From the IMG/VR virus record IMGVR_UViG_3300045988_107225: a stretch of 64,000 nucleotides of DNA. One strand, 5' to 3'. The notes beneath the pieces are model-generated. The model saw only the letters and a program-made list of their open reading frames with translations. It did no database searches and was not told the origin of the DNA. Shown in pieces: positions 1 to 64,000 of the stretch. The stretch is from a virus. How positions within the stretch are numbered: the first letter of the stretch is position 1; each line of letters starts with the position of its first letter. The translations under genes and the position numbers were made by a program.

Positions 1-18
1 CGCAAGGAGAAAGATCGC

Positions 19-171
19 ATGAGTTCCCAAACGGATTACGTTTGGGAAACAAAGAATGAAGAAATGTTTAAATACTTTGAGGCCAGGAGGACAAAAGTAT
101 TTTATAGTCAGATTCGTGCCATGTGTAGATTCTATGGCAAGAAAAATGTACGTAAATACAAAAAGTTATGA
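19..171 (+). CDS. small hypothetical protein (50 aa)
   Basis: ATG at 19; stop shares the ATGA overlap with the next gene start at 168; below ORF-track size cutoff. Confidence 0.25.
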   Translation: MSSQTDYVWETKNEEMFKYFEARRTKVFYSQIRAMCRFYGKKNVRKYKKL

Positions 172-977
172 TATTAAAAACGACAACCAACGAGTTTTGT
201 TTCATTAACGTAAGTTTCTATGAAACAATAGCAGATCCTCGATATTTCTTTGAACAAGATTATGAAGAGATGCCGGAATATGAGGAGGAATTAGATTTTG
301 ATTTTGATTCTTATTGCAATAAGTTTATTCCTTTTGTACAGGAATGGGCGAATAAGGTGGGCGAACGCCTTTATGAATATGGTGTGAATAACATAAAGGT
401 AATATCGGTCGGACATCCAAAAGATCGCAATTATGGTACTGATTGGATGGATGTAAGGATAGAGTTTTGTGATGAATGGAGGCAAAAGATGTTATCTAAC
501 ATTGGTAAGATTGTTAATGATGATAAATGCAAGAAGTATGCGGAGGCTAATTACCGGTCGGTATCAGGATACATCTTTTTAGGGCCTGAAGATTTAAAGG
601 AATTTGAAAAGGAAATAATAGAAAGAAAGTCAGATTCGGGATATGATGTAACAATATTGTTAAATATGTATCTAACTTTGGCTTTTGTAAAAGAATTTGG
701 ATTTAAAGCCGGAGAAGCATGGAGTGAAATAACAGAATATGCTTACGGATGTTTATCGTATTCCGATTTTGCAACAACAGAGATGCTTATACCGGAAGGT
801 TCGGAGCATTTATTCAAAGACATTTACACGGCAAAGGCCGACGAATTATATCATCATGTCCTGGATAAATTCGGATGGGCGTGGCGTGATCCGAAATATA
901 AGTCAGAAACAGAATTATGCGCGATGCTAAAGTGGGCAAAAGAAAAAGGCTTGACCATTGAAGAGTTAAGTATTTAA
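168..977 (+). CDS. hypothetical protein (269 aa)
   Basis: ORF track; ATG start; co-directional packing. Confidence 0.6.
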   Translation: MILKTTTNEFCFINVSFYETIADPRYFFEQDYEEMPEYEEELDFDFDSYCNKFIPFVQEWANKVGERLYEYGVNNIKVISVGHPKDRNYGTDWMDVRIEFCDEWRQKMLSNIGKIVNDDKCKKYAEANYRSVSGYIFLGPEDLKEFEKEIIERKSDSGYDVTILLNMYLTLAFVKEFGFKAGEAWSEITEYAYGCLSYSDFATTEMLIPEGSEHLFKDIYTAKADELYHHVLDKFGWAWRDPKYKSETELCAMLKWAKEKGLTIEELSI

Positions 978-1004
978 TTGTTAAACATAAGGCAGTAGTG
1001 GTGC

Positions 1005-1289
1005 GTGAGTATAGGTGCTGCCGTTAAAATATTTTATAAGATGAAAAAAGAAGAGATTCAAACTATTTTATACACAATCAAAGAAGGAGACAGTATTAAA
1101 ATCAAAGTACAAGACAAAAGTGAAGAGATAAGACTGCGGGATCATGTAAGAAGAGTACAGAAATACGGATACAGGTTTTGTTTGTCTCATTTACATGATG
1201 GAATTTTCTATCTGGAGAAGTTGAAAGAAGGGGATAAGGATAAATACTATAGAGTAATAAACAGAGGAAATGGAAAGACCGGAGTATAA
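1005..1289 (+). CDS. hypothetical protein (94 aa)
   Basis: ORF track; alternative in-frame ATG near 1041 (MKKEE). Confidence 0.45.
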   Translation: MSIGAAVKIFYKMKKEEIQTILYTIKEGDSIKIKVQDKSEEIRLRDHVRRVQKYGYRFCLSHLHDGIFYLEKLKEGDKDKYYRVINRGNGKTGV

Positions 1290-1563
1290 TAAGCTACGCA
1301 AAATGGCTAAGACTACTCCAGGTCTGATAGTGGACGAGGTGCAAAACATGATGCGTGTATCGCTGTATGATAATGGGGAACTTAAGAAGGTGGTAGTAGT
1401 AATGAAATGCGATTCTTTTTTACAGTCAAAAAGTAACATAGAAAAGATAATGTTATTATCATCTTCTATAGAAGATAGAAAAAACAAAGAAAAAAATAAA
1501 ACAAAATCAGAAAATGAACAGAATAACAAAAATAAGAGAAGAAATAGGAGGAAAACAGGTTGA
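1270..1563 (+). CDS. hypothetical protein with Lys/Asn-rich low-complexity C-terminus
   Basis: ORF track; overlaps next ORF by 50 nt. Confidence 0.35.
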   Translation: MERPEYNKLRKMAKTTPGLIVDEVQNMMRVSLYDNGELKKVVVVMKCDSFLQSKSNIEKIMLLSSSIEDRKNKEKNKTKSENEQNNKNKRRNRRKTG

Positions 1564-1897
1564 TTTGACCTTTTACGGGCGCTTTTGCAGCCTTATTGAA
1601 GGTGATAGAAAGATAATACTAAGGGCGATAAAAAACGGTCGAAAGAAGGGCGTAATAGGAGCCATTCAGCCTGGGAGGCATGATAGAATTTGGACCACAT
1701 GGTCTGTCGCTTTTGAGGATCTGAAGGTAGGGGATACGGTAGAGTTCAGTACATCTGGGAAATACAATCCAGGTTTTCATTCTACAGAAAAGTATGTAGG
1801 GTGTGTAGAATGGATAAAAGGATCGGAATGTGCGATAAAAACCGGTAAGGGAATAGCAGTAGTATTAATTAAACACGTGGAAAGGGTGGTAAAATAA
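1514..1897 (+). CDS. hypothetical protein (127 aa)
   Basis: ORF track. Confidence 0.5.
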   Translation: MNRITKIREEIGGKQVDLTFYGRFCSLIEGDRKIILRAIKNGRKKGVIGAIQPGRHDRIWTTWSVAFEDLKVGDTVEFSTSGKYNPGFHSTEKYVGCVEWIKGSECAIKTGKGIAVVLIKHVERVVK

Positions 1898-2178
1898 TGG
1901 ATTTAAGGATGTTTATAGACCTATTTCAGGAGATTGAGGTAGAGAACTTGTTTAAAGCGTTAGATTTATGTATGGAATATGTAAGATTAGATTTACATGT
2001 GTTTAATGTAGGAGCTCATGTAACATGTTCATACAGTAATGATCTTGAATCGCTTTCACAGGCAGAAGGTTGTAATGTGAATATGATAATAGAGGTGCCC
2101 TACTTGTTTGAAGCATTTATGGAATACGCTTCACCGGAACTGAAAGCTTATTATGATGAACTAACAAAAGAAGTATGA
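1897..2178 (+). CDS. hypothetical protein (93 aa)
   Basis: ORF track; start abuts previous stop. Confidence 0.5.
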   Translation: MDLRMFIDLFQEIEVENLFKALDLCMEYVRLDLHVFNVGAHVTCSYSNDLESLSQAEGCNVNMIIEVPYLFEAFMEYASPELKAYYDELTKEV

Positions 2179-2648
2179 AAGAGGAAGTAAAACGGATAAA
2201 GAAGTTGGTAGGCATAGATCATAACAGATGGGAGCAACCTTGTACATGTGATAAATGCAAGAACATGTGTAAGGTTCCTTGTATTGGTACGCCAAAAGAC
2301 ATAGAGGCTATCATAGATGCCGGATACGCTGACAGGTTAAAAGAAACAATGTGGATGGTAGGGTATCTTGCAGTGAAAGAAAAACCAATAGCGATGATCC
2401 AGCCGACAGAGAAAGACGGGTGGTGCGCATTCCGCCAGCCGGACGGTCTCTGCGAGCTGCATGACCGTGGACTAAAGCCGACCGAAGGAGTTCTGGCTTC
2501 TTGTAAGGTGATTGAAGAAGACAATGTCCCAACATATGAAACGTCTGTACTTAGAGCAGTAGCTCATGAGTGGGTTAAGGTGGAGAACTTTGGAGATATA
2601 ATGAGGGTCGTTTTTAAATTTTTGCATGAAAATGAACGTAGAAAATAA
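2175..2648 (+). CDS. cysteine-rich hypothetical protein (157 aa)
   Basis: ORF track; CTCDKCKNMCKVPC cluster; contains a GC-rich patch around 2400-2480. Confidence 0.55.
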   Translation: MKEEVKRIKKLVGIDHNRWEQPCTCDKCKNMCKVPCIGTPKDIEAIIDAGYADRLKETMWMVGYLAVKEKPIAMIQPTEKDGWCAFRQPDGLCELHDRGLKPTEGVLASCKVIEEDNVPTYETSVLRAVAHEWVKVENFGDIMRVVFKFLHENERRK

Positions 2649-3036
2649 ATTAGATAAAGTGGTTAAGATCCTAAAAGAAAAAGGATTTATTGTGTATAAG
2701 AAGGGCGGGAAAGAGCCAGGTGTGTTTTATGCTAAAGAAGGCGACAGTCGAATAGGATTCGTTTATCCCAACAACGGATATATATACGACAGGATAAAAA
2801 TGTGGTCTTTTTCAAGGGTGTATAAACCGCATAAGAAAACCGGGTCTTCGTGCTTAATGTGTGTCAGCGACGAATTTACGATAGAGAATGCGATTAAGAG
2901 CATAGAGGATAGACTGTGGGTAAATTATATAAAAGACGGTAACAGAAAACGACCAGAAGAATATAAAAACATAAGAGAATTTGTTGGTAGCTTCACTAAA
3001 TTCTACAACTCTGTAGAATTAGTTGAAGTTAAGTAG
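2626..3036 (+). CDS. hypothetical protein (136 aa)
   Basis: ORF track. Confidence 0.5.
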   Translation: MKMNVENKLDKVVKILKEKGFIVYKKGGKEPGVFYAKEGDSRIGFVYPNNGYIYDRIKMWSFSRVYKPHKKTGSSCLMCVSDEFTIENAIKSIEDRLWVNYIKDGNRKRPEEYKNIREFVGSFTKFYNSVELVEVK

Positions 3037-3109
3037 TTTTCCATGTAAGTTAGTTGCCGGCACTGGTCTGTGAAGATAGGTGTCGTTTTTTTAAGAAAGG
3101 AGGATAAAG

Positions 3110-3361
3110 ATGGAGAAAAGAGACAAGGAAATGCCTTACGAGGTAATCATACAGGAGAGAAACAAAGTGGATTTATACGGTAACGTAGTATATTATATCT
3201 ATTGGTTTGATAAATATGGGAACGATATTACAAACGAATGGAAATTCTGGAGCAAGGGTCCGAAAAAGAAATATGATAGAGTTAATCGTTATCTAACGGA
3301 TGATTGGCTGAAGAAATACTGTAAGAATGACAATTTAAAGATAAGGAGAATAAAGGAATGA
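3110..3361 (+). CDS. hypothetical protein (83 aa)
   Basis: ORF track; AAGGAGG 8 nt upstream of ATG. Confidence 0.6.
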   Translation: MEKRDKEMPYEVIIQERNKVDLYGNVVYYIYWFDKYGNDITNEWKFWSKGPKKKYDRVNRYLTDDWLKKYCKNDNLKIRRIKE

Positions 3362-3873
3362 AAACGATAAAAGTAGACAAAGTGGTTTTATATTACATGG
3401 ATCGGGTAGACCCTGACGGGAACTTATACCGGTTCTATATGTATAAAGGAATGGCATCTGAAATAGAATACTTTTGCACGGAAGAGGCAGGTAATATGAC
3501 CATACCAATCGGAGAAGGAAAGTATGTCAAGATCGTACCAAAAGAAATAGAGAGAATACCGGTAAGGGGATATAGGAAGCTTGCTGGAATATGGAATTGT
3601 GAAACATGTAACGGAAAGGGATGGTATAGGCTTTTTAATTATTTCAAATACAAGCCGACCCTATGTTATTTTAAAAAAGCGGGACATGATGAAAATGGGA
3701 ACACAAGATACGAAATATCATTATTTAATGCCACTATGAATGTGACAAGGTATTTTAATCTGTGGAGAATGAAGCCAGGAAAGCATGCTATGATAACAAA
3801 CGAGTGTGGCGCCTTGGATATTATAAAAGAAAAATTTGACAACATAAATATAGTGGAATATGGATCTAAATAA
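3358..3873 (+). CDS. hypothetical protein (171 aa)
   Basis: ORF track; ATGA overlap with upstream gene. Confidence 0.6.
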   Translation: MKTIKVDKVVLYYMDRVDPDGNLYRFYMYKGMASEIEYFCTEEAGNMTIPIGEGKYVKIVPKEIERIPVRGYRKLAGIWNCETCNGKGWYRLFNYFKYKPTLCYFKKAGHDENGNTRYEISLFNATMNVTRYFNLWRMKPGKHAMITNECGALDIIKEKFDNINIVEYGSK

Positions 3874-4228
3874 ATTGTATAAAGAAATAGAAGAAGCAGA
3901 GGTCAGTCTGAATGCAAAAAGATTAAAGTACATCAAAGAAGCATTAGCAGAAAACAATGGAATTATAAAGCTAAAATTCAAAGAATTTAAAGAGTTTAAA
4001 GAAACTAATGATGCGTTTGACTTTGATGATCAGTTTCCGGTGATAATAGAAATTAATGGGATTCCTATGTTTTTAACGGAGGTGTATGTCAAAAAAAACG
4101 ATTTTCGTATAGTTCTGCTGGATTATGATGATATGACTTTAGGTGATTATGATAATACAGGGGAAAATGAACAGGTTGCTTATTTTATTAACTATTGTTT
4201 AAATCAAGACAAAGATGGGAAAGAGTAG
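3860..4228 (+). CDS. hypothetical acidic protein (122 aa)
   Basis: ORF track. Confidence 0.55.
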   Translation: MDLNKLYKEIEEAEVSLNAKRLKYIKEALAENNGIIKLKFKEFKEFKETNDAFDFDDQFPVIIEINGIPMFLTEVYVKKNDFRIVLLDYDDMTLGDYDNTGENEQVAYFINYCLNQDKDGKE

Positions 4229-4403
4229 AAATGATTATGAGAAGTTTCTTAACTCAATATCTCCAGATAGAGACGATGAGGCATGGATCATTGGAGGGAA
4301 AAACAGGTATTGTGGTAGAGAGAATTATGGTACTATGATCAAAAGGTATGATCCTATTGGTTTTAATGTAGGGTACAGAGAGTGGGCAGAACAGCCAGAG
4401 TAA
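4215..4403 (+). CDS. hypothetical protein (62 aa)
   Basis: ORF track. Confidence 0.45.
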   Translation: MGKSRNDYEKFLNSISPDRDDEAWIIGGKNRYCGRENYGTMIKRYDPIGFNVGYREWAEQPE

Positions 4404-4454
4404 GGTGGCGCCCGCCCTGCCATGAGGTCGGCCTGGCTGTCTGTGGCCAGGGCC
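4404..4454. other. 51-bp GC-rich intergenic element immediately after the stop at 4401-4403
   Basis: GGTGGCGCCCGCCCTGCC ... GGCCTGGCTGTCTGTGGCCAGGGCC with imperfect internal pairing; stands out against AT-rich flanks. Confidence 0.3.
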
Positions 4455-4496
4455 GTATATTAGTCAGATAGTGAACGACGAAAACAATACAAATAT

Positions 4497-4976
4497 TTGT
4501 TAATTATGAGAGTAGAAGATTTAACGAAGTTTGAAGGGGAATGTCCTACTATAGTAGTATTTAGCACATATATGGATATACGGATTCCTTTAACAAAGAA
4601 ATGGAAGAAAATCATTAATGAGAAAGAAGATAAACCAAACACATATCATAATAATCTGATTGATTATATTTCAGAACAGATAGAGTTGTCCGGATTCAAC
4701 ATGAAAAGCATCGGGAACCTGTTAATAAAGAAAATAGTTTTCAATGAAAACAATTACTACAGGTATAACAACATAGAAGGATTCCCGATAACTATCAACG
4801 ATTTGGGATATTGGAATAAAAACAGAGTAAGGCTAAATGAAGATTTTCACACTGTTAGGCTGTTTAATACGGTAAGTGTATATGGATTGATATTTGGATC
4901 CATAAAACAAAATAATTTCATTATGCTTGAAAACGATATAATGCAGATCAAGGTTGGAGGAATAACTTACATCTAA
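4497..4976 (+). CDS. hypothetical protein (159 aa)
   Basis: ORF track. Confidence 0.55.
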   Translation: MLIMRVEDLTKFEGECPTIVVFSTYMDIRIPLTKKWKKIINEKEDKPNTYHNNLIDYISEQIELSGFNMKSIGNLLIKKIVFNENNYYRYNNIEGFPITINDLGYWNKNRVRLNEDFHTVRLFNTVSVYGLIFGSIKQNNFIMLENDIMQIKVGGITYI

Positions 4977-4987
4977 AGAAATAAATC

Positions 4988-5482
4988 ATGAAGCTATTAT
5001 ACTTAGTAGAGTCAGGAGAATCGAAGTTTCTTGTCTTCGACGAAATGCCTGATAAAATTAGCACAAAGTACGGAGATGACACCATTATTGGAAGAATAGG
5101 AGGTATATTCTATGATTTCCTTGCAAAGAGAAATGGGAGAAGAGAAGCTTTCGGAGGTAGAAAGTTCGATATCATACTTGACAACGGAAAGGTAGAGAAG
5201 TGTGAAGGACAATGGTGGGATGCGGTGACAGACAGAGCCAAGGAAGAATTGGAAAAAGAAGGGAATCCATTTTCTAAGATGATGTTGATCGGTGTTTCTT
5301 CAGTAGATAGATTATTGGATTGCTATGTGTATTGCGGGCTATGGGCATCCGAAAGCAAGATTGAAGAAATGATAGCTGATTACAAAGGTCGTATATATGA
5401 GTATTACGAATTTAAGGAAGAGGTCATTAATAGGATAAATGAGACCATTAGAAAATCATATATTCAATCTTGGAAAGAATAG
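4988..5482 (+). CDS. hypothetical protein (164 aa)
   Basis: ORF track. Confidence 0.6.
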   Translation: MKLLYLVESGESKFLVFDEMPDKISTKYGDDTIIGRIGGIFYDFLAKRNGRREAFGGRKFDIILDNGKVEKCEGQWWDAVTDRAKEELEKEGNPFSKMMLIGVSSVDRLLDCYVYCGLWASESKIEEMIADYKGRIYEYYEFKEEVINRINETIRKSYIQSWKE

Positions 5483-5497
5483 ATAATACGTTCTGGG

Positions 5498-5743
5498 ATG
5501 AGGCAGAAAAAGAAAGACGTGTTTGAATCACCAGATGGGCTGTATCTCAAGATAGTATATGAGAACAAAGCGTTTATGCCATATAGACCTATAAAAGAAA
5601 CCCAGGATTTACCTATAGATGCAAAGTACATACCGCTTCTTACAAGGATATTTGGAGAGAACATACTTGCGGAGATAGGAGGAGGTAAGATATTTATAAC
5701 TACCGGGAAATACGCTGTAAATTTTTGGTGCTGGGGAAAATAA
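5498..5743 (+). CDS. hypothetical protein (81 aa)
   Basis: ORF track. Confidence 0.5.
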   Translation: MRQKKKDVFESPDGLYLKIVYENKAFMPYRPIKETQDLPIDAKYIPLLTRIFGENILAEIGGGKIFITTGKYAVNFWCWGK

Positions 5744-5793
5744 AATTATGTATATAGTTATATTGCTGAATTTTAATCTATAAATAAAACAAT

Positions 5794-6489
5794 ATGGAAA
5801 GAAAAGTATCAGTTTACCCGTTCCTCTTTGGAACAAGGGTATTTATGCACAGAAACGGAGTGATTCGTGAAGCAGAATATCGCGGCATGAGAATAAAAGA
5901 TACCGGTATTTGTGGAAACAACGTGGATACCGAACATATCTTTTGGTTTGGCAGCAAATTGGGAGAGGAAAAATTTAAGGTAAGTATGCCCATATACAAA
6001 ACCGCTGAAGATGCAGCACAAGAAACCAATCCTGTACAATATGAGGTGTTGAATATAGAGTCTTTTTCTTTAAAATACTTACCGTATCTTGTCTGGGATG
6101 GCATACAGTTCTGTGGTTGGCTATGGGATGGTTCAAGACCGGTAAAGAGAGCAACACGGGAACCTTTAAGGGTTTGCAAAATTTATGGAGGTAAAGTTAC
6201 CTTCGTTGATTATAGCGGAAACGAGTATTATGCCGAACACTTTCGGCGATTCTATCAAACCGCAAAACAATGTCGGGAGGCAAACAAACCAAAAATTGTC
6301 ATGCTGGATGAAGAAGGGGATGATTTTGCAAAACAGAAGCATGATGAGTTTTATGCTTACGTCAAACATCATTGTCCCGGCTTTGAGGATAAAATCGAGT
6401 GGGAATATTTCCAAGCATATAAAACTATGCCGTGGAATCTGTCTCAACAAGTAAAGTTTTGGAGTAATTATGGAATTGCCTTTAAATAG
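5794..6489 (+). CDS. hypothetical protein (231 aa)
   Basis: ORF track. Confidence 0.6.
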   Translation: MERKVSVYPFLFGTRVFMHRNGVIREAEYRGMRIKDTGICGNNVDTEHIFWFGSKLGEEKFKVSMPIYKTAEDAAQETNPVQYEVLNIESFSLKYLPYLVWDGIQFCGWLWDGSRPVKRATREPLRVCKIYGGKVTFVDYSGNEYYAEHFRRFYQTAKQCREANKPKIVMLDEEGDDFAKQKHDEFYAYVKHHCPGFEDKIEWEYFQAYKTMPWNLSQQVKFWSNYGIAFK

Positions 6490-6496
6490 TTAGTAT

Positions 6497-6811
6497 ATGA
6501 CATTTAAAGAATTTATGCAAGAGAACGGCTATGACCTGATAACTACCTTTTGGGAAGATTTCAGCATAGCCGACAAGTATGGTATAGCAGGTGTCAAAGA
6601 TACCTACAAACGTGCGTTCAGCGAATGGAAAGACGATTATAAGTTCTTTACAGAATTGACGCTGGTATTGAATCATAAAATCTGGCAACATTATAAAAGC
6701 AATCGTGAACTGGCTGCATTGTATGACCGGTTGTGGCGGGAAGCTGACGAGTATGCCATGAACAACTTTAAGGGAGAAGAACTTGATTATTATTACAGAA
6801 TAACAGATTAG
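6497..6811 (+). CDS. hypothetical protein (104 aa)
   Basis: ORF track. Confidence 0.55.
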   Translation: MTFKEFMQENGYDLITTFWEDFSIADKYGIAGVKDTYKRAFSEWKDDYKFFTELTLVLNHKIWQHYKSNRELAALYDRLWREADEYAMNNFKGEELDYYYRITD

Positions 6812-6813
6812 CT

Positions 6814-6993
6814 ATGTTATATCCGTTTTCATTGACGCTTGATTTATATATACAAGCCGAATCGTTTGAAGAAGCCAAGAAATTAGCGGAAGCATACGTT
6901 CAAGATGCTTCGTTAGATACGACTGACTATCCGGAAATAGTGCAGGATGTGTTGGAAGTAGCAGAGTATGGGATTATTGATGTAGAACAATAA
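6814..6993 (+). CDS. small hypothetical acidic protein (59 aa)
   Basis: ATG at 6814 and stop at 6991-6993 fill the gap between neighbouring genes; below ORF-track cutoff. Confidence 0.35.
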   Translation: MLYPFSLTLDLYIQAESFEEAKKLAEAYVQDASLDTTDYPEIVQDVLEVAEYGIIDVEQ

Positions 6994-6999
6994 ACAATC

Positions 7000-7320
7000 A
7001 TGGAAGCGAAAATCAAAATAGCTGTATTATGTTTTGATGTCTCAGATATTGATATTATCACGGTAAACAACAGATTAATGGAAACACTAAAACAGAATAT
7101 AGATCTTCCAGAAAAAGAAAAGTTGAGAAGATTGAAGGAAGCCAAGGGAGGGACATGGTATGACGGATGGCGACCATACTGTATGATGTGCAACAGAAGT
7201 GACAGGATGGTTAGTGAACCTTATGGTTTTAAGTGTCCACAGTGTGGGAATATGATAGGATTTAATCTAAAGAGATTGAAGGAATCACCATTAAATAATG
7301 CTTCCAAGGAGGTTATTTGA
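7000..7320 (+). CDS. zinc-ribbon protein (106 aa)
   Basis: ORF track; C-x2-C ... C-x2-C (CMMCN...CPQCG). Confidence 0.55.
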   Translation: MEAKIKIAVLCFDVSDIDIITVNNRLMETLKQNIDLPEKEKLRRLKEAKGGTWYDGWRPYCMMCNRSDRMVSEPYGFKCPQCGNMIGFNLKRLKESPLNNASKEVI

Positions 7321-7359
7321 TACAAGATGTGAAATATAATAAACAAAAAAAATAGCGAA

Positions 7360-7644
7360 ATGAAAGAATTTATATTTGAAGTAGAAAGAAGGGTTTATGG
7401 ATGGATGAAAGATAGATTATCCATTGAAGCAGAAACACCAGAAGAGGCTTTGGAAAAGCTTAAAGAAATGGCAGAGGATGGAACCAAAAATGGATGGGAT
7501 GAAGATAGGGTCGGATTAGAGAGCTCTGAATTTGACTATTATGAGGTAGAGTATCCTACTGTGGAAGAAAATAAGGGAGCTACAATTTTTATTTCACATT
7601 TAGATTCTTGTTTAGGATGGGATAATGAGGAGGAAGAAAAATGA
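7360..7644 (+). CDS. hypothetical acidic protein (94 aa)
   Basis: ORF track. Confidence 0.5.
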   Translation: MKEFIFEVERRVYGWMKDRLSIEAETPEEALEKLKEMAEDGTKNGWDEDRVGLESSEFDYYEVEYPTVEENKGATIFISHLDSCLGWDNEEEEK

Positions 7645-8093
7645 AAGGAACGATAGTAACAGGTAGCCTGATTGTATTCAGCGACGGATTTGTTTGGAAA
7701 AGATTGTCCAACGAAAAAGCCTACAAGATATGGGTGTCGGCAGAAAATGAAGATTTTGAGTTATACAAGGTGAGGGTAGATGATGAGTCTGAGTCATTGA
7801 TAGAGAGTCTTGAAGACTTGCAGGACGCCTTTAAACAAGATCATCATGTATGTATAGAAGTAGGTAAGCTACCATATAGCATTGGTTTAAATTACTTACG
7901 AAATCTGCAAGAGTTATCGGTGGAAGCTGTGGAGTATCTAACAGGACCAAAAGAATATAGCAGGGAACAGGCATTTAACATCATTCGAGAGTGGGCTAAA
8001 GAGTTTACAGAGAAATATGGGAATTATGATTTCGATGGATCATACTATGATGAAATAGATGAATTTATTGATAAAAAGTTAGGAACTATTTAA
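7641..8093 (+). CDS. hypothetical protein (150 aa)
   Basis: ORF track; ATGA overlap. Confidence 0.55.
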   Translation: MKGTIVTGSLIVFSDGFVWKRLSNEKAYKIWVSAENEDFELYKVRVDDESESLIESLEDLQDAFKQDHHVCIEVGKLPYSIGLNYLRNLQELSVEAVEYLTGPKEYSREQAFNIIREWAKEFTEKYGNYDFDGSYYDEIDEFIDKKLGTI

Positions 8094-8104
8094 AATATAA
8101 AGAC

Positions 8105-8914
8105 ATGGAAGACGATCTTATTACAACAAAAGAAGTAGGCGATTATCGCATTAAAGTGTATTATTGTCATGATTCAGAATGCCCTATAACTAATTGGGGT
8201 TTGTTTGGGTCATTCTTTTTTGAATACTCTGATACGCATCGATTGCATGATGAATGCGATTGGAAAAATTTCTTCTACGATAACAAGCATGATCTTAGAG
8301 ATGTTATTGATGCTATTGTAATGAAGCATATAAAACAGAAAGACATTGTAAAATATTTAAAGAAAGGGGAAGCGAATGAGATCTCATTTACATACAACAG
8401 AGGTGACAATGTATGGGAGTTGAAGCATAAGACAAGTCCATATATAGGTCAAGAGTTTTTTCCAAGTGATTTGACGGACTTTGATTACAGAGGAGAATTA
8501 ATAGAGGATCTGGATGACGAAGATTTGTTAGATATCATATCCAAATACGGAAAAGATGTGGTGGCTATAGAGTGGTCAACAAGGGGTTATAGTCAAGGTG
8601 ATTATATAAAAGGGATAGCATACGCTACAAGAGAAAAATATGATAATGAAGTCTGCGACAAAGAAGGAGATTGGAAAGAAGATTGTGCCAAGATTATAGA
8701 TGATGAAGTAAAGTCCATAGGTATGTGGATGTGGGGAGATGTAAAAGGGTACGTTCTTGAAAAGAAGGTAGCATTTACCAAGAAATACAAAGACGAATCA
8801 AGGGAGGATGAAGATTGTGAAGAATGGGAAGAGGTTGATTCTTGCTGGGGATGTTACGAGGAGACAGATGAATTGATAAAGGAAGTCATGATAGAGAATG
8901 GCTTAGAAGAATAG
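8105..8914 (+). CDS. hypothetical protein with acidic C-terminus (269 aa)
   Basis: ORF track. Confidence 0.6.
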   Translation: MEDDLITTKEVGDYRIKVYYCHDSECPITNWGLFGSFFFEYSDTHRLHDECDWKNFFYDNKHDLRDVIDAIVMKHIKQKDIVKYLKKGEANEISFTYNRGDNVWELKHKTSPYIGQEFFPSDLTDFDYRGELIEDLDDEDLLDIISKYGKDVVAIEWSTRGYSQGDYIKGIAYATREKYDNEVCDKEGDWKEDCAKIIDDEVKSIGMWMWGDVKGYVLEKKVAFTKKYKDESREDEDCEEWEEVDSCWGCYEETDELIKEVMIENGLEE

Positions 8915-8920
8915 GTTATA

Positions 8921-9013
8921 ATGGCTGATAGTGACGGACGCCACAGGAGACAGGTGGGTAAAGTGCGAAGAGCTCCGGTTCAGGGGAGACGGGGCCTGCT
9001 TTGCGTGGCGTAA
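8921..9013 (+). other. GC-rich intergenic element that could encode a 30-aa Arg-rich peptide (MADSDGRHRRQVGKVRRAPVQGRRGLLCVA) or a small RNA
   Basis: ATG at 8921 and TAA at 9011-9013 read directly; composition unlike neighbouring genes. Confidence 0.25.
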
Positions 9014-9058
9014 GGCTACAGTAGATGAAATTGTTGAACATTTTAAAAACAGATAATT

Positions 9059-9472
9059 ATGGGATATATATGTACAAGATGTGGTGGAACAAATGTTGTC
9101 TGTGAAGCCATAGTAAATCCGAATACTGGAAAAATAATAGATTATCTTGATGAATCTTTCATGCATGCTATTTGCTCGAATTGTGAAAACGAGGTGATAA
9201 TATCCAACATTGAAGGAGTCAAACATGAAATTGATTTAAGGTTTCATGAATTTGTAGAAAAAACAGGTAAGGAGCCTGAATATGTAGAATGTCAGATTGT
9301 GTGGAAAGAGACAGGAGACGATAAAAGAACGACAATCAAACTATCGCTGAGTATCAACGATGATGATAATGATGATGTTTTTTATTATTGTAATGGAATA
9401 GAATCGTTTAAGCAACTTACTGAATACGGAATGGGAGAATTTATCGTAACATTTTGTTGGAGTTTCTTTTAA
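9059..9472 (+). CDS. zinc-ribbon protein (137 aa)
   Basis: ORF track; CTRCGG ... CSNCENE. Confidence 0.55.
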   Translation: MGYICTRCGGTNVVCEAIVNPNTGKIIDYLDESFMHAICSNCENEVIISNIEGVKHEIDLRFHEFVEKTGKEPEYVECQIVWKETGDDKRTTIKLSLSINDDDNDDVFYYCNGIESFKQLTEYGMGEFIVTFCWSFF

Positions 9473-9509
9473 GAAACATATGTAGTTATCATTTTTAATA
9501 ACATATCTT

Positions 9510-9902
9510 ATGAAAACACAAGAAGAATATGCCCATGAAATTGATGAAATCGTTCGCCGGGATGTAGAGAGCTGCCAGAGTGACTGGTTTATAATCGACA
9601 AGGAGATATTTATGCAGCCAGAGAATAAGAACAAGGCATTTATTTTGGGGACAAGAAAGACCGGGTGCGATATGATCGTACTTGGCGGTACTAATTGCAG
9701 TGGATCCAATATGGATTGGCTTTTCGGTTGCCTTGACAATGAAAACTTCTATGTATGCCAGCCAGTATCTTTCTATAAATCACAACAAGAAATCCAGAAA
9801 GTAAATCCGCTTTATGCTTTCAAGGTGGCCACTGCTTATTTTAGAGAACAAGGGAAGGTTCCGGTATTTGAAGATAGTAACTGTAGATTAATAAAACTAT
9901 GA
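9510..9902 (+). CDS. hypothetical protein (130 aa)
   Basis: ORF track. Confidence 0.55.
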   Translation: MKTQEEYAHEIDEIVRRDVESCQSDWFIIDKEIFMQPENKNKAFILGTRKTGCDMIVLGGTNCSGSNMDWLFGCLDNENFYVCQPVSFYKSQQEIQKVNPLYAFKVATAYFREQGKVPVFEDSNCRLIKL

Positions 9903-10135
9903 GCATAAAAGTAATAAGATACAGGTTGCCATCTTATTGGGCTTGTCCGTTAATCAATGATGATTACACTGGATTAACGGATGAAGAATGTGAGGAAATC
10001 CAACGCTTCTTGGAAGCAGCAGAAGGTTATCCGGTAGATGTAGACTGGGGAACGCAGGGGTTTTACCGTTGTAATGACGCAGGGACACTCCCCGGAGAGT
10101 GTGCAGATTTTATTTTTCATAAGTGTAATGATTAA
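9899..10135 (+). CDS. hypothetical protein (78 aa)
   Basis: ORF track; ATGA overlap. Confidence 0.5.
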   Translation: MSIKVIRYRLPSYWACPLINDDYTGLTDEECEEIQRFLEAAEGYPVDVDWGTQGFYRCNDAGTLPGECADFIFHKCND

Positions 10136-10146
10136 ACTAAAATAAT

Positions 10147-11043
10147 ATGGAAACTACAAACAAACTGTTTTATTCAGGTACAAAATTCTTTACAGAAAAT
10201 GAAGAAGATTATAGAATAACAGTTAGAATCTCTTTGGATGATGACTGCAAAAATAACATATGCGACTGGAGCATAACAGCCGACGTTGACTGGAAAAACA
10301 AGCATGGAAAATATGAGGATTACTTAGGAGGCTGCTGCCACGATGAAGTCGCAAAACATTTTCCGGAATTAGCGAAATTCATATCGTTGCATCTTTGTAA
10401 CCATTATGGTGCTCCTATGCATCCGGTGGAAAATGGCATATATCACGTTAGAAGAAGTGGTATGTCTGTGGCAATGGAGTATTTGCGTATATCAGAACAA
10501 GAATGCGTAGAATTATATAAAGCCTCTGAGGATAAGTTGTATTTCAGGTATATGCTTTTCAATCTGGGGATCGTGGATAGATGGAAAAGAGAATCAGAAG
10601 AACTTATTGCGGAACTTGAAAAATTGTGTGGTAAGAAGTGGGTTAATCCATATAAGCCGGAAGAAGAAAGATTTGTTTTAACACTAACGGACGAGGAACG
10701 ATCTCTTATTGAAGAGCGTATTGAAGCCGGGCATTATTCCTCAGAAAATATAGAGAAACGCAGAGTGGAAGCCCATAAAGCAAAGATGTTGGAAAAGCGT
10801 GCTGAAATTTGTGAGCGATACGATAAGAAAATCAGACAAGCAGAAGCAGAAAAGAAGATAATGCTCTGTGTGTTTGATTATGGGTTGTCTACCGATAACA
10901 TCATATATTATCCTCATACGAACACTTTATCTTTCAACTGGAACGATTATGGAAGAAAAATCACACAGGAAGAGTTTGTTGATTTTGTGAATAACGTAGA
11001 TCGCTCTCAGTTGCCGGAAGGTATTAAGTTTGAACTTAAATAA
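10147..11043 (+). CDS. hypothetical protein with C-terminal coiled coil (298 aa)
   Basis: ORF track. Confidence 0.6.
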   Translation: METTNKLFYSGTKFFTENEEDYRITVRISLDDDCKNNICDWSITADVDWKNKHGKYEDYLGGCCHDEVAKHFPELAKFISLHLCNHYGAPMHPVENGIYHVRRSGMSVAMEYLRISEQECVELYKASEDKLYFRYMLFNLGIVDRWKRESEELIAELEKLCGKKWVNPYKPEEERFVLTLTDEERSLIEERIEAGHYSSENIEKRRVEAHKAKMLEKRAEICERYDKKIRQAEAEKKIMLCVFDYGLSTDNIIYYPHTNTLSFNWNDYGRKITQEEFVDFVNNVDRSQLPEGIKFELK

Positions 11044-11344
11044 AATACAGGATATGGAAAGATTGAATTTTGAAACATTGTTTCGTATCGTAAGATGGGA
11101 TTACAACCGTTGTTTCAAGGATGAGTCGTTAGACAAGGATTTGTTTATGGGAAAATACGGGAAAGTTATGGGTGAACATTATTATAACAAGTTTATCCAT
11201 GAATTTGACGGGAATATCCTGAAGATGATTGGTTACTTCAGAGGTTCCGAAAAAGAGGGGCAAGTCTTCTGCGATATGATAACCGAACGTATTGAAAAAT
11301 ACGAAAAGAGAATGTCATATGATAAAGGTAAGTTAAACAATTAA
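11030..11344 (+). CDS. hypothetical protein (104 aa)
   Basis: ORF track. Confidence 0.5.
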   Translation: MNLNKIQDMERLNFETLFRIVRWDYNRCFKDESLDKDLFMGKYGKVMGEHYYNKFIHEFDGNILKMIGYFRGSEKEGQVFCDMITERIEKYEKRMSYDKGKLNN

Positions 11345-11356
11345 AAAGATACTTAT

Positions 11357-12421
11357 ATGAACAATTCAATGGTCGCTCACTTGTGGGCAAACGAAAAGCA
11401 AGAATCAGCGAATGGTAGTAACTTCTATTTTGAAGGAGAAAGTATTTACTCCTATGGAAGACATTTTGAGGTCGGAAGAATCGTGCGAAACAAGCGTGGG
11501 GAAAAGGCGTATTTGATTAATGACATATATTATTCTTCTTCTACAAGCAAACATCAATGTCGTGTTCGTGAAGCAATACCAACTGGCTCAAAGGTGTTCT
11601 ATGTTGAATGTAATATATCATATTGTATCGGTAACATGCTCTTTGTTACCAATATGTTGGAATATATTAAAGATGCTATTGAAAAATACAAGGGAGCCAG
11701 AACCGAATTGTCTTATCGGGATGTTTGGGGAGCTTTTAAAAATATGATGGATTACATTGAGTTCTTCGATATGGGGACTTCCCAGCGTCTTCTTAAAAAG
11801 AGCGCAAACGAATGGCTTGGAACTAACCATGAATTATCACAGAAATCAGATAAGATTAAACGTGAACATGTCCGTGAGTTGAAACGTATTTTCCAGATAT
11901 TGTTGAATCATAAAGCACTGGAAGTCCTTGGAACCGTTAATGTGATTGTAGATGAAGTTTGTGGTGAAGGAACTTATTTGAAATATCGGGAAAGAGTTGA
12001 AAAATATAGAATAAATATAGAAACAAAACGGGAAAAAAAACGAAGGGCAAGGGAAGAAGAATTAGATAAATTTCGTAAGGATTTTTATGAAAGATTAGAA
12101 AAATGGAAGTCGGGAGAACTTAATTTCTTGCATTCATATTATTTTATTGATTGTGCTGACGTAAATGCTTGGATGCGTATAAAAGGAGGAATTATTGAAA
12201 CGAGCAAACAAATAAAAATCGGGATAGAAGAAGCCAGAAGGATGTGGCAGGTGGTGTCGCTGTTGCACCGGGGAGGCCAGTTCCGGCATGGCCTGGTAGA
12301 GGACGTGGATGGCAATAAGTGGAGCATAAACCGGTATGAAAACGATATACTGACAGCCGGATGTCATCGTATTGCGTATAGTGAGATGGAAAGTATTGCA
12401 AAGCAACTGGGATGGGCGTAA
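11357..12421 (+). CDS. hypothetical protein (354 aa)
   Basis: ORF track; GC-rich patch near the C-terminus (12240-12310). Confidence 0.6.
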   Translation: MNNSMVAHLWANEKQESANGSNFYFEGESIYSYGRHFEVGRIVRNKRGEKAYLINDIYYSSSTSKHQCRVREAIPTGSKVFYVECNISYCIGNMLFVTNMLEYIKDAIEKYKGARTELSYRDVWGAFKNMMDYIEFFDMGTSQRLLKKSANEWLGTNHELSQKSDKIKREHVRELKRIFQILLNHKALEVLGTVNVIVDEVCGEGTYLKYRERVEKYRINIETKREKKRRAREEELDKFRKDFYERLEKWKSGELNFLHSYYFIDCADVNAWMRIKGGIIETSKQIKIGIEEARRMWQVVSLLHRGGQFRHGLVEDVDGNKWSINRYENDILTAGCHRIAYSEMESIAKQLGWA

Positions 12422-12462
12422 GTAACCCATCTTATTTTATAACAACTAAAAACAAGAAAAAT

Positions 12463-13203
12463 ATGGAAAATGCAATTATTGTTCCGTTTGATTTAAATAC
12501 GGCGAGAAAAATTAAAAGCGGAGAAATAGAAGGTTCGGTATTAATTGATAATATTGAAATAGAATTTGTATATGAGTCGAAAGACTGTGCAGGTCCTTAT
12601 AATTTGCTTTTTGTAAAAAAAGATGGATATGGGATAAGTGCTATATATGCCAACACGGAAGGTTGTATTATTGGCGGCACCACTCTGGAATTGAGGGTAG
12701 AGGCTGGAGCGTATTTTAAGAAAGGAGATGTATTAACAAGCACTAAAGGATGTCAATTTATATATGATGGACTTATTACCAAAGGGGTAATGGGAAGTAT
12801 ATGTGGAATGGTAACATCTGGAGATATTGAGTTTGATCATAGCGGATTATGGACTGATGTGTATGATGAAGATAAAAAACGGCATGTAAGAAAGGCTATA
12901 GAAGAAGAGAAGAAATTTTTAGCAGAAAAGATTATAAAAGCCGAAGACAGTAGAAAAATAGATATAATAAAACGATATTTAAGTAAATATGAGTATCTAT
13001 TAGATGAGATGCCGAAACGTGACTTCAAACCATTTGAACGAGTGCTGGTGAGAAGAACTAACCAAGAGAGGTGGAAATTGCATCTATTTTCCAGAGAATC
13101 AGTAGGAGATAATAAATACGAATGCTTGGGAGGGGTAGGATTTAGTCAGTGTATCCCATACGAAGGGAACGAACATCTTTTAGGAACCAATAAAAACAAA
13201 TAA
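12463..13203 (+). CDS. hypothetical protein, tandem paralog A (246 aa)
   Basis: In-frame ATG at 12463 gives the same length as the downstream paralog; shared N-terminal (PFDLxTAxKI) and C-terminal (DFKPFxxVLVR ... CLLGT) blocks. Confidence 0.55.
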   Translation: MENAIIVPFDLNTARKIKSGEIEGSVLIDNIEIEFVYESKDCAGPYNLLFVKKDGYGISAIYANTEGCIIGGTTLELRVEAGAYFKKGDVLTSTKGCQFIYDGLITKGVMGSICGMVTSGDIEFDHSGLWTDVYDEDKKRHVRKAIEEEKKFLAEKIIKAEDSRKIDIIKRYLSKYEYLLDEMPKRDFKPFERVLVRRTNQERWKLHLFSRESVGDNKYECLGGVGFSQCIPYEGNEHLLGTNKNK

Positions 13204-13207
13204 GATT

Positions 13208-13945
13208 ATGGAATATAAAATGGTAACAATCCCGTTTGATTTAGAAACGGCGAAAAAAATAAACATAGGGGAAAGAGTAGGTCAGATTGTGACAGAGAAA
13301 GGACGAAATAGAGCAGAAATAGTATATGAAGACAATTCGTCAATTTGTCCGTTATTGGTTGTAATTCATTCTATTTCTGTATCGGCAGATTGGTTTTCTG
13401 CTACAGGAAAAGCATTTAGCAGCGAAAATCGCCTCCTTCTTGAAGTCCCGGAATATACTACATTTAAAGATGGAGATGTGTTAAGCAACAAAGATGGAAG
13501 TTATATTTTTATTTTAAATACGCATGGGAAATATTTAACATCTTTTTATGCGAGTCTTGCAGCGGGAAAAAGTCTTAATATATCGGATAATTTGGCTGCA
13601 CACGAAAACCACATAGAATGTTATAGACTTGCAACAGATTCGGAAAAACAGAAGATGATTAAAGCGTTAAAGAAAAGCGAAAATCCTAAAGCAAAAGAAT
13701 ATCTGAAACGCTTCTTCTGGATTAAAGAAGAGCCGAAATATGATTTTAAGCCGTTTGACAAAGTGCTGGTAAGAAAAGAAGGAAATAAAAAATGGAATAT
13801 CAGTTTGTTTGCAAGGGAAATTGTGGACGATTATAATGGATTGCCTTATAAGTACGAATGTTCCAATGGAACATTATGGGATTATTGTATTCATTTTGAG
13901 GGTAATGAATGTCTTTTAGGAACTACTGAAAATCCAGAAAAATGA
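13208..13945 (+). CDS. hypothetical protein, tandem paralog B (245 aa)
   Basis: ORF track; paralogous to 12463-13203. Confidence 0.6.
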   Translation: MEYKMVTIPFDLETAKKINIGERVGQIVTEKGRNRAEIVYEDNSSICPLLVVIHSISVSADWFSATGKAFSSENRLLLEVPEYTTFKDGDVLSNKDGSYIFILNTHGKYLTSFYASLAAGKSLNISDNLAAHENHIECYRLATDSEKQKMIKALKKSENPKAKEYLKRFFWIKEEPKYDFKPFDKVLVRKEGNKKWNISLFAREIVDDYNGLPYKYECSNGTLWDYCIHFEGNECLLGTTENPEK

Positions 13946-14388
13946 AAATGGTAAAATTATCTGATTTTTATCCTTATGACAGAAACAAAGGAGGAATACA
14001 GGAATTGCATCATAAAATTGAGTCCAAAACACTTCAGTATTGGGGTGAAGATAGTGGTATTCTGATCGGCATCACTCCGATATATAAGAGACGTTTGTGG
14101 AGCGAAGAAGTGAAAGTTGTAAATGATAAAATGACAAATATGAAAACAAGAACATACGAAGGGGTGCAGCACGGAGACTGGGTAAGATGTGTCTTATGTG
14201 GAGCACAAATGCTTCTTCCATGTGGAGCTGACAAATGCCCAGAATGTAGCAGTAAAGATACTTTAATGTGGGTAGATGAGAATAGGCAAGAAATGGACGC
14301 TAAACATCTGGATTGTCTTGTCCCAATACGCAAATTGGAGTTACAAGAATATCTATCCCCAGAAATTTTGAAAATGGAACATATATGA
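13942..14388 (+). CDS. zinc-ribbon protein (148 aa)
   Basis: ORF track; CVLCG ... CPECS. Confidence 0.55.
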   Translation: MKMVKLSDFYPYDRNKGGIQELHHKIESKTLQYWGEDSGILIGITPIYKRRLWSEEVKVVNDKMTNMKTRTYEGVQHGDWVRCVLCGAQMLLPCGADKCPECSSKDTLMWVDENRQEMDAKHLDCLVPIRKLELQEYLSPEILKMEHI

Positions 14389-14684
14389 AAATAGAATACA
14401 TACAAAAATGTAAATGCGGCGCAGTCACTATCAGCTTTGATAATGGTGCTTCGAATAGCATGTTTTGGGAAACATTTGAAAAATTGGATTTGGATGCTGG
14501 TGATGCCACATGGCTTCACCAGTCCTGCTGCTGCAACCACTGCGTCAACCATTGGGGAATAGACTTATGCGAGTGTGGGTCCGGCGCAAGAGTTGGTGAA
14601 TGTGAATGTGGATCCCAAAAGGCACATGATACATTAGGGATTAAATATGATTCGTTTGGAGCAATATTAAAAAACTTTGGATAA
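14385..14684 (+). CDS. cysteine-rich hypothetical protein (99 aa)
   Basis: In-frame ATG at 14385 overlapping the upstream stop (ATGA) preferred over the track start 14313; CCCNHC ... CECGSGARVGECEC. Confidence 0.5.
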   Translation: MKIEYIQKCKCGAVTISFDNGASNSMFWETFEKLDLDAGDATWLHQSCCCNHCVNHWGIDLCECGSGARVGECECGSQKAHDTLGIKYDSFGAILKNFG

Positions 14685-15160
14685 TGGATATAGTGAGCAA
14701 ATACACCGCCTTGTTAGGACAACAGAAACTAAAAGAATCATTTGTGAAAGATTTGGAGCTTGTATTATCAAGAAAAGATCCTAATATAGAAAAAGGGAAA
14801 CTTAATTTCATTCGTTATTCAGAAATGAAAAATTGGAGTGTAAGAGAGTTGTTTGGTGAAGACTTGGAACAAGCTGATAGGGCTTTAATAAACAAGGTGT
14901 ATCATATGCTATTTGATATAGGTTCGGATTTTGAATCGGTTATAAGAATGCTATATAGCTTTCGTAACGGACCTAAATCGGGGATAAAAGTGGCGGATCC
15001 AGAGGATAATTACGAATGGACTAACAAGGACGGAAATGAAAAATATTCTACTAAAAATCTCCCAAAAGCGCATTTTAGATGGGATTGGAGAAGATATACC
15101 TTATCAAAAGAATCCGTTGATAAAATAACGGAGTTTGTAGACACCATATTAAAATCATAG
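14684..15160 (+). CDS. hypothetical protein (158 aa)
   Basis: ORF track. Confidence 0.55.
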   Translation: MDIVSKYTALLGQQKLKESFVKDLELVLSRKDPNIEKGKLNFIRYSEMKNWSVRELFGEDLEQADRALINKVYHMLFDIGSDFESVIRMLYSFRNGPKSGIKVADPEDNYEWTNKDGNEKYSTKNLPKAHFRWDWRRYTLSKESVDKITEFVDTILKS

Positions 15161-15167
15161 AGAAATT

Positions 15168-15422
15168 ATGAACGAAGTAATTTTAAGCAACATGTTAGGA
15201 TGTCAGACATATTGTATATCAGACAGTCCTTCGAATAGATACTGTCTTATTGGACCTATTGAGTGCAATGAGAAGTTAATAGAAGTGTTTAAGAAGGGGA
15301 TAATGGTAAAACTCAAATACGTGGAAAAACGAGTCCTGGATACATTTACGGACAACGGAATCGACCTGAGTAATTACACTCATTGTATTATTGTGAAGCG
15401 GAATTTTTATCTCGCTTGGTAA
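15168..15422 (+). CDS. hypothetical protein (84 aa)
   Basis: ORF track. Confidence 0.5.
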   Translation: MNEVILSNMLGCQTYCISDSPSNRYCLIGPIECNEKLIEVFKKGIMVKLKYVEKRVLDTFTDNGIDLSNYTHCIIVKRNFYLAW

Positions 15423-15440
15423 CGGCAAAACATAAACGAT

Positions 15441-16103
15441 ATGAATAATTTTGTAATAGATACTCCAGATAATTTCTGGCAAATAAGATGGCTTGACAAG
15501 TATATGGAAGGTCACAAAGGGTTCATAGCTGGTGGATGTTTTAAGAATATCCTTTCCGGAGAAAAGGTAAAAGATATTGATATTTTCTTTGAAAGCGAAA
15601 GCGATTTTCAGGAAGCTGTTGATTTGTTCAATGATGAAAAACATCAGAAAGAAGGATGGAAATTTAAGTATAGGAATGAGAAGGTATGCGCATTCCAGAA
15701 AGAGGGAGAAAAGGTATGGGTAGAGTTCATAGAGTCAGAGTTCGGAAAGCCAGAAGAGATTCTCAGGAGCTTCGACTTTACTGTGGCAAAAATGGCCTAC
15801 TATAAGGAGCCTAAATACGAAGAAAAGGAAGATGATTATTTTCCATTCTCATCTGCAAGTATAGTAGCATACGAGTACAAACTACTCTATCATGAGAAAT
15901 TCTTCGAACATCTTCATATGAAGAGGCTGGTTATTGACGAAAATATCCCTTTTCCAGTAAGTACATGGGAAAGGTCATATAAGTATAAGGGGTATGGTTA
16001 CAATATGTGTAGGGAGACAAAGAAAAAACTTCTACAGGCTCTTAAAGGTGTAAATGTAGAGGAGGAAGATGTATCTTTGTACACTACTGGAGGATGGGAT
16101 TAA
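15441..16103 (+). CDS. Pol-beta superfamily nucleotidyltransferase, CCA-adding/poly(A)-polymerase-like head domain
   Basis: IAGGCFKNILSGEKVKDIDIFF matches the class II CCA-enzyme GGxVRDxLLG-x3-KDIDI motif; FDFTVAKMA matches motif B RRDFTINAMA. Confidence 0.6.
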   Translation: MNNFVIDTPDNFWQIRWLDKYMEGHKGFIAGGCFKNILSGEKVKDIDIFFESESDFQEAVDLFNDEKHQKEGWKFKYRNEKVCAFQKEGEKVWVEFIESEFGKPEEILRSFDFTVAKMAYYKEPKYEEKEDDYFPFSSASIVAYEYKLLYHEKFFEHLHMKRLVIDENIPFPVSTWERSYKYKGYGYNMCRETKKKLLQALKGVNVEEEDVSLYTTGGWD

Positions 16104-16561
16104 CCTATAAAACAAAATTGCTTATGAAAACATTAGAACAACTTAAAGAATTAACATCAAAATGTTTAGACGGTAGAGATTTTAACAGACTGGCTAAATT
16201 TATCCCATATAACATGATAAAGGATTTCGGTATGGAGCCGAACGAAGAATACAATAACGAAGAAAGGTGGAACAGTACTGTAGTTGAATTTACCAGGGAG
16301 AATGTTTTGAAACAGCTTGAAGAAGATGTAAGATTCGGTTTTGAAAAGGCATTAAATCAGAGAGGAATATCAGCCAGTTTAATGTTTGAATGTGTAATGA
16401 TGTGGAACTACATCCTGGAAGAAGGTCTTGAAGACTGGGATGAGGATGATTATGGATTTTACGGGCTACCTCTATTTAAAGCTACGGCTGTAAAATACGG
16501 ATGGGATAATCCTATAGGGGAAGACAGCGGGAGAGAAAGAAAATATGATTCACAGTATTAA
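16094..16561 (+). CDS. hypothetical protein (155 aa)
   Basis: ORF track. Confidence 0.5.
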   Translation: MGLTYKTKLLMKTLEQLKELTSKCLDGRDFNRLAKFIPYNMIKDFGMEPNEEYNNEERWNSTVVEFTRENVLKQLEEDVRFGFEKALNQRGISASLMFECVMMWNYILEEGLEDWDEDDYGFYGLPLFKATAVKYGWDNPIGEDSGRERKYDSQY

Positions 16562-16572
16562 ATGGGCATATC

Positions 16573-17427
16573 ATGAGCACAAGTAAAGAATACAGGGCAG
16601 TAAGGAACTGTATATTAAATGAACTTCACCTTACCAAAGAAGATATAATCAAAAACATAGAGCCGTTATTGGAGAAACACGTAAAACGGTACATGGTTAA
16701 TACATATGGAGGTGACAACCAGATAGAAAACTGGATCAGATGCATGGTGAATGATGAACTCAAACGAAGAGATCATGATTTTGTAAGAAAAGCGTGCGAG
16801 AGCGTCATCAGGAATCATGTATTAAATGAGTTGAATATAATCGTAAGATCCAAAAGTGAGAAATGTACATGTGAAAACAGAGTACCATCCGAAGAGGATA
16901 AGAAAGAGTCAACTGACGGACTGTATATAATCTACAAAGACGGACATGCAGAGCCGTTTACCGGCGATAACTCCAAAGATTGTGTACGATACATTGGGTT
17001 GAAGCACAGATACATGTCATTTGCAATCTCACTGACGGAGCATGATATCATACAATTGCTTGACGATGATAGCCGTGAAGAATCCGGAAGTGGGACATAT
17101 TACGAACGTGAATGTGATGCGCTGTTTGACATTGACGGACGCGGCAATACGGAACGCCTTGTAACCAGAAATCCAAAATTGAGAAATCTGCTGGAAGATG
17201 GCGAGTATATACCATCTCTTGGTCAATTAAATTTAATGGCCCATTATATGGACGAACTAAACAAAGCATTCACTTATGTTTCGGCATCTCCCCTCTCCTC
17301 GACGTGGTATTGGTCCAGTACTGAGAGCAGCCAGGCCGTCGCGTGGTACGTGGTCTTTTCCAGTGGCCTCACGGGCACCGGCAACAAGCACATCGGAGAC
17401 ATGGTTCGGGCGGTAATTGATTTTTAA
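16573..17427 (+). CDS. DUF1566 / C-type-lectin-like protein with DGR-type variable C-terminus
   Basis: C-terminus GEYIPSLGQL ... WYWSSTESSQAVAWYVVFSSGLTGTGNKHIGDMVRAVIDF follows the DUF1566/FGE-like target pattern (WRLPT ... YWSST ... AWYVxF..G ... VRCV); this segment is GC- and GC3-rich and A-poor. Confidence 0.6.
   Translation: MSTSKEYRAVRNCILNELHLTKEDIIKNIEPLLEKHVKRYMVNTYGGDNQIENWIRCMVNDELKRRDHDFVRKACESVIRNHVLNELNIIVRSKSEKCTCENRVPSEEDKKESTDGLYIIYKDGHAEPFTGDNSKDCVRYIGLKHRYMSFAISLTEHDIIQLLDDDSREESGSGTYYERECDALFDIDGRGNTERLVTRNPKLRNLLEDGEYIPSLGQLNLMAHYMDELNKAFTYVSASPLSSTWYWSSTESSQAVAWYVVFSSGLTGTGNKHIGDMVRAVIDF
17281..17418 (+). other. candidate DGR variable region (VR) at the 3' end of gene 16573-17427
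   Basis: Protein pattern YWSSTE ... AWYVxF..G ... VRAV; adenine-poor and GC3-rich unlike the surrounding gene; no TR copy or RT found in the window. Confidence 0.5.
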
Positions 17428-17438
17428 AAAGGATTACA

Positions 17439-18236
17439 ATGATAACATCAGTAAAAATAAAAGACAATACAAAAACTCCTTTTGAATATGCTTCTGACAT
17501 AGAAGCGTTTGAAAATAGTAGAGAATTTATTTTCAAGCCAGGAGTGAATGTGATTGTAGGTAAAAACGGTAGTGGAAAATCAACTTTGCTTAACATCATA
17601 TCAATGTATGCGTTATGTGAGAAATCCATGTGCTCTGAAATACCGATCGAGGCACTGGATTTTCCACCTATATTTGATGATGATGACAAGGTTCTTGATG
17701 GGATTGACATATCATCCGATTATGCAGGGAAAGTATTCCGTTTATTGCCATCGGCGGAGATGAATCGAGATAGTGTATTGAAAAACATCAGCAACTTAGA
17801 TTTGTATGTGAATAATATTAGAAGATCTTATGGAGAGAAAGTGGTGTTATCATTGGAATCACTTTTCAATTTAATGTTCGGTCAAAAGGATTATACGTTT
17901 CCAATACAAGATCTTGTAGAATACAAGAAAAAATCAAATGCGTTTTGGATTAAAAGGATTGATAATCTGTTGAAGTATTATAAAAGAAACCGCATAACAT
18001 TAACAGAAAGCAGTTTTGAATACACGGTTCTCATGGATGAGCCAGACAGGAATCTTGATATTGACAACATAATGCAGATTTACAATGTATTGTCATTTCA
18101 TAAACCACAAACACAAATTATAGCCATAATACACAATCCGGCATTGATTTACAAATTAAGTAAATTAGATTGTGTGAATTTCATAGAGATGACAGAAGGG
18201 TATCTTAATAAAACTTGTACATTTGTGTCTAACTAA
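17439..18236 (+). CDS. ABC-type ATPase (Walker A GKNGSGKST, Walker B VLMDEPDRNLD, H-loop)
   Basis: Motifs read directly; 265 aa, with no obvious nuclease or Toprim partner domain. Confidence 0.65.
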   Translation: MITSVKIKDNTKTPFEYASDIEAFENSREFIFKPGVNVIVGKNGSGKSTLLNIISMYALCEKSMCSEIPIEALDFPPIFDDDDKVLDGIDISSDYAGKVFRLLPSAEMNRDSVLKNISNLDLYVNNIRRSYGEKVVLSLESLFNLMFGQKDYTFPIQDLVEYKKKSNAFWIKRIDNLLKYYKRNRITLTESSFEYTVLMDEPDRNLDIDNIMQIYNVLSFHKPQTQIIAIIHNPALIYKLSKLDCVNFIEMTEGYLNKTCTFVSN

Positions 18237-18247
18237 TTAAAGGCGAG

Positions 18248-18556
18248 ATGAACTGGAAGAAATTCAAAGAGGAAAAACCTCCAGAGGGAGAAGAAGTGTT
18301 GGCCTATCACCCAAGTTGGATAGATGAAGATTTCAACCCAAGAGGTATAAGAATAGGGTTTTGGAATGGAGGGGACGATTTTAAATCGGCTCATTGGTGG
18401 GATTATCAAGATTGTTATATCACAATCTCTCATTGTGATTGTGATGATAATTCGCTTTTCAGTGATAGAATAAAAAACAGCATAGAGCCAGAGTTATGGA
18501 TATCACTTGATGTTGTTACAAATTACTTACCTAACATAAAACAAAATCACTTATAA
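18248..18556 (+). CDS. DUF551-like phage protein (102 aa)
   Basis: N-terminus WKKFKEEKPPEGEEVLAY and HWWDY near the middle resemble the DUF551 pattern (W..V.DRLPE.GE.VLV ... THWMPLP). Confidence 0.45.
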   Translation: MNWKKFKEEKPPEGEEVLAYHPSWIDEDFNPRGIRIGFWNGGDDFKSAHWWDYQDCYITISHCDCDDNSLFSDRIKNSIEPELWISLDVVTNYLPNIKQNHL

Positions 18557-18558
18557 CA

Positions 18559-18942
18559 ATGAGCTATTTTATATTAATGGGAAGAAGAATCCCAAAACAA
18601 GCCATAACAGGCTTCAAGTTCCAAAATGAAACAGATAACATTCGTCCTTTCCTGTCAATCAGGATAAGAGGGAAGGAGGAAATTATACCCTTTAAAGATA
18701 AAAGGGAAATACTGTCCGTGAAAGCGCATCTGTGTTCTGTCTTCTCTGGGTTTGTGAAAATAGGCGACTGGTATCTCAAGATGTCGGAGGTTAAGGAATA
18801 TAAGCCGGTGACTGCCGAAGACATGAACCCCTACATCTTATTCAAAACATCTAAGTTCGGGAACATAAAAGTTCGTTTTCTAAAAGACGAAGATATGGAT
18901 GCCGAATTGTTGGTGTTAGATCAGCTTTTTGATGTAGAATAA
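18559..18942 (+). CDS. hypothetical protein (127 aa)
   Basis: ORF track. Confidence 0.5.
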   Translation: MSYFILMGRRIPKQAITGFKFQNETDNIRPFLSIRIRGKEEIIPFKDKREILSVKAHLCSVFSGFVKIGDWYLKMSEVKEYKPVTAEDMNPYILFKTSKFGNIKVRFLKDEDMDAELLVLDQLFDVE

Positions 18943-18981
18943 ACTATTAATCATCTTTTAAAAATCATAACCTGGAAAGAA

Positions 18982-19218
18982 TTGAAAGACAAAATATCCC
19001 TTATGATGGAAGAAGAGCAACGACAAGAAGTTGCAGTATGGGGAGAAAATATGAATCTAATGAAAGATTGTTCCTTGGAGAAAACAGACGAGGATATGTA
19101 CTACAACTCTGAATGGGATTATACTCGTGAAGAAAGTGAATTGGAACCGGAAGACAAGAATGACCCTGATGTACATAGGGTATATGAAGCAGGAATGCAT
19201 TATATTTATTCGAATTGA
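18982..19218 (+). CDS. hypothetical acidic protein (78 aa)
   Basis: ORF track. Confidence 0.45.
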   Translation: MKDKISLMMEEEQRQEVAVWGENMNLMKDCSLEKTDEDMYYNSEWDYTREESELEPEDKNDPDVHRVYEAGMHYIYSN

Positions 19219-19236
19219 TTTCAAAAAGATCTTATT

Positions 19237-19983
19237 ATGGCAGTATTAACAACACTAAATATAACGGAAAAGAATGATAACAACAGTTTATCTGTAACTG
19301 TTAAAGTGAATATCACCCAAAAAGGAGTGCTTACCACTACTTTATCAAAAGAAGATGTGGATAAGATTCGTTCTTATGGGATCAAATTACCTACAAACAG
19401 ATTAGGTAACGAAGGATATTTCAATAGCACATCATTTTCTGATCTAGTGAGTCAAATCAGGAAAGTTCTGAAGAGATGTTTGAGTTATAAAATAGTAGAA
19501 GAAGTGCCTGTTATTAAGTATCAACTGGAAACGAATTGCACGTTTTCCTATGACAAAAACGGAAATATTGTCCCTAACCCCTCTAAGGAATGGACAGGAG
19601 GCGATGAAGATGGAAAATGGAGAGATGGAACTTCCAGTTTAGATGCCTTAAACACCCAACCTTTCGGTTTTAGTGTTTATGCAAAACCATTTCTAAAAAG
19701 AGTAATTGAATATGGAAATGGAGAGACAAAAGTAGAATACGGCAGGTTAAATACAGAAAAAGGAACTTATGCGCACTGGCTGAATTGTGTAACGAGCATA
19801 TCATACAATAGATATAAACAGGTAATGGAAGTGGAGTGTAACGAATGTACCTCGAAATTATTCGTTGATATGATCAAGTCCATTTGTAATATAAGCGAAC
19901 AAGTTAAGAGTTTTGTCAATCCAGAACAAATAAAAGCAATTGCGGAGTCAAATGAACAGATTTCGCTTTTATCTAACAACTAA
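19237..19983 (+). CDS. hypothetical protein (248 aa)
   Basis: ORF track. Confidence 0.55.
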   Translation: MAVLTTLNITEKNDNNSLSVTVKVNITQKGVLTTTLSKEDVDKIRSYGIKLPTNRLGNEGYFNSTSFSDLVSQIRKVLKRCLSYKIVEEVPVIKYQLETNCTFSYDKNGNIVPNPSKEWTGGDEDGKWRDGTSSLDALNTQPFGFSVYAKPFLKRVIEYGNGETKVEYGRLNTEKGTYAHWLNCVTSISYNRYKQVMEVECNECTSKLFVDMIKSICNISEQVKSFVNPEQIKAIAESNEQISLLSNN

Positions 19984-19989
19984 AAAATC

Positions 19990-20130
19990 ATGAGGTATGT
20001 ATGTGTTTTTATCTGCTTTCTGTTATGGCTTATTTTTACATTGTTATTATCATCAACTGTCATAGGATTGGTTATAAGCGTGAGTGATGAATGGCAGGAA
20101 ATGGGTGACAAAATAATAGATAAACTTTAA
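19990..20130 (+). CDS. small hydrophobic membrane peptide (46 aa)
   Basis: ATG at 19990 and stop at 20128-20130 fill the gap; MRYVCVFICFLLWLIFTLLLSSTVIGLVISV is a single predicted TM helix. Confidence 0.3.
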   Translation: MRYVCVFICFLLWLIFTLLLSSTVIGLVISVSDEWQEMGDKIIDKL

Positions 20131-20136
20131 TAAAAT

Positions 20137-20382
20137 ATGAATAAGAATATAATCAACAACGCTCAACTTTTAGAGATTAAAACTAAGATTAGACAACTTG
20201 GAGCAATGATGAATGCATATCAATGCAGGTTTGTGGTTTCTTCGGGTCAATTGTTTTTTGTGGATGATGAATATGCTGGAACGGTTAAACTGACTAATCT
20301 TGATAATGGAGAATCTAACATATCATTCCCTTCATGTGACGATGGATTGATAATCAATCCAGCCGATAAGCATATTAAATAA
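20137..20382 (+). CDS. hypothetical protein (81 aa)
   Basis: ORF track. Confidence 0.5.
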   Translation: MNKNIINNAQLLEIKTKIRQLGAMMNAYQCRFVVSSGQLFFVDDEYAGTVKLTNLDNGESNISFPSCDDGLIINPADKHIK

Positions 20383-20426
20383 TTTCAAAACTAAAAATAT
20401 TTAAATTAATTAAACAATAATAAGAC

Positions 20427-20693
20427 ATGAAACAAGATATAGAATATGCTGTTCCTCTTTTTAAAGCTGGTGCAGAATGGCGCATTAACAGCGTGTGGCA
20501 TTCTATAACAGTAATTCCAGATTGCCACCGTTTTATTGTGTTTCTCCCTAAGAAATCAACAATAGGATCAAAGAATCCAATTATGGGTATATTGGAAGAG
20601 AACAGAACTTTTATATCCAGCCGTCCAGGATGTATTTTATGCAGATTAGATGAAATGGAATCATGGGCTTATTTGGATGATCTATTACCTTAG
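20427..20693 (+). CDS. hypothetical protein (88 aa)
   Basis: ORF track. Confidence 0.5.
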   Translation: MKQDIEYAVPLFKAGAEWRINSVWHSITVIPDCHRFIVFLPKKSTIGSKNPIMGILEENRTFISSRPGCILCRLDEMESWAYLDDLLP

Positions 20694-20738
20694 GTAATTA
20701 TATACTCAATTAATTATTCATTTTTAAAAGTTAGAGTT

Positions 20739-20891
20739 ATGAGACAAAAAAGGAAAAACACTTCATCCAATTTGGAGAAACAAAAAAAATGTACTGATAA
20801 GTATGAATACATATATTTGCCAAAAGATCCGTTTAAGAAGCATCCTAATAAAAAAGGAGAATGTTATTTAATTCGTAGAGGCGAGGTCTAA
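20739..20891 (+). CDS. small basic Lys-rich protein (50 aa)
   Basis: ATG at 20739 and stop at 20889-20891 in an otherwise unexplained 205-bp gap. Confidence 0.3.
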   Translation: MRQKRKNTSSNLEKQKKCTDKYEYIYLPKDPFKKHPNKKGECYLIRRGEV

Positions 20892-20898
20892 TACCGGA

Positions 20899-21087
20899 AT
20901 GCAAAACGTTTTAGGACTTGACGATCCTAATGATAGATCGGGTACAAAATTAGTAAAAATACTATCCTCTAAAGCTATAAGCGACTGTATTCAAGATGGT
21001 TATTTATCGGTAAAAGATAAGCCATTTCCTTGTTTTAAAGAAAATAGAAGAATGAATAAATTAAGAAGAAAATTTGAAAGGTTATGA
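20899..21087 (+). CDS. hypothetical protein (62 aa)
   Basis: ORF track. Confidence 0.4.
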   Translation: MQNVLGLDDPNDRSGTKLVKILSSKAISDCIQDGYLSVKDKPFPCFKENRRMNKLRRKFERL

Positions 21088-21287
21088 CCGACAGAGAACT
21101 TCTTGAAGAAAACAATAAGATGTTAAAGGAAATCCTAAGTTTTGTGAGAAAAGTCGATTCTGTTGAATATAGGGATCATCATGACTTTATGGAATTTCTT
21201 AGAAATGTGGCAGCCGATATATGGGTGGAATATACGGAGCCTGAACAAAGAGGTAGATTGTTTAATTTAATAAATAAAAAGAAATGA
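21084..21287 (+). CDS. hypothetical protein (67 aa)
   Basis: ORF track; ATGA overlap. Confidence 0.45.
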   Translation: MTDRELLEENNKMLKEILSFVRKVDSVEYRDHHDFMEFLRNVAADIWVEYTEPEQRGRLFNLINKKK

Positions 21288-21952
21288 AAACAGTTTTTGA
21301 TTTAAGCAGAGATGAGATTGTGGCATTGACAGACGAAGAGATAAGTCTGTATATAGACAAAGAGCTTGTTGGTAAGGGTATTCCAATTGAAGCTAAAAAT
21401 TGGAATATAAAGAACGAAAAAGAAGTCGTGTATCCAAGAACTGGAGTTCCAGTATTTATGTTAAAAGATATCGGCATCGGTTTTAGAACCATAGAAGGTG
21501 CAACTGAGGTGGCTAATTTGCTTGTTAAATATAATGCATTTAAAATGGAATCAAAGTTTCTGATAGGATCGTATGAACAGTTTTGGATCATAAATGGAAG
21601 TGTTTGCCCAGCCATTACAGGAGAAGCAGGATATAGCAAAGAAGAGTTTGATAAGGTAAACAAGAAAAACAAAGATCCAGAATTGGAAAGTATAAATTCC
21701 TTCAATGATACTGTGAAAAAAGCCAATGAAATCAAAGACATGGTATTGGAATACGTGGACAAGATAAAACGGGAGCGTGCGTACAACATCGACCTTTGCA
21801 TGACTTTCGAGAGATATGTTGAGATAGCAGATAAAGATGCGGAGCGGGCTATGGCTTTCTTGAAAGAAGTCTACCCGTTTAATGAAGAAACAGAAGTCTT
21901 TATCAGGAAAAGATACAATATGTCTATCGGTGTTGACCCAGAAGAAAATTAA
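21284..21952 (+). CDS. hypothetical protein (222 aa)
   Basis: ORF track. Confidence 0.55.
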   Translation: MKTVFDLSRDEIVALTDEEISLYIDKELVGKGIPIEAKNWNIKNEKEVVYPRTGVPVFMLKDIGIGFRTIEGATEVANLLVKYNAFKMESKFLIGSYEQFWIINGSVCPAITGEAGYSKEEFDKVNKKNKDPELESINSFNDTVKKANEIKDMVLEYVDKIKRERAYNIDLCMTFERYVEIADKDAERAMAFLKEVYPFNEETEVFIRKRYNMSIGVDPEEN

Positions 21953-21995
21953 TTTACATTAAATCATTTTGTTTCTTATTAAGCAACAAAAGACA

Positions 21996-22003
21996 TATCT
22001 TTG
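21996..22003 (+). promoter_or_regulatory. TAnnTTTG motif (TATCTTTG) 17 nt upstream of the ATG at 22021
   Basis: Read directly in the 68-bp gap. Confidence 0.25.
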
Positions 22004-22020
22004 TCCGAAAAGTAAGAAAC

Positions 22021-22281
22021 ATGAAAGAGGAAGAAAAAAAGATTAAAGAGGCTATGGCTGAAGCCCTGATACATTTAGAAGGTTGCAAATATTTTGTGGT
22101 CACGATAGTAAACGAAGAAGAATGTAGGTTTGATATGAGTCAGCGTATGTCTCCTCGTCAACTGGCTTTGGTTATAAAAGGTGTATTATCAAATAATAAT
22201 ATGATGATGATGGATGTACTACAATGGTGCTCAGCCAGGCTTCAAACAGAAATAGAAAAAGGAAAGAAATCAACTAATTAA
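22021..22281 (+). CDS. hypothetical protein (86 aa)
   Basis: ORF track; TAtcTTTG motif 17 nt upstream. Confidence 0.5.
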   Translation: MKEEEKKIKEAMAEALIHLEGCKYFVVTIVNEEECRFDMSQRMSPRQLALVIKGVLSNNNMMMMDVLQWCSARLQTEIEKGKKSTN

Positions 22282-22292
22282 ATATTAATACA

Positions 22293-22763
22293 ATGAATAG
22301 ATGGTTTGAAATTACGGTAAAAGCCGAGATTGATAATATCGAGAACGGCAAAAAAAAGAAAGTAACTGAAAAGTATTTAGTGGATGCCTTGTCTTATACA
22401 GAGGCAGAATCAAGATCGTTGGAGATCTTCAAGGATTTGTACAATTCTTTCGAGGTTGTAAAAATTAATCCTATTAAAGTGTCGGAAATCTTCTTCAACG
22501 GAGAAGCTGAGTACTGGTATAAGTGTAAGGTAAATTACATTACACTGGATGAAAAGAAAGGTAAAGAAAAGAAAACTCCATGCTATATGTATATCCAGGC
22601 CGGCAATCCTAAGGATGCCGAAGCTGTGTTGACTAAAGGTATGCAGGGTACGTTAGGAGACTGGAATTGCGAGTCTATTGTGGAAACGAAAATCATTGAA
22701 GTGTTTAAATACGATCTTCAGAAGGGAGCTGAAAAATTAGGCGAGAAGAAGAGTGAAGAGTAA
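22293..22763 (+). CDS. hypothetical protein (156 aa), possibly the Bacteroidota DUF4494-like family
   Basis: ORF track; N-terminus WFEITVKAEIDNIENGKKKKVTEKYLVDALSYTEAE resembles a Bacteroidota-restricted family as I recall it. Confidence 0.5.
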   Translation: MNRWFEITVKAEIDNIENGKKKKVTEKYLVDALSYTEAESRSLEIFKDLYNSFEVVKINPIKVSEIFFNGEAEYWYKCKVNYITLDEKKGKEKKTPCYMYIQAGNPKDAEAVLTKGMQGTLGDWNCESIVETKIIEVFKYDLQKGAEKLGEKKSEE

Positions 22764-22992
22764 GGCTGATGTAGTTTCCAACATAGCGCTTGTTGTGGCG
22801 ATAATATCATTGCTTTCAGCAGGCGCTTTCCTTCTGATAGTGATTAAGACAGACGAGGTATCTAAATTATTAATGAACGTACCTTATCTACTGGCTTCAG
22901 CGGGATTATTCTTTTCAATAATATCATTATTATTCGAATGGAAAGCAAGGAAAAGAAGCTATACGTCTGCGAAAAATGCGGACGAAAAGTGA
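22753..22992 (+). CDS. small two-TM membrane protein (79 aa)
   Basis: Two hydrophobic helices (VVSNIALVVAIISLLSAGAFLLIVI; LLASAGLFFSIISLLF). Confidence 0.5.
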   Translation: MKSKADVVSNIALVVAIISLLSAGAFLLIVIKTDEVSKLLMNVPYLLASAGLFFSIISLLFEWKARKRSYTSAKNADEK

Positions 22993-23462
22993 TGATAAGA
23001 AGTCATGGCTTATGCCAGGCTTGCAGGAGCAAAGAGTTGACTCCGAAGAAAAAAAACAGAATTACATCCATTAAAAACAGCAGCAAGAAGAAAAAGTTAG
23101 AGAACCCGGATTTATCCGGGTTTTTTCGTCTTATGTTGGAGGAGTTGAGTACTATTCGAATGTCTATGACTGGTAAAGCTATTCATTTTCCTACAGTATG
23201 TAACGTCTGTCACATACTTCCGAAAAGGTTATATAAGTCGGTTGCCACTTGCAGGGATAATATAGTTTTCCTTCATGAATCAGAGCATACGGTATTCGAC
23301 ATGTATCTTGACCGGATGGAATTTGATAAACTTGAAACAGAATTTCCTTTTGTGTGGAAGTATGCGGTAAAGAAGGTGCTGGATATGGAAAGCAGGGGAA
23401 TGATTAAAGAAAGAGGTAGATTAATTATTGAAATAATTGACAGATATGAGAAAACTTTATAA
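22938..23462 (+). CDS. zinc-ribbon protein with possible HNH-like motif (174 aa)
   Basis: N-terminal CEKCG ... CQACR; later CNVCHILPK ... DNIVFLHESEH resembles H..P ... N ... H of His-Me finger nucleases (weak). Confidence 0.45.
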   Translation: MESKEKKLYVCEKCGRKVMIRSHGLCQACRSKELTPKKKNRITSIKNSSKKKKLENPDLSGFFRLMLEELSTIRMSMTGKAIHFPTVCNVCHILPKRLYKSVATCRDNIVFLHESEHTVFDMYLDRMEFDKLETEFPFVWKYAVKKVLDMESRGMIKERGRLIIEIIDRYEKTL

Positions 23463-23622
23463 AATAAGAATAGAAGCTGACGATGAAACTATCTTTTATG
23501 CTCACATACAGAGAGAAAGTTATGGTAAGGATATAGCTATCGCAGTGAAAGATAGAGATAAAGATGAAGTGGAAACAGTGTTACATTGTATTAAAGAAGA
23601 ATTGATTAGAGGAAGATCATGA
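23437..23622 (+). CDS. hypothetical protein (61 aa)
   Basis: ORF track. Confidence 0.4.
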   Translation: MTDMRKLYKIRIEADDETIFYAHIQRESYGKDIAIAVKDRDKDEVETVLHCIKEELIRGRS

Positions 23623-24935
23623 AAGAGAAAATAAAAATATTGACAGATTTAGGATTTGTCCCTATGGTGGAAGGAGAAGGAAATACGTTGTTTAGAATGA
23701 ACGATGTTGTGATGTCGGTGTCAGATCCTAACCAAACACCAGAGCAGTTGAAGAAGGAGGTTATGTCTTTAATAAAGAACAGAGACATAGCAGAAAGAGG
23801 CGGACAGGTTCCAGTAGTTGAAGAGCCGGCGCCTGAGACAGAGCAGGCCCAGAAGGAGGAACCGGAAGCTCCGGCGGAGGAAGCCGCTCCTAACCCTGGA
23901 GAAGAGGATTCGAATCCGTTTACAGAAAATCAGGAAACGTTAGAACCGTTTTATATCTGTGATGAGTTAAAGAAGATTGAGACTCCCAAATTCGTAAGAT
24001 TGACATTAGACGGTAATCGTTTTTATGTAAGAAAGATGGACGATGGGACAGCCAAGATATATGCTTCGGTAACAACCATGATCAGAGACGGATTCGTAGA
24101 TGACAAGACGGCTCTTCAAGAATGGAGACAGGAGATGAGGATGATTGGTCGCAACCCGGAAGAAGTATCAGAATATGATGCAGATAAAGGAACGATCATG
24201 CACTACCTATACGGATTGTACTTGACGGGTAGAGATATGGTCTTAAATCGAAGTTTTATAGTTAAGACAGTGCAAGAAGGCAAGCTTAAAATATCAAAAA
24301 AGAATCTTGACAAATTCTTTGGTAGCATAGATGATCTTGACGATATGATTGTCAGAGTTATGAAGTTTGCTAAGTTTTGTTCGGAGTATAAGGTTAAGCC
24401 GATGATGATTGAAAGAATATTGTCATTAGAAGATTATTTGGTAGCTACGCCGATAGATGCGATGGTTAAAATGACATTCAAATACAAAGAAGAAGGTTAT
24501 TTTGGAGCTGTGTATCAAAGGGCTACGGGGCGGTTCAAAAAAGGAGATCCGAAGAAGGAAGTAAGAGAAGTGGAGAAAGAAGAGATTGTTATCTTAGATT
24601 TTAAATCAGGTGACATACGAAATGAACATGCTTTTCAATTGGAGGCTGAAAGGAGAATGGTTAAAAACTGGTACGGAATTGATGCACGTATTATGAATTT
24701 TTCTCCAAAAAGCACGAACAGTAAAGGTTATACGCTAAAAGAATGGTCTGATAAAAATGCTGCTATGGAGAAAGCGGACTGTGTGTTCCAACAAGGGATG
24801 TTGAATCATATCAGAAAAGATAAGAGGTTTAAAGTGAGAAAAGGAGTGCTGAATATCAATAAGCCGTACAATGAAGAGGATCATATTGTCGTATATGATA
24901 TTGCTGAGGAAATGTCTAAAAGATTCGTAATCTAA
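23619..24935 (+). CDS. hypothetical protein (438 aa) with P/A/E-rich linker and possible C-terminal PD-(D/E)xK nuclease fold
   Basis: IVILDFKSGD resembles the RecB-family hhhDYKTG motif; the linker PAPETEQAQKEEPEAPAEEAAPNPGEE is GC-rich. Confidence 0.55.
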   Translation: MKEKIKILTDLGFVPMVEGEGNTLFRMNDVVMSVSDPNQTPEQLKKEVMSLIKNRDIAERGGQVPVVEEPAPETEQAQKEEPEAPAEEAAPNPGEEDSNPFTENQETLEPFYICDELKKIETPKFVRLTLDGNRFYVRKMDDGTAKIYASVTTMIRDGFVDDKTALQEWRQEMRMIGRNPEEVSEYDADKGTIMHYLYGLYLTGRDMVLNRSFIVKTVQEGKLKISKKNLDKFFGSIDDLDDMIVRVMKFAKFCSEYKVKPMMIERILSLEDYLVATPIDAMVKMTFKYKEEGYFGAVYQRATGRFKKGDPKKEVREVEKEEIVILDFKSGDIRNEHAFQLEAERRMVKNWYGIDARIMNFSPKSTNSKGYTLKEWSDKNAAMEKADCVFQQGMLNHIRKDKRFKVRKGVLNINKPYNEEDHIVVYDIAEEMSKRFVI

Positions 24936-24941
24936 AGAATT

Positions 24942-25292
24942 ATGAAAAGAAAAATTAGAAGAACCGGGGAGATAATAGACGTAATCACCTTCAGTGGTTC
25001 AACTATAAGGAGTGATCATGATAAAATACAGTTCTATGACAGTAACGGAAGTGTGATAAATGGGAGTTTAAATTATTATCTCGATACCCTTCCTGTGGAT
25101 GATGAAAACAAAGACGTAGACTGGGAACAACGTAGATTCGATCTTGTTAAGGCTTATTCTATTGAGTTTATCAAAATGCAAAATAGAAAAGGAGAGATAG
25201 ATTGCGGAGTATATGTACCGAATGTGGTGTCATGGTCTATAGATATAGCGGATAGAATCATAGAAGCAATGAGAGGAGTTGAAAATGCTTGA
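24942..25292 (+). CDS. hypothetical protein (116 aa)
   Basis: ORF track. Confidence 0.5.
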   Translation: MKRKIRRTGEIIDVITFSGSTIRSDHDKIQFYDSNGSVINGSLNYYLDTLPVDDENKDVDWEQRRFDLVKAYSIEFIKMQNRKGEIDCGVYVPNVVSWSIDIADRIIEAMRGVENA

Positions 25293-26298
25293 TTTCAGAA
25301 AATACGAAAACGTACCTCGGTTTCAACTTGACCGCAGGCCCGGAAGGAGCCGACTGAAGCTAACCTGCCCGGCTTGCGGAAAAAGCCGGTGCCTCACTCC
25401 TTATATTGATGTGGCAACAGGTCAGGTTGTTGGCAACGAGTTCGGAAGATGCGATCATGAACGGACTTGCGGTTATGATAAACGACCTACCGGCAAGGAT
25501 GTAGGTGACAAAGATCTTTGGATTTCGGGAAATAAGTGCATAAGAGCTTATCGTCCTCCTGTAAATCCTGACGTTGTAAATTACATACCTTTTAGCGAGT
25601 TTGAGAGGACTGTGGTTCCGGACGATAGAAACACCGTATTTAGATTTTTATCGTCTCTATGGGGAAAAGAAAGGGTATCTGACGTATTTAGAAGGTATCA
25701 TGTTGGAACAATGGACTTATGGGGATGGAAAGGGTGTTGTATATTCTGGCAGATAGATAAGGACTTTGTATGCAGAACCGGCAAGATTATGGATTTTTAT
25801 ATAAAGACCGACAGCCAGGGGAATGAGATTGATGTAAAAAGAGTGAAGGAAAAAGACGGTGACAATGAGCGACCTCATGTCATGTTTTATCACTCGTTGC
25901 ATGCAAGAGACTTCTTGTTTAGACAATGCCTGTTTGGAGAACATCTTCTAAGCCAGTATCCAGATAAGGTAGTTAATTTGGTGGAGTCAGAAAAGACGGC
26001 TATTATATGCGCCGTGAATAAACCAGATGAGTTGTTTGTAGCTACCGGTGGGTTGCAGAACTTAAGACCGGAAGTGATAGATGTTTTAAAAGATAGAAAG
26101 ACTGTAGCTTTTCCGGACAAAGGACAAGCATTTGACACATGGAGTAAAAAGATAGATGGGATGATGATGAAGTCAAGGATAAAAGTATCGGACTATCTTC
26201 AGAGTGTTGAGTATGTAGGGGACGGAGATGATGTGGCAGATTTGATAATTAATAACAAAGTAAAAGAGAAATATTATGAGCCTGGACGTTTATATTAA
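25285..26298 (+). CDS. DNA primase-like protein (zinc ribbon + Toprim-like domain)
   Basis: CPACGKSRC ... CDHERTC zinc ribbon; LVESEKTAI ... VATGGLQN ... VAFPDKGQA resembles the DnaG Toprim E ... DxD signature; track start 25279 is TTG, ATG at 25285 preceded by GAGAGGAG. Confidence 0.55.
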   Translation: MLDFRKYENVPRFQLDRRPGRSRLKLTCPACGKSRCLTPYIDVATGQVVGNEFGRCDHERTCGYDKRPTGKDVGDKDLWISGNKCIRAYRPPVNPDVVNYIPFSEFERTVVPDDRNTVFRFLSSLWGKERVSDVFRRYHVGTMDLWGWKGCCIFWQIDKDFVCRTGKIMDFYIKTDSQGNEIDVKRVKEKDGDNERPHVMFYHSLHARDFLFRQCLFGEHLLSQYPDKVVNLVESEKTAIICAVNKPDELFVATGGLQNLRPEVIDVLKDRKTVAFPDKGQAFDTWSKKIDGMMMKSRIKVSDYLQSVEYVGDGDDVADLIINNKVKEKYYEPGRLY

Positions 26299-26629
26299 GA
26301 GCAAGAAGAAAGAAGAGGATCGTAAATGGGTTGCAAACATCACCCACAACATGAACAAGATGGCACAAAAAATATTCGTATCAGAAAACAAAGAAACACT
26401 ATACGATTATGTTTGGAGACCGGAAGAATTGGGCAGGGAAATAGATACTAAGGAGATGGTGAAGATACTCGCAAAAGGTATATATATTATGATCTCCAAG
26501 AGAAAGAGTCTTTTGAGATACGAACCAGAAAACGGATGGGGGTCTTATGATTCATTTCTTAAGTTTCTTATCGAATATAAAGAGGCGTGCGAAGATCATC
26601 CGGGTTATATAATTGAAGCAAGTAGATAA
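26276..26629 (+). CDS. hypothetical protein (117 aa)
   Basis: ORF track. Confidence 0.5.
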   Translation: MSLDVYIKSKKKEEDRKWVANITHNMNKMAQKIFVSENKETLYDYVWRPEELGREIDTKEMVKILAKGIYIMISKRKSLLRYEPENGWGSYDSFLKFLIEYKEACEDHPGYIIEASR

Positions 26630-26888
26630 TATGGAAAATTACAAAAACACTTTAAATGAGGTAGTGGTGATCGAATCATCACCAGAAACGTATTTTGTTT
26701 ACGCTATTCGTAATGCTATTCGTATCTCTAAATGTGCGTATCCTACAGCCAAGAAAGTAATTTTCAAAAGAGAGGACGTAGAGGTGGAGATCTCGGAAAT
26801 GGAAACTGAAAGCAGTTTGTATGAAAAGTTTAAAGAGAAACAAAAGGATAGAGTATGGAACTCAATGTGCGGCAACAACGGATTTTAA
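26613..26888 (+). CDS. hypothetical protein (91 aa)
   Basis: ORF track; alternative ATG at about 26631. Confidence 0.45.
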   Translation: MKQVDNMENYKNTLNEVVVIESSPETYFVYAIRNAIRISKCAYPTAKKVIFKREDVEVEISEMETESSLYEKFKEKQKDRVWNSMCGNNGF

Positions 26889-27421
26889 GAGGCGAAATTT
26901 GCCCTTATTGCGGAAGAGAAACCGAGTTGGTCAATGCCGATAAAATATATAGCAGAAAAGGCTTAGGGATGGTTATGATGTGTAAACCATGCAACGCTTA
27001 TGTCGGTGTTCATGAATCAGGGCCGAATAAGGGAAAAGCTAAAGGCCGGCTTGCGGGGCCATCACTGAGGTCTCTTAAGATAAGAGTCCATGCCGAACTT
27101 GATAGACTATGGTCTACGCCAGAGGAACGGGAAAGGATGTATAAAGATTTATCTGAATTTCTCGCTATACCGGAAGAGTACACACATATAGGTATGTTTG
27201 GCGAGAAGACGATGGGAAAAGTCTTTCAGTTCTGTCATGTAAACAAAGAACGATCAGGTTCGAGAATAGAATGGCATAAACCTGGAGATAAGTGCCCTAA
27301 TAAGAACAATCAAATAGTGTCAGGCAGTAGCGCATGTAGAGGATGTCCTGAGTATCTTCATGATGAGAAAGACGGGTATGTCTGGTGTGATCCTGATATG
27401 AGCTACGGCAGGTTGAAATAG
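26855..27421 (+). CDS. zinc-ribbon protein (188 aa)
   Basis: CPYCGRE ... CKPCN; additional C-terminal Cys/His. Confidence 0.5.
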   Translation: MELNVRQQRILRGEICPYCGRETELVNADKIYSRKGLGMVMMCKPCNAYVGVHESGPNKGKAKGRLAGPSLRSLKIRVHAELDRLWSTPEERERMYKDLSEFLAIPEEYTHIGMFGEKTMGKVFQFCHVNKERSGSRIEWHKPGDKCPNKNNQIVSGSSACRGCPEYLHDEKDGYVWCDPDMSYGRLK

Positions 27422-27473
27422 GGCGTGAATTGCCTATCTTTGTGCTATTATTAATCAAAAAAAATATAAGCAC

Positions 27474-27752
27474 ATGGGTAGATCGACAGAGTACTACAGG
27501 ACTCATCCCGAAGCCAGGAAGAAAAAGGCTAAAAAGGACAAGGAGATAAATGCCAGACCGGAACAGAAAGCCAAACGCCGAGAGCTTGGTCGTAAAAACT
27601 ACGAAACGGACAAGAAGAAGGGTAAGGGCTGGAGAAAAGGAAAGGATTGTTCTCATACCAAGAACGGTCTTAGGTATAAATCAGTAAAAGCTAATAGGGG
27701 ATCCAAATCGGATACGAAAGGTGACAAAAATGCAAGAGGATCTGAAAAATAA
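27474..27752 (+). CDS. highly basic Lys/Arg-rich protein (92 aa)
   Basis: ORF track; about 35% K+R. Confidence 0.4.
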   Translation: MGRSTEYYRTHPEARKKKAKKDKEINARPEQKAKRRELGRKNYETDKKKGKGWRKGKDCSHTKNGLRYKSVKANRGSKSDTKGDKNARGSEK

Positions 27753-28854
27753 AATAGATATAAGAAGGATATTCAAAACCTCTAAACAGGTTATGGAAGA
27801 GGCGTATGAGAATATCTTGAAATACAGGCGGGGAGAGCTTATCCCCGCTAAAACCGGATACGATTATATTGATGAGGCTTTGCTTGGAGGTATTTTCCCT
27901 CAGCATGCTATTGCCATAGGAGCCCGGCCATCTGTAGGTAAATCGTATGTGGCCCAAAAGATATTGGAAAATGTGATGAATCCGATGATCAACCCGCAAG
28001 CAGAAGATTATTTTCTTGTTAATTGCGAGTTCGAAATGAATCCTCAAGATCTTCTTCTTCGTAGAATGAGCCAGGATATGAAAAAGCGGGCTCCTGAAAT
28101 ATTAAGAAGGCAAGATTCTAATACAGTAGAAGAGATGAGGATGTTTGAAATCCTTCAAGGTGAAATCAGGAATAATATAATATACATCGATGCTCCGTGT
28201 ACGGTAAAAGAGTTTGAGGCGGCTGTGTATCATATAGCTACCAAACATAAAGACAAACGTCTTATAATATTTAAAGTCGATCATATTGCTTTGATAAAAA
28301 GAATGGGGTTAGATCCTAAGTCGGCTATAGATGATTTGGTGGCGGTTATGAACGAAGCTAAATTAGTATATAAAAACATATTTTTCCTCATCATATCCCA
28401 ATTCAACAGAGAGATAGAAGGAAGGATAAAAAGCCCACAAGAGCAGCCTCCGCGTCTTTCTGATTTTTACCAGTCTGATACGCTGGGTCAGTTATGTACG
28501 TTAATGATAGGTTTGCACAATCCTCGTAGGTACGGGCTGGATAAGTATATGATATTTGGGAAAGATTGGTATCAGACTCTTGATAGGTTTAAAACTGAAA
28601 ACAAAACATCATTCAGGACAGCCGGACTGGTGTTTCATCATATACTGAAGGTAAGGCAAGTTAGTATGGAAGAGCTTACTAATACAATCCACCCAGAGAT
28701 CTTGCCGGGGCATGGATGGATGTACGGGGAGGGAGGGACGAAGTTCGTGAACCCCAACCAGCCGCCGACGCCGCCCAAGCTCTATACTGTGGAAGATGTT
28801 ACGGACAATCAGGAACAAGAACAAGAGACAAAAGAAGAACAGTCATTGTATTAA
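27730..28854 (+). CDS. DnaB-like replicative helicase (RecA-fold C-terminal domain)
   Basis: Walker A AIGARPSVGKSY (DnaB GARPSMGKT); Walker B/H2 LIIFKVDHIALI; H3 SQFNRE (DnaB SQLNR); track start 27721 is GTG, ATG at 27730. Confidence 0.65.
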   Translation: MQEDLKNKIDIRRIFKTSKQVMEEAYENILKYRRGELIPAKTGYDYIDEALLGGIFPQHAIAIGARPSVGKSYVAQKILENVMNPMINPQAEDYFLVNCEFEMNPQDLLLRRMSQDMKKRAPEILRRQDSNTVEEMRMFEILQGEIRNNIIYIDAPCTVKEFEAAVYHIATKHKDKRLIIFKVDHIALIKRMGLDPKSAIDDLVAVMNEAKLVYKNIFFLIISQFNREIEGRIKSPQEQPPRLSDFYQSDTLGQLCTLMIGLHNPRRYGLDKYMIFGKDWYQTLDRFKTENKTSFRTAGLVFHHILKVRQVSMEELTNTIHPEILPGHGWMYGEGGTKFVNPNQPPTPPKLYTVEDVTDNQEQEQETKEEQSLY

Positions 28855-28871
28855 AAAAAAAAATAAGAACC

Positions 28872-29474
28872 ATGAGACTAACAGTAGAAGAAAACGAATA
28901 CCTGATAAGTAAGTTCCTTTTGGTTCTTACTGAATTTGCAGGGGATGAAAGAGAGATGTTTTTAATCAACTCCATACATGATAAGGCGGTGGCGGATATG
29001 AATTATCGTCTTCCGTCTTTAATAAGCAGAGAACGTAAAAGACGAGTTATTGAGCTCCTTAAAGAAGGAACCAAAATAATCAAGGACTTTTCCGGATATG
29101 CAGGTGATATGGGTATGATTAACGAATACGATCGCCTAAAGAAAGAAATAGGAACCGTCCAAGACCAGCTTGGTGACGTAGAAGGTCAACTTCGGGCAGC
29201 AGGAGAAGTTATTAAAAAAGAACTTGATATGATTGCTGACCGAATCAAAGAAGATCTTCTTGATCGAGAACTGGCTAAAAGTAATGCCGAGGCTGAAAGA
29301 AAAGCCAAAGTAGATCCGAGATACGAAGTAGCTTTAGGTGATTACAAGGAGATGCTGGAAGTGATTTTTACAACCAGAAACAAGTATTCTACGGTAGATT
29401 CTGTACATGACGATCTTCGCCAGTCGGTATCTACCGGTAGAAATTCGATTATTAAAGAAGGGTACAACAGTTAA
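28872..29474 (+). CDS. hypothetical protein (200 aa)
   Basis: In-frame ATG at 28872 just after the A11 run; the track ORF extends upstream into the helicase gene, which I consider a read-through artefact. Confidence 0.5.
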   Translation: MRLTVEENEYLISKFLLVLTEFAGDEREMFLINSIHDKAVADMNYRLPSLISRERKRRVIELLKEGTKIIKDFSGYAGDMGMINEYDRLKKEIGTVQDQLGDVEGQLRAAGEVIKKELDMIADRIKEDLLDRELAKSNAEAERKAKVDPRYEVALGDYKEMLEVIFTTRNKYSTVDSVHDDLRQSVSTGRNSIIKEGYNS

Positions 29475-29489
29475 AAACAAGGAGGGAAT

Positions 29490-29687
29490 ATGGAAAAGAA
29501 GGAATTTAAAGTAGGAGAAGTATTTACTGCCGGACTTGTAAGATTAAAATGTGTGGAAGGTGATACATGCGATGGATGTATATTCGAAGATTACGATTCT
29601 TGTTCATGTACAGACATAATTATTGGTCCATGTGGACATGTTGATAGACAAGATAACAAGAATGTTATTTTTATTAAAGCTGATTAA
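29490..29687 (+). CDS. cysteine-rich small protein (65 aa)
   Basis: ORF track; AGGAGGG upstream. Confidence 0.45.
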   Translation: MEKKEFKVGEVFTAGLVRLKCVEGDTCDGCIFEDYDSCSCTDIIIGPCGHVDRQDNKNVIFIKAD

Positions 29688-29689
29688 GA

Positions 29690-30403
29690 ATGTACATCAA
29701 TTTCAGACAACTTGCAGCATCAGACATGACTCCTAATGATCTTGCCAATCTTCTTGCCATAAGACAGAAGGATACGGTTATGATCGAAGCCATGCCGGAA
29801 GAAGATGCTGGGAGGTATATAGAGCTTGGCCTGGTTGAGAAATTAAAATCAGGCGTGATGAGATTGACCAACAAAGGAACGTCTTTTGTGAATTATATAG
29901 AGACACCGGAAATGACAGACGAGGTTCTGGAAACGTTGAAGATTATGATAGGAATGTACGAATCGTATTCGAAAGACATAGGTGTCAGCAGAAAAGAAGC
30001 AGAATCCAGGTTGTGTTGGTTTATGGGTAACACCTCATTCAAGAAAGAGGTCATACTTCAGGTAACGGAATCTTATATAGCAGAGTCAGGAGATTATACA
30101 ATGAGCTTATGTAACTTCATATGGAAACCGCCTTCTCAGGCTTTTTCAGTTCATATGAACCTTAAAAATTCAAAGCTCTTTGACTTAATAGCTGAAAAAT
30201 TTAAGATCGCTACCGAGCCTTATTTGGAGTCTAAGAAGAATAAGGAAATGGATTGGTTGTTTGCCGTATCTAAATTGCCTACGCCGCCAGCTAAAGGCAA
30301 TCCGGATTATTTGTTTACCGGAAGTTCTGAAACAGACAAAGAGCGATTGAAAAACATAAAAACATACTTATTTAACAAAATTAGAAAGCAATGGAAAAAG
30401 TAA
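29690..30403 (+). CDS. hypothetical protein (237 aa)
   Basis: ORF track; first gene of the ACP/NfeD/flotillin block. Confidence 0.55.
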   Translation: MYINFRQLAASDMTPNDLANLLAIRQKDTVMIEAMPEEDAGRYIELGLVEKLKSGVMRLTNKGTSFVNYIETPEMTDEVLETLKIMIGMYESYSKDIGVSRKEAESRLCWFMGNTSFKKEVILQVTESYIAESGDYTMSLCNFIWKPPSQAFSVHMNLKNSKLFDLIAEKFKIATEPYLESKKNKEMDWLFAVSKLPTPPAKGNPDYLFTGSSETDKERLKNIKTYLFNKIRKQWKK

Positions 30404-30642
30404 GAATCAGAAAGATAATAGAGGATATAATTATTACTCAGTTTCTTAATTCAGAAATGGATATAGTTCACGAAGAAGATGTGACGTTTAAAGAACTTGG
30501 ATTAGATTCTCTTGATCAAATTGTACTTGAAATGATGGTGGAACAAAAATTCAATATTGTTATTATTGATTATGATATGGAGACCATCAAAGATATGACT
30601 GATCTTGTTTACAAAATAATAACAGAAGGATATGGGAAGTGA
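30391..30642 (+). CDS. acpP: acyl carrier protein-like (phosphopantetheine-attachment DSL motif)
   Basis: RIRKIIEDII ... FKELGLDSLDQIVLEMMVEQKFNIVI aligns with E. coli AcpP RVKKIIGEQL ... [26 protein letters not shown], including the Ser of DSL. Confidence 0.75.
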   Translation: MEKVRIRKIIEDIIITQFLNSEMDIVHEEDVTFKELGLDSLDQIVLEMMVEQKFNIVIIDYDMETIKDMTDLVYKIITEGYGK

Positions 30643-31126
30643 TATAATTTTATGCATGGCTTTAATAGCGTCATTTGCTTTTGTTATACAGTTTTTGTTG
30701 TCGATATTAGGATCTGATCTGGATACGGATATTGACATTGACAGTGCTTCTGATTTAAGCATGTCTTTGTCGGACATCATATCATTCAAGGGCATAACAC
30801 ATTTCATTCTTGGATATAGCTGGACTACTTACTTTTCGGGTTCCCATTTAGTAGGGGTTGTGATAGGGTCGTTTTTCTTTATCGTTTTGTTTTACGTATA
30901 TAAGTTACTTCTTAAGTTAAAGCAAGAAATGGTGTACGAATGTCCGGAAGATTTAAACGGAAGAGAAGTGGAGATAGTATTTAGATCAGGGAAGAATCAT
31001 TATATGGTAAATATTTCGAAAAATGGAAGACAAGAGCAAATGAGAGTAAGATGCTTGTCTGGAAAAACTTACAAAAACGGTGACAAGGTGAATATAAAAT
31101 ACGAAGAAGGAGAATTAAGTATCTAA
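30632..31126 (+). CDS. NfeD-like (YuaF-type) membrane protein
   Basis: Two or three N-terminal TM helices plus a C-terminal beta-rich segment GREVEIVFRSGKNHYMVN ... GDKVNIKYEEGELSI; sits immediately upstream of a flotillin gene, as in bacterial nfeD-floT operons. Confidence 0.55.
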   Translation: MGSDIILCMALIASFAFVIQFLLSILGSDLDTDIDIDSASDLSMSLSDIISFKGITHFILGYSWTTYFSGSHLVGVVIGSFFFIVLFYVYKLLLKLKQEMVYECPEDLNGREVEIVFRSGKNHYMVNISKNGRQEQMRVRCLSGKTYKNGDKVNIKYEEGELSI

Positions 31127-31157
31127 TTTTTTTATCAACAATTAAATTTTAAAAGTT

Positions 31158-32858
31158 ATGACAACAATCATGTACGTGTCAGCTATCTTAGCTGTAGTGA
31201 TTATTTTAACAATCATCGGAGTCTTATCAAGGTATCGTAGATGTAAGCCTAATCAGGTCTTGGTTGTTTACGGTAGGACAGGTGGGGAAAAGAAGTCGGC
31301 GAAATTATATCATGGTGGAGCGGCATTTGTCTTGCCTATTATTCAAAGCTATGATGTTTTGTCAATGGAGCCTATGCAAATAGATTGCAAGCTTACCGGT
31401 GCTTTGTCATCTCAGAATATTAGAGTAGATGTACCCACAACCATTACAGTAGCTATCAGTACAAATCCCGAAATCATGCAAAATGCGGCAGAAAGACTTT
31501 TGGGGATGGATACCGAATCTACTGAAAATCTTATTACGGACATCGTTTACGGTCAGATGCGTTTGATTATTGCCGAAATGACGATCGAAAAACTTAATTC
31601 TGACAGGGATGAGTTTTTAGATAAGGCAAGAAAGAACATTGATAACGAGCTTAATAAGTTAGGTCTTTACCTCCTGAACATCAACATCAGTGACATTAGA
31701 GACGAAGCCGGTTATATTATGAACCTTGGTAAGGAAGCTGAAAGTAGGGCTCTGAACGAAGCACAGGCTAATATCGAAGAACAGGAGAAGCTGGGTGCTA
31801 TTAAGATTGCTGTACAGCAGAAGGAGAAAGAAACGGCTGTAGCTAATACCAAAAAAGAACAAGAGATTCAAATTGCTTGTACTGAAAAAGAAAAGGAAAC
31901 GATAGTAGCTGAAACGAAGAAAGAAAAAGAAATAGCTTTAGCTTTAACCGATAAAGAAAAACAGATTGGTGTAGCTCAAGCAGATAGAGACAGGGCTGCG
32001 GTTATCGCAAAAACTTTAACCGACAAGGAATCGGCGATCGTAAGATCTAAGGCAGAACTTGAAGTAAATAAAGCCGAGGCTGAAAGGATGGAAGAAGTCG
32101 GAAAGAATAAGGCTGAAGCTGACAAGGAAGCAGCTATAGCAATACAAGACTCTGAAGCTCAGATTAAGAAGGCTGAGGCTGAGAAAAATGCGTCTATAGG
32201 ATACAACAATGCCCAGAAGGAGGTTGCTGTGTCAGTATCAGAACTACAGATTATCAAAGCTCAATCAGAGAAGAAGGCCGGAGAAGAAAAAGTTAAATCG
32301 GAAGCGGCTGTAAAAACAGCAAAAGAGCTTGCCGACAAAGAAGTGGAAGAAGCTAAGGCTAAGAAAGTTCAGGCTGCGCTTAAGGCTGAAAAGATTGTGC
32401 CGGCTGAAACCCAGAAGGAAGAGGCTATCTTGCAAGCTGATGCCGAGGCCGAGAAGATCAAACGCCGGGCTGAGGCTGAGGCAGCAGCACATTTGGCAAA
32501 AGCTGAGGCAGAGGCAAAAGCTATTCAGATGAAGCTGGAGGCAGAAGCCGAAGGTAAGAAAAAGTCGTTAATGGCAGAAGCCGACGGATTTAAGGCTATG
32601 GTGGAAGCAGCAGAATCCAATCCTCAGATCGCCATCCAGTACAAGATGGTTAATCAGTGGAAAGAAATTGCTGGAGAACAGGTTAAAGCATTTGAGCACA
32701 TTAATCTCGGAAATATCACGGTATTTGACGGCGGTCAGAACAGTACCGGTAATTTCCTTAACAATGTTGTCAAGACCGTCGCTCCGGCATTGGGAGTCAT
32801 TGATCAGCTTCCGATTGCAGATACTTTAAAGAAATTAAAAGGAGATGACAAAAAATAA
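31158..32858 (+). CDS. floT: flotillin-like SPFH/band-7 protein (FloT/YuaG-like, 566 aa)
   Basis: N-terminal TM helix; SPFH-domain signature (PNQVLVVYGRTGG, VLPIIQSYDVLSMEPMQID); long Ala/Glu/Lys-rich EA-repeat coiled coil; C-terminal flotillin-type tail. Confidence 0.8.
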   Translation: MTTIMYVSAILAVVIILTIIGVLSRYRRCKPNQVLVVYGRTGGEKKSAKLYHGGAAFVLPIIQSYDVLSMEPMQIDCKLTGALSSQNIRVDVPTTITVAISTNPEIMQNAAERLLGMDTESTENLITDIVYGQMRLIIAEMTIEKLNSDRDEFLDKARKNIDNELNKLGLYLLNINISDIRDEAGYIMNLGKEAESRALNEAQANIEEQEKLGAIKIAVQQKEKETAVANTKKEQEIQIACTEKEKETIVAETKKEKEIALALTDKEKQIGVAQADRDRAAVIAKTLTDKESAIVRSKAELEVNKAEAERMEEVGKNKAEADKEAAIAIQDSEAQIKKAEAEKNASIGYNNAQKEVAVSVSELQIIKAQSEKKAGEEKVKSEAAVKTAKELADKEVEEAKAKKVQAALKAEKIVPAETQKEEAILQADAEAEKIKRRAEAEAAAHLAKAEAEAKAIQMKLEAEAEGKKKSLMAEADGFKAMVEAAESNPQIAIQYKMVNQWKEIAGEQVKAFEHINLGNITVFDGGQNSTGNFLNNVVKTVAPALGVIDQLPIADTLKKLKGDDKK

Positions 32859-32865
32859 ATACAAT

Positions 32866-32887
32866 GGCCCAAGGTTACACTTGGGCC
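32866..32887 (+). terminator. GC-rich hairpin 8 nt after the flotillin stop
   Basis: Perfect 8-bp stem GGCCCAAG / CTTGGGCC with a 6-nt loop; no strong U-tract. Confidence 0.35.
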
Positions 32888-32919
32888 TAATTGAAGAAAT
32901 AAAAGCAGCATTCATAGAT

Positions 32920-32935
32920 TTCCTGCCGGCAGGAA
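32920..32935. promoter_or_regulatory. perfect 16-bp palindrome TTCCTGCCGGCAGGAA (candidate operator / protein-binding site)
   Basis: Read directly; lies in the 207-bp gap between flotillin and the next gene. Confidence 0.35.
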
Positions 32936-33065
32936 CAGTGCTTTACTAATTACGATATTTTTAACATGGATTTTGGACAAGATTTAGAACCAGAAGAACT
33001 GACCAAGCATTATGATCAGTGTTATGGAATTGATTTTGAAACAGAAGAAGAGGAGGATGAAGAGT

Positions 33066-33371
33066 ATGACCGATGAGGAATTTGCATTAGATAATAAGAA
33101 AAAGGTTGTTGTAAGAAAAAGAATATCTTATTTAAACAAAGGGGATAAAGTGTGGATCGTGTCTTCCGACGGGTATCTGCTACACACGGACGTAGTTAGA
33201 GCCGAACGCGGACGGTCTTATGTGGATATAGATGGGATTCTGTATTGGAAGCGAGGATTAGATGGCAAGCATCGTAATCGTAATAACTACATGCAGTTTG
33301 CCATGACACCAGAAGACGGTAAGAAGTATGTCGTATATTACCCGGAAGGATTTAAAGACAATGACTTATGA
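33066..33371 (+). CDS. hypothetical protein (101 aa)
   Basis: ATG at 33066 preceded by GAGGAGGA; track start 33012 lies inside the upstream structured region. Confidence 0.5.
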   Translation: MTDEEFALDNKKKVVVRKRISYLNKGDKVWIVSSDGYLLHTDVVRAERGRSYVDIDGILYWKRGLDGKHRNRNNYMQFAMTPEDGKKYVVYYPEGFKDNDL

Positions 33372-34387
33372 TGGTCCCGGAAACGCATTTGCTATATAAG
33401 GAGTTTAATGGTGTAAAACGTCTTGCCATATCTTATTCCCAGATAGATACGTTTCTTACCTGTCCAATGAAATGGTATAAGACTTACGTAGAGGGCAAAA
33501 GGTCTACGGAAAAACAAGAAGCTACGTCTTATGGTACGGTTATCCATAAGACACTGGAATACTTTTTTAAGAACGGAAGACAGCCTTCTGGTAAAGACCT
33601 TGGAGAAGCAATAAGTTATTATTCCTATCAAGAAGACATACCTTGGCAATCACCGGAAAATATGATGATAGCCATGAAACAATCCGGGGAGCTTCTTGCT
33701 TGGATTGTGGATCTGTTTAAAAAAGATGGGAATAGGTTTATGATAGCTGATAGTGATCTTAATCCATGTGAGAAACTTATCAGACACGGCGCTATAGTTG
33801 GAGTCGAAGAAGATTTTGTGTTGCCGTACCGTCTTCCTAAGCCTGTTGATATAAATGGTGACGTTCATACACATGTGTACATAGTAGGATCGGTAGACCT
33901 TCATCTGGCTATAAAGAGCAAGAACGTAGTTCACCATTATGTCATAGATTGGAAATCAGGTAATAAGGTTTTTGATTCTAAGAAGTTGGAAACGAATTTA
34001 CAGCATCCTATATATTCGTTTTACATCTATAGAAAATATGGTGGAGTTCTGCCAGATATGAACATCTATTTCTTTACCAGGACCAGACAATACCAAAAGG
34101 TTAAAGTGGATGAGGAACGTAAAACAAAATCTATAGAAATGCTAAATGACACTTTATCCAAAATGTATGATTTTGAAGATAATAGTGTAAAAACATTTCA
34201 AGCGTACATCCAGGGAGCAGAAGGAGCCAGGTATAGCAAGCGGAGCGCCACCCTAAGTCAGCCTGTTCCGCAAAACAGGCTGCCCTGCCCGTCAGCACTG
34301 TGTTATTATTGTGACTTTGGATTACATAACAAAAACGAATGCCCTTTCTCTTCGGATTGGGATCCGTCTAAAAAGATAAAACGATGA
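33368..34387 (+). CDS. RecB/Cas4-like PD-(D/E)xK nuclease with Fe-S cysteines
   Basis: YSQIDTFLTCPMKWY (motif I with N-terminal Cys); GTVIHKTLE; GSVDL ... IDWKSG (D ... DxK); C-terminal CPSALCYYC ... ECPF. Confidence 0.6.
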   Translation: MMVPETHLLYKEFNGVKRLAISYSQIDTFLTCPMKWYKTYVEGKRSTEKQEATSYGTVIHKTLEYFFKNGRQPSGKDLGEAISYYSYQEDIPWQSPENMMIAMKQSGELLAWIVDLFKKDGNRFMIADSDLNPCEKLIRHGAIVGVEEDFVLPYRLPKPVDINGDVHTHVYIVGSVDLHLAIKSKNVVHHYVIDWKSGNKVFDSKKLETNLQHPIYSFYIYRKYGGVLPDMNIYFFTRTRQYQKVKVDEERKTKSIEMLNDTLSKMYDFEDNSVKTFQAYIQGAEGARYSKRSATLSQPVPQNRLPCPSALCYYCDFGLHNKNECPFSSDWDPSKKIKR

Positions 34388-34554
34388 AATACGAGGATGT
34401 TCAAAAGTTAAGAACAAAATACCGGCAAGATCCGGAAGTTATAAACGTAGAATACATGAGAGATGTTGCTGTAAGATGCGGGAATTTCAAGAAAGCGTTT
34501 GAGCTTCAGGAGAAGCTGGAGGATATATGGTTCAACTATTTAAAAGGAGTGTAA
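34384..34554 (+). CDS. small hypothetical protein (56 aa)
   Basis: ATGA overlap with upstream stop; TAATG overlap with downstream start. Confidence 0.35.
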   Translation: MKYEDVQKLRTKYRQDPEVINVEYMRDVAVRCGNFKKAFELQEKLEDIWFNYLKGV

Positions 34555-34877
34555 TGAAAGAAGATCTAATATGTGGAGTAGCGATCCTTTTGTATTTAGT
34601 TTTATTATACTTACTCACGACAGCTTTCATAAAAACAGGTAGAGCAGTAGATCGTTATAAGATGAAGAAGAAAACTGACAAAATCAAAGTAGGTCAAAGA
34701 TACGAACATAAGAGCTACTTTGAGGATCCATTTGAAAGAGGCAAGCATGTGATTAAGATATTAGACATAAAAGAAGGGTACGCTCTATATGAGTACGAAG
34801 AAAAACTATATATACGTTCTTCTGTGAGTCTTGAAGACATTGTTAAAAGATATGTTTTAATTACTGATATAAAATAA
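34554..34877 (+). CDS. membrane-anchored hypothetical protein (107 aa)
   Basis: ATG at 34554 (the track start upstream is not ATG); N-terminal TM LICGVAILLYLVLLYLLTTAFI. Confidence 0.5.
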   Translation: MKEDLICGVAILLYLVLLYLLTTAFIKTGRAVDRYKMKKKTDKIKVGQRYEHKSYFEDPFERGKHVIKILDIKEGYALYEYEEKLYIRSSVSLEDIVKRYVLITDIK

Positions 34878-34883
34878 GGGGTT

Positions 34884-35270
34884 ATGGAAAAGAAAGTCAC
34901 AATCAAAGAAGGGATGGGTATTTTTTACAAAAATGCAGGGAAAGATATATGGGTCTATATTGGACTTTTTGGAAACAAAGTGCTATCCATTTTAAAAAAC
35001 AAAGGTGTTATTGCATGCGAAAACGATGCTGAATATTGCGTGTTGATGGATGGAGAAGATCATTTTATAAGTATAGCAAAAGACATGAGTCACGACTATT
35101 GTTGTGAGTACGTTGTAGAAAGAGCAGAAGCCTACAGAGACTACCCATCCAAAGGTGCTACATGCAGTGTATGCCTGTTTGAAGATAATGAGAATAAAGC
35201 AAGGGAGATGTTGAAAGAGGCGATAATAGAACTTTCAAAAAATAATATAATAGATTGTGATGGGCTTTGA
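34884..35270 (+). CDS. hypothetical protein (128 aa)
   Basis: ORF track. Confidence 0.5.
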   Translation: MEKKVTIKEGMGIFYKNAGKDIWVYIGLFGNKVLSILKNKGVIACENDAEYCVLMDGEDHFISIAKDMSHDYCCEYVVERAEAYRDYPSKGATCSVCLFEDNENKAREMLKEAIIELSKNNIIDCDGL

Positions 35271-36681
35271 ACTTAGACCTTACCAGAAAGAGGCAGTAGA
35301 TGCCGGGCTTAAGTTTCTTACAGGAAGATCTAAGAAGCCTGGCATAATCGTAGCTCCATGCGGATGTGGAAAGAGCCTTCTGATATCCAAGATAGCACAT
35401 GAAATAAATAGACCGACATTAGTATTACAGCCCTCAAAAGAGATTCTGGAGCAGAATTATGCAAAGGCCGTATCATTCGGTTCTAAACCTACTATATATT
35501 CTGCTTCATGTGGTATAAAGGAGCTGTCGGCTATGACTTATGCAACATTAAAGAGCATAAAGAAAGATGTAGCGAGGTTGAAGGATATAGGGATAGATAC
35601 CTTATTGATAGACGAATGTCATTCAGGATATTCTCCTGAAGAAGGTTCTGAATTTATGGAGTTTATGAACAGGTTCCCAGAGGCGAAGGTGCTGGGCTTC
35701 ACCGCCACTCCCTGCCGCCTCCGAACCTACAGTTCCATGCTGGAAGGAAACTATAGCAAGCTCAATATGCTGACGAAAGACGAGCATAATTTCTTCAAGA
35801 AAATAGTTCATGTGACTCAAATACAAGAACTAACCTCTCAAGGGTTTTGGTGTCCACTTAAGTACGAACGATGGTCGTTTGATGAATCGGCTCTGATGTT
35901 AAACAGTACCGGAGCTGAATACACCAACGAATCTATTAAAGAAAGTATTGTACGAAATGGCTTAAACAACTCTATCTACAAGCGCCTTCTTCAACTTATG
36001 AACGAACGTAAAGCCATTTTGGTCTGTATGGATTCTATCGAATCATGTAATAGAATATCAGAGTTCATGAATGCCAAGATGGGAGCCATAACCGGTGTCG
36101 TAACATCACTAACAACTAAAAAGAAAAGAGAGCAAATCATATCCGATTTCAAAGAAGGTAAGTTGAAGGTGGTTTTTAATTATTCAACGCTTGCTACCGG
36201 ATTTGATTTTCCTGAACTTGATTGTGTGATGTTTGGTCGCCCAACTTTCTCATATTCAACGTATTACCAAATATTAGGCCGAGCCGTCCGCATCCATCCT
36301 GACAAGAAAGAGGCGTTGATAGTTGATTGCTGCGACAACATGAGGCGTTTCGGTCGGATAGAAGACCTGACAATCGAGCAATTCCCTTCTAAGGGCTGGT
36401 GTATGTTTGCCGGCGATCAACTTCTGTCCAATATAAGGATGGGTGATATTATTACCAAAGACGAGATCCTTCGCCGGGCAGCCTCGCTTAAATCTGTGAA
36501 TGGAGATGGTAGGAGAGAAGACGATCTTGACAGTATAATAATGTGGTTTGGAAAATATGAAGGAATTAGATTCAAGGACATACCAGTGTCGTATTTTAGG
36601 TTCTTGGCTGAGAATATGGCAGTAAAACCAGGAGACAGGAAAGAAAAGATTATCGAATATTATAATAGAATAAAAGCATGA
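35260..36681 (+). CDS. SF2 (DExH-box) DNA helicase
   Basis: Motif I VAPCGCGKS, motif II LLIDECH, motif III GFTATP, motif VI QILGRAVR; track start 35257 is GTG, ATG at 35260. Confidence 0.75.
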   Translation: MGFELRPYQKEAVDAGLKFLTGRSKKPGIIVAPCGCGKSLLISKIAHEINRPTLVLQPSKEILEQNYAKAVSFGSKPTIYSASCGIKELSAMTYATLKSIKKDVARLKDIGIDTLLIDECHSGYSPEEGSEFMEFMNRFPEAKVLGFTATPCRLRTYSSMLEGNYSKLNMLTKDEHNFFKKIVHVTQIQELTSQGFWCPLKYERWSFDESALMLNSTGAEYTNESIKESIVRNGLNNSIYKRLLQLMNERKAILVCMDSIESCNRISEFMNAKMGAITGVVTSLTTKKKREQIISDFKEGKLKVVFNYSTLATGFDFPELDCVMFGRPTFSYSTYYQILGRAVRIHPDKKEALIVDCCDNMRRFGRIEDLTIEQFPSKGWCMFAGDQLLSNIRMGDIITKDEILRRAASLKSVNGDGRREDDLDSIIMWFGKYEGIRFKDIPVSYFRFLAENMAVKPGDRKEKIIEYYNRIKA

Positions 36682-37040
36682 ACAGCAAAAGACGTAAGAA
36701 AATAGAGGATATTATTTCCAATTTGGAAAAGCATAAAACAGATCTTGAGTTTATCAAATCAAAGCTGTCAGAGGTTAGGCATAATCTGGATTCAGCCAAG
36801 GATGATGTTGATATGATTTTAGACGAAGAGACGGAAGCAAGAGATAATATGCCGGAGTCGTTACAAGATACAGAAAGATATTATCAATCAGATGAGGCTG
36901 TAGCTAATATGGAGGCGGTTGTTGATGATATAGAAAGTATTGTAGGGGATTTAGAGAATGCGGTTTCAACCATTGATGATAAAATCAATGACATAGAAAC
37001 TGGTATTATAGGGAATTTAGAGGCAGCCATAGGCGCATAA
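36678..37040 (+). CDS. acidic coiled-coil protein (120 aa)
   Basis: ORF track; basic N-terminus then D/E-rich. Confidence 0.5.
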   Translation: MNSKRRKKIEDIISNLEKHKTDLEFIKSKLSEVRHNLDSAKDDVDMILDEETEARDNMPESLQDTERYYQSDEAVANMEAVVDDIESIVGDLENAVSTIDDKINDIETGIIGNLEAAIGA

Positions 37041-37089
37041 CGTAAAAATATAATCATAAAATTTAACACAATATATTTGTATAGATATA

Positions 37090-37126
37090 ATACGATACAT
37101 ATTTTTGTATCGTATTATTTTTTATG
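37090..37126 (+). terminator. rho-independent terminator-like hairpin (stem ATACGATAC/GTATCGTAT, 8-nt loop) followed by a T-run
   Basis: Perfect 9-bp inverted repeat 37090-37098 / 37107-37115, then TATTTTTTAT. Confidence 0.45.
37100..37107 (+). promoter_or_regulatory. Bacteroidota-type -7 promoter motif TAnnTTTG (TATTTTTG)
   Basis: 31 nt upstream of ATG 37138; overlaps the hairpin loop; the motif alone is expected by chance in an AT-rich genome. Confidence 0.25.
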
Positions 37127-37137
37127 TGTTATATTTT

Positions 37138-37872
37138 ATGAAAACAAATGTTACAATGGTATCAAAAGACCGAGAATTATTTGGCGTAATAATTAAGCAG
37201 GACACTAAAACTTCGTTTATGTCCTTAACAGACCTTCAGGAAGCCTATACGAAGAAGAGGGTTGAGATGGGGTGGAATGAAAAGAGAATAGAGAATATCC
37301 TATCTAATAAGGAGAGTGCGGAACGTGTTTACTATATCCTTGAAAAACAAGGATATAAGATAGAATCAGGATTTCCTGGTTTTATACAATCTGTTGAAAA
37401 AGAGTCACTTATAAAAGTGATGAAAAAAATGGGAGCTTATAAGACAATGGGTAGAGGAGAGAATAGGAGAACTATGTGTAATCCATATATATGGGTGCTT
37501 GTAGCTATGGAACTAAACCCTATGTTGTATGCTGAGGTTGTTACGTGGTTAACAGATAAGCTTATCTTAAACCGAATAGAGGCAGGTGATAAATACAATG
37601 TCTTGTCAAGAGCTATATCAAGATTTCCGGATGCCGATTACTCCAAGATGGCTAAAGGCTTAAATTGGATTGTATTTAATGAGCATGAAAGCATGATAAG
37701 AAATAGGGCTACACAGGAGCAGTTGAAAGAACTTGAAACCCTACAGTCTAATCTTGCATTCTGCATAGAGATGGGAACCATCTCTTCTTTCTCTAATTTA
37801 ATGAACATGATGAGATCTATATATGTAAAGAAATGGGGAGAAGAGGCTGTAACTTCTAAAAACGTAAAATAA
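37138..37872 (+). CDS. KilA-N domain protein
   Basis: MCNPYIWVLVAMELNPMLYAEVVTWL resembles the KilA-N core (TWVHPDLAIEFARWLSPEFAVWV); track start 37105 is TTG inside the terminator hairpin, ATG at 37138. Confidence 0.5.
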   Translation: MKTNVTMVSKDRELFGVIIKQDTKTSFMSLTDLQEAYTKKRVEMGWNEKRIENILSNKESAERVYYILEKQGYKIESGFPGFIQSVEKESLIKVMKKMGAYKTMGRGENRRTMCNPYIWVLVAMELNPMLYAEVVTWLTDKLILNRIEAGDKYNVLSRAISRFPDADYSKMAKGLNWIVFNEHESMIRNRATQEQLKELETLQSNLAFCIEMGTISSFSNLMNMMRSIYVKKWGEEAVTSKNVK

Positions 37873-37873
37873 T

Positions 37874-38161
37874 ATGGGAGTAAAAGAAATAAGAGAACTA
37901 CTTAGACTCTACAATCTCGAACATAGTGTCGTCCAGAACAAAAACTCTGGGCGGTATTCTATTATTCTCCATAACAACATCATAGGAACGAACGTAGATG
38001 GAGAGAAGGTAGTTGTGTTCAGAACCATTCCGGATGGAAGCAATACGTTCTCTATGGAGCGAAATAGATTCTATGAGGGGTTTGTAGAGGCTTTTGATGA
38101 CGATAAGGCGATTGAAGCCGTAAGACAGTATTTTGAGAAAAACAGAAATGATAGGGTATAA
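37874..38161 (+). CDS. hypothetical protein (95 aa)
   Basis: ORF track. Confidence 0.5.
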   Translation: MGVKEIRELLRLYNLEHSVVQNKNSGRYSIILHNNIIGTNVDGEKVVVFRTIPDGSNTFSMERNRFYEGFVEAFDDDKAIEAVRQYFEKNRNDRV

Positions 38162-38213
38162 GACGAAGATGGATTATATTACTATCGAAATGAGGTAAAA
38201 CAACGATAAAGCA

Positions 38214-38771
38214 ATGGAAAAGATGGATGATAATACTAAAAATATCCTTTATCCAAAAGGATCTATTTTTCGCATATTAAAAGATGATATAATCAGTGCC
38301 GAATTTAAAATCGTCAAAGGAGCTATAGCGGAGGCAGTATCAGACATAGAAGTAAATGATAAATATGCTGAGGTTTGTTGCAATGGGGAGACGTTCGTCA
38401 TAGAAACGGATATTATGGATATTATTCTTACCAAAGACCCCATAGAAAACAAATCGGTGAAAAATGACATCATTGATGATAAACTACGATGGGATTTGCT
38501 TCCAATGGAAGAGATTGAGGACATTGTAAAAGTCTATCATGCCGGAGCCAAAAAGTACGATCCTAATACTTGGCAGAACCTTGACAACGGATTTGAACGG
38601 TACCGTGCTGCGATGTTTCGACACCTGATGGAATACATGAAAGGGGAAAGAGTGGATTCCGATACAGGATGTTTTCATCTTGCACAATGTGCATGGAACT
38701 GCATAGCTATGCTGTGGTATGACAAGCATGGAAAAGGGTTGATACCATTAAATAAGGAGGGGAAAAAATGA
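38214..38771 (+). CDS. dATP/dGTP diphosphohydrolase-like (DUF5664-type) protein
   Basis: LRWDLLP ... GAKKYDPNTWQN ... FRHL ... HLAQCAWN matches the family pattern RYDLIP ... GAxKYG.NW ... RHL ... HLAHA as I recall it. Confidence 0.5.
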   Translation: MEKMDDNTKNILYPKGSIFRILKDDIISAEFKIVKGAIAEAVSDIEVNDKYAEVCCNGETFVIETDIMDIILTKDPIENKSVKNDIIDDKLRWDLLPMEEIEDIVKVYHAGAKKYDPNTWQNLDNGFERYRAAMFRHLMEYMKGERVDSDTGCFHLAQCAWNCIAMLWYDKHGKGLIPLNKEGKK

Positions 38772-39076
38772 CAATAGAACAACTAAATTATTTATTAAGA
38801 GAAGAGCTTTATGCTATAAAAAACCATAAAGACAATATTGATAGAATCAAAAAAGAATATTTTGATTCCAATTATGGGTTAAAAGAAGGAGATAAGATCC
38901 GTATTTTACACGAAGCAGGAGATGAAATGATAGGCTTCTTGAAAAAAGTTGAAGTATGTGAAGACGGAGATCTGTACTTGACAATACAAAAACAAAACGA
39001 AAAAGGTGACAGAGGCAGAGGAAAATGGAATATGTATCTATCATCAAAATTAATTAAAATTGAAAAATGTGTATAA
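38768..39076 (+). CDS. hypothetical protein (102 aa)
   Basis: ORF track; AAGGAGGGG upstream. Confidence 0.5.
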   Translation: MTIEQLNYLLREELYAIKNHKDNIDRIKKEYFDSNYGLKEGDKIRILHEAGDEMIGFLKKVEVCEDGDLYLTIQKQNEKGDRGRGKWNMYLSSKLIKIEKCV

Positions 39077-39080
39077 TACC

Positions 39081-40256
39081 ATGAGAGTGTTAAGTTTATT
39101 TGACGGAATGTCATGTGGTCAAATAGCGCTAAAAGAAATAGGGATCACACCTGAAGTATATTATGCATCAGAAATAGATAAGTTTGCTATTAAACAAACG
39201 CAATTAAATTTCCCTAATACGATACAAGTAGGAGATGTAAGGGATTTGAATGTAGAAGATCTTGGACACATAGATCTTATTTTAGCCGGCAGCCCATGTA
39301 CGGATATGTCCTTTTCTGGAAAAAGAAAAGGGTTGTCTACCGTAGAAGGAATAGAAATCAAATCACTTAATGAGTATCTTGAACTAAAAAAACAAGGATT
39401 TGAGTTTGCCGGTCAGTCTTACTTATTCTGGGAGTTTATTCGTATTTTGAATGATGTAAGAAAAACTAATCCTGATGTATTATTTCTTCTTGAGAACGTT
39501 AAGATGGGAAAGAAATGGGAGCCGGTATTTGATGATGCTATAGGGTGTAAAGGCAATCATATTAATTCGGCACTTGTTTCCGCTCAAACCAGGAAACGTA
39601 TTTATTGGACTAATATTCAAGACGGCATTATCCCTCAACCTAAAGACGAAGGTTTGACCATAAGTGATATAGCTGAATATGAAGTAGATGAAAAATATTA
39701 CTTATCTGAAAAAGTTTTAAACAATTTAACTTTTCACTTGAAAAGAAATCACGACAAGGGAAATTATTATGGAGCTAATATTAAAACAAAAGATGAAAAA
39801 TCCAATACTGTTACCGTAAAGGGTAAATACATGTACGATCTTATTTGTGTAGCAATGAGAGGTAAGAATCCAGAAAAACCTACATGTAGAGAATCTGGTC
39901 TTAAAACAGTTCAGATGATTGAATTTAAAAACGATGGAAAATCCAATTGTCTCACAACAGTTCAGAAAAATAATCTTATTTTCCAAATACCAAGAGGATT
40001 TAACAAAGGTGGATTTCATGAAGATAAGGCTCCAACATTATCTTGTAATTCATATGATAGAAACAATTTTATCATACAGAGAGCATTACATGGCGATTTC
40101 AAAATAAGAAGATTAACCCCTACAGAGTGCTCCAGGTTACAGACTGTACCAGATTGGTATAAATGGGAATGCAGCGAAACCCAACAGTACAAGATGTTGG
40201 GAAACGGATGGACTATTAAAGTGATTGAACATATACTTAAAAGAATAAAAGAATAA
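39081..40256 (+). CDS. DNA (cytosine-5)-methyltransferase (orphan, no REase seen)
   Basis: Motif I LSLFDGMSCG, motif IV GSPCTDMSF, motif VI LLENVKM, motif X LGNGWT, in C5-MTase order; track start 39060 is TTG, ATG at 39081. Confidence 0.8.
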   Translation: MRVLSLFDGMSCGQIALKEIGITPEVYYASEIDKFAIKQTQLNFPNTIQVGDVRDLNVEDLGHIDLILAGSPCTDMSFSGKRKGLSTVEGIEIKSLNEYLELKKQGFEFAGQSYLFWEFIRILNDVRKTNPDVLFLLENVKMGKKWEPVFDDAIGCKGNHINSALVSAQTRKRIYWTNIQDGIIPQPKDEGLTISDIAEYEVDEKYYLSEKVLNNLTFHLKRNHDKGNYYGANIKTKDEKSNTVTVKGKYMYDLICVAMRGKNPEKPTCRESGLKTVQMIEFKNDGKSNCLTTVQKNNLIFQIPRGFNKGGFHEDKAPTLSCNSYDRNNFIIQRALHGDFKIRRLTPTECSRLQTVPDWYKWECSETQQYKMLGNGWTIKVIEHILKRIKE

Positions 40257-40786
40257 TGATTAGAGCAAGATTTTACATTAAAAAATCCGACTGCGATAAC
40301 GACTACCGTCCAGTCAAATGGCCTATAAAATATCCATATTGGTGTAGTGGTGAATCCGATAATTCATTCATACTTGTAGCGTATGCCGAAGACGAAGACG
40401 GCATAAAAGAGCTGTGGCCGGAAGCATACGATATTAATGTCTTAGAAAAAGATACTGAGGTTAAATTCACATTAAGATTTCCTAAGCCGGAATGGTATGA
40501 ATTGTACGAAAGGGAATTAGAAGAATGTGATAGATTTATATGGGTTACGGATGCGTGCCTGAGAGACGGTATAATAAGAAAAGTAAAAGCTAAAATAGAA
40601 GAGTATGGTGGTCTTTTGTTAGCCGACATCCCTGATAGGTTCACTCCTTATGAAATAGGAATGGATGCTTTTGAGAGCAAAGAAGAAGCTTTAAAACATG
40701 CAGAGGAACGGAGAGCGCACCTGATCGAATCTATTAAGAAAAAATTGAATGAACTTGAAAATCTAAAATTTGAATGCGATGATTAA
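40256..40786 (+). CDS. hypothetical protein (176 aa)
   Basis: ORF track. Confidence 0.55.
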   Translation: MIRARFYIKKSDCDNDYRPVKWPIKYPYWCSGESDNSFILVAYAEDEDGIKELWPEAYDINVLEKDTEVKFTLRFPKPEWYELYERELEECDRFIWVTDACLRDGIIRKVKAKIEEYGGLLLADIPDRFTPYEIGMDAFESKEEALKHAEERRAHLIESIKKKLNELENLKFECDD

Positions 40787-41492
40787 CTATGCAGCAAAAG
40801 CCAGAAAAGCTTATTTGATAAACAATTTCGATAAGATTCTTAACAGTCTTAACACGCTTCATTCAACGGTCGAGACCATGACGTTATTCGTAAACGACCA
40901 GGCTTATAATTACATTCTTAAACTAAAGGAAATAATTAAAACCAGTCCTATGTATAAGCACAATATCAAGCGTCTTTTAAATGATATGGACAAAGAGATA
41001 AAGAAGTACAATGCTTCTATCTACTACATAAATAAAGAGCGTAGTGAGGTTATAGCTGATATAACACAAGTGATGGAAGATTACCTCATGCCATACATAG
41101 ACAACCTGGCCGGCGCTATAAGGGCAGCCGTGTGGTCGAGGGGTGTATCCGAGGAGCGGACGGAGGTGGCGGTACTGTCCCTAATCGTATCCTCCTTGGC
41201 CATGACATCAGGCAGACTTATTTCAGGTGGATATCAGATCATGAAAGAAATGGGTGGTGGCTGGGGTGGTAATCCATTTACGTTTATGAGCATTGATAAG
41301 ATAAGACACTTATCTACATCATTATCTGATGCTATTACCGGTGGAGAAATAGCTCTTGAAGAAAAAGAAACCAATGACATAACTAAGGCAATGGATGTTT
41401 TTATTGAGAAAATGTCTGATTCGGATATTGTTGATAAGGTGATCAGCATACTCGAAGAGGCAGAATCTAAAAATAAGGAGGAGCGATCGTGA
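40770..41492 (+). CDS. hypothetical protein (240 aa)
   Basis: ORF track; contains GC-rich patch 41100-41230. Confidence 0.5.
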   Translation: MNAMINYAAKARKAYLINNFDKILNSLNTLHSTVETMTLFVNDQAYNYILKLKEIIKTSPMYKHNIKRLLNDMDKEIKKYNASIYYINKERSEVIADITQVMEDYLMPYIDNLAGAIRAAVWSRGVSEERTEVAVLSLIVSSLAMTSGRLISGGYQIMKEMGGGWGGNPFTFMSIDKIRHLSTSLSDAITGGEIALEEKETNDITKAMDVFIEKMSDSDIVDKVISILEEAESKNKEERS

Positions 41493-41680
41493 ATTATTTG
41501 GATGGGTATGTAGAAGAAGTTCTTTCTGAGCCGTACTATGATGATTATGGCTCTGGAATTTTTAGGTGGTGGGTGAAAGTATCTTACGTTTGTTGTGGCA
41601 TAGGAGCTGTCACTACCTTAATGTTTGATACGAGAGAAGAAGCGGAAGCTGTAAAAACAGGTTATAAATTTTTATGTTGA
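41489..41680 (+). CDS. hypothetical protein (63 aa, GTG start)
   Basis: ORF track; GGAGGAG upstream. Confidence 0.35.
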   Translation: MNYLDGYVEEVLSEPYYDDYGSGIFRWWVKVSYVCCGIGAVTTLMFDTREEAEAVKTGYKFLC

Positions 41681-41687
41681 AAATAAT

Positions 41688-41924
41688 ATGAGGTATTTTA
41701 TTTTATTGATGGCACTTGTGTTATCATCATGTTCGCATGATGATAGTCAGGTTAATAACGGATGGGTTATATATGATCTACGTCCTTTAGAAGATGGAGG
41801 TATAATGTATTATGGTGAAGACGAAAGAATTTCAATATTTTATAATAATAGGCTTATAAAATTCGTTGGATACCAAGGGGAATACAATATCGGAGATTCT
41901 ATTAAGATCGTAAAAGTTAAATAA
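41688..41924 (+). CDS. putative lipoprotein (78 aa)
   Basis: Signal peptide MRYFILLMALVLSSC with lipobox LSSC. Confidence 0.55.
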   Translation: MRYFILLMALVLSSCSHDDSQVNNGWVIYDLRPLEDGGIMYYGEDERISIFYNNRLIKFVGYQGEYNIGDSIKIVKVK

Positions 41925-41925
41925 T

Positions 41926-42414
41926 ATGGAAAAGAATTTAAAACTCATATGTCCAAAATGTGGCACCCCTCACCAGCCTCATTCTCCGCACACGATGGAT
42001 GCAGATGGATTTGAAAGGAGTGAGATAAGAACTGTCATGGAAGACAGGGGATGGTGCTACGAATGCTCTTTTTGGCAAAACTTGTACGACAAACACAAAG
42101 ACGATCCGGGATGGGTTAGGATAGACGGTGTAAGCTGGGTGCTTAAGCCTATGGTGGAAAACGTACCGAGCGGATGGAACAGCCTTGGATGTGGTGGAAG
42201 AAAAATGTATATCAATATCGAAGGGAAAGGCATTGTTACATCAAATAACTGCTGGTGTCAAGGTGATGTTTCGGACGCATTCAAGGATCTTATGCCTGAT
42301 AATGCTACTTGGGCTACGAAGGAGGAATTTGACAAAGCTCCTGTAGTAGGACATATCATAGAAGGTATTGGTTTAGTTTTCACAGATAGGGGAGGTCATG
42401 AAGTTAATGCTTAG
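41926..42414 (+). CDS. Cys/His-rich hypothetical protein (162 aa)
   Basis: ORF track; CPKCGTPHQPHSPH. Confidence 0.55.
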   Translation: MEKNLKLICPKCGTPHQPHSPHTMDADGFERSEIRTVMEDRGWCYECSFWQNLYDKHKDDPGWVRIDGVSWVLKPMVENVPSGWNSLGCGGRKMYINIEGKGIVTSNNCWCQGDVSDAFKDLMPDNATWATKEEFDKAPVVGHIIEGIGLVFTDRGGHEVNA

Positions 42415-42460
42415 AAACTTATTTCATGTTCTGCTTATACAAGAAAAGATGGTAACTACA

Positions 42461-42501
42461 ACAGTCCCCAACCATACAATAGGCGTACGGTTGGGGACTG
42501 T
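42461..42501. terminator. bidirectional terminator hairpin at the convergence of + and - modules
   Basis: Perfect 13-bp stem ACAGTCCCCAACC / GGTTGGGGACTGT with a 15-nt loop, ending 2 nt from the stop of the - strand gene. Confidence 0.5.
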
Positions 42502-42503
42502 TG

Positions 42504-43184
42504 TCATATCGTAAAATTAAGTGTTTTTTCTAATATCAGGTATTCAGTATGAACTTTACTTCCGTCATCATCTATCAAGTCCAAATTAATATAAGCTGTA
42601 TATGATACATGATGATCACCAGGAGCAAGACGTTTCATTTCTGATAAGAACATAGAATTTAAACCTTGGCCAGACCATGATTCTGGATATGGCAAAGGTT
42701 TAAAGTCGGCGTCTGTACATCTTACAGCCCAAGTAAGATTAGGATCTGCCCTAACTATTCTATCATGAGGTCCATCAATTACAAGATCTGGCATCTCATA
42801 TTGGTAACTATCATAATTAAGGACAATAGGATCACCAAAGTTTACACCGTATATAGCAGCAGGTGGAGTAAAGCTTGTTATTAAAAAGGTTCTATTAATC
42901 CTATTGGTTGTTCTTAGCGTAAACTCATCAGGTGCTATCACACTTACTCTAAATCCATAATAAGGAGAGGTTGTTAAAGCAATAGCAAGAACCACCGAAT
43001 CCTGTTCAAGCAATTCCTCTGTCGTATCAACCTGACTATCGATCTCTTGCCTATCTTCCATTGGAACACCGCCTTGGACACTTATGGAATCCAGCCGTTC
43101 TTTTTTAGACAGAAAGATAAATTGCCCGCCCTGTGGAATGGTGCCTACTTTCTTTCCTTCTACGATTACCCCCCCCCTATACAA
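42504..43184 (-). CDS. hypothetical protein (226 aa if TTG start; first in-frame ATG at 43061)
   Basis: ORF track; G9 tract at codons 3-5 of the TTG-initiated ORF. Confidence 0.5.
   Translation of the reverse strand: MYRGGVIVEGKKVGTIPQGGQFIFLSKKERLDSISVQGGVPMEDRQEIDSQVDTTEELLEQDSVVLAIALTTSPYYGFRVSVIAPDEFTLRTTNRINRTFLITSFTPPAAIYGVNFGDPIVLNYDSYQYEMPDLVIDGPHDRIVRADPNLTWAVRCTDADFKPLPYPESWSGQGLNSMFLSEMKRLAPGDHHVSYTAYINLDLIDDDGSKVHTEYLILEKTLNFTI
43169..43177. repeat. C9/G9 homopolymeric tract at the 5' end of - strand gene 42504-43184
   Basis: Read directly: TTACCCCCCCCCTAT; encodes R-G-G at codons 3-5 if the TTG start is used, otherwise about 110 nt upstream of the first ATG. Confidence 0.7.
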
Positions 43185-43244
43185 TCGCTAACTATCTTAT
43201 ACTCATATAGTTTAGCATTATTTTCAAATCTTCTTCTCATAATT

Positions 43245-43949
43245 TCATAAAATTAATTCGGTAAAGGGGCGGACATAACGTGGATTACTCCTTGTACTTG
43301 TATCCAAATGATCTCCTTGGATGTTTATATCATAATACCACGAATAGGTAAATTGTGTAGATTGAGTGGATGTCCACATTTTATTACTCATTATCGTACC
43401 TCCTACCATTAAAAGGCATTCGTTTATTTCATTCGCATACAATGATATCAAAAAAAACTCTCCGGCGCCACCTACATATCCATTTTGACCATTTTTAAAT
43501 AAATAGCTATTAGCTTTATTAAAAGCGTAATCTGTATTACTGGTATCATATTCAAGATACGCATTCTGATTTTCACGCCCCCAATAATCCTTTTTAACGG
43601 TCTCCATATAAGAACTATTTTGTGCAAATACATTGTCTACTTCTCCATCCTTACCCCAACGAAATGTGCCAATATATTCGGTGGCTATAACAAAACACAC
43701 TTTATCTACAAGAGCTATTCCATTGCATAGATCATTGGAATATCCTTTATTAGACCAATTTTCTTTTGTATATAATCCTCCATCTACATGTTGGATGTAT
43801 ATGCCTTTATTGATTATAAGCGAGGGATTTACCCCCATCCCTATTTGAAATCTTCGTCTCATGATTTTTGTTTGCAAGATAGCAATAATTGACAACATAA
43901 AAGAAACCGGTTCCCTATCATCTCTGACTGAGAACCGGTAAGAAAACAA
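43245..43949 (-). CDS. hypothetical protein (TTG track start; in-frame ATGs at 43898 and 43862)
   Basis: ORF track. Confidence 0.5.
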   Translation of the reverse strand: MFSYRFSVRDDREPVSFMLSIIAILQTKIMRRRFQIGMGVNPSLIINKGIYIQHVDGGLYTKENWSNKGYSNDLCNGIALVDKVCFVIATEYIGTFRWGKDGEVDNVFAQNSSYMETVKKDYWGRENQNAYLEYDTSNTDYAFNKANSYLFKNGQNGYVGGAGEFFLISLYANEINECLLMVGGTIMSNKMWTSTQSTQFTYSWYYDINIQGDHLDTSTRSNPRYVRPFTELIL

Positions 43950-44076
43950 TTTCAGAAAAAATTAAACCTACATAATCTTTCAAGTAAGAACAAAAAAACG
44001 TACAATCTACTCTTTGACGATGCTAATATAACATATTGGAATCATACAAAAACAATGCAAGTCCGATATTCTTCGT

Positions 44077-47000
44077 CTATTTGTAACTAACGTCATCGTC
44101 TCCTTCCGAATCAGGAGTAGCGCCGATGAAGAACATCATTGACTTGTTGTTTGTCTGCTGCCACCAATTATAGGCGCGCGCTACGTCTTCCGGCGTCTTG
44201 ATATTATACCATTGTTTGATAAACGTCTGTTTGGCGAGTTGCCTAAATAGCTTAGACTCTCCTTTGTATGTACCGGATGTTACTTTATCAAGTGAATAAT
44301 TCCTAAGATCGGTAAGATCCTTCAGCTTCCTTCCCATAACAAACGGGTCGTTAATGATATCTACAACGTTAAGCTCCATAATAAACGGCATCTGTGAAGC
44401 TATTTCGTTTATGGTTCTGAATCCAACGTAAGATCCAAATTGAGTAAGCCAACTTTCTTCGTTTTCATCATCATCACGCCATCCGGCAAGAAGCATGGAT
44501 ACGGCTTGCATGATAAGGAACGTGCCGGCATAGACACTGAGGCGTTTGAGATTAGTTTTTTCTACCTCATTCATATTGTCTTTATTTTCGTTCCAGGCAT
44601 CTATGATGTTTTTCATACCAGACTCGGAAGCCAGGCTAAATGTTTTGGCTATCATATTCTTTAACGTAATTGACAACCCTTCCTCTTCTTGCATTGTTTG
44701 GAAATTGAAGCCACGTCTTTTCCACAGACGTTGAGCCGCCAGCACCAACCATCCTCGGTGGGCGGTCATGAACCTGGCTATCCAGTTGCGCGATGCGGCA
44801 GTTCGGTTTTCTTCATTCAAAGATCCGTTACATATCTGCGACAAGCTACGGACTTGATTCCTGGTTATAGCCATCTGGGTTTCAACTTCCTCAACAGTAA
44901 CACCCGATCCTGGCTTTACAACCACCTTCCCATCCACGACGTCTACCATACTCCATAAAGTACGATCTTTTAATGCATTCCATTCTCTTTTTATGGTACT
45001 CTGTTCTTTATTGCGTTCTTTTTCCATCTTGAAATCTTGGAACGTGTAGAACCGACCTTTGTAATAACGAACATTGTCCATAGTAGCAATCATAACCTGC
45101 GGATCAAGAGGGTAGTTCAGGATTTCCATAAAAGCATACATAGGTGAACGCATTAAGGTCCTGGCCACTCTATTGTATCCGGCACCATACATACGATTTC
45201 GGATATTGAATATCCCCATTCTCTCACCTATGACATATAATTTGCTTTTCCTATCTATGTCTCCGGTTTCTGCTATACAAGATGGAGCAAGGCGTGAAAA
45301 TTCAGCCGATGCGTATTTAAGGGAATCTTTACTTATATACTGTCCTACGGCAGATTCCATGATGAGGTTGATATGACCTGTTAAGGCGCCGGTAGCTGCC
45401 ACAAACGGGGACAGTGCCAAGTTCATGACCGACATAAATCTTTCAACAGCCATCATAATTCTTGTAAGGTCTACCGTATATCCTCCGATGTTCACCGTAA
45501 GTTTTTTGGTGTTCATCCTAATGCCATAATAATGATCGTTGAAGAAGTCCCTGAACATCTGATATGCTTGGGTTGCTTCAGCCTTCTTACCGCCTTCAAA
45601 TTGTTTGTTCAGCAACATCTGCTCCAGTCCTTGAGCGAGCTCTATAGACTTCTGCTTTTCGTTATATAACGATGACTGCATCATAAGCATAGAATAAGAG
45701 TAGCCAAAATCGTGAGATACATCATCTTGGTTCTCCAATTCATATATGTAGTATTTGGGTATAGACCTAAGTCTGTCTTCCGGATCATATACCTCCCCTT
45801 GTCTGGTTTTACCGTATAAAGAATCGTCTACTCTGTCCAGGCACAGATCTGATACAAAATTACGAACCGTATTTTTGAAGTTAATACCCAATCCTTCTAT
45901 ACGTTCTATATCTTGTTTTGATATCTGTGGAATAGCATACAGGTTCGGGCTCTGCTCTTTGTATAGATCAAGGGATTGTCTTTTTATTTCCTTGAGTTTT
46001 TGAATCATATTCCACTGCTCTACGTTTTTAGTAGCAACTTCATTACCGTCAGCATCATACTTGATACCAAAGTCATTGAAATACGATTCATCACGATACA
46101 GGCTTTTCTTAGGCATGCGATGACCATACCCATGATCTTTTACATAATCAGGATTACGGCCGCTATTTTCGGCTTCAGATTCAGCCACCCATGCCCTTGC
46201 AGGATCGAAAGACAGGTACGATATGTCCATGCCATAATCTTGGGTGGATGTACCGTTTTGTACGTCCTTAACCATCTGCGCCACATCTATCTCACCTCGA
46301 CCTATTTTGTCGATCATGGCCGCATATCCGGTAGGCGCCATGCGTTTATAGTACGAAAAGACCTGGATCCTGGCAAATTCATTAACAATAGCATTGGTCT
46401 CTTCTATGCCCTCTTCTCTTGTATTATTTAAAAACAAGCTGGCCATCTTAGCATTAACAGCATTCCTGAAATCTCTACCGTCTAATTCTTTGCTTATACC
46501 AAGCTTTTCTGACAGGTAGTTGGTTTCAGATACGGTAAACAGATATCGGTTATCAGCAGCCTTAAACAGCTTATCCCTTAAAGCCTGAATCCTTTTTGCT
46601 TTCTTCGCCGTAGTATGACGTTGTACGAACTTCCATTCCACTTCCTTGGAGTCAGCAAGAGCATTTAAATAAGACTGATTTACTTCGTTTTCGGCCTTAC
46701 TGCTTTTAGTAAGGTACTTATCAATATCTTCAAGACCCACCATCTTAGCATAATCTATTAAGATAGCGTAATCAGCTTCAATAGCTTCAGATGCGGCCCT
46801 AAAAGCATCTCTTTCAGATGAGGTAAATGTCGCTTCGTTAATTTCTCCGATATCAGCCACATCTCGGTTGTTTCCGATTATTTCCTTGATAATGGCCTTA
46901 TTTTTTTCTATATCTTTCACAATCGAATCCACGTCAGTCGCATCTCTATCACTTGTCGTAGAACTAATGATATCATGCGCCATTTTAAGATACGAAGCCT

Positions 47001-50000
47001 TGTTATTTGATTCGGTACGCGCCGACTGTTCCGATTCTACTTCATTCCAAAACCGATCATTGAACGACAGGTGACCTCCCAACATAAGTGTCTTCAGCGC
47101 AGCTTCTCCTCCCGACTCGCTCTGAATCGTTCTTAATTTTTGCAAAAACGATTCTGATACGGCATTGGTAACATTATTTGATTCCTTTCTCCAAACTTCA
47201 TTTATAGCTTGTATTTCTTTAGCCATCTTAAGTTGGTCGCCGGTTTTTTCCACTCTCCTGGTTCCTACATATATGTATTCTGAAGCTGCTTCCTTACGTT
47301 GTTTACGAAGCAGTCCTTCTTCTTCGTAATTGCTGCTTTTAAAATAGGCAACCTCATCAAAATTACCACCGCTATCAATAAAAGGTTGCCTCAATATCCG
47401 CTTCTGCCGAGAAAGAGCATTAAGGTATTCTTTGGTTGTTTGAGAAACCGGATGCCCTAATTCTTCTTCAGCCTTTTTGTATATGGATTCCATTCTTGTG
47501 GCATAACTTTCGCTAAATTCCAGTTCCGAATTTTCAGCATCCCATTTTTCCATCTGTTCCGTATAGATTTTTTCCTGTTCGATAGTAAAAATATCGGTAT
47601 TAACCCTATCGGACGACGGTTTAAATTTAGCGTTTTCAGTAACCGTATTTCCATCCTTGTCAACTACTTCTCTTTTAAATACGTAATTACGGTTATTGTC
47701 AACCACATCACCAATTTCTTCTTCTGATATCTCTATGTTCATGGCAGTCGCAAACGCTCGCATCTGCGCCAGCTTCTTATTACGATCGTATTTAGCCATA
47801 TCAAGAGCACTACGAAGGTAATTAGAAGTTTTGCCGTCTACTTTCTGAAGCAGTTTTTCAAATTCAGATTTGTTAAAACCATGCTTTTTAGCATATGCCA
47901 GGAAGTCGGATATGGCGGGCTGGGCATTCACCATCGCATTGTAATTGTCTTTGGCAATCATAGCTCCAAGAGCGTTATTGAACGGACTGGAAGAATGCTC
48001 TAATATACCAAACCACCTACTTATCCAAGAAACATCGTGTTGAACCTTGTCGAAAAATTCTTTTACTCTCTTTACCTTATCTGCCGGCACATGAAGTTCG
48101 TTCATTAACTTATCAAGCAACGTACTTTCATCAAGGTCTTGTACTGATTTAATATCAGACTGAATACCATTGATGTCGGCAATGACGGTATTGATCCTAT
48201 TTGTATAATCCTGCTTTTCACGTTCATCAAATTCGGTACTTCTGTTACGGATATATCCTCGAAGATCGTTCATGATCGGAAGAACCTGATTGTTGATAAT
48301 ATCTACGTTCTTTCGATCATTGGTATTGAAGTGAAGCTTACCGTCTTTGGTATCACCATGAAGGATGGTGTTCACCACATTGCTTAAGTATCTGACCTGA
48401 GCTTCGGCTGTGGAGATCATGCTGTTCATGGCAGCCGCCATCTCATTCTTGTCTATTTCGGTCTCTACCTTATTTATCTTATCTTCTATGGTCTTAAGCT
48501 GAGCAAGGGTCATAGACGTAGTTACAGCCCTATCAGAGCTTATCTGACGTAAGTCTCTTAATGTTTTTCTTAGCGATCTGATCTTAGACTCAAGAAACTT
48601 GTTCTTGTTCATAGAAGAAAGGGAGTATAATGTAAAGTCATTATCCTTTAACAGAGAGGTGTCAAATCCTTTATCTATGTCAGTAATGGCAAGATCACGA
48701 ATGCTTTTAATAACGTTATTCAAATCTTGTCTTTGGGTTGATAAAGCTGATTTAAGCCAGCTTACGATTCCAGAGAAAAGCTGCCGGACGCGCCCCAGGA
48801 AGGAGGTGGGCTCTACCGGCGCCTGTGCTGTGCCGGTCTGCATCTCCCTGGCGAGGATCTTTCCAAGAATTTCTCTCCTAACGGCATTATCAAGCTCAGA
48901 TCCTTCATATACCTTACCGTATGTATTATAATACTGACCTGCATACTGGTTCCACTCTTCCGTACCTTCTACATCTTGCAGAACAGCCTCAACAGCATTC
49001 TGATCTCTGTATGCCTCTACAAGGAAGTGGGCTGTTTCTTCTACTAAATCGGATAAAGTAGCATCTTCACCAACTGCTATTACGTTATTGGCAATATCCG
49101 CCAATGCCTTAGCAGAAGGTTCGTGCCCGTATTTGGTTTGGTACTTCTCTATATAGTCGGTCATACCTATGACACTAACGCCAAGCGTTTTCAGTATCTC
49201 GACAATAGAATTTCGTTGGTCACGTTCCTGCCTGCTATAATCTGATACGATCTTAGCTTTAGTATCAGCATAAAGATCGTTATCTTCTAATATGAATGAA
49301 ACTACAAGCGCATCAAAATGATCGTACTTGGCGTCCAATTCATTGTATCTTCCTGACTTAAGATCGTTCTTTATCTGTTCCCTACTAACCCTTTCCGTTC
49401 CTCCGGTGGCGAGTCTCATAGTTACCTTACTGTTATCCAACGAGCTTATGGTTATCATACCTTGGTCGTTCATGGAAACATCGGAACCAAAATGATTACG
49501 GAGCTCGGTGTATGATAAGGCTGAATTGAAAAGTCTAATTTGTCCTGTATAACCTTCTCCTGTAAGATAATAGCTTCTTGTTTCAGAATCGAATATCTTA
49601 GATCCTGACAAAAGACCTTTCTTTATAAGGTAGTTAATTATCCCGCCTTTTGTTGATAAAGAAGTAGAAGCAGAAGCGGTCATGACCGGTATAAAAGACT
49701 TGGGATTATTAAGAACATACTTTCCAGCTTTGTAAGTAATGTCTGCCACGCCATCCACGGTAGATTCTTGAACGGTTCCTGATAAGAATCCTATTCTAAT
49801 ATCATTCCCGCCAGAGCGAAGAGCTTCTCCGTAATCTTCAAATAATTGACTACGATCGTTCATGAAAAACAAACGAGGCTCTCCAGTCTGATACGTTACA
49901 CCCACAGGATTAGAATCTGTTTCTGGTAGCTCTTCTGGGCTAAATATCTTAAGACCGTCTTTTATAACCATATAATTAACACCCTTATCCTGTACCACAG

Positions 50001-50499
50001 ATACGGGAGTGAAGTCCGAAGATATAGCATCTTGTAAATACTGCCCGGCGTCTATTCCTGGTTCTTCCGGTACGGAAATACTTGATGGGATCATAGCATC
50101 CACCAACATAATATTATCACCCAGATCTTGGCTATAGAATCCGAAGCCTGATTCTTGAATCCCATAAGTTGCATCTGATTTTGATACAAGAACAGGATTA
50201 CTCATCTTAGAAGCCTTATCCAGTACCCTTTCTCTATAAGCTTCCGGAATAAGATCAATGTTGGATTTAACCTTATTATAAGCCGGTTTGTTGATAGGCA
50301 CTCTCTTTCTCCAGTCGCCAAAATCCTTTAAGAACTTATTAGAAAATACGGTTTTAAAAACAGTAGTAGCCCGTTCCCTGTTCTCCATAAGAGGAATAGA
50401 TGCTATCTTATCAAACAACATAGACCTGTCCCCTGATCTGGTAGAGACAGAAACAACTTTCTTTTTATTATCTCTTTTAATAATACACGTTGATACCAT
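44077..50499 (-). CDS. giant virion-associated protein (2140 aa), candidate crAss-like ejected/cargo protein
   Basis: Uninterrupted 6.4-kb ORF with ATG start; C-terminal hydrophobic segments; size class of crAss-like cargo/virion-RNAP proteins; no DxDGD motif seen by eye. Confidence 0.85.
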   Translation of the reverse strand: MVSTCIIKRDNKKKVVSVSTRSGDRSMLFDKIASIPLMENRERATTVFKTVFSNKFLKDFGDWRKRVPINKPAYNKVKSNIDLIPEAYRERVLDKASKMSNPVLVSKSDATYGIQESGFGFYSQDLGDNIMLVDAMIPSSISVPEEPGIDAGQYLQDAISSDFTPVSVVQDKGVNYMVIKDGLKIFSPEELPETDSNPVGVTYQTGEPRLFFMNDRSQLFEDYGEALRSGGNDIRIGFLSGTVQESTVDGVADITYKAGKYVLNNPKSFIPVMTASASTSLSTKGGIINYLIKKGLLSGSKIFDSETRSYYLTGEGYTGQIRLFNSALSYTELRNHFGSDVSMNDQGMITISSLDNSKVTMRLATGGTERVSREQIKNDLKSGRYNELDAKYDHFDALVVSFILEDNDLYADTKAKIVSDYSRQERDQRNSIVEILKTLGVSVIGMTDYIEKYQTKYGHEPSAKALADIANNVIAVGEDATLSDLVEETAHFLVEAYRDQNAVEAVLQDVEGTEEWNQYAGQYYNTYGKVYEGSELDNAVRREILGKILAREMQTGTAQAPVEPTSFLGRVRQLFSGIVSWLKSALSTQRQDLNNVIKSIRDLAITDIDKGFDTSLLKDNDFTLYSLSSMNKNKFLESKIRSLRKTLRDLRQISSDRAVTTSMTLAQLKTIEDKINKVETEIDKNEMAAAMNSMISTAEAQVRYLSNVVNTILHGDTKDGKLHFNTNDRKNVDIINNQVLPIMNDLRGYIRNRSTEFDEREKQDYTNRINTVIADINGIQSDIKSVQDLDESTLLDKLMNELHVPADKVKRVKEFFDKVQHDVSWISRWFGILEHSSSPFNNALGAMIAKDNYNAMVNAQPAISDFLAYAKKHGFNKSEFEKLLQKVDGKTSNYLRSALDMAKYDRNKKLAQMRAFATAMNIEISEEEIGDVVDNNRNYVFKREVVDKDGNTVTENAKFKPSSDRVNTDIFTIEQEKIYTEQMEKWDAENSELEFSESYATRMESIYKKAEEELGHPVSQTTKEYLNALSRQKRILRQPFIDSGGNFDEVAYFKSSNYEEEGLLRKQRKEAASEYIYVGTRRVEKTGDQLKMAKEIQAINEVWRKESNNVTNAVSESFLQKLRTIQSESGGEAALKTLMLGGHLSFNDRFWNEVESEQSARTESNNKASYLKMAHDIISSTTSDRDATDVDSIVKDIEKNKAIIKEIIGNNRDVADIGEINEATFTSSERDAFRAASEAIEADYAILIDYAKMVGLEDIDKYLTKSSKAENEVNQSYLNALADSKEVEWKFVQRHTTAKKAKRIQALRDKLFKAADNRYLFTVSETNYLSEKLGISKELDGRDFRNAVNAKMASLFLNNTREEGIEETNAIVNEFARIQVFSYYKRMAPTGYAAMIDKIGRGEIDVAQMVKDVQNGTSTQDYGMDISYLSFDPARAWVAESEAENSGRNPDYVKDHGYGHRMPKKSLYRDESYFNDFGIKYDADGNEVATKNVEQWNMIQKLKEIKRQSLDLYKEQSPNLYAIPQISKQDIERIEGLGINFKNTVRNFVSDLCLDRVDDSLYGKTRQGEVYDPEDRLRSIPKYYIYELENQDDVSHDFGYSYSMLMMQSSLYNEKQKSIELAQGLEQMLLNKQFEGGKKAEATQAYQMFRDFFNDHYYGIRMNTKKLTVNIGGYTVDLTRIMMAVERFMSVMNLALSPFVAATGALTGHINLIMESAVGQYISKDSLKYASAEFSRLAPSCIAETGDIDRKSKLYVIGERMGIFNIRNRMYGAGYNRVARTLMRSPMYAFMEILNYPLDPQVMIATMDNVRYYKGRFYTFQDFKMEKERNKEQSTIKREWNALKDRTLWSMVDVVDGKVVVKPGSGVTVEEVETQMAITRNQVRSLSQICNGSLNEENRTAASRNWIARFMTAHRGWLVLAAQRLWKRRGFNFQTMQEEEGLSITLKNMIAKTFSLASESGMKNIIDAWNENKDNMNEVEKTNLKRLSVYAGTFLIMQAVSMLLAGWRDDDENEESWLTQFGSYVGFRTINEIASQMPFIMELNVVDIINDPFVMGRKLKDLTDLRNYSLDKVTSGTYKGESKLFRQLAKQTFIKQWYNIKTPEDVARAYNWWQQTNNKSMMFFIGATPDSEGDDDVSYK

Positions 50500-50522
50500 G
50501 ATAAAACATTTTTGTTATGAGA

Positions 50523-50530
50523 CAAAGGTA
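50523..50530 (-). promoter_or_regulatory. TAnnTTTG motif (TACCTTTG on - strand) 23 nt upstream of the 2140-aa gene ATG
   Basis: Read directly; sits between the terminator hairpin and the giant gene start. Confidence 0.25.
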
Positions 50531-50546
50531 GTTAAAAATAAAGCAT

Positions 50547-50588
50547 ATCATAAAAAATAAAGCCACCTAACTTCTCAGTCTGATGGCT
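50547..50588 (-). terminator. terminator-like hairpin on the - strand
   Basis: 6-bp stem AAGCCA / TGGCTT (50559-50564 / 50583-50588), then on the - strand UAUUUUUUAU. Confidence 0.4.
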
Positions 50589-50642
50589 TAAAAATAATAT
50601 GAAAAAAAAATTATAATCTGACGAAAAATCGTCAAGTTCAGC

Positions 50643-51002
50643 TTATATGTAATGCATGTACCCATCTCGGTGTATAAACCTTCCCGATTCAAAGCGCTCA
50701 ATATCTTCAGGGCAAATAGAGCCTGAATCTTCTCTCCTGGCTTCAAACCAAAGCCCCGGCTTACGAAGTCGGCAAGTTATGATATAGTTGAAGCAATTGT
50801 GCGTAAAATGGAAAACAGATCCTACAGGGAAATACCTATCAGCTTGAAATACGATTATTTTTCGTTTAGTATCAAACGTGATATCTCCTACTATCTTAGC
50901 CACGTAATAGCTTCTGCCATTTAACGTTTCATCTGTTTGTGGTATCCAATAATAACCTCTTGCCATGCCACAAATATATAAAAAAAATCGGACAAGATAC
51001 AT
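50643..51002 (-). CDS. hypothetical protein (119 aa; alternative ATG at 50966)
   Basis: ORF track. Confidence 0.5.
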   Translation of the reverse strand: MYLVRFFLYICGMARGYYWIPQTDETLNGRSYYVAKIVGDITFDTKRKIIVFQADRYFPVGSVFHFTHNCFNYIITCRLRKPGLWFEARREDSGSICPEDIERFESGRFIHRDGYMHYI

Positions 51003-51015
51003 GTCCTACTTTATA

Positions 51016-51186
51016 TTACTTTGATTCGTTTTCAAACCGCTTTATAAGAGAAGCAATATCATCACCACAAATAAACATCATTCGACGTTCTTCTTTTGGT
51101 TTATGAGACACTGGGATGGTTTTGTTTATCCTAATCTGATTCGCCAGACCTCTGCCTAAACGAATATCAACTTTTTTACCTTTCAT
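51016..51186 (-). CDS. small basic protein (56 aa)
   Basis: ATG (rc) at 51186-51184, stop at 51018-51016, overlapping the upstream gene end by 11 nt. Confidence 0.3.
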   Translation of the reverse strand: MKGKKVDIRLGRGLANQIRINKTIPVSHKPKEERRMMFICGDDIASLIKRFENESK

Positions 51187-51493
51187 GAATTATTTGTTTA
51201 AACAGACCAATTCCATCTGTTATAATATGACCGCTTTGCATACGACCATTATTAGGATTATGTAGAAAATTGAAACCACTTTCTTTTTCCTGTCTTTCAA
51301 AAGAACTGATATCCTTTCCTCTACGGGCTCTTTCAAAAGCTTTCTTGAACAACTTGCCTCTAAAGGTCTTGACGAGGATCTTGGTAGCGTTATTGCCGGC
51401 TTTTACCATTGCTTTCCTTGCCTGGTCCTCCGAGACAAAACTGCTTCGGAAAATATACGATGCTGCTGCTTGTATGTCTTGTTTAGTAATCAT
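51176..51493 (-). CDS. hypothetical protein (105 aa)
   Basis: ORF track; ATG verified. Confidence 0.5.
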   Translation of the reverse strand: MITKQDIQAAASYIFRSSFVSEDQARKAMVKAGNNATKILVKTFRGKLFKKAFERARRGKDISSFERQEKESGFNFLHNPNNGRMQSGHIITDGIGLFKQIIHER

Positions 51494-51840
51494 ATGATAA
51501 ACATTTCTTTCAGAATACTGATCTTTATTCCGTATATCAATTTCATCTCATCTCTATCATATACGTCAAAAAAGGATTCACTGGGGTCCTTTGGATTTAC
51601 GTTCAATTGAATTATGCAATTACCAGTATAAACCTTAAGCCTATAATTATCGGAGTATATATTCTGCATGATTTCAAATGTCTCAATTAAATTTTCAACA
51701 AGTGCTCTGTTAAATGAAAAAGATTCTTTACCATCACCTTTAAATGTGATATGATCTAAATCCCTGTTGTCAAATTCATACTCTAATTGATTGCCGTCCA
51801 TCATATCATAAAATATTGACTTTCTGATTATAAATCCCAT
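51490..51840 (-). CDS. hypothetical protein (116 aa)
   Basis: ORF track; ATG verified. Confidence 0.5.
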   Translation of the reverse strand: MGFIIRKSIFYDMMDGNQLEYEFDNRDLDHITFKGDGKESFSFNRALVENLIETFEIMQNIYSDNYRLKVYTGNCIIQLNVNPKDPSESFFDVYDRDEMKLIYGIKISILKEMFII

Positions 51841-51857
51841 ATTGTTTTATTTTTTAG

Positions 51858-52163
51858 TTAATACAAATCTTCTGAATACAACTGTTCTCTAATGGCATTC
51901 CTATCTACCACCATCTCCTGATTATTGTTTCTAACAAGTTCAGACGCTTCCTCTCTTGTTAAAAACCGATTCTTGCTTGTCAAAAATCCTTGAACACTGC
52001 GGTTTTTATGGGCTATACCGTATGCCGCAAGTTGCGATATTATAGAACAGTGTCTCAATCCACAAAATACGGTTCCAGATGGTATATTTACTGGACCGTG
52101 AGGCTTGTTCTTGTGATCTTGAACCCATATAGCTGCGCATACAACAATTTCCTTATCACACAT
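51858..52163 (-). CDS. hypothetical protein (101 aa)
   Basis: ORF track; ATG verified. Confidence 0.5.
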   Translation of the reverse strand: MCDKEIVVCAAIWVQDHKNKPHGPVNIPSGTVFCGLRHCSIISQLAAYGIAHKNRSVQGFLTSKNRFLTREEASELVRNNNQEMVVDRNAIREQLYSEDLY

Positions 52164-52166
52164 AAT

Positions 52167-52442
52167 TTACATATTTAAAATACCGTTTTTACCAATATGC
52201 TTCTTTTCTTCTTCAGTAGGCCATTCCTTCTTGAATTTACCATGCCACGTTCCAGGAACTACCACCAATTCGTCCCCCTTACTATATTCAATAGCGGCAC
52301 ATTCAGAACAAAGAGGCTTGCCTTCATATCCCTTTAGCGACTCATCATAGACACGATTCTTACAAGGTCTCACAAGAGCCCAGTAACAGGACGTGGCTGT
52401 ATTATCTATACAGCCACATTTTGAACATACAAACAAACTCAT
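52167..52442 (-). CDS. zinc-ribbon protein (91 aa)
   Basis: CSKCGC ... CSEC. Confidence 0.5.
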   Translation of the reverse strand: MSLFVCSKCGCIDNTATSCYWALVRPCKNRVYDESLKGYEGKPLCSECAAIEYSKGDELVVVPGTWHGKFKKEWPTEEEKKHIGKNGILNM

Positions 52443-53302
52443 CCCGCAATCTCCCAGTCATTAGACATAATATCATGTTCGGTTGGATTCCAATTTGATG
52501 CTACTTTTTGACCTGTATCTACCATCAATATATTTACGTCAAACATACAGATATACTTTTTACCCCAATCGATTCTTTTTATCTTACGACCTAATTTAAG
52601 CCGTTCTAAAGCCTGTTCGAATGTCATGCCACGACGAGGCAATTTGAGATACTTTTTAAGTCTGTCGGCAGCTTCATTTGGTGTATGGCCATCGTATTCG
52701 AAAGCAGTTTCTCTTTCAGGAACATCAAACAAATCCCAGTATTTGCTTTCATAGTGATTAGATACCTGACCGGTAGGTAGGATCGCCATCACAATAAACC
52801 AATCATCAGAACCGAAGCATTTTTCTCCGTCGCTGTGTCTCCTTGATTTGCAAACTTCAACCTGTCCGTTTCTGGCTAATAGATTAAAGAAGGCAGCGTT
52901 ATACAACATGCGATACCGATACAATTCATTGAAAGTGTGGTATCCGTCAGAGACTTCTCCCACGTCTACAGGCTTCTTGTTTTGAATACTACCCAAAATA
53001 TTCTCTATATAGAGCTGTATTTTATACATACCCATTTCGGTGTGGCCGTATTTGTTCAAGATATTATTGACATCGTATTGTATATTAAAATCTTTTTCAA
53101 ATTCTACTTCAGGATGATTAGGATAGTAATAATCTACTGATGCTTCTAACACAGACTTGATATGCTCTACTATCCTCGTGGCATCATCATGTTTTAAGAA
53201 ATTCTTGAATCCCTCAACGAATTTAATATCTTCTTCGATTGTTGATTCGAACTCTTCTTTTGTCATTACTCTAACCACATCTTTAAAATCTTTTAATTCC
53301 AT
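52439..53302 (-). CDS. hypothetical protein (287 aa)
   Basis: ORF track; ATG verified. Confidence 0.6.
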   Translation of the reverse strand: MELKDFKDVVRVMTKEEFESTIEEDIKFVEGFKNFLKHDDATRIVEHIKSVLEASVDYYYPNHPEVEFEKDFNIQYDVNNILNKYGHTEMGMYKIQLYIENILGSIQNKKPVDVGEVSDGYHTFNELYRYRMLYNAAFFNLLARNGQVEVCKSRRHSDGEKCFGSDDWFIVMAILPTGQVSNHYESKYWDLFDVPERETAFEYDGHTPNEAADRLKKYLKLPRRGMTFEQALERLKLGRKIKRIDWGKKYICMFDVNILMVDTGQKVASNWNPTEHDIMSNDWEIAG

Positions 53303-53325
53303 GATTTGTTTTAAATTAATTGTTA

Positions 53326-53961
53326 CTATACTTTCTTTATCCTACAATACAAACCCCACAAAAACTCAGCGGAGAAACTATCCCATACATTATTCTTCTG
53401 CCAAAGTTCTACTTTGTTAACAAACCAAGACCATGTGGGACCCTCATATGAAGAATCAGATGATGATCCCAATCCGATTTTCTCCATTTCATTCGCCACA
53501 TCAGAATAAGGATCTAAATCGACTCCCCTAATCATGTTAATAATATCATCCTTGTCTAACGTAAATTGAAACCGCTCCTTGTTAGTAGGCGGATCTTGAT
53601 TCAATTTACCAGTCGCAAGCCATTTTCCATCATGATACAATTCGGCAAGTTTCTTTACCTTATTTTTAAGAAAAGAATACTCTTGTGTGACTTCTATAAA
53701 ATCAGCTTCGTTAGCTTCACCCTCTATGAAGATAACGGTTTTGCTTCCAGGTCTATGATCGTCTAAGCTTGCCGGGATTCCCAATATCGTCCATCCTTTA
53801 AACTCAGCTATCTTAAAACGCATGACATCAAACACCTTATAGAAATCATCACAATCTACAGATTCTATTACCTTAATATCCTCTTCTGTGAATTTACCTC
53901 GTATTGGAATAACGTGATGACCGGGGCAGCCATCGGTTCCGAAATATGCGATTCTAACCAC
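53326..53961 (-). CDS. hypothetical protein (211 aa, GTG start)
   Basis: ORF track; no in-frame ATG near the start. Confidence 0.5.
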   Translation of the reverse strand: MVRIAYFGTDGCPGHHVIPIRGKFTEEDIKVIESVDCDDFYKVFDVMRFKIAEFKGWTILGIPASLDDHRPGSKTVIFIEGEANEADFIEVTQEYSFLKNKVKKLAELYHDGKWLATGKLNQDPPTNKERFQFTLDKDDIINMIRGVDLDPYSDVANEMEKIGLGSSSDSSYEGPTWSWFVNKVELWQKNNVWDSFSAEFLWGLYCRIKKV

Positions 53962-53981
53962 GATATTTACAATATTTTAAT

Positions 53982-54197
53982 TTATTTTGCTAAAACATTC
54001 ATATAACATGGCACATCTACCACATCTCTTCTACGAAGTCCCTTATCAAAATAAGAAACTATATAAGTGTTTTTACCTTCATGATCAGGTCTTGGATCAA
54101 AGCATTCAAAAACGAATCTTGTTCTACCTTCAAGATGACCAAACATGAAAACAAATTCGCCACCGTATCTTTTATTAGCCAATTCTTCTACGGTCAT
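53982..54197 (-). CDS. hypothetical protein (71 aa)
   Basis: ORF track. Confidence 0.45.
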   Translation of the reverse strand: MTVEELANKRYGGEFVFMFGHLEGRTRFVFECFDPRPDHEGKNTYIVSYFDKGLRRRDVVDVPCYMNVLAK

Positions 54198-54421
54198 AAT
54201 CTGTCCCCTCCTAATCCTGAATTGATGCTAACATACTTGACACGGACATCATTTCCACGTCCAAGCTGACCCCAGCCGGGCGATGGCGTTCCCTTAGCCG
54301 GAGCAGGGACAGCCCTAAGCCGAGACCAGTCCTGCTTTTGCCTCATGGCTTCAGCCTCTTTGTAATACCGGTTACACAGTTCTTGATCTTCGTAACCAAC
54401 GTAATCTTCCTTATTTTCCAT
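54194..54421 (-). CDS. hypothetical protein (75 aa) with GC-rich core
   Basis: ORF track. Confidence 0.45.
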   Translation of the reverse strand: MENKEDYVGYEDQELCNRYYKEAEAMRQKQDWSRLRAVPAPAKGTPSPGWGQLGRGNDVRVKYVSINSGLGGDRL

Positions 54422-54549
54422 AAAAAATACTTTTTCAACAAAAGTACGACATTCATAAATTAATTAGATTTAAAATAAAACAATATGAATTAAAATAAAA
54501 ACCCGATACGTTAAAATCGCATCGGGCCTGGTATTGAAAAAAAATAGGT

Positions 54550-54726
54550 TCATATCTTGGGTAAAGACTCGAGCCAATTTTTAACATCTTTATATTTAGG
54601 GTCTTTGTCTATTCTATCTCTCAGTTCATGCAATGCTGAGTCCATAACCGTATTCGGTACGCCAATCAACTCTCCTATTAAATACAATGGGGTTTTATTT
54701 GATTTAGATTCGTGTGCCATATTCAT
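54550..54726 (-). CDS. hypothetical protein (58 aa from ATG at 54726)
   Basis: Track start 54732 is TTG, immediately after the A8/T8 run. Confidence 0.4.
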   Translation of the reverse strand: MNMAHESKSNKTPLYLIGELIGVPNTVMDSALHELRDRIDKDPKYKDVKNWLESLPKI

Positions 54727-54753
54727 GTCCAAAAAAAAGTTATGTGAAACAAA

Positions 54754-54803
54754 CCGGCCACGGGTATTCTATTGCCCGCCGACCGGTATAACATTTTTTT
54801 TTT
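54754..54803 (+). terminator. imperfect GC hairpin (CCGGCCACGGG ... CCCGCCGACCGG) followed by a T10 run
   Basis: T10 at 54794-54803 on the + strand although flanking genes are on the - strand; could belong to a + strand ncRNA or act bidirectionally. Confidence 0.3.
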
Positions 54804-54817
54804 ATTCCTTTTTTTCC

Positions 54818-54843
54818 AAACGGGAAAAACGGGAATGCGGGAA
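54818..54843. repeat. three tandem CGGGAA-core repeats (AAACGGGAA AAACGGGAA TGCGGGAA)
   Basis: Read directly; period 9 and 8; in a 163-bp noncoding gap. Confidence 0.6.
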
Positions 54844-54895
54844 TCATATTTTTTACTATGGCTCCCGCACCACCGGAAGGGCCTGGGCCTGGATC

Positions 54896-55189
54896 TCAGG
54901 TCAGATCCTTCCAGTTTATTTTTTCGCCGAGGTAATCTTGCACGGCAAGCCATCTTATAAAGGCTACTCCTTCGGGAGCATCCGGATCATCCAAATACAT
55001 TAACGTAGCTTTCACCAACTCGTTCTCACATTTGAAGACCTTCGGAAAACCATCCGAATAGTACATTGCAAAGACATATTGGACATCGCCCCATGTCGCT
55101 TTATCCGGCTTCTTCGCTCCGCACTTTTCAAAAATATCTTTTATTTCCGGCTGCTTCCAGATCCTCTTGGATCCATCGACGTTGACCAT
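54896..55189 (-). CDS. hypothetical protein (97 aa)
   Basis: ORF track; the open frame continues 31 codons upstream to a TGA at 55285-55283. Confidence 0.5.
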   Translation of the reverse strand: MVNVDGSKRIWKQPEIKDIFEKCGAKKPDKATWGDVQYVFAMYYSDGFPKVFKCENELVKATLMYLDDPDAPEGVAFIRWLAVQDYLGEKINWKDLT

Positions 55190-55282
55190 CTTCTTTACCG
55201 CCTCATCAGCAAGAGCATTAGAAAAATGGTAGCCGTAAGTATCTACATATTTCTGATAAGCTGGATCCTCTGCGTCTGCTCC

Positions 55283-55414
55283 TCAATAAGAACGACCTCT
55301 GCCACGTCCGCGACCTCTACGCATCTGAGGTCCGTCACCGTAGTATCTGTCGTCTCCATAGTAATCGGTCGGGTAGGATTCGTAACCCATCCTCCGGTAT
55401 TCCCGGTCCTCCAT
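55283..55414 (-). CDS. small Arg/Gly-rich protein (43 aa, MEDREYRRMGYESYPTDYYGDDRYYGDGPQMRRGRGRGRGRSY)
   Basis: Preferred over the track 65-aa ORF 55243-55440 in another frame; RGRGRGRGR tail; in frame with the downstream ORF through a single TGA. Confidence 0.3.
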   Translation of the reverse strand: MEDREYRRMGYESYPTDYYGDDRYYGDGPQMRRGRGRGRGRSY

Positions 55415-55705
55415 TTCATGACGACGTTCGCGCTCCTCAAGCCTTCTTTCCCTTTCTTCCAGCTCGTTTTCGCGTTATTGACCTAAATCATTCATAATGT
55501 TTTTATACATAAGATGAATGCTGTTATTACGTTTGATGGTACTGATTCTCATTTCCTACCGTTATTAGTTACGTTCTGTTCTTACCTTCCCTATTTTCTA
55601 TAATCCCTTCCTGAAACTAATATTGCAAACTTAATAAAAATAATTCATAAACAACGAAAATCTAACTTTTCTTGTATGTTATTGATATACGTGCATATAT
55701 AAGAA

Positions 55706-55731
55706 AAGTGAGACTTTCACAAGCCTCACTT
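55706..55731 (-). terminator. terminator-like hairpin downstream of the 752-aa gene
   Basis: 7-bp perfect stem AAGTGAG / CTCACTT with a 12-nt loop, followed on the - strand by a U-rich tract. Confidence 0.4.
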
Positions 55732-55776
55732 CCCAAATTATAACTATGAAAAAACTATATTATATATATACAAAAA

Positions 55777-58035
55777 TTATTTGCATTCTAATTTGTTAAG
55801 ATCATCCAATTCAGACTTGCTTATGGTCATATCTTGCGTCAAGCCAGATCTGTTTTGGTATGGAGCGTAATCGGTTTCTACTGTCTTAGCCTTCTGGGTA
55901 GAATCGTATTTCACCTCCGATTCGGTCCCTGTCAGATTTTGGTAGATAGAGCCGGAACTACTTTCGCTTACTTTAGACCATATCTTATTACCTACTCTTA
56001 TAAAATTATCATAAATACCTTCGGCTGTTATAACACCATCTTGCTCTACGATATTAGGGCCCGATTTTTCTTTTAACAGATACGGGTGCCTGGTGTAAAA
56101 ATAGTGTTCAAAATCATTCTCGGCATACGAAGGGTCATACCTATCCAAATAAAACAATTTTGATAAAAAAGGGTCGGTGCTGGTCATGCTATAATCAAAC
56201 AACATCAACCTGTCTTTTCCAGATAAAGATAATTCTATTGATTTCAAAATATCAGGATCATCAGAAATAAGACCCAAAGATGGACCAGATTTGAAGTCAA
56301 GATACTTATAGGCATTATCATATAATTTTGTTTTATGGAGTTTGTTGTCAAGGTAATATTGGTATAAATCGAATAAGGATAATGGGTTTTCGCTATCTTG
56401 TTTTTTGTTCATGTACCGACTAAATTCCCGATCCACATCCGCGTAAGAAACATCAAGTACCGCCGGGTGCCCAAACGCCATCCTGGTCATTATCATGTCC
56501 TCCGTGTTCTGAGAATCCATGAACGATCTGACGTATTTTTTAATGGAATCCATGAGCGTATTATTATCTACGTTCCGTACTTTCTCTTTATCCAAAACGC
56601 CGTTCTTAAAACAAGATTCAGGATATATTTTAGCAGGAAAGTGAGTTAGGTTGTGCTTGGCTAACACTGTTGATATTTGATACATCTCGTTAAGATCATC
56701 TTTGCTGATCCTTTGATATAGATTATCTCCTACCTTAAGCAATGAATGTTTCTCAAATGCTTCTACTGGGTCTATATTTGATTCAGAATAAACGATATTC
56801 AAATTATCCATATACTCCGGCAATAATCCAAAATAATAGTCTGTACTATCACCAAGAACATCATCAATAGAAGATGCCAACGTAGGAGCATAATTTACAT
56901 CATTGTGCCTGGCCACATAAATATCAAGATCCAGCATCAAATTATCTATCTTATTCAAAGATTCTTCTGTGCCATCATAAGTTTCTGACGCCCCTATTAT
57001 ATCTATGCCAAACCACGTACAAGCCTCTTCTATATCCCATATCATGCTTCTTAAATCAGATTCGGTGTCAGCGTTAGCCCTATTTAAATAAGCTGATATA
57101 CGAGCTCTTAGGAACTCTATTTTGCCAGGATTGTAATAAGACAGATCTTGTAGCTTAGACAAGGATCTTCTCTTGCCTTCTACCACATCATCCCCTTCTA
57201 TGTTTATTACCGGAATCTTATTCGTAGATAAAAACTCATCAAACATAGATTCGGCAAATTCTTTATCAGAAACAAATTTCTCAACCAGTTCAGGATATGA
57301 GTTTCTCAACGATTCAAAAGCAGATGAAAATTCAGAAAATTTTTTTATGCCGGCTACTGTTTTACGCATAGCATAATAAAGCTCAGAAGGATTATATGGT
57401 ACTTTTTTACCAAATTGGTTAAACACTCCCTCCTTGTAAACAATAGGACCATACTGATAGTCAACAGACATAAAATAATTATCTTTTTCCCTATCATGTT
57501 CGTTATTGGAATAATCCAATAACTTCCTCATGGATGTCGAAACTTCATTAAGAACAGAAGGATCAGATAAGATTCTACTTATCTCTGTTTCATTATACAA
57601 GCCTGATCTTCTTAAATTCTGCTCATTCAGTATCAAACTACCATCTACATAAAAATAATGAAGAATGATGTTGGATAATGATGGTGCCGTATAAACACCA
57701 TAGGTAGATAAAAGAAAATCTCTTACATCCTTAACATCCTGATCCGTTAGAGGATCGGCAAAATAAGTTTGACGCTTCATATACGACAGCACGTCTTCTA
57801 AAAGAGGTTCACCATTGGAATCGGTATTAAACATCTCCCCTGGAGCCGGGTTATTCCAATGACCGTAATACGACAAAAAACCAGGAGTGTAAACCTTAGC
57901 CCATACCTGAAGGGCCCGCTCGCTGTTTCCTAATAATTTTAAGGCACTTTCGTAAAGAACGGAAGGCTCCCAGTTAGGAGCCTTAACCCGTTTTATTTCA
58001 TTTTCCTTTTTTTCTATCTGACATTTGACACCCAT
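55777..58035 (-). CDS. large virion-associated protein (752 aa)
   Basis: ORF track; ATG start; TAacTTTG motif 17 nt upstream. Confidence 0.8.
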   Translation of the reverse strand: MGVKCQIEKKENEIKRVKAPNWEPSVLYESALKLLGNSERALQVWAKVYTPGFLSYYGHWNNPAPGEMFNTDSNGEPLLEDVLSYMKRQTYFADPLTDQDVKDVRDFLLSTYGVYTAPSLSNIILHYFYVDGSLILNEQNLRRSGLYNETEISRILSDPSVLNEVSTSMRKLLDYSNNEHDREKDNYFMSVDYQYGPIVYKEGVFNQFGKKVPYNPSELYYAMRKTVAGIKKFSEFSSAFESLRNSYPELVEKFVSDKEFAESMFDEFLSTNKIPVINIEGDDVVEGKRRSLSKLQDLSYYNPGKIEFLRARISAYLNRANADTESDLRSMIWDIEEACTWFGIDIIGASETYDGTEESLNKIDNLMLDLDIYVARHNDVNYAPTLASSIDDVLGDSTDYYFGLLPEYMDNLNIVYSESNIDPVEAFEKHSLLKVGDNLYQRISKDDLNEMYQISTVLAKHNLTHFPAKIYPESCFKNGVLDKEKVRNVDNNTLMDSIKKYVRSFMDSQNTEDMIMTRMAFGHPAVLDVSYADVDREFSRYMNKKQDSENPLSLFDLYQYYLDNKLHKTKLYDNAYKYLDFKSGPSLGLISDDPDILKSIELSLSGKDRLMLFDYSMTSTDPFLSKLFYLDRYDPSYAENDFEHYFYTRHPYLLKEKSGPNIVEQDGVITAEGIYDNFIRVGNKIWSKVSESSSGSIYQNLTGTESEVKYDSTQKAKTVETDYAPYQNRSGLTQDMTISKSELDDLNKLECK

Positions 58036-58052
58036 AATGATTAACTTTTTTG

Positions 58053-58060
58053 CAAAGTTA
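58053..58060 (-). promoter_or_regulatory. TAnnTTTG motif (TAACTTTG on - strand) 17 nt upstream of the 752-aa gene ATG
   Basis: Read directly; same 17-nt spacing as at 21996. Confidence 0.25.
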
Positions 58061-58061
58061 A

Positions 58062-58592
58062 TTATAAAACCGACTTATACAATAACGGATCCCAAACTCC
58101 TTCTATATAAATCTCTGGAAAACTTAAACCGCCATCACGAAGAGTAGTAACTTTCAAACTGGGAATGTTAAAAACGGTGCTGACATTACTAAACTCACCA
58201 TTCAATTTAATGGCATTTCCGCTATTATCAGCTTCATAATAACAATAACAATAATTTTCATTAATGCTTGGATCATATTCGTACCAATATGTTAGATCTT
58301 GTATATGGTCTTCTATATTACCAATTTTATTTTCACCTAATATAAAAATACCATTATTGCTATGATGATAAACCATAGATTCATAACCGCCATAATTCCA
58401 GTCGCTATTAAACATTACATAACTTCCATCAGAATCATTATCTTTTAATACAGGTCCTATATGTATATGAATTTTATTAAACTGACATACATAAGGTCTT
58501 TTTCCTCCAAGCCTTTTTATATCTTCATTGGATAACTTATTATAACATCCTCCCACAAAATTATCCGCAGCATTAAAAAATCTCCTTCTCAT
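58062..58592 (-). CDS. hypothetical protein (176 aa from ATG at 58592)
   Basis: Track start 58601 is GTG and overlaps the upstream stop; ATG sits 2 nt after the 1788-aa gene stop. Confidence 0.55.
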   Translation of the reverse strand: MRRRFFNAADNFVGGCYNKLSNEDIKRLGGKRPYVCQFNKIHIHIGPVLKDNDSDGSYVMFNSDWNYGGYESMVYHHSNNGIFILGENKIGNIEDHIQDLTYWYEYDPSINENYCYCYYEADNSGNAIKLNGEFSNVSTVFNIPSLKVTTLRDGGLSFPEIYIEGVWDPLLYKSVL

Positions 58593-58594
58593 AC

Positions 58595-61500
58595 TCAACA
58601 CTCCTTATTTAACTCATTTATCGAATCCGAATTATCAGAACCTTCTACAAGATTCTTATTCCTATCTATCTCTTCCTGGCTCATATTACTCATCATATTT
58701 TGTATTTTTCTACCAGATTGAGATAAAGAACGGATGAATGCACTGGAACTTATCTTAACTCCAAGATCCGGTTTTACCCTAAACGCTTCACCGGTACTGA
58801 TATTATACAAATCATACACACCTGAGTTCATATAGAATTTATATATCCAGTTTCCACCAGCTTTTTTGTACCCTAATTTGGTTAACTCGACTACACTCAT
58901 ACCAAATTTAATGCCATTACGACCCATTATCTTCTCCGGTATAGGTTCTACCTTAGCCGGAACAGATGTATATGCTTCATCACCGCCGTACAGGAAATAA
59001 GGGGTTGTTACCCTTGATATGTGAGTAAGCGGTTCTTCGGATATACGAGGTTCGTCTTTCTCGGCCTTAGATTCTTTCCTTGGATTGGATATTCTAATAA
59101 AAGGATCGTATGTTAAAAAGGTTAAGCCGTATTCTACTTTATAACCTGATACGCCGTTAAGATCCCTTATAGCCTTAGTCGTATGCGAGTGGTTGATGGT
59201 GTCTATCCCGTACCTTGATTCCATATCGGTCATAATGCTATTAACTTCATCCCCCTCTACATAAACCTCTTCTCCTTCCGGGATAGAGGTTATGCCGGCA
59301 GCCCTTCTAAGTAACCATAAAGTAACTTCGGCAATATCAGAGAACTTATCTCCGTTCTTCTTATAGTTATCTACTCTTCCTTCTTCAGATCCAGGTAAAT
59401 AGACATCTCCCTCAGCTTTGCCATCATCTCTGGGTTGTCCTTCTCTTTTTCCATCTCCCTTTTTATCGCCATCTTCCTCAGCGCGTACTGCACCGCCTTC
59501 TGCACTTCCTTCTTTTCCATCATTTAAAATATTATCTGATTCTGACTCTATAGACTCCACAACAGCATCATACTCTGGAATGCCGCTAAGGAAATCTGCT
59601 ACGTTATTCAAAAACTCTATTTTTTCCTCGTTTGTCATATCAAGGCTTTCCATAGGTCTCCATATGGCAGGCAGGTTATTTGATTCTATTGCAGTAGAAA
59701 CATCTTCTACAGTTTGATTATCTACCGTAGGCAAAACTTCAGAAACCAAACTATTGATGTCAGATTCCATTTTTTCTACTTCCTCTTTTGTGCCATATTC
59801 TTTTAGGGCATCCATGCCATTGACTCTAAGAGAATAATTCAAAGCCTTGCTTGGAACAAAATTAATATATTTCAAAAAGTTTTTCAACTCTGATATAATT
59901 TGTTCGTCAGATCTTGGACCAACATAATCAACCACCACCTGATCTGTTTGAGAACGAAGCCAAGAAACATATTCTTCTAAGGTCTTACCTCCCTTTTTAG
60001 AAGGAGTGGATATTTTATCACCTACTGTTCCTTTAGGTTCTAATCCCATTTCTTCCTTAAGGCTTTTAGGATTACCTCTCTCACGAAGAAACCTCAAATC
60101 ACCTCCTACAATCTTCCTTGCTATAAAATCAAAAATATTAGCATAAGACGGCAATCCTTCTTTTTCTATATGAGATTCTATTTCGTTTAACATAAGAGAG
60201 AAGTTTTTTCTGGAGGTGCGCTTCTTGCCATGTAAGGACTGCGTAGCTTGTGTCGTAGGAGTCGGATGAGCTAATGGCGCCGGCTGAGTCCCCCGGACAG
60301 GGTCTTCCTCTGGCATTTCCTCTTCGTAAATATCCACATCTTCCTTGGAAGTAACGGTCTTACCCTCATCGGAGAAAGGGAGATCATCTTCTATAAGTGA
60401 TTTAGGTCTGGAAGATGATTTACCAAACTGAATCCTGATCTTAGGAGCAACAAACATCTCACCTTCGAAATCTATTCCAGATTCTACTTCAGACGTCACA
60501 ATGTCTTTCACACTCCTACTTTCATCTTCTACCCACTTAACAACATCAGGAACTGTAGATAATTTTTCTATAGCCTCACGAGCTTTTCTAAGCCCTGAAA
60601 TAGGATTCAAATACGATACTTGATACGAAGCCGGATCAAGGCCTAACTTGGTTAGATACGCATTAAGATCTTGTATATCATCTTGACCCATCTGTAACAA
60701 TTCAGAGTCACCTGATTCAAGCAGCATATCTATAAAAGAAATCCATTTCTTTCCTTCCTCTGATTCCACAGAACGTAGACTAACCGGGAAAAGATAATTA
60801 AGACCGTTTTTGCCTTTGATGACAACTACCGGAACTCTTACATTTTTGTAATTATTCCCCTTGTCATTTAATATAGAATAAGCAAATGGGAAGCCTGTGT
60901 ATTTAGATCCGTTCTTAAGCACGACTTTGCCATTTAATACATATCCGACATCAGATACTTTTTCAGCTCCTTTTTCGGTAATAGGGAGATTTTCTACCTG
61001 ACCATATCCTTGACCGTTTACTCTCATGTTAAACACCGGTCTTCCAGGAAGGGTCTGGGCAACAACATGCGTGCCGACGTTGATGGTGGCCGACCGGCCG
61101 GCGTCCTTCTTCCACTTGTTAAAAGCCGTTCTTCTTATCTTACTTATACCATCTATGCCTCCTGTGTCAGCTTTTACAACAGAAACGAATCTGTTTCCAC
61201 TCATGACCTTGATAACCATATTGGATACCAGCTTATTTTCAGCAGATTCTATTCTTTTTTTATCACCGGACTGAACAGCATCATTGTATTCGGCAAAAAG
61301 AGACTGATTATAGGTATCATTTGCATCTATCTCAAGATTAACCTTATCTCCTTTCTTCAAAGAAGATAATGCTTCCTGATCTATTTTATCTACTTCATTC
61401 TCTCCGAATCCAACACCTGTTCTGTACGGAACCAATTCGTCTGAATCAAGACGCTTATAAACCAAAGAATATGAATTACCCACGTCCTGAATAGACACAT

Positions 61501-63961
61501 CTGTGTAACGGTTAAGAACACGAGCCGATTCTTTGTCTATAGACCATCTCGCATGATAAGGCAGTTCAATTATAGTAGCCGTTTCTCCACCTATGTTAAG
61601 AGAATACCTTTTAGTACCATTAGCGTTCGTTTCAGAGCTTATTTGAATAGGAACCAATGATTTTATAGAAGATATAAATTTATCGGCTCTAAGACCTGCA
61701 ATTTCATACCTTTCATTGCCGTCATTGGAGATTCTTCTTACCATCAACGTCTCTGGATTCTGGGCGCTATCTATATTGGCTCCCGGCGTATTATCAGATT
61801 CGTCTAATTCATTTACAAGAGAATCTATATTAGCATCATCCTCCCCAAAATTACTTAACGTAGATTCGGAAATACGACCTTTATCAATAATCCTGTTTTG
61901 TTCGATATAAGGAAGGAGATCCGTGATGTTTCCAACCTGGCCAAGATCTTCTATGGTAAATACCGAATCGGCAAGCTTATCTTCGTCAACTTTCTCCCCT
62001 TTGTCCCGTCTGTTCATTATATCAACATACGAAGAAATAGCATCATCAAGTTCCTTCCTTTGATCTGGTTCCAAATTGGATTTAGCCATATCAATAATAG
62101 CTTTATTATCCTCATACACAGATCTCGGACTTGTAAGCCTATCAGCCTTTTCAGATAATGATTTTATGAGATTAACGGGACTGTCACCCAAAGACGATAC
62201 ATAATCATCAAAATCTTGTTTGTATTTATCATACACATCTTTTTCTCTCTCAGTAAGAAGATCGGCATTACCTGTATATAGTTTATCAATTATAGACTGC
62301 CTTACGGCCGGAACCATAATAGGATTATCCATAGCAGCCTCATAATCTTCATCCGATACAGACTCCGTAAGCGGTGACTCTTTTATATCATCTTCTGCTT
62401 CCTTCATCCTATCTTCCCTTACTTTATCAAGAGCATGCATAAAAGCCTTGATAGTCCAAGCTTCGTCTTCCGAAATCTTACCTTCTGACACAGCTTGATC
62501 TACTACCTCATCAGTGTCATATTCACCAACTTTATTAGACTCTGCAAAATCAGGAACCTTGTCATCCCCTTTATAAGGAGTAGACCATAGAGAAGACAGC
62601 GCTTTTGAAAACCCCCTGTTTTCCTCAGCTAAGAATCTTTTATCAAGCATCTTAGACAAGAAGTTATTCATATTCCTATAGTCCATCAAACTTCTTCGGT
62701 ATTCATTTACCAAGGATCTCATGGCTTTGTCTTTGGCTGTAAACTTCTTTTCCTGTCTTGATTTTACATTAAAATAATCATCAAAAGCCACAAGCGTATC
62801 ATAGGCTTCTATCACATCTTGTGAACTTATGGGAGAAAGAGGAGATGATAAAACAGATTCGGTTTTACTTACCAGCTCTTCTATCGAAAACTCTTTTCCT
62901 ATTAACGTTGATAACTCAGACAACGAATTGTTGTAATTGGTTCTAAGGCTTTCCAATTCTTTGGTTTTTCGTTGTATGGATTCAGCTTGTGGATCTTTCC
63001 CTTCTACGCTGCGAGGGCGGGTAGCAAGATCTTCTATTTCGGATTCAAGTTCTTCTATTCTTGACCGTATGCCACGGATAGCCATCGCCCGCTCCCTTGC
63101 CCTGTCCGACAGCCGGGAGAACGTACTTAGAGCATCCGCCACGCGAGGCTGCCCCGAAAGCGTTTCTATGACAGAAGCTATGTCTTTCATTCTTGATTCC
63201 GATTGAAGACCAAGAAAAGCATTACGAGCCACGTATTTCCTAAACTCAATCTTAGAATCATCACCTATAAGATCTTCGGCAAAACTCTGGGCAGATCTGA
63301 AATCCGAAAGACGATTATTATAATTATCAATAATAGAGTCCTTGTATTTCTTTGCCTCTTCCAAAGACATTCCATTAGCTTCGGCTATTTCCGAAATAGG
63401 CATCATATCAATCATCTGCCGGAAATTTTCAGCCGAATCCTCTAAGGTTCCCATTTGGTTGTCAATAGACATCTTTTCAAACATAGCATCATCAAGCTCC
63501 TTACCAGTCATAGACTGGGCATCGGAACGAACTTGAGGCCCTAAACTCATTGATTTTTTCAACGTATTCAAAGCCGCCGTGTTAAGATTAGAAGATGCTT
63601 TGTTATATTCATTCACTTGCCTTTCCAGCAAGATCTGACTATTACTATACTCTTTCACCCCAAAGAAGCCTTCTCTCATACCAAACAAAGAACCGATAAT
63701 AGCACCGATTCCTATTTCAGTCCATCCTTCTTTAGACGTATATTGCTTTTTAAATCCTTCAGAAATAGCATCAAGAACATCAACGGCTCCGTTCATGGCG
63801 ACATTATCATATCTTGACTTAACATATTCCTCAGCCGTATTCTGAACAGCACCTTGAGATCCTTCTTCCCATAAGCCTTCAGATACCGGTCTTTTCATGA
63901 TATTGAAAACATTGCCTGCTATCTTCTGTCCTATATTGGGATTGGTTATTTTAATAGCCAT
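58595..63961 (-). CDS. giant virion-associated protein (1788 aa), candidate crAss-like cargo/structural protein
   Basis: Uninterrupted 5.4-kb ORF with ATG at 63961; internal P/A/T-rich and E/D/K-rich linkers. Confidence 0.85.
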   Translation of the reverse strand: MAIKITNPNIGQKIAGNVFNIMKRPVSEGLWEEGSQGAVQNTAEEYVKSRYDNVAMNGAVDVLDAISEGFKKQYTSKEGWTEIGIGAIIGSLFGMREGFFGVKEYSNSQILLERQVNEYNKASSNLNTAALNTLKKSMSLGPQVRSDAQSMTGKELDDAMFEKMSIDNQMGTLEDSAENFRQMIDMMPISEIAEANGMSLEEAKKYKDSIIDNYNNRLSDFRSAQSFAEDLIGDDSKIEFRKYVARNAFLGLQSESRMKDIASVIETLSGQPRVADALSTFSRLSDRARERAMAIRGIRSRIEELESEIEDLATRPRSVEGKDPQAESIQRKTKELESLRTNYNNSLSELSTLIGKEFSIEELVSKTESVLSSPLSPISSQDVIEAYDTLVAFDDYFNVKSRQEKKFTAKDKAMRSLVNEYRRSLMDYRNMNNFLSKMLDKRFLAEENRGFSKALSSLWSTPYKGDDKVPDFAESNKVGEYDTDEVVDQAVSEGKISEDEAWTIKAFMHALDKVREDRMKEAEDDIKESPLTESVSDEDYEAAMDNPIMVPAVRQSIIDKLYTGNADLLTEREKDVYDKYKQDFDDYVSSLGDSPVNLIKSLSEKADRLTSPRSVYEDNKAIIDMAKSNLEPDQRKELDDAISSYVDIMNRRDKGEKVDEDKLADSVFTIEDLGQVGNITDLLPYIEQNRIIDKGRISESTLSNFGEDDANIDSLVNELDESDNTPGANIDSAQNPETLMVRRISNDGNERYEIAGLRADKFISSIKSLVPIQISSETNANGTKRYSLNIGGETATIIELPYHARWSIDKESARVLNRYTDVSIQDVGNSYSLVYKRLDSDELVPYRTGVGFGENEVDKIDQEALSSLKKGDKVNLEIDANDTYNQSLFAEYNDAVQSGDKKRIESAENKLVSNMVIKVMSGNRFVSVVKADTGGIDGISKIRRTAFNKWKKDAGRSATINVGTHVVAQTLPGRPVFNMRVNGQGYGQVENLPITEKGAEKVSDVGYVLNGKVVLKNGSKYTGFPFAYSILNDKGNNYKNVRVPVVVIKGKNGLNYLFPVSLRSVESEEGKKWISFIDMLLESGDSELLQMGQDDIQDLNAYLTKLGLDPASYQVSYLNPISGLRKAREAIEKLSTVPDVVKWVEDESRSVKDIVTSEVESGIDFEGEMFVAPKIRIQFGKSSSRPKSLIEDDLPFSDEGKTVTSKEDVDIYEEEMPEEDPVRGTQPAPLAHPTPTTQATQSLHGKKRTSRKNFSLMLNEIESHIEKEGLPSYANIFDFIARKIVGGDLRFLRERGNPKSLKEEMGLEPKGTVGDKISTPSKKGGKTLEEYVSWLRSQTDQVVVDYVGPRSDEQIISELKNFLKYINFVPSKALNYSLRVNGMDALKEYGTKEEVEKMESDINSLVSEVLPTVDNQTVEDVSTAIESNNLPAIWRPMESLDMTNEEKIEFLNNVADFLSGIPEYDAVVESIESESDNILNDGKEGSAEGGAVRAEEDGDKKGDGKREGQPRDDGKAEGDVYLPGSEEGRVDNYKKNGDKFSDIAEVTLWLLRRAAGITSIPEGEEVYVEGDEVNSIMTDMESRYGIDTINHSHTTKAIRDLNGVSGYKVEYGLTFLTYDPFIRISNPRKESKAEKDEPRISEEPLTHISRVTTPYFLYGGDEAYTSVPAKVEPIPEKIMGRNGIKFGMSVVELTKLGYKKAGGNWIYKFYMNSGVYDLYNISTGEAFRVKPDLGVKISSSAFIRSLSQSGRKIQNMMSNMSQEEIDRNKNLVEGSDNSDSINELNKEC

Positions 63962-64000
63962 CTCTCCCGGCTTCGCAACTTCCGTCCCTAATCCAAATAA

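What the first reader, a model, noticed from the sequence alone, without database searches (positions are those of the whole stretch)
17281..17418. C-terminal DUF1566/C-type-lectin-like variable region with the signature of a diversity-generating retroelement target
The last 45 residues of gene 16573-17427 (WYWSSTESSQAVAWYVVFSSGLTGTGNKHIGDMVRAV) follow the canonical DGR target pattern (YWSST ... AW.V.F..G ... VRCV), preceded by a WRLPT-like YIPSLGQL segment. The stretch is adenine-depleted and GC3-rich while the rest of the gene is AT-rich. That is what adenine-specific mutagenic retrohoming from a template repeat produces. No reverse transcriptase (no YxDD-containing ORF) and no near-identical TR copy are visible in the 64 kb. 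So either the RT/avd/TR cassette lies elsewhere in the genome and acts in trans on a remote target, or this is a fossil VR. The target sits in the early arm among small proteins, next to an ABC ATPase, not in a tail-fibre gene, which is unusual.
Basis: partly seen in the sequence, partly recalled or inferred. Interest (0 to 1): 0.75.

Follow-up and report, generated by a model that had tools for sequence, protein, structure and literature searches.

The report
Orphaned DGR variable region, crAss-like phage
The GC-rich tail of this small early gene of an epsilon crAss-like gut phage is a real target site of a diversity-generating retroelement, but its matching template and reverse transcriptase were found only in another phage lineage, and here the site is cut off from its homing signals and carries a very common, apparently frozen allele.

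Summary
Window 17282-17419 is the most GC-rich 138-nt stretch in the 64 kb, is adenine-poor, and encodes a DUF1566/Lcl_C-type C-terminus. It is a genuine DGR variable region (VR). Across 120 orthologous proteins and 118 orthologous loci, variation is confined to codon positions 1 and 2 of about 15 codons between invariant scaffold residues.

I predicted the template from that pattern and found it (TR2) at the 5' end of a DGR reverse transcriptase in other large gut-phage contigs. Against TR2, the window VR differs at 17 of 36 template adenines and 6 of 83 other bases (p=1.6e-6).

No cognate template was found in the window, in the complete 94-97% identical genome csAssE-Sib, or in any crAss-like IMG/VR contig. 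The lineage's own DGR uses an unrelated template for its receptor-binding protein.

The VR lies in a 498-nt target module shared with other phages. In this lineage, homology ends after a 12-13 nt IMH core, so the IMH extension and downstream hairpin are missing. The window allele is the dominant one (84 of 118 loci) and has 6 non-adenine mismatches, against 0-1 in working pairs.

Best reading: an orphan, currently static VR. Ten other allele families and a 3'-only rewritten variant show it was rewritten episodically, possibly in trans. The fold test failed (pLDDT 47).

The parts
16573..17427 (+). Gene for a 284-aa protein: a lineage-specific N-terminal part joined to a C-terminal DUF1566/Lcl_C-type DGR target domain.
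   Evidence: ORF. Pfam Lcl_C at residues 242-281. phrog_4245 at residues 161-282. Ortholog WOZ57377.1 in csAssE-Sib.
16573..16916 (+). N-terminal part (about 115 aa), specific to epsilon crAss-like phages and predicted helical at low confidence.
   Evidence: It has no counterpart in the 40 non-crAss loci, whose homology starts at 16917 or 16882. It is about 80% identical to csAssE-Sib, whereas the C-terminal part is about 99.8% identical. AF2 secondary structure at low confidence.
16917..17414 (+). A 498-nt mobile 'target module', the whole ligand-binding domain including the VR, shared at 77-95% nt identity with other gut-phage lineages.
   Evidence: About 40 loci (L208-L261) match the window only over 16917-17414. 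The 214-aa homologue L251:5551-6195 is 77% aa-identical over residues 93-284.
17296..17414 (+). Variable region (VR): 119 nt homologous to template repeat TR2 of other phage contigs.
   Evidence: Alignment to the TRs of L203-L206. There are 23 mismatches to the L204 TR, 17 of them at template adenines and all of those in codon positions 1 or 2.
17326..17402 (+). Hypervariable codons 252, 255, 256, 259, 261, 264, 266, 268-271, 273, 274, 276 and 277 (AAY or AAG in the template), between an invariant scaffold (W258, F262, G265, K272).
   Evidence: Per-column entropy in 120 orthologs. Per-nucleotide counts in 47 distinct DNA alleles.
17403..17414 (+). GGTTCGGGCGGT: the retained GC-rich core of the IMH (initiation of mutagenic homing). 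It is the last stretch shared with TR2 and with working VRs.
   Evidence: Flank comparison of about 55 VR and TR copies. All homology to TR2 and to type-B targets ends at 17414.
17415..17480 (+). Junction. The IMH extension (GGCAGCAT) and the 10-bp-stem, 4-nt-loop hairpin found after working VRs are absent, replaced by AATTGATTTTTAA and the next gene's start.
   Evidence: Flanks. DNA folding gives -2.3 kcal/mol for the window (no better than shuffles), against a stable hairpin in L297 and L204 (centroid -9.7 and -9.1 kcal/mol).
17415..21084 (+). The 'type A' alternative block (AAA/SMC-like ATPase at 17439-18236 plus small ORFs). An otherwise collinear relative has a PcfK/PcfJ block at the same place.
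   Evidence: L297 against the window. Pfam hits for the ATPase.

Best explanation
Window 17296-17414 is a genuine DGR variable region of the CLec2/DUF1566 class. It forms the last ~40 codons of a small early-region protein of an Epsilonunovirus (epsilon crAss-like) gut phage.

Its sequence was written by adenine-mutagenic retrohoming from a template of the TR2 family. TR2 has AAC or AAG codons at about 15 positions. I found that template, fused to its reverse transcriptase (RT2), only in a different lineage of large gut phages ('phage X'). There it serves a ~1100-2000-aa protein next to the cassette and also a 214-aa homologue of this gene.

The 498-nt target domain is a module exchanged between these phages. 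In the window's lineage the module ends exactly at the GC-rich IMH core. The IMH extension and the downstream hairpin have been replaced by an ATPase block.

In this genome the VR is therefore an orphan. There is no cognate template. The resident DGR, seen in relatives and outside the window, uses an unrelated template for the receptor-binding protein. The allele is the dominant, essentially fixed one and has drifted at non-adenine positions.

Shown:
- the DGR-type variation pattern;
- the existence and sequence of TR2 and RT2;
- absence of a cognate TR from the window and from a complete close relative;
- the truncated cis signals;
- the dominance of this allele.

Inferred:
- the site is now static in this genome;
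- the other allele families on the same truncated backbone arose by occasional rewriting, either in trans during co-infection with a TR2-bearing phage or before a cassette was lost;
- the protein is a ligand binder, with ligand unknown.
For: (1) Variation pattern. In 120 orthologs, mean entropy is 0.84 bits for residues 237-284, against 0.25 for residues 121-236. Seven to nine residue types occur at discrete positions. At the DNA level, 3-4 bases occur at codon positions 1 and 2 while third positions stay fixed.

(2) Template found by prediction. A TR predicted from that pattern was recovered by an exact scan of IMG/VR in L203-L206. It lies in the 5' end of a 496-aa RVT_1 ORF. That RT's nearest known relatives are DGR RTs of Bacteroides phages BS-TP1 (49%) and F1/F2/F4 (36-39%), and BPP-1 Brt (27%).

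(3) Adenine bias. Against the L204 TR, the window VR differs at 17 of 36 A sites and 6 of 83 non-A sites (Fisher p=1.6e-6). The cis pairs in L204 show 10 A / 1 non-A and 14 A / 0 non-A mismatches.

(4) No cognate TR nearby:
- none in the window;
- none in the full csAssE-Sib genome;
- none within 10 kb of the gene in 118 loci;
- none within 6 kb of the crAss RT in 80 loci;
- none in a crAss-like contig in three whole-collection scans.

(5) The csAssE-Sib DGR template is unrelated.

(6) Cis signals. All working VRs share GGCAGCAT plus a hairpin after the core. The window has neither.

(7) Allele frequency. The window-type allele is in 84 of 118 loci and in 55 of 70 extra cluster members, and one cluster has 1790 members. 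As a positive control, the Bacuni_F1 remote target family has 120 distinct VRs in 120 representatives, at about 3 bits per variable site.
Against: At least 11 allele families, and more than 20 at the protein level, all carry the truncated ...RAVIDF* junction. So the VR has been rewritten after the truncation, or alleles were imported through a 12-nt crossover.

One variant (L056/L068, P0132/P0158) is the window allele with only its 3'-most ~14 nt reset to template-like TAC AAC AGT GAC AGG. This looks like a partial 3'-to-5' homing event on this very backbone.

Non-window alleles sit on flanks only 0.3-0.5% diverged from window-type genomes, so the changes are recent.

The remaining ~90 kb of the source genome was not available. 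Absence of a TR is inferred from a 94-97% identical complete genome and from collection scans that need exact pattern matches.

The fold could not be confirmed: both AF2 models have pLDDT of about 47.
Confidence: 0.68

Rival explanations
1. The VR is still a live target, rewritten in trans. When this crAss-like phage co-infects a cell with a TR2/RT2-bearing phage, that phage's RT, accessory protein and TR-RNA home into the crAss VR. They would use only the 12-13 nt GC core, at low efficiency, and this would produce the observed allele series.
For: avd-TR-brt supplied in trans is functional in the BPP-1 system (Wu et al. 2018, PMC5758913).

The two phage lineages exchange DNA at 92-97% nt identity: the module, the PcfK/PcfJ block and small patches. 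They must therefore meet in the same cells.

Every allele's template-derived information ends inside GGTTCGGGCGGT, which is where DGR cDNA integration is expected.

The 3'-only rewritten variant has a unique 'KYNSDRV' ending. VR divergence is 20.6%, against 2.2% and 5.2% in the flanks.
Against: Alleles are stable across many independent assemblies and far less diverse than the Bacuni_F1 control.

The hairpin and IMH extension conserved in every working target are missing.

Alleles carry 2-9 non-A mismatches to the sampled TRs. Clear allele-by-allele recombinants exist (P0033, P0109), so recombination alone can shuffle alleles.

No TR2-bearing prophage was found in 185,579 representative bacterial genomes.
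Confidence: 0.2
2. The VR is an ordinary remote target of a cassette in the same genome. A cognate TR/RT would lie in the ~90 kb of the source genome outside the window.
For: Relatives of this phage do carry a DGR outside the region covered by the window. DGRs in phages can act on targets tens of kb away (PMC5758913). In contigs L204 and L316 a TR2 cassette lies about 9 kb from a homologue of this gene.
Against: The complete genome of csAssE-Sib, with an identical VR apart from one synonymous change, has no second copy at blastn word size 11, E<=10.

Its TR encodes ARFGGNANNGNCSPRNLNANN..., which is unrelated.

None of more than 200 crAss-like IMG/VR contigs appears among the TR hits of three scans. 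The six non-A mismatches argue against a currently matching template.
Confidence: 0.07
3. The region is not DGR-related. It would be a conventional DUF1566 domain whose GC-rich, A-poor tail reflects foreign origin or codon usage, with ordinary positive selection causing the variability.
For: The Pfam match is sub-threshold. The module is more GC-rich than the backbone even outside the VR (0.43 against 0.36), which suggests horizontal origin.
Against: A template with adenines at exactly the variable positions exists next to a DGR RT. Variation is limited to codon positions 1 and 2 of AAY-type codons. The Fisher test gives p=1.6e-6.
Confidence: 0.02

Closest known systems
Remote (secondary) DGR target of Bacteroides uniformis phages Bacuni_F1/F2/F4 (QMS42043.1, 'putative fimbrial tip protein (DUF1566)'; Hedzet et al. 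2021, PMC8143477)
   Same: It is a small protein (224 aa against 284 aa) that is 33% identical over residues 79-284. The VR covers the last ~35-40 codons with the same WYWSSTE...AW...G...K...VR motif. The gene lies in the replication/early module, not among the tail genes.
   Different: In Bacuni phages the cognate TR, Avd and RT are in the same 40-kb genome, and the VR is different in every sampled genome (120 of 120). Here no cognate TR is present, the cis signals are truncated, and one allele dominates.
Category 'd' / CLec2 DGR targets (DUF1566, DUF823, Fib_succ_major; type example Legionella LdtA; Wu et al. 2018, PMC5758913)
   Same: The VR overlaps a weak DUF1566/Lcl_C match. The target is short and consists mainly of that domain. 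The variable codons are of the AAY type.
   Different: LdtA and the Bacteroides pilus-tip targets are surface lipoproteins or pilins of bacteria. This is a phage early-region protein with a phage-specific N-terminal part. I did not test for a signal peptide or lipobox.
The resident DGR of crAssE-Sib / Epsilonunovirus (Viruses 2024;16:513, PMC11054128)
   Same: It belongs to the same phage lineage and is also a CLec-type target with a C-terminal VR.
   Different: That DGR has an unrelated TR/VR sequence, targets the receptor-binding protein, and has an RT with a GxxxSP motif. The paper does not mention the gene studied here, which GenBank labels 'DUF3988 domain-containing protein'.
BPP-1 DGR target recognition (IMH with a GC-rich element plus a downstream hairpin/cruciform)
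   Same: Working TR2-family targets show the same logic. A GC-rich core is shared with the TR, followed by a target-specific extension and a GC hairpin with a 4-nt loop about 31 nt downstream.
   Different: The window keeps only the 12-13 nt core. That such elements are required in BPP-1 is my own recollection of the literature (Guo et al. 2008, 2011). I did not check it here, and it has not been tested for this DGR clade.

Membership tests
DGR variable region (target of mutagenic retrohoming) | A template repeat exists whose differences from the VR fall on template adenines. | tested here: met
   TR2 in L203-L206. There are 17 mismatches at 36 A sites against 6 at 83 non-A sites, p=1.6e-6. 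However, 6 non-A mismatches is more than the 0-1 seen in working pairs.
DGR variable region (target of mutagenic retrohoming) | The cognate TR and a DGR-clade RT are present in the same genome. | tested here: not met
   The window has no RT and no TR. The complete relative csAssE-Sib has only an unrelated TR1/RT1. The rest of the source genome was not available.
DGR variable region (target of mutagenic retrohoming) | Variable positions correspond to AAY codons, with codon positions 1 and 2 varying and position 3 fixed. | tested here: met
   47 DNA alleles. All 17 A-site changes in the window allele are in codon positions 1 or 2.
DGR variable region (target of mutagenic retrohoming) | IMH at the 3' end of the VR and a downstream hairpin/cruciform. 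| tested here: not met
   Only GGTTCGGGCGGT is retained. The GGCAGCAT extension and the hairpin, conserved in about 40 working targets, are absent.
DGR variable region (target of mutagenic retrohoming) | Hypervariability among closely related genomes. | tested here: inconclusive
   At family level it is met: 11 allele families, with the VR 20.6% diverged against 2-5% for the flanks. For this allele it is not: 84 of 118 loci, 55 of 70 cluster members, and only ordinary point variants. Within-sample read data were not available.
Pfam PF07603 Lcl_C (formerly DUF1566) | Score at or above the gathering threshold (34.9 bits). | tested here: not met
   21.8-22.6 bits, covering only profile positions 75-116 of 117. 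53 of 54 aligned relatives hit at E<0.01. Several orthologs carry a precomputed PF07603 hit. The adjacent-cassette target in L204 scores 39.4 bits.
C-type-lectin (CLec) fold of DGR variable proteins | A three-dimensional fold with the VR on a solvent-exposed binding face. | tested here: inconclusive
   Two AlphaFold2 runs gave mean pLDDT of 46.9 and 46.8, and the VR itself is below 50 in most of its length. No fold search was justified. The only weak sequence links to solved chains are 8q4e (E=0.018) and 4eps (E=0.023).

The most novel reading that the evidence does not exclude
A crAss-like phage keeps, in an early gene, a stripped-down DGR target that has no template of its own. The target is occasionally rewritten by the retroelement of a different, co-infecting phage. 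This would be inter-viral, trans-acting mutagenic retrohoming that needs only a 12-13 nt GC-rich core and no hairpin. The breakpoint of the neighbouring gene-block swap, exactly at the IMH core, could itself be a by-product of aberrant homing.
Probability: 0.2. Interest if true: 0.75.

Novelty: new member of a known kind. Interest (0 to 1): 0.5.

Why it matters
The result shows that DGR target domains move between gut phages as self-contained ~500-nt modules. They can end up in genomes that lack the matching template.

This bears on DGR surveys that pair TR and VR within one contig. Such surveys miss these sites, and the published description of the closest genome did not report this one.

The site also provides a natural test case for the minimal cis requirements of retrohoming. 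The same module exists with and without the IMH extension and hairpin on otherwise collinear genomes.

It is also a concrete candidate for cross-phage diversification.

Finally, it adds a third phage group in which a small DUF1566 protein encoded among early or replication genes is a DGR target, rather than a tail fibre. The ligand of this protein class is unknown.

Tried and rejected
- Search for a TR in the window (blastn, word size 7): none.
- Search in the complete csAssE-Sib genome: none.
- Search within 10 kb of the gene in 118 loci: none.
- Search within 6 kb of the crAss-type RT in 80 loci: none.
- The annotated csAssE-Sib TR as a possible template: unrelated sequence.
- A broader scan for ...GNTNNNNK...-type templates. 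It found only other DGR families with 7-28 non-A mismatches, none on a crAss backbone.
- Scan of 185,579 bacterial and archaeal genomes for the IMH junction. It gave 13 chance matches and no VR or TR, so no prophage source or host link.
- AlphaFold2 on the full protein with 25 orthologs, and on the C-terminal domain with 54 sequences from two subfamilies. Both gave pLDDT of about 47, so I ran no fold search.
- A literature search for the PDB match 'HbP1': uninformative.
- Possible chimerism of contig L204 (crAss-like genes next to the TR2 cassette). The cassette-to-PcfJ/PcfK part is reproduced in the independent 95-kb contig behind L316. The L204 copy of the target gene is not present in L316.
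- Identity of 'phage X' from PHROGs. Only generic replication genes and an unknown-function giant target were named, so its taxonomy is unresolved.

Full report
**1. The observation**

Gene 16573-17427 (+) is an intact 284-aa ORF. Window 17282-17419 has the highest GC content of any 138-nt stretch in the 64 kb: 0.61 against 0.376 overall. Its adenine fraction is 0.174 against 0.336, which falls in the lowest 0.5% of such stretches.

Pfam Lcl_C (PF07603, formerly DUF1566) matches residues 242-281 at E=2.4e-4, below the gathering score. The window contains no second copy of the stretch. It contains no reverse transcriptase detectable with two DGR RT queries.

**2. Source of the window**

The window is 92-98% identical at the nucleotide level, segment by segment, to phage csAssE-Sib. 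This is OR575929.1, 151,256 bp, complete, from human gut. The paper calls it crAssE-Sib and assigns it to the proposed genus Epsilonunovirus. The window corresponds to about 147.7 to 86.6 kb of that record on the reverse strand.

The ortholog is WOZ57377.1, annotated 'DUF3988 domain-containing protein'. The two genes differ by about 20% in the N-terminal third. Over the last 480 nt they are identical except for one synonymous change, and that stretch includes the whole putative VR. Taken alone, this argued against hypervariability.

csAssE-Sib has an annotated DGR about 90 kb away: the VR in the receptor-binding protein at 45751-45846, the TR at 46215-46310, and the RT at 46419-47816. Its TR encodes ARFGGNANNGNCSPRNLNANNATSNTNRNNCGLA and has no similarity to the stretch studied here. 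A blastn search at word size 11 and E<=10 finds only the gene itself in that record. The paper describing this genome discusses only the RBP cassette (PMC11054128).

**3. Population evidence**

A search of 5.8 billion proteins returned 603 homologues. The best 120 are orthologs at 80-99% identity. Per-column entropy averages 0.84 bits for residues 237-284, against 0.25 for residues 121-236 and 0.40 for residues 1-120.

Positions 252, 255, 256, 259, 261, 264, 266, 268-271 and 273-276 show mostly 6-9 residue types (3-5 at 264, 273 and 275), drawn from N, Y, S, D, G, H, C, F, I, V, A, T. The scaffold residues W258, F262, G265, K272, V278 and R279 stay invariant or nearly so.

In 118 orthologous IMG/VR loci there are 47 distinct DNA alleles of window 17250-17430 (39 distinct over the 119-nt VR). 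Variation is confined to codon positions 1 and 2 of those codons, with 3-4 bases each. Third positions stay C, or occasionally T. This is the AAY signature of adenine mutagenesis. From it I inferred a template peptide of roughly WYWSSTENSQNNAWYVNFSNGNTNNNNKYNSN(K/R)VRAV.

**4. The template**

An exact scan of IMG/VR with the predicted template gave five contigs (pattern GAGAAYAGCCAGAAYAAYGCRTGGNAYGTGAAYTTY). Four of them (L203-L206) carry the predicted TR almost to the base. This TR2 is embedded in the 5' end of a 496-aa ORF with an RVT_1 domain, which I call RT2.

RT2's nearest known relatives are DGR RTs: Bacteroides phage BS-TP1 at 49%, B. uniformis phages F1/F2/F4 at 36-39%, and BPP-1 Brt at 27%.

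About 730 nt upstream, across a 154-aa ORF with no Pfam hit (an Avd-like position, which is inference only), lies a cognate VR. It sits at the C-terminus of a 1135-1996-aa protein that scores 39.4 bits for Lcl_C.

A second VR lies in a 214-aa protein that is 77% identical to residues 93-284 of the window protein. In L204 the two cis VRs differ from their TR at 10 A and 1 non-A sites, and at 14 A and 0 non-A sites. The window VR differs from the same TR at 17 of 36 A sites (10 to G, 4 to T, 3 to C, all in codon positions 1 or 2) and at 6 of 83 non-A sites. Fisher p=1.6e-6.

The window sequence is therefore a product of this template family. It has since acquired changes that a working TR-VR pair does not show.

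**5. A mobile target module, truncated here**

About 40 further IMG/VR loci that are not crAss-like match the window only over 16917-17414, or from 16882 in a few cases, at 77-95% nt identity.

In all of them the VR is followed by GGCAGCAT, which is shared with TR2. Then comes TCACTTTTAA (the stop codon), and about 31 nt further a hairpin GGTGCGCTCC-TTTT-GGAGCGTGCC. Its centroid energy is -9.7 and -9.1 kcal/mol.

In the window and in the other 117 'type A' crAss-like loci, homology stops after GGTTCGGGCGGT (17414). The sequence continues AATTGATTTTTAA with no hairpin: -2.3 kcal/mol, no better than shuffled sequence.

An otherwise collinear Epsilonunovirus-like genome is 'type B' (L297, 154.6 kb). 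Its gene ends ...RAVAAFTFKL*, it has the extension and the hairpin, and it is followed by a PcfK/PcfJ block. That block replaces window 17415-21084, which is the ATPase block. The left breakpoint of this block swap is the last base of the IMH core.

**6. Where a cognate template is not found**

- No TR2-like copy lies within 10 kb of the gene in 118 loci.
- None lies within 6 kb of the crAss-type RT in 80 loci.
- No crAss-like contig appears among the TR hits of three whole-collection scans.
- A scan of one genome per species for 185,579 bacterial and archaeal species gave only chance 20-mer matches.
- A metagenome scan for the TR2-RT2 junction found six contigs of 1.8-167 kb. L316 reproduces the L204 arrangement from the cassette to the PcfJ/PcfK genes, so that part of L204 is not an assembly chimera. 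L316 lacks the L204 copy of the target gene, so the cassette's link to that gene in L204 rests on one 13.5-kb contig.

The carrier, 'phage X', is otherwise unrelated to the crAss backbone apart from a few genes. It does share several stretches at 92-97% nt identity with it. This implies that the two lineages recombine, and therefore co-infect.

**7. Static or live?**

For a static site:
- The window-type allele family is in 84 of 118 loci.
- The exact allele is in 55 of 70 additional cluster members, and one 90% cluster has 1790 members.
- Its variants are ordinary point changes.
- As a positive control, the Bacuni_F1 remote target, which has a cis DGR, shows 120 distinct VRs in 120 representatives at about 3 bits per variable site. 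The window family shows 46 distinct VRs in 104 representatives at about 2 bits.
- The cis signals are missing (section 5).

Against a purely static history:
- Ten further allele families in the IMG/VR loci, and more than 20 alleles at the protein level, all carry the truncated RAVIDF* junction.
- In pairs with different alleles the VR is 20.6% diverged, against 2.2% upstream and 5.2% downstream.
- Non-window alleles occur on 1.1-kb flanks only 0.3-0.5% diverged from window-type genomes.
- Different alleles carry scaffold markers of different TR variants.
- One variant (L056/L068, P0132/P0158) is the window allele with only its 3'-most ~14 nt reset to TAC AAC AGT GAC AGG. This restores three non-A positions to the template state and changes one A site. 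The resulting ending, KYNSDRV, is seen in no other allele. It has the polarity expected of a partial homing event.
- Recombinant alleles also exist (P0033, P0109), and both module subtypes occur with both junction types. Recombination is clearly part of the picture.

**8. Conclusion**

The stretch is a real DGR VR of the CLec2/DUF1566 class (Wu et al. 2018 category 'd'). It lies in a protein family whose homologue in Bacuni phages is a published remote DGR target in the replication module.

In this genome it is best described as an orphan. It has no cognate template, its homing signals are truncated, it carries the dominant allele, and it shows non-adenine drift.

The allele series on the same truncated backbone shows that rewriting has happened since the truncation. 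I cannot decide whether this was by a TR2 cassette supplied in trans by a co-infecting phage, by a cassette since lost, or by short-patch recombination. I give the trans reading about 0.2.

The fold could not be tested: AF2 gave pLDDT of about 47 twice. Membership in the Lcl_C family is sub-threshold for this protein, although relatives pass.

Noticed in passing
window 17415-21084; L297 10843-14347: This is an alternative gene block. The window has an AAA/SMC-like ATPase (17439-18236) plus about 8 small ORFs. An otherwise collinear 154.6-kb relative has PcfK/PcfJ and other genes instead. The left breakpoint is exactly the last base of the DGR IMH core (17414).
   Followed up: partly
window 15441-16103: The upstream gene is a nucleotidyltransferase (phrog_4400, weak PolyA_pol). 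Its ortholog in L297 carries a precomputed Pfam hit to PF26128 'Gad2'. By my recollection this is a phage anti-Gabija protein family, which would hint that this early region is an anti-defence neighbourhood.
   Followed up: no
L001 6838-7180 (csAssE-Sib), corresponding to window 17428-17438: csAssE-Sib has a ~330-nt insertion with a 73-aa ORF between this gene and the ATPase gene. The window lacks it.
   Followed up: no
window 16573-16950 versus 16950-17427: The gene is mosaic relative to csAssE-Sib. The N-terminal third is about 80% identical, with an 18-nt indel. The C-terminal 480 nt differ by one base. This suggests recent homogenisation or replacement of the target module.
   Followed up: partly
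L038 and L232 (IMG/VR contig 3300029745_000341, 172,858 bp): One over-length contig holds both a type-A copy with the window allele and a type-B VR with the full IMH and hairpin. It may be two strains joined in assembly, or a genome with two copies.
   Followed up: no
L312 (Bacuni_F1 21060-24695); L251 5551-8759; window 15441-18236: In three unrelated phage groups the small DUF1566 DGR target sits among replication or early genes (polA/methyltransferase; replication initiator/PcfK/PcfJ/methylase; nucleotidyltransferase/ATPase). It does not sit among tail genes.
   Followed up: partly
P0002-P0008, P0028, P0090, P0094 (orthologs of 16573-17427): Some assemblies yield 300-465-aa products covering this protein at 94-99% identity. 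These are presumably fusions with the upstream ORF (16094-16561) through a frameshift or a start-codon call. Some carry the precomputed PF26128 hit.
   Followed up: no
P0121 (NCBI WP_288877790.1): A member of the same 90% cluster as the closest ortholog, P0001, is deposited as 'hypothetical protein [uncultured Dialister sp.]'. This is probably a binning artefact rather than a host assignment.
   Followed up: no
L204 9590-10054 (-), L318 9867-10328 (+): A conserved 154-aa ORF lies between the cassette-adjacent VR and TR2, in the position of the DGR accessory protein Avd. It has no Pfam or PHROG match.
   Followed up: partly

Follow-up and report, generated by a model that had tools for sequence, protein, structure and literature searches.

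The window analysed here is a 64,000-nt stretch of the IMG/VR virus record IMGVR_UViG_3300045988_107225, from an epsilon crAss-like phage of the crAssE-Sib species group. A preliminary description made from the letters alone had placed four abutting, co-directional genes in it, and all four open reading frames were verified at those positions on the plus strand. They encode a 237-aa backbone protein (29690..30403), an 83-aa acyl carrier protein (ACP)-like protein (30391..30642), a 164-aa NfeD-like membrane protein (30632..31126) and a 566-aa FloT-type flotillin (31158..32858). The first two genes overlap by 13 nt and the ACP-like and NfeD-like genes by 11 nt; a 31-nt spacer lies between the NfeD-like and flotillin genes. 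The block lies in a replication-gene array, as had been described. Its left backbone flank is a DnaB-like replicative helicase (27721..28854, plus strand), so annotated in the crAssE-Sib GenBank record and matching Pfam DnaB_C in relatives. Downstream are a 119-aa backbone ORF (33012..33371, plus strand), a PDDEXK exonuclease (33368..34387, plus strand) that forms the right backbone flank, and an SNF2-type helicase. A GC-rich hairpin, GGCCCAAGG-TTACA-CTTGGGCC (32866..32887), starts 8 nt past the flotillin stop codon; it has no T-tract on the plus strand and is a possible transcript end or stabiliser. Scanning for sigma-70 promoters and terminators, an approach ill-suited to Bacteroidales promoters, gave counts no higher than in shuffled sequence. 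Because the genes are so tightly packed, with the ACP-like gene running into the NfeD-like gene, the ACP-like gene almost certainly shares a transcript with the membrane pair in this phage.

The flotillin call is borne out by Pfam. The protein passes the cut-offs for Band_7 (PF01145; 91.8 bits against 23.6, residues 30-211) and for the Flot domain (PF15975; 38 bits against 27, residues 450-559), and an EA-rich coiled coil with AEAEA-type repeats is visible in the translation ahead of the C-terminal Flot domain. The N-terminal anchor, read by eye, is an unbroken hydrophobic run at residues 4-24 followed by RYRR. Against the NCBIfam FloT equivalog model NF058507 the protein scores 144.5 bits and does not reach the cut-off of 700; on these profile scores it is a member of the flotillin family and not an equivalog of Bacillus FloT. 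It is under strong purifying selection within the phage population (dN/dS = 0.038), and the length of the coil varies among phage flotillins. Over 2,400 sequences fall in a single flotillin cluster at 90% identity. Scans of IMG/VR with the flotillin and with a profile of the 237-aa family gave matches confined to the dominant, near-identical lineage, and the diversity of lineages was therefore drawn from look-ups of the encoding contigs.

The NfeD assignment of the preliminary description is supported indirectly, by the fold and the family, and the phage protein itself matches no HMM: nothing was found in Pfam (PF01957, at E values up to 1), NCBIfam, PHROG or PADLOC. The assignment needed a structure model and a family profile built from 83 sequences. 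In the AF2 model (pLDDT 89) three transmembrane helices (residues 2-25, 52-69 and 72-96, all hydrophobic) are followed by a C-terminal beta barrel, an OB fold whose closest fold matches are the C-terminal domains of NfeD proteins. The protein also carries an acidic DxDxDxD loop. With the 83-sequence profile the top sequence match in the PDB was YuaF (E 0.023), while a profile of 5 sequences retrieved nothing from the PDB; five of the 83 family members match Pfam NfeD, the best at E 6e-5. The gene sits immediately upstream of the SPFH gene and has a dN/dS of 0.068 across the phage population.

The 83-aa protein exceeds the Pfam cut-off for PP-binding (PF00550; 25.1 bits against 20.8), matches PHROG 5934, ‘acyl carrier protein’ (2.8e-9), and falls under every NCBIfam AcpP cut-off (best 33.5 bits against 71). 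Its DSL motif aligns with that of E. coli AcpP at the start of helix II, and Ser40 aligns with Ser36 of AcpP. Both the ACP call and the DSL serine thus hold in this lineage, where Ser40 is invariant across 54 protein variants. The conservation of the serine does not extend to all phage homologs, given that the ACP-like ortholog of the sister lineage P0180 has Asp in its place (DDL) at six of six loci; the preliminary description had itself named such a lack of conservation as evidence against its reading, and in part this applies. The protein evolves fast (dN/dS = 0.44), helix II holds much of its variation, and nonsense alleles occur in seven loci (about five contigs) in which the flotillin is intact. 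In the examined parts of the crAssE-Sib record, which exclude positions 100,001-106,993, the annotation names no phosphopantetheinyl transferase (PPTase) and no acyl enzyme. As a weak test, phmmer searches with E. coli AcpS and B. subtilis Sfp gave no match at E < 1; host AcpS could take the place of a phage PPTase.

The first gene of the block had been suggested to encode an acyltransferase or PPTase. No such fold or HMM was matched; the 237-aa protein has an N-terminal MarR-like winged-helix-turn-helix (wHTH) domain and a helical C-terminal domain. A BFVD structure search returned a single significant match, which is uncharacterised. The protein is conserved (dN/dS = 0.039), its gene is found without an ACP in other lineages, and it probably binds DNA as a factor in replication or transcription.

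Related phages differ in the cargo that they carry in the slot bounded by the 237-aa gene and the PDDEXK exonuclease. A second lineage, P0174, in which the 237-aa protein is 77% identical, has the same four-gene order including the ACP, the NfeD-like protein and the flotillin. The slot of P0180 holds the DDL-type ACP-like gene, a DNA methylase and two radical-SAM genes and has no flotillin. Lineages P0178 and P0193 have neither ACP nor flotillin, and in P0178 a homolog of the 119-aa ORF, as judged by eye from the alignment, comes directly after the 237-aa gene. Variation is also present among close relatives. At the 76 assessable loci of the IMG/VR population the block is intact in 57 and partial in two, and the remaining 17 have no flotillin and still have the ACP. 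The polymorphic segment (31130..32959) is cleanly missing in about 22% of close relatives. By blastn, most of the 17 flotillin-less loci break off at 31129/31131 and resume at 32957/32960, and three other loci have different deletions. The common junction falls in short T-runs, just past the NfeD-like stop codon on one side and about 100 nt past the flotillin stop codon on the other. Part of this loss could stem from assembly or from strain mixtures, yet one junction is common to most of the loci. Sixteen of the flotillin-less genomes were checked for the NfeD-like gene; every one has it intact, and its dN/dS there is 0.10.

The likely donor of the membrane pair can be recognised in the hosts. 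Across 80 Bacteroidales genomes (Bacteroides, Phocaeicola, Parabacteroides and Prevotella), 79 have an NfeD-like gene 35-172 bp upstream of a flotillin gene on the same strand, and no ACP lies within 5 kb of any of the 80 loci, which argues that the pair was captured by the phage. At two of the bacterial loci (L082 and L084) the pair lies in a chromosomal housekeeping context. The phage flotillin is 66-70% identical to the chromosomal flotillins of Bacteroidales, with 79% identity in the SPFH domain, 81% in the C-terminal domain and 55% in the coil, and the NfeD-like protein is 30-41% identical to its bacterial counterparts. Bacterial flotillins are 85-99% identical among themselves; those of the phages form a separate clade on a long branch, at about 68% identity to any bacterial one, and may have acquired a new function. 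Judged by gene order and sequence similarity, the phage pair was copied from the chromosomal operon of Bacteroidales hosts in which an NfeD-like gene precedes a flotillin gene, and the capture took place in an ancestor of two phage lineages.

In gene order, orientation and short spacer, the phage pair is like the Bacteroidales operon (for example, in B. thetaiotaomicron, Parabacteroides and Prevotella) and like yuaF-floT (nfeD2-yuaG) of B. subtilis, which is the studied paradigm. Phage and bacterial operons also share the flotillin architecture of transmembrane segment, SPFH domain, EA-coil and Flot domain, and a partner with N-terminal transmembrane helices and a C-terminal OB-fold domain. 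Unlike the bacterial operon, the phage pair lies among replication genes, is dispensable and polymorphic, and is far from bacterial copies that closely resemble one another. The phage partner stays below the Pfam NfeD threshold.

We consider it probable that the block is made up of three units, separable from one another, in a slot whose cargo varies, and is not one operon-machine. The 237-aa gene is a conserved part of the backbone and encodes a winged-helix DNA-binding protein; the small acidic ACP-like gene follows it in some lineages only; and the NfeD-like and flotillin genes are the captured, host-derived membrane pair. Host contamination or a chimeric assembly might be suspected from genes that are so clearly of Bacteroidales type, but this explanation is refuted and its probability is close to nil: independent viral contigs, the longest 155 kb, show the same arrangement with the same junctions at over 130 loci, a deposited complete genome has it too, the phage copies form their own clade, and no break in base composition was found across the block. 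The preliminary description had joined the ACP, the NfeD-like protein and the flotillin into a single operon, in which the ACP might carry an acyl group for use with the scaffold and the 237-aa protein could supply the missing enzyme. Such an arrangement would fit the abutting and overlapping co-directional genes, the ACP score above the Pfam cut-off with an unchanging Ser40, and the recurrence of the four-gene order in P0174, but it is largely refuted by the distribution of the genes and we regard it as very unlikely. The bacterial pair has no ACP nearby, the sister lineage P0180 has an ACP-like protein with Asp for Ser and no flotillin, and within the population the ACP persists where the flotillin is missing and is broken by nonsense alleles beside an intact flotillin. 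The dN/dS of the ACP differs from that of the membrane pair about tenfold, the proposed enzymatic partner is a wHTH protein that exists without the ACP, and neither the annotation examined nor phmmer yielded a PPTase or acyl enzyme. The attractive idea of an ACP-linked flotillin operon is not supported and is corrected here; in this particular lineage the ACP and the membrane pair may still be functionally linked.

For the captured pair, we infer a membrane-scaffold role from knowledge of the protein family. The N-terminal anchor of the flotillin would insert in the host inner membrane, the EA-rich coil and the C-terminal Flot domain would allow it to oligomerise into SPFH scaffolds, and the three-helix NfeD-like partner would dock by its OB-fold domain. 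The phage proteins would probably join or supplement host flotillin assemblies, and mixing is made probable by the roughly 80% identity of the SPFH and C-terminal domains to those of the host. Joint assemblies may then stabilise or retune membrane microdomains during takeover of the cell, to the presumed benefit of the phage, and the module would be an accessory fitness factor and non-essential. Since the NfeD-like protein is kept after loss of the phage flotillin, it is probably able to work with the host flotillin. A variant of this, which we hold to be rather unlikely, makes the NfeD-like protein the key effector: as it stays under purifying selection despite deletion of the flotillin, it may dock onto host flotillin and reprogram microdomains, and the ACP-like protein may be an apo-ACP mimic that binds or blocks partners of the host ACP and does not carry acyl groups. 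The apo-mimic reading draws on the variable helix II, the Ser-to-Asp form of the sister lineage and the lack of acyl enzymes nearby.

Two other roles for the pair have to be weighed against the scaffold reading. The SPFH proteins HflK/C are established regulators of FtsH and lambda CII, and a phage SPFH pair could likewise cage or modulate host FtsH and so determine how stable a regulator of phage or host origin is, such as one acting in lysis-lysogeny decisions or persistence. Others have suggested as much for SPFH genes in Pseudomonas phages, and a presence/absence polymorphism, if conditional, would suit a modulator of lifestyle. Babkin et al. 2024 also argue that epsilon crAss-like phages encode repressors and antirepressors and have relatives in Parabacteroides that resemble prophages, which speaks against the virulent appearance attributed to this genome earlier. 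Nevertheless, the phage protein is a FloT-type flotillin and not of the HflK/C type, and no FtsH-related or CII-like gene is linked to it at the locus, which leaves an HflK/C-type role unlikely. We rate as distinctly improbable that the scaffold alters the inner membrane for superinfection exclusion or counter-defence, blocking DNA injection by rivals or membrane-associated defence effectors. An accessory gene with presence/absence polymorphism and a coil of varying length is typical of conflict genes, and the position among early-type replication genes would agree with it, but the dN/dS of the flotillin is too low for an arms-race gene, none of the four proteins has a meaningful match among the PADLOC defence models, and no precedent was found in the literature searched. 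The scaffold reading is our preferred account of the pair.

The preliminary description knew of no account of an ACP joined to such an operon in a phage, yet the genes were already annotated. The block is 97.8% identical at the nucleotide level to that of crAssE-Sib (OR575929.1, Epsilonunovirus), whose acyl carrier protein and flotillin are listed in GenBank and in an ORF table in the supplement to Babkin et al. 2024; the annotation reads ‘acyl carrier protein’, ‘transmembrane protein’ and ‘flotillin family protein’. The main text of that paper does not discuss the ACP or flotillin genes, and the NfeD-like nature of the second membrane protein, the host origin, the polymorphism and the separability were worked out here beyond that annotation. 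Our literature searches found no paper linking crAss-like phages with flotillin, and only irrelevant matches for crAss with ACP. Phage SPFH membrane proteins also occur sporadically elsewhere, in Vibrio phage KIT04 (a ‘flotillin family protein’), KPP10/PAK_P3-like phages of Pseudomonas and the Schitoviridae phage GIB1. Those are Band_7-only proteins or lipoproteins, in contrast to the full FloT-type protein here, which comes with its operon partner and an identifiable donor clade; no NfeD-like or ACP gene was detected in the KIT04 neighbourhood.

Epsilon crAss-like phages abound in the human gut. What bacterial flotillin/NfeD pairs do is a matter of continuing debate, and to our knowledge they are essentially unstudied in Bacteroidales. 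The captured pair is a natural genetic experiment, in which the flotillin is under strong purifying selection and yet a presence/absence allele and the NfeD-like partner is kept in every flotillin-less genome checked. Isogenic flotillin-plus and flotillin-minus phages could reveal what a flotillin scaffold does in infected cells.

Other phage ACPs (PHROG 5934; for example g153 of the Yersinia jumbo phage fHe-Yen9-04) are likewise small acidic PP-binding proteins, annotated as auxiliary or host-takeover functions. The ACP-like gene here is unlike them in that it directly follows a wHTH gene of the replication module, evolves fast and has no cognate acyl enzymes in the genome parts examined. It also belongs to a phage family that deserves to be flagged, as the phosphopantetheine (carrier) serine is gone, and so dispensable, in one lineage.

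The four plus-strand genes of the block lie in the ORF listing exactly where the preliminary description had placed them, and encode a 237-aa protein (29690-30403), an 83-aa acyl carrier protein (ACP; 30391-30642), a 164-aa NfeD-like protein (30632-31126) and a 566-aa flotillin (31158-32858). The first two genes overlap by 13 nt and the second and third by 11 nt, and a 31-nt spacer precedes the flotillin gene. The block sits within a long plus-strand gene array of uniform composition; GC skew and AT skew flip sign at ~42 kb in the window, where the plus-strand replication-gene array gives way to minus-strand genes. Phage crAssE-Sib (OR575929.1; 151 kb, human gut) is 97.8% identical to the block, and its record, in the stretch from a DnaB-like helicase to an exodeoxyribonuclease, names an 'acyl carrier protein', a 'transmembrane protein' and a 'flotillin family protein', so the gene names were already public and the cluster cannot be called undescribed. 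The accompanying paper (Babkin et al. 2024, PMC11054128) has two of the block genes in its supplementary ORF table and none in its text. Of 50,697 GenBank phage records, OR575929.1 is the single one in which the flotillin, ACP and 164-aa genes have close copies. The flotillin is encoded on 166 IMG/VR stretches (the best 80 of 166 at least 96% identical), a single 90%-identity flotillin cluster holds 2,433 sequences, and the window's lineage is abundant in metagenomes; because the block recurs in this way, a chimeric assembly is excluded.

The gene identities of the block are established. Pfam supports the flotillin through Band_7 (91.8 bits) and Flot (38 bits) and the ACP through PP-binding (25.1 bits; cut-off 20.8), the latter in agreement with PHROG 5934 'acyl carrier protein', and both initial calls are thereby borne out, with scores under the NCBIfam equivalog cut-offs. 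Neither the 164-aa nor the 237-aa protein has an HMM match in Pfam, PHROGs, NCBIfam or PADLOC. For the former, a small profile run exhaustively with HMMER recovered 427 cluster representatives, mostly of 160-180 aa, and an 83-member alignment was the basis of a family profile and an AlphaFold2 model. Pfam NfeD matches 5 of the 83 members (best E 6e-5), the top match of the profile among PDB sequences is the C-terminal domain of YuaF, the Bacillus subtilis NfeD2 partner of FloT (E 0.023), and the model (pLDDT 89) shows three TM helices, with a barrel of six strands at the C-terminus. Together with the position upstream of an SPFH gene, this justifies the proposed NfeD/YuaF-like assignment as a remote-homology and fold call, below HMM level. 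The alignment shows a nearly invariant DxDxDxD acidic loop, together with an S-x-K-G-x-x-H-F motif, and the phage protein has every residue: D-T-D-x-D-x-D joins TM1 to TM2, and S-F-K-G-x-x-H-F begins TM2 (residues 30-58). The predicted loop, the sole low-confidence part of the model, could conceivably bind cations.

The NfeD-like/flotillin pair is of host origin. The nearest non-phage flotillins, P0120 and P0110, have bacterial chromosomal contexts (EamA, pseudouridine synthase and DUF3256/DUF5715 genes; lysS-, pgi-, gpsA- and aroC-type genes) and are 62% and 49% identical to the phage flotillin by BLAST (68% and 65% when counted over alignable columns); a 165-aa gene before each is 37-39% identical to the 164-aa protein. 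With one genome scanned per species, flotillin was found in Bacteroides, Phocaeicola, Parabacteroides, Prevotella and relatives. In 79 of 80 Bacteroidales loci the NfeD-like gene shares the strand of flotillin and lies 35-172 bp upstream; the single exception lacks an upstream flank. Bacterial copies across these genera share 85-99% identity and those of two phage lineages (the window's and that named by P0174) 83%, while the phage flotillins form a separate long branch with 66-70% identity to every bacterial copy (SPFH 79%, C-terminal domain 81%, coil 55%). The simplest reading of these sequences is that an ancestor of both phage lineages captured the two-gene operon once and that the phage copies then diverged. 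In metagenomes the coil has many length variants (408-595 aa; P0097, P0099, P0104, P0102-P0119), which arise through in-frame deletions; in some assemblies, internal deletions have joined the N-terminal part of the NfeD-like protein to the C-terminal part of the flotillin (P0140, P0147, P0151).

That the ACP and the 237-aa gene form part of this operon is not supported. No homolog of either was found within 5 kb in any of the 80 Bacteroidales loci, and around 237-aa homologs the frame of DnaB, small ORFs, 237-aa gene, cargo and PDDEXK exonuclease is conserved as the cargo changes. The P0174 lineage (77% identity in the 237-aa protein) has the same ACP, NfeD-like and flotillin genes as the window; the others carry an ACP-like gene, a DNA methylase and two radical-SAM genes (P0180, 60%), a homolog of the 119-aa ORF at 33012-33371 (+) only (P0178, 63%), two unrelated ORFs (P0193, 57%) or a 65-aa non-ACP ORF (P0209, 36%). 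ACP, membrane pair and 237-aa gene are thus genetically separable, and the proposed flotillin operon linked to an ACP and an enzyme partner is not supported. The 237-aa protein was rejected as an acyltransferase or PPTase, as nothing in HMM or fold searches points there; its one significant match in a viral fold search, a protein from Cellulophaga phage phi14:2, is itself uncharacterised. The P0180 cargo is that of a sister epsilon crAss-like lineage (L085:5675-8946; L086), in which the Asp-form ACP-like gene and the methylase and radical-SAM genes behind it may represent either another pathway associated with an ACP or cargo that is unrelated.

The ACP-like proteins of the window, P0174 and P0180 lineages are homologs of one another, with pairwise E values of 3e-8 to 2e-12. 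The expected conservation of the DSL serine holds for the window's lineage (Ser40 in 54/54 protein variants) and fails in the P0180 lineage, where Asp replaces it (GFDDLD) in all six loci recovered. A large share of the variation falls in helix II just past Ser40 and in the next loop, and seven loci from about five contigs carry nonsense alleles (TAA or TGA) with flotillin intact. The parts of the crAssE-Sib annotation examined (outside 100,001-106,993) list neither a PPTase nor an acyl enzyme, and phmmer queries with E. coli AcpS and B. subtilis Sfp, a weak test, matched nothing below E = 1. Given this, the serine loss in the sister lineage and a high dN/dS, it is more likely that the ACP-like protein acts independently, as a small host-interaction factor, than that it donates acyl groups to the module.

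Within the window's lineage, pairwise dN/dS is 0.44 for the ACP, 0.038 for flotillin, 0.039 for the 237-aa protein, 0.050 for PDDEXK, 0.055 for DnaB and 0.068 for the NfeD-like protein. By far the least constrained gene of the neighbourhood is a Cys-rich ORF of 65 aa that immediately precedes the 237-aa gene (29490-29687, +; 0.85; 64-100% identity among relatives). In 76 assessable loci, picked via the 237-aa gene and so unbiased for flotillin, flotillin DNA is intact in 57, wholly absent in 17 and otherwise partially deleted in 2. The junction is near-uniform in the 17 loci, joining 31129 to 32960 within short T-runs. Absence is derived, because the P0174 lineage has both genes. On both flank trees it is scattered (at least 8-13 changes), a pattern that an allele spread by recombination would give. 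Flotillin is functional where present, yet dispensable. The missing segment includes a perfect 9-bp GC-rich hairpin (32866-32887; GGCCCAAGG/CTTGGGCC, 4-5 nt loop) 8 nt past the flotillin stop codon; other, unlike hairpins lie downstream of the bacterial loci checked. The NfeD-like ORF is intact in 16/16 flotillin-less genomes checked (dN/dS 0.10), and this retention suggests that its product can act with host flotillin.

From what is known of SPFH/flotillin-NfeD families, the phage pair would assemble in the host inner membrane. With SPFH and C-terminal domains ~80% identical to the host's, it would probably join host flotillin or add to it, and tune membrane microdomains during infection. The phage SPFH protein may instead exert HflK/C-like control of FtsH, an idea already raised for other phage SPFH genes, or the membrane module may serve superinfection exclusion. 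SPFH genes with an unexplained role are known from Pseudomonas phages, a Schitoviridae phage and Vibrio phage KIT04, as are phage-encoded ACPs; unlike those SPFH cases, the present one combines a complete FloT-type flotillin and its NfeD-like partner with an identifiable donor clade and natural presence/absence polymorphism, and this is what is new here.

TnpB/IS605-family (OrfB_IS605, Cas12f-like) insertions are dispersed in the replication modules of related phages (L086:592-1812, L087:590-1810, L253:6044-7159) and annotated twice in crAssE-Sib (58986-60125, 64190-65413). Just downstream of the flotillin block, at a site corresponding to 33023-33025, one related locus has a non-coding insert of ~360 bp that matches HEARO RNA (Rfam RF02033; L104:9339-9583; 102.7 bits, gathering score 83) with no accompanying ORF. 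The window lacks this insert, which is shared by ~15 other related loci (for example L107, L110, L117, L133 and L164); it appears to be an orphan element of the IscB omega-RNA-like kind, polymorphic within the phage population.
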